Below are positions 1-26,553 of a DNA stretch of 26,553 nucleotides, in pieces. A program made the translations under genes and the position numbers. Origin of the DNA: Eledone cirrhosa (taxonomy: Eukaryota); NCBI GenBank assembly GCA_964016885.1, contig CAXHJY010000085.1, positions 1 through 26,553 on the forward strand, written 5' to 3'. The notes beneath the pieces are model-generated. The model saw nothing but the letters and a program-made list of their open reading frames with translations, was not told the origin of the DNA and did not search any database. The stretch's first letter is position 1. Each line of letters begins with the position of its first letter.

Positions 1-13579: not shown

Positions 13580-13760
13580 TAACTGTTTCTACTTTAGGCA
13601 CAAGGCCATAAATTACCCTGTGCAATACTGGTACTTTATTTTATCGACCCCCGTAAGGATGAAAGGCAAAGTCAACCTCGGAGGGATTTGAACTCAGATC
13701 GTAAAGGGACGTAACTATGCTGGAAAGCACGGTGTCTGACCCTCTACCGATACTGCCAAT
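13580..13760 (-). mobile_element. tRNA-derived SINE (cephalopod-type, MetaSINE-like central domain)
   Basis: Minus-strand B-box GAGTTCAAATCC (13684-13695), followed by GTTGACTTTGCCTTTCATCCTTACGGGGGTCGATAAAATAAAGTACCAG. A second closely similar copy lies at 22943-23122. The family name is recalled, not searched. Confidence 0.8.
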
Positions 13761-15339
13761 CCACTGATAAATATAAATAACACAAGAATATATCACACTG
13801 AAATATTAAAGTAGTATGTCACTCTTACAGAACAATAAAATATATCAAACATGAAATCAAAATTACAAAGTGTGTATAAAAAAAATGAACTTTATTCATC
13901 ATAGAAGAAAATTAAAAACAATTGTTTGTATCTATATTTACAATAATCTATTCATTATTCTCTTTTCTTGCTTTAAGGTGGTATGCTGTTATTTAAGGTT
14001 ACTTGTATGCTAAATTTAGGAGCTTATAAGTCTACTCCTGTTCTCTTGTTGGTTTCCACAATTTGATTATTATTAGATAGTAATAAGTTGGACATAAGGT
14101 TAACTGATTTCAGAATGATTAAAGCTGGAATGCTTTTAATGCTATGTTTCTACACAGAAAGCTGATCCAAGACTAAAGAACAATACAAATAGCAGCAACT
14201 ATAGTTGCTCTACAAGTTCGAGTCATACTCACCCCAAACTCTCAGCTAGACGGCGTCTCTTCTATCCATTCTAAAGTCTATATTGACATTTTCCTCTGAA
14301 ATAGGGATTGCCCTCTCCAATGCACATCTATTTCACACGAATAGCAGCAATAAATTCGTCCAGATTCACTGCATCAATATTGTCATCTCCGAAAATTTCA
14401 TATCCCAATCCCGATAAAAGTGTTTTTCTAAGTTTTACATAGACATTATGGAGACATTATGCATATACATATTTACACAGTTAATTATGAATTTTCCTAT
14501 CGTATAAAATATGCTGTAGTGTACCGCGAACCAAAGAAAAACAAACTTTTTGACTATACCTTTTTCTCATGCCTCGGTCCATCTTCCAGCATAAATTACG
14601 GCCTCCGAGAAAAAAAAATGATATCTGAGTGTGTTTGTGTGCGTGTATATATGTGTGTATGTGTGTTTGTGAGTGTTTTGTATGTATGTGTGTCTTGTAG
14701 TATTTCCTCATTTTTTAAAGAAACATTTATGGATGTCAGTTAAATTGTATAGACAACAAAAGTGACAAATAGTATGCTTTCTTAAGAAATGTTAGATTTA
14801 CATGACCAGAAGAATTTGAAAATAACAACTGCACCATGAATGACATATTTCTGTTAGAGTAAAAGGATTAAATGCTACACGTGATCTAGTTGCTGCTGCT
14901 GCTGCTGCAGCTCTACAGCTGTTGCTTATAAAGATGTCCATAAAAACAATGCTTATAGTCACGAGGATAATGATCGTAAAACTGATTGTCATGTTGATGG
15001 AAATGGTATAATTAAAGATGATAAGTATACATACAATGAATAGTGGTATATGAATGACATTGGACATTGGATGTATGTAAGGGTTAATGATTGTTATTCT
15101 TCAAATCAATATCGAGGCAATTGGTTCAGAAATTACACGGCCATTGACTCTCTTCCCTTCAAAACAAATATGATAGTGAAAAAGAGATATAATTAATCCC
15201 ATACGACTTAATTATATAGTTTAGAAGAAAAATAATTATTCAACCAATTGGGAAATTCAGTACACATACATTCACAGAATACACACTGACCCACATATAC
15301 AGTCAAAATGAAAACTTACATGCAAATGCATTCGCTCAT

Positions 15340-15521
15340 GCACATATATACGTACGCACACATACCCCCCCCCCCCCCCCCATACACACATACACACACA
15401 CATACCTACACACACACGCATGCTCACACACACACACACACACACACACATACATACACATACAGACACACATGCACACACACATACACGCACACACATA
15501 CACACACATATATATATATAT
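15340..15521. repeat. Poly-C plus (CA)n/(TA)n microsatellite
   Basis: Seen directly. Confidence 0.9.
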
Positions 15522-15605
15522 TTGGATATATTTATGTGTGTGCATGAGTGTTTATTTCTGATTACATAGATACATTTATAAAAGTTTACAACATACAGTG
15601 GCGAT

Positions 15606-16978
15606 ATCATCATCATCATCATCATCGTTTAACGGCCATCTTCCACGCTAGTATGGGTTAGACGGGTTTGTCCCACTTGAGGCAAGTTGTGTCGGGTGAC
15701 CAAGTATAGGACAGTTCCTGGCTGGTTTTCTACGGCAGATTACCCTTCCTAGCGCCAACCACATTTACAGTGTGTGCTGGATGCTTTTTACCGTGGTTGC
15801 TACTTTACAGTGTGGACTGGTGGATGCTTTTTGTCGTGACACCTACACAACCACGTTAATGGGGGCTGGATGTTCTGTGGTACCAACATAACTTTACAGA
15901 GAAAGGGTAGTGTGAGCGAAGGTGGCAGGATGGCGTAGGGGTGGGGGTGGTGAGTGGGGGTGTATATTGGGTTAAGAGGTGCCTACTGACAGTAGCTTTA
16001 AGTTCGTACGTAAGGGAAGGCGGGTCTTCTGTATTACTGTATAGCGCCAAAGATCTCGATCCTCTGGCATTGTCTTAGAAAGATGCAAGTATGCAAGGTC
16101 AACTTTTATCACCTCGTCCCAGGTTTTTTCTAGGTCTACCTACTCCGTAACTTCCACCAATTTTGATTGCCCTGCACTTTTTTATACAGCTGTCGTCCTT
16201 CATACGCATCACATGACCATACCAACGTAGTCTCCTCTTAATTAAACTGCATCTGATCTCTCTTATGCCTAATTTATCACTTAGTTCTTTTGTGTTTAGC
16301 CGTTCGTGTATATTACTATTGCACATACATCGGAGCATGCATGCTTCGTTCCTTTCCAATCTGCACAGATCCTCTGCACACAATGCCCGGGTCTCACTAC
16401 CATGTAACATTGCTGTTCGTATACACGCATCATACAATCTGCCTTTCATTTTTAGAGAGAAACCTTTTGTGGCCAGCAGCGGTATTAGCTTTGAACGGTT
16501 TCCATCCCGTTCTATCTCTGGCTATTGTACTTTCAGCACACCCTCCTTCACTGCTGATTTTGTCACCCAGGTAACGGAAAGTGTCTACTATTTCTATAGG
16601 ACCATTTGGGCAATTGAAGGAACTAGTACCCAGAACTAGTACCCAGTGGACACTTGCTACTTACTGCACCTGGGCATATATAAAACTGGCCACATATAAA
16701 ACCAACATTCTTAGATAGCTTGCCTGTGATCCCTCCACATCTTTTATGTACCCATAGTTTGCATTTCGGATATAGATTGGAATTTCTACTTACTACTTCC
16801 TGCAAACTGAGCAAGGCCATTTCCCAGAGGGCACCTGTGCTCTATCTTCCTTTCTACATACTAGAACTTTAGTCTTAGACATGTTAACTTTAAGACCTTT
16901 TGATTCTAGGCCATGCTTCCATGTTTGGAACTTCTTCTCTAGTTCAGCCATAGATTCAGCTATGAGATTTAGATCATA
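15606..16978 (-). mobile_element. 5'-truncated, decayed RTE-type non-LTR retrotransposon (C-terminal half of the RT, 3' UTR, (GAT)n tail)
   Basis: Minus-strand translation gives DLNLIAES...WKHGLESKGLKVNMSKTKVLV (~16860-16976), EIVDTFRYLGD (~16562-16594) and LYDACIRTAMLHGSET...RRLRWYGHVMRM...GRPRK (ORF 16099-16449), all typical of RTE-clade ORF2. It carries frameshifts and stops. (CAT)n at 15606-15626 is the 3' microsatellite tail. Confidence 0.88.
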
Positions 16979-17384
16979 ACATACCTTAATTTAAAAGAAA
17001 CTAATATTTCTGTTGCAAAACCTTATTAAACAAAGTTCGGCAGTTAGAGTAATGTAATAAAAATCAAGCCCGTACTAGCTTATCGAGTGCATTATCACAA
17101 CATGAATATTTCATCGTCCGGAGGTAAGCATAGTACACATGGCTCTGTTCAGTGGCTCCGAACTAGGGAGACGGATGAATTCCTCACAGCGGGACATGGT
17201 TGGAATACTTGCAACAATATGTACTATGCGAAACATCCAGAAAGCAGAGTGGTGGTCTAAAACGGATTGTCATATCATGGTTATCAACTAAGAATGTCAC
17301 AGTTTGATTTGCACAACGTCAGATATTCCGCCCCGACGATTTACCAATTTCAGCAATCTAAGTCCCTGTAATACTGTAATAATA

Positions 17385-17450
17385 TTTCATTTATAGATCA
17401 TATTTAGATGAAGAGTAAATTGGACCTCAGTTAAATTTGAATTGAAAGCA
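17385..17450 (-). mobile_element. Highly degenerate fragment of the same SINE family
   Basis: TTTATAGATCATATTTAGATGAAGAGTAAATTGGACCTCAGTTAAATTTGAA aligns by eye with TTTATCGACCCCCGTAAGGATGAAAGGCAAAGTCAACCTCGGAGGGATTTGAA at 13640-13692. Confidence 0.4.
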
Positions 17451-18201
17451 CAGAGAACCGGTTTAATTGCGAAATCTTTTATCCGGTGCACATATATTTA
17501 CCCACTATTTCAACAACATTGCAAGTAGTTAAACGGATTAAGTGAATATTCTGTTACCGGCTGTTTCAGAAAATATTCGATAGAGGCTGGTGTCGGAGAA
17601 TTTCCCAAACAAATGTACCTTAGAGAAATATATTATATTGATTAGTTGGATCCGAGACACATGAATAATTTCTGTAGAAGTTGAAAATCAAAGAACGGAG
17701 ATTGAATAAGAACATACAAACGTGATTAAAAATGAAAGGTACAGGTTCCAAATACGTATGTATATTCAGTAGAAGTGAGTTATTCTTTCTATTTGGTTCG
17801 CAGATATTTGTGAATCAATAACACGCAGGCAACGACTTAAGATGTGGTTTCATCATCACTGAAATTGTAATGGCACTGACACTGAAAAAGTTGCCTATAC
17901 TCAACCAACGTGTTGAGAACCTTATTAAATTTATTCACCTTCCTCACAGACAATGATATGGTTCTCTATAATCTGAGATTCCACCAGCCATACATTAAAC
18001 CTAATGACCTCTTCCCGGGTCATCCATTTGATAAGACGCTCACATATATGCACCTACAGATATATTATCTACATGTATCCATACCTCAAACTTAATCTAT
18101 CACATTCTGTATTTATTTTTTATACATGTTTTTATCTTACAAATACATGCATATAGCTAGACAGACCACACTCACCCATATATACCAACATAAATAAACA
18201 T

Positions 18202-18474
<273 letters not shown>

Positions 18475-19961
18475 AATGAAAATATAGAAATTAATGTGAG
18501 CAAGAAGCCAACAGTATTTCATAATATATAAGTGACTATAACGTCAAAATGGAAAATAATTAACGCAAGATATGGGAAAATAATTCAAACTCAATTTAAA
18601 AAAATCAAGACAGAGATTTTATCCACAGATTTTGTGAAATCCAGGGAAAAACCAATAAGGTCTTAACTCAGAATAAAATAACGCTTAAATACTCATCCTT
18701 CAATTTGGAAAAACTACAAATGCTCTATATAGTCTTAAAAAGACTATTTCACGAAACTGTTCAGTGGGAATGGTCACGGTTGGAGTCGTTCCTCAGTAGA
18801 GCTCAAACACGATAACCCTAAGGATCACTGCCAAAATATGCCAAAAAGGGAATTTAAAAGCAGGCTAGTTTTACCTCTTGCGGAATTATAAAAATAAACA
18901 CACATGAAGAGACATGGCTGGTGACGTCAGAATGAGACGAATGTCTATTTACAAGAAACAGCAGTCAAAAACATTCCGAAAAAACTCTACAAAATGTAAG
19001 GGGTTCAGCAAAATAGCAAATTTATCGCGTTCTTTTTAAAAAAAGACTATATATATATATATATATATTATTATAAATGTAAGCTATCGCCGTATTTTGA
19101 CTAAAGAAATTAAAGAAATTATTTAGCCTGATAGTGGGGTTAAGAACCCTCGGAGAAATGGAAGAATATGAGTATTGACGTACATTGACGTACACATATA
19201 TATATATATATATATATATGATATGTGAATGGATGCGTGAATTGTGTTCTCATACTTGTATGGGTTTTAGCAACTATTTTCAAAGGTTGCATAATAACAG
19301 GCTATAGAATTTTCAGAGAATACTCGATCACTTTACTAACTATTTTCGTCAGAGAGCAATGCACCATTTTATCCGAAGCATATAACTTTATACTGTACGT
19401 CACACTATATGATTTAGCCATGCCATAAGGATTCCAATTTACATAACATCAAATTGCTTTAAACACATTCTTGATTCGATATTAAAATTTAGAACCTGGC
19501 TTATGAATAATTTATTTCACGTCTTCGTGGCAATGATTAATTTGATTTTAACCACATATCTTTTATTTCAAAACTGTTTTCACTCTTCTTGATTATTTTA
19601 GAAAATTGCTGATGAGTTATGATTTCACTACAGTCTGTCTCCATTTTATATTCTTTTATTTTCTTTCTCACATTTAATTTGGAAATGTTTCTATCTGAGA
19701 CACTTATTCCAGAATATAGTCATTCATTCATAAACTAATACGATTTTTAACGATTACTTTCAATAGTCTTGATATAATGTGTTATCTAATTACGCAGCCC
19801 GGGTAGATTCTATGAACAGATTTTAAAATACATTTAAAAAGAGGTACTTGCAATATGGAGATTGATTTTCGATATACACCAGTAACTGTGGCTAGTTATC
19901 ATATATACGAATGTACAGACGGCTGTATATGCAGTTATCGAAAGAAATGTGCATAAACAAA

Positions 19962-20014
19962 ATATATGTATATATATACATACACACTCACACACACACG
20001 CACATACACACACG

Positions 20015-20077
<63 letters not shown>

Positions 20078-20150
20078 ATATATACATCTATATACATATA
20101 TATACAGAAATATATACACACACATGTATATATATATACATACATTATAT
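19962..20150. repeat. Compound (CA)n/(TA)n microsatellite
   Basis: Seen directly. Confidence 0.95.
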
Positions 20151-20179
20151 ATCACCCCCTCACCTACCACCAGAGAGGG

Positions 20180-20190
20180 TATAAATACCA
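20180..20190 (+). promoter_or_regulatory. Candidate TATA box (TATAAATACCA) 30 nt upstream of the family C HHR
   Basis: The same 11-mer sits at the same 30-nt spacing in front of the homologous HHR at 25146/25176, while the intervening sequence is not conserved. Confidence 0.55.
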
Positions 20191-20209
20191 CTACATTACG
20201 TGGACAGTC

Positions 20210-20260
20210 GGCTTCCTGATGATTTCTCCCGAACGAAACGGTTCTAGTCCTGTAGAAGCC
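20210..20260 (+). ncRNA. Type I hammerhead ribozyme, family C (PLE terminal-repeat-like)
   Basis: GGCTTC CTGATGA T-TTC(TCCC)GAA-C GAA ACGG(TTCTAGTC)CTGT A^ GAAGCC: 6-bp stem I, GUA cleavage site at 20252-20254, non-canonical U-C pair at the base of stem II. Confidence 0.78.
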
Positions 20261-20291
<31 letters not shown>

Positions 20292-20379
20292 CTCACCCAA
20301 TGACATAATATATATATATATAGTAAGGAAGCGGCCAAAGCTGAACTATTTCTCTTCGACTAGCTTCGTATAATAATTT

Positions 20380-20422
20380 ATATATGTATGCAAACACACA
20401 CACACAGACACACGTACATATA

Positions 20423-20486
<64 letters not shown>
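20380..20486. repeat. (CA)n/(TA)n microsatellite
   Basis: Seen directly. Confidence 0.93.
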
Positions 20487-20490
<4 letters not shown>

Positions 20491-20708
20491 TGTATACCTG
20501 GATTTACTCGTGGATATCGATAAATCAATCTAGACATTACAAGTACCACTTTTTAAAATTATGTTAAATCTGTTCTGAGATTCTAAGTTGCATAATTAAG
20601 TAACAAAATATGTCAAGAGTATTGGATGTAATCGTTAAATTTGATGACTTCAATTACGGTCTCTCTCTGTCTCTATCTATGTCTCACCTCTCTCCCTTTC
20701 TCCCCCCC

Positions 20709-20711
<3 letters not shown>

Positions 20712-20750
<39 letters not shown>

Positions 20751-20802
20751 GAATATATATATATGTATGTATATATATATATATATATATACATACACAC
20801 AC
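20712..20802. repeat. (TA)n microsatellite
   Basis: Seen directly. Confidence 0.93.
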
Positions 20803-21649
20803 TCGTGTGTATGTGTGATGGCTGCAACCCGATTTCGAGTAATGCAATCTCTTGATACTTAAGTATGAGCATCACGGTCGCGGCTTTTTGGCCCTGTTAG
20901 GGATTTGTCTATGGTCAGCAATCAATGGCATGCATCGTGAAAAATGTCACATATCAAACCATGCCTCAGGCTTTGCACGGGGCCAATCACACTCCTTGAA
21001 CATCAAATGAATTTACCCTAGTAGTAGATCTACATCATTGGATCTACATCATTGGATGCAAACTAGGCACAGGTTTTATATCAATATGACCTACTCCTAA
21101 AGAAATGCCTTAATGAAGATTAAGCATCTCTCGCTCCACAAAAAAGAAAACAATTCTTTATTGGATGGCCGATAACTCTGGCCATTGACAGCATTTTCTT
21201 TTCATCCTCCAGGAAAGAAAGTCTGTGAAACAATAGTTAGGTGCACGTATGATTTGCATCTTCATTGTGAAACTCGTGGTGCACCTTCACGGAATTCAAG
21301 AAAACTATCGAATATTATGTATTCGAGATGGTCCTGATTAGTTTCCTACCTGTTTGTGTTTATGGTTGTGGTGGTTATTATGTCTGGCTAGATACATCTA
21401 GTGGCGTTATTTGTGTTTAATCTTGGCGAAAATGTATTACCTTTTAGCAGCATCGAATGCTCCGTGATCACCTCAAACAATCCGATTGGCATTTGCCCTA
21501 CTTCGATTTATACCAAATACACACACTCACACAATCGTTTATATATACAGTAGATATATATATATATATATAAAATTAGAATATATTTCTCGCCCCAGCA
21601 CAGCTGATACATACTTACATATATATATATACATATATGTAAGTATGTA

Positions 21650-21705
<56 letters not shown>

Positions 21706-21914
21706 AGTATGTATACATACATACATATATGTATACAGACATACAGTAGTATGTATATATATATACATACATGCACACATATATATATATATGTACGTAT
21801 GGATTCACCGAACATTTATTATAATGCTCGGTGTGTTTGTAAACAAACATCCCGAATTAAGCCGTACAGTGTCTAGCAACCATCGTTGCTCATTTGTTCA
21901 ACCCTTACAAAGGA

Positions 21915-21957
21915 ACTCTGTACTAGTTTCAAGCTTATTAGCTATCGTCAGCAACGT
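21915..21957 (-). ncRNA. Type I hammerhead ribozyme, family B, minus-strand copy
   Basis: Minus strand reads ACGTTG CTGACGA T-AGCT(AATA)AGCT-T GAAA CTAG TA^CAGAGT. The core is intact, stem I has one mismatch, and there is a U-U pair at the base of stem II. Confidence 0.72.
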
Positions 21958-22293
21958 ATACCTTCCTGCCAGATGTTTACAAACACACCGAGCATAATAA
22001 TAAATGTTCGGTGAATCCATACGTACATATATATATATGTGTGCATGTATGTATATATATATACATACTACTGTACGTCTGTATACATATATGTATGTAC
22101 GTATACATACTTATATTTAAGTAACAGCCGTACTAAGAGTGAGAAATGAAATTTCGTTTCATTTTTTCCATTTATCGTTGTCGGTGCACCCGGCCGATTA
22201 ACTCACTCGATATGCAGATTAAGCTGCTCAGCCGTTAATGTGCATAAGGAAAGTATATACTTTCAGACGTCCAATCATCTGGCAGGAGGGTAT

Positions 22294-22336
22294 ACAGTGC
22301 TGACGATAGCTAATGAGCTTGAAACTAGTACATCGT
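22294..22336 (+). ncRNA. Type I hammerhead ribozyme, family B, plus-strand copy
   Basis: ACAGTG CTGACGA (22300-22306) T-AGCT(AATG)AGCT-T GAAA (22321-22324) CTAG TA^CATCGT. Confidence 0.72.
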
Positions 22337-22675
22337 TCCTTTGTCATTGTTGAATAAAAGGGCAACGATGGTTGCTAGACACTACGGCTCAATACGGGAT
22401 GTTTGTTTACAAACAAACCGAGCATTATAATAAATGTTCGGGAAATCCATACGTACATATATATGTGTGCATGTATGTATATATATACATACGACTGTAC
22501 GTCTGTATACATATATGTATGTACGTATACACGTATATATATAAATATATACATATATATATACATGAATAAACATGAATAAACATTGTTGTTTCTAGTT
22601 GGGACTAAGCTAGAGTGCACTTGAGTTCATATCAAAATGAGAAAACTCATCGCTAGAACAGCCGTTAAAACAGCC

Positions 22676-22772
22676 ATATATATATATGTGGGTGTGTGTG
22701 TGTGTGTGTGTATATATCATATATATAATCTTGACTTGAATGCACCTCTCTCTCTCTCTCTCTCTCTCCCCA

Positions 22773-22833
<61 letters not shown>

Positions 22834-22864
22834 ATATATATATATATGTATATATATACATATA
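22676..22864. repeat. Compound (TA)n/(GT)n and (CT)n microsatellites
   Basis: Seen directly; (CT)n at about 22746-22829. Confidence 0.95.
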
Positions 22865-22942
22865 TTTTCATGTGTATGTCGATGTGTCTAGGACATAATT
22901 GAAAGTGAAGAAATTTGACAATTCATACGATGATGATGTTAT

Positions 22943-23122
22943 TAACTGTTTCTACTTTTGGCACAAGGCCAGCAATTACCCAGTGTATTACTGGTACTTT
23001 ATTTTATCGACCCCGTAAGGATGAAAGGCAAAGTTAACCTCTGCGGGTTTTGAACTCAGTCCGTAAAGGGACGTAATTGTGCTGCAAAGCATGGCGTCCG
23101 ACCCTCTCCCGATACTGCAAAT
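22943..23122 (-). mobile_element. tRNA-derived SINE, second copy
   Basis: Collinear with 13580-13760. B-box-like GAGTTCAAAACCC on the minus strand at 23045-23057. Confidence 0.8.
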
Positions 23123-23455
23123 GTTAATAACGAGAGCGAGACACGGTCCATAATTCTGGCTACATGAACAGCTTTTGGATGTAAAATATTGAGAGCACTC
23201 AGCCAGAATTCAGAGATAGCGAGATTGATTTTCCGTAATAGTGGTATTTTACCCCAATTTCTAACCTCTTATTTTTTTATCAATTGGCTGTCGTTGTAGT
23301 CATTTTCAGCATCTTCTGTTACATTTCATATTCGACTTCCTTTAATATATGTTCTGTATATGTCTGAAGTGGGAAAGAAAATTTATAAAACGGGGCAGGA
23401 AATCGACTGAAATCAAATAATGCAAATATTATGAATAAATGAAAAATAAGAGTAG

Positions 23456-25028
<1,573 letters not shown>

Positions 25029-25044
25029 AGTTTTAATATAGATG

Positions 25045-25095
25045 AGATTCTACAGGACTAGAACTGTTTCATTCATTAGAAATCATCAGGAATCT
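25045..25095 (-). ncRNA. Type I hammerhead ribozyme, family C, minus-strand copy (intact core)
   Basis: Minus strand reads AGATTC CTGATGA T-TTC(TAAT)GAA-T GAA ACAG(TTCTAGTC)CTGT A^ GAATCT. Confidence 0.8.
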
Positions 25096-25145
25096 GGGTA
25101 TCAAAAAATAAATACGGTATTTATAGGTCTCTACAAGTAGAGACC

Positions 25146-25156
25146 TATAAATACCA
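25146..25156 (+). promoter_or_regulatory. Candidate TATA box (TATAAATACCA), mirrored on the minus strand at about 25115-25125
   Basis: Same motif and 30-nt spacing to HHR stem I as at 20180. Confidence 0.55.
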
Positions 25157-25175
25157 TATTTATTTTTTGATACCC

Positions 25176-25226
25176 AGATTCTTGATGATTTCTAATGAAT
25201 GAAACAGTTCTAGTCCTGTAGAATCT
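25176..25226 (+). ncRNA. Type I hammerhead ribozyme, family C, plus-strand copy with C3-to-U core change (probably impaired)
   Basis: AGATTC TTGATGA TTTC(TAAT)GAAT GAA ACAG(TTCTAGTC)CTGT A GAATCT. T at 25182 replaces the conserved C3. Confidence 0.7.
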
Positions 25227-25312
25227 CATCTATATTAAAACTGTTATACTCTGCTATGTATTGAGTACCTTACTTACTGTGGTTACCTCCGATTCAACCC
25301 GGAATAACGTAC

Positions 25313-26553
<1,241 letters not shown>

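Follow-up and report, generated by a model that had tools for sequence, protein, structure and literature searches.

The window, by which we mean the whole stretch of 26,553 nt of Eledone cirrhosa DNA that was analysed (contig CAXHJY010000085.1), contains two sites at which a TATA motif (TATAAATACCA; read from the sequence as beginning at 20180 and at 25146) precedes stem I of a hammerhead ribozyme beginning at 20210 (GGCTTC/GAAGCC) and at 25176 (AGATTC/GAATCT), respectively. The offset of 30 nt between TATA motif and stem I had been described in an initial annotation of the sequence and holds at both sites (20180 to 20210 and 25146 to 25176), as do the compensatory swaps between the two forms of stem I, for which the covariation spans three subfamilies, the unlikeness of the two stem II loops, which was seen again on re-reading, and, as a position, the predicted GUA cut about 45 nt into the ribozyme, after 20254. 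The spacers between TATA motif and stem I had been called unrelated. No more than 6 of their 19 places agree, yet graded intermediate subfamilies link the two. Stem III had been reported as ACGG/CTGT at the first site and ACAG/CTGT at the second, and the G-U pair of the former had been counted as compensatory. The letters are correct, but the pair is no good evidence of compensation or selection: ACGG occurs in 0 of the 100 core matches listed from a genome-wide search with the core pattern, and the exact core string of the first site, with its two private letters, has one occurrence in the genome versus 1,477 of the A-U form. The G-U pair was rejected as compensatory evidence on these counts and, to judge from the copies, looks private to the first site.

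The first site, copy A, is a solo, 5'-truncated pseudo-LTR (pLTR) fragment of the GGCTTC subfamily (20152..20263, + strand, start set by eye), which sits in a (TA)n tract without CCAAT box, tail or ORF and matches the full element at locus L164 with 76% over 20157-20268 (blastn). Its TATA box (20180..20187, +) lies 36 nt before the core position C3, as in 21 of 31 long copies. Its type I hammerhead (20210..20260, +) consists of stem I (20210-20215/20255-20260), the core CUGAUGA (20216-20222), a stem II of 3 bp with a Y-Y mismatch at its base, GAAA (20235-20238), and a stem III with a palindromic loop (20242-20249), followed by GUA with the predicted cut after 20254. Transcription of this copy is predicted to start at 20210.

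The second site, copy B, had been taken for a further cassette at 25146-25226. TATA motif and spacing are there, but the core is not intact, reading TTGATGA at 25182 (C3-to-T). Copy B is a head-to-head palindrome centred on 25135/25136, and the intact core, at 25089, belongs to its - strand partner, whose TATA is at 25125 and which the first reading had missed. This inverted arm (25029..25134, -; 97.5% to the L164 pLTR) has its TATA from 25125 downwards, stem I from 25095 and a (TA)n end, and is without tail. The direct arm (25137..25312, +; AGATTC subfamily; 99.4% over 176 nt to the 5' pLTR plus leader of L164) carries the TATA motif at 25146, the hammerhead at 25176-25226 with the C3-to-T change, and a tail of about 70 nt that corresponds to the ORF 5' leader in full elements, runs into (TA)n and is found on the + arm only. 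Copies A and B are both truncated before the CCAAT box, and a tblastn search of the window for the element ORF was empty. Both sites are dead pLTR end-pieces of a Penelope-like element (PLE), with no ORF to drive.

The parent element

The initial annotation had likened the cassette to a PLE pLTR, which was on the right track and too weak: the cassette is one, and elsewhere in the genome it flanks intact RT-GIY-YIG ORFs. An RT-like ORF lies downstream of the ribozyme in 2 of the first 30 loci, and the genome holds 85 junctions of pLTR, leader (the tail) and ORF. An intact 713-aa RT-GIY-YIG ORF was found in 5 of 9 loci, which had been chosen for open frames. All five have a second TATA-hammerhead cassette 2.5-3.6 kb downstream, and four (L164, L165, L167, L168) also have CCAAT box, TATA box and hammerhead upstream of the ORF; in the fifth (L172) the 5' pLTR copy is trimmed to -12. 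The ATG of the ORF lies 181 nt downstream of the start of stem I. The protein shows YRDD and YIG; its GIY-YIG domain matches PF01541 with E = 2e-4 and 21.9 bits, just under the cut-off of 22.6, and its RT part had no match in Pfam. Relatives of the protein number 1,406 at E ≤ 1e-20.

Craig et al. (2021; PMC8557442) list as marks of the Hydra clade DKT, RWK, a CxCX5C linker, CxxC, CxH, the lack of CCHH and a (TA)n target. The L164 protein contains DKT, CNCLNKEAC (the CxCX5C linker), CDLC (CxxC) and CMH (CxH), with RWR in place of RWK and no CCHH motif seen by eye, and the copies are flanked by (TA)n, the target type of this clade. It is 41% identical over the ORF to the protein of locus L195, the hammerhead of which equals, by eye, the Penelope-1_NV row, a listed Hydra member, in the accessible part of File S2. 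By these motifs and the likeness to L195 we provisionally place the element among the endonuclease-containing (EN+) PLEs of the Hydra clade. The element joins a known clade as a new member, and neither promoters in pLTRs nor hammerheads are new. With the elements described in PMC8557442 it also shares the single RT-GIY-YIG ORF, a type I hammerhead whose stem II has unpaired bases at its foot, the pLTR, the tail and the inverted arm; it differs from them in its microsatellite-rich 3' region of 2.5-3.6 kb and its more than 21,000 copies, and the hammerhead of Hydra-1_Obim is, by eye, unlike the one found here. The word TATA has 0 occurrences in the main text of that paper, which does not place the start site.

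Among 93 copies examined at their 3' ends, the short end is seen in 57, the tail in 33 and read-through into the ORF in 3. The tail of about 70 nt compares with 30-40 nt in print, and the 5'-truncated inverted arm and the optional tail are both present at 25029-25312. The family strews many small TATA cassettes across the genome. A region of 2-3 kb rich in (TA/TG)n lies between ORF and 3' pLTR in L164 (3224-5245) and also in L165, L167, L168 and L172, which is unusual against the printed Hydra consensus lengths of less than 3 kb (PMC8557442). A non-LTR retrozyme, which is made of tandem non-coding units, was also considered as the identity of the two sites and rejected, the sites being dispersed ends of a coding element; a 2026 retrozyme preprint mentions neither promoter nor TATA in the part available.

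The hammerhead

A search of the 3.0-Gb genome with the shared core pattern returned 21,329 exact matches, and 0 with the reversed control, which together with the covariation of stem I argues against chance. Stem I covaries over the three subfamilies by way of the intermediate AGCTTC/GAAGCT; 96% of its cells are paired, and two pairs are changed on both sides, with 14 cells as against 5.4 after shuffling, counts that are inflated by the kinship of the copies. Judged from the sequences, stem I has changed by two separate compensatory steps.

Copy A and the - arm of copy B have the core CUGANGA/GAAA/NUH and three stems. The G10.1-C11.1 pair is missing, its place being taken by U-U or U-C; the accessible part of File S2 shows many Hydra rows that lack it too. 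Folding prediction gives the monomer hammerhead a probability of 1e-4 to 3e-2. For stem III and its palindromic loop, pairing with a second molecule is predicted at -11 to -13 versus about -1 kcal/mol for the hairpin. Minimum free energy folding yielded no hammerhead for copy A or for either arm of copy B (z -1.3 to +0.4), and Rfam gave no hammerhead at 20180-20260 or 25146-25226 among the matches listed (150 of 340). Matches to miRNA families at 25092-25179 were rejected as products of the palindrome, far below gathering. By these predictions cleavage would require a dimer or the help of a protein and would be slow or conditional. This agrees with the dimeric and weakly active hammerheads described for PLEs (PMC4209133; reviewed in PMC6765202).

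Distant relatives were found in 77 metagenome loci with an alignment as query (proteins about 40% identical); a scan with a single protein as query had found none. A hammerhead descriptor gave 69 sense hits in 54 of these loci and one antisense hit; since the descriptor requires the core letters and NUH, 54 of 77 is a measure of presence, not a rate of conservation. These data bear on the question whether the fold might act mainly as a structural signal, bound by protein or pairing two RNAs for two-armed insertions, with little cleavage in vivo. The weak stem II of 3 bp without the usual G10.1-C11.1 pair, the strong self-pairing of loop III and the frequency of two-armed insertions would all fit, as would the finding that insertion of an anole PLE is independent of cleavage (Frangieh et al., 2024; PMC11167929). 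We nevertheless regard this role as doubtful, because core letters and NUH are kept in the 54 relative loci, with the restriction just given, and because the ribozyme of the anole element, given its protein, is able to cut.

TATA spacing and the 5' ends of copies

Further copies had been named as the place where the TATA spacing should be checked, and there it is conserved. Among 31 long copies, 28 have the TATA box 35-37 nt upstream of C3, decayed in three of these, and the other three have it at 30, 39 and 43 nt; of 33 copies in a second set, which overlaps the first, 30 show a distance of 35-37 nt. RNA polymerase II initiates about 30 nt downstream of a TATA box. The distance from the TATA box to the next motif upstream is 17, 19 or 22 nt, depending on the subfamily. 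The spacing of TATA box and ribozyme is held while the spacing just upstream drifts.

For the distant relatives, 7 of the 69 hammerheads were dropped (two doubtful, five with short flanks) and the rest clustered. Nine of the 33 clusters contain TATAWA at a distance of 33-44 nt upstream of C3 (rotation null 2.7, 0 of 2000), an interval (-44 to -33) that was picked after the matches were seen; the other 24 lack it there. With stricter clustering at 60%, TATAWA is found in 6 of 28 clusters (null 2.2, p 0.007) and TATAWAW in 4 of 28 (p 0.08). Of the six Hydra consensus sequences newly given in File S7, inspected by eye in the accessible part, about two have a TATA close to where it would be expected, and the others are without. 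The two other hammerhead families of the window have no TATA at -36.

The 5' ends were scored in 93 distinct copies from 100 loci, which were enriched on purpose for the rarer subfamilies and for which an exact core was demanded, so that ends inside the core go unseen. Sixty copies end within 8 nt upstream of C3, comprising 58 scored as such and two of the three copies scored at 12, which by eye are (TA)n matches and were pooled with the 58; one ends at -12, none between -13 and the TATA box, and 32 pass the TATA box. The modal end is -6 (18/93), which is the first base of stem I and at the same time TATA+30. Non-inverted, (TA)n-flanked junctions at stem I are represented by 363 matches (192 + 171), and the junctions listed, 100 of each set, carry a G directly ahead of stem I in 55 and 34 cases, respectively (89/200, counted by hand), against a G background in the (TA)n target of 5.6% and 1.9%. 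At the same base, long GGCTTC/AGCTTC copies have C 96 times, T three times and G once among 100 matches listed.

An extra G at this place has been attributed in L1 and SVA insertions, where it is likewise untemplated, to copying of the cap (PMC3287187). By analogy, the G found here is likely the footprint of a cap, and a capped RNA that starts at TATA+30 is the simplest reading of ends and G together. The proposal of the initial annotation that transcription starts at the 5' end of the ribozyme thereby gains indirect backing from the pile-up at TATA+30 and from the untemplated G, both read from genomic copies.

The pile-up could also be an artefact of copying, in which the cDNA folds back on stem I or anneals via the near-palindrome at the border of stem I and core, the TATA box being inherited baggage. 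Of the 76 copies without TATA match, 33 do lie in inverted junctions at this border, and in AGATTC copies fold-back of the cDNA on stem I would likewise yield G. The GGCTTC type separates the two readings: the extra G is present in 29 of 44 junctions, and in 28 of these 29 copies, which were examined, fold-back predicts G in 2 of the 25 that were readable and A or T in 23. Slippage in a run of G could account for the G of the GGCTTC type, but not for that of the types starting with A. Each type by itself has an alternative source of G; the cap alone covers both. The strict TATA is missing from most distant relatives (24/33 clusters) and the promoter of Penelope in Drosophila virilis is internal (Schostak et al., 2008; PMC2377424), as the artefact would allow. 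Against it stand the 363 non-inverted junctions, which pile up at the identical base, and the TATA spacing, which is tighter than the adjacent one and recurs at a protein identity of only about 40%. We consider an artefact very unlikely.

A spliced leader or intron, considered because of the pyrimidine tract and AG at stem I in the AGATTC and AGCTTC types, was rejected since GGCTTC lacks that AG and since the junctions abut target DNA with no common upstream exon. In L272, L283 and L129 the first 6-7 bases of the element plus the extra G are doubled at the 5' junction with (TA)n between them, which suggests repeated annealing of the cDNA end to the target.

Proposed capped template and cleavage

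If cut RNA were the template, copies should begin at the cut. AGATTC junctions with (TA)n number 10 at the cut site versus 8 at a control site with equal TA microhomology 10 nt upstream, and at least 32 of the corresponding AGATTC pattern at stem I. Seven of the 10 cut-site copies have a tail, and a few copies may derive from cut RNA.

The initial annotation had seen in the cassette a module of promoter and decapping, in which transcription starts at stem I and the ribozyme cuts at +45 and leaves a 5'-OH RNA. On this view that RNA would be what functions, if only in translation. Decapping is not supported as the usual course for the RNA that integrates: integrated copies retain the whole ribozyme and what is likely the cap G, the cut site is hardly used more than its control (10 vs 8), and the monomer fold is predicted to be improbable. 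The literature points the same way. Metazoan PLE hammerheads are poor cutters in vitro (PMC4209133), and in the anole PLE the template is mostly RNA that has not been cut, RNA reads ending at the cut are absent, ribozyme core mutants insert normally and the ribozyme needs protein to cut (PMC11167929). In favour of the module, the L164 leader has AUGs at +10, +20 and +24 (uORFs of 5, 8 and 4 aa) before the cut and another at +81, so that cleavage would strip three short upstream AUGs inside the ribozyme; core and GUA are conserved and stem I covaries; and through self-cleavage, viral 5' leaders as well as plant reporters can be translated independently of a cap (PMC13725137). A second pool of RNA, destined for translation, may be cleaved, which would be compatible with a capped template. 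As a whole, we judge promoter-plus-decapping to be unlikely.

We propose instead, with a probability of about three in four, that a TATA-driven, capped RNA polymerase II transcript starts at the first base of stem I and is copied uncut by the reverse transcriptase to its cap. The TATA box would direct the polymerase to this base, where the RNA would be capped. Reverse transcription would be primed at nicked (TA)n DNA and initiate internally, at about +67 for the short end or +136 for the tail end, as it does at internal sites in vitro for the anole element (PMC11167929); the enzyme would run off at the cap, the G being the copied cap. Most events would give run-off copies of 70-140 nt, often two per site and head to head. 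The upstream promoter would be lost in each round, and a partial tandem would be needed to restore it, possibly by a jump through the repeated ribozyme sequence. Since both window copies extend past the TATA box, they would come from RNA that had been read through a 3' pLTR.

In a bolder reading, which we hold less likely than not, the capped RNA would open with the 51 nt of the hammerhead, and these would act as a terminal repeat in the manner of the R region of LTR elements. Run-off cDNA would either integrate as a tiny copy or jump to the 3' pLTR and so rebuild the TATA box, and dimer-dependent cleavage would serve as a dose-sensing switch from capped template to a decapped pool without the three upstream AUGs; the layout would be ancient and Hydra-clade-wide and perhaps extend to Poseidon.

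Poseidon is the element of Anolis carolinensis studied by Frangieh et al. (2024; PMC11167929). It belongs to a different clade and its ORF begins inside the ribozyme. Its AT-rich target, the two internal sites at which reverse transcription begins and which define the tail, the uncut RNA as template and the protein-assisted ribozyme all have counterparts, observed or proposed, in the present element. Its printed leader has, by eye, a TATA-like run 44 nt before C3; the start site is unmapped in that study, the accessible text of which mentions neither TATA nor a cap footprint.

Penelope of D. virilis has, in the sources consulted, the only dissected Penelope promoter, which is internal and TATA-less (PMC2377424), and the 3' end of its intron meets helix I (PMC4209133). 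In the present element the putative promoter motifs lie upstream of the predicted start, like those in the U3 of an LTR and unlike those of D. virilis Penelope.

In 2013 Arkhipova et al. (PMC3846280) described in the pLTR of Pen2a from Adineta vaga a putative TATA and initiator, together with inverted head-to-head arms and a tail as found here. The TATA is not tied to the ribozyme in the accessible text, and its authors derive the junction palindromes from self-priming on an antisense template; the G footprint of the present family points instead to a capped sense template.

The 5' ribozymes of R2 and L1Tc and those of viral leaders (PMC6765202, PMC13725137) resemble the present one in that a self-cleaving RNA heads a coding leader; there the cut makes the working 5' end, whereas here integrated copies begin 45 nt upstream of it. 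A literature search of openly accessible papers and the main texts of preprints returned no TATA-defined start at a PLE hammerhead and no cap G in PLE junctions.

The role of the hammerhead in PLEs and the rebuilding of their end repeats are named as open questions in PMC8557442 and PMC11167929. Thousands of old insertions amount to a fossil map of 5' ends, which predicts the start site to a single base. For the present family this map points to a capped, uncut sense RNA as template and speaks against models with a circle, cut RNA or an antisense template. What the locus contributes is a TATA box as anchor, a comparison of subfamilies as control for the G, and a control for the cut site; its predicted upstream TATA promoter is unlike the internal one of Drosophila Penelope.

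Other repeats in window and genome

Positions 1-8594 of the window are occupied by a tandem array of 466-bp units, 15.5 on one strand and 3 on the other, with the switch near 7206. The type I hammerhead of each unit is not that of the two sites and has a long stem I (HH9-like in Rfam, 38.9 bits, below gathering); by eye, a TATA-like run precedes the extended stem I by about 29 nt. The array has the layout of a retrozyme. A third hammerhead family at about 21590-22560 is represented by two diverged arms that point apart (cores at 21951, - strand, and 22300, + strand), each followed by a similar body of about 300 nt that ends in (TA)n.

A fragment of a LINE-type RT ORF (16099-16521, - strand) resembles ORFs beside or inside many of the loci, e.g. 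L031 and L032. Two similar dispersed repeats of about 160 nt (13590-13760 and 22945-23100) are SINE-like by eye, and a related piece is present in the 3' region of L016.

A joint in L079 (1362-1438, run X2) leads back by 77 nt and hints at tandem arrays whose unit is a minimal hammerhead lacking TATA. At G000:C9:42924898-42925518, four junction matches spaced at about 200 nt suggest another small array.
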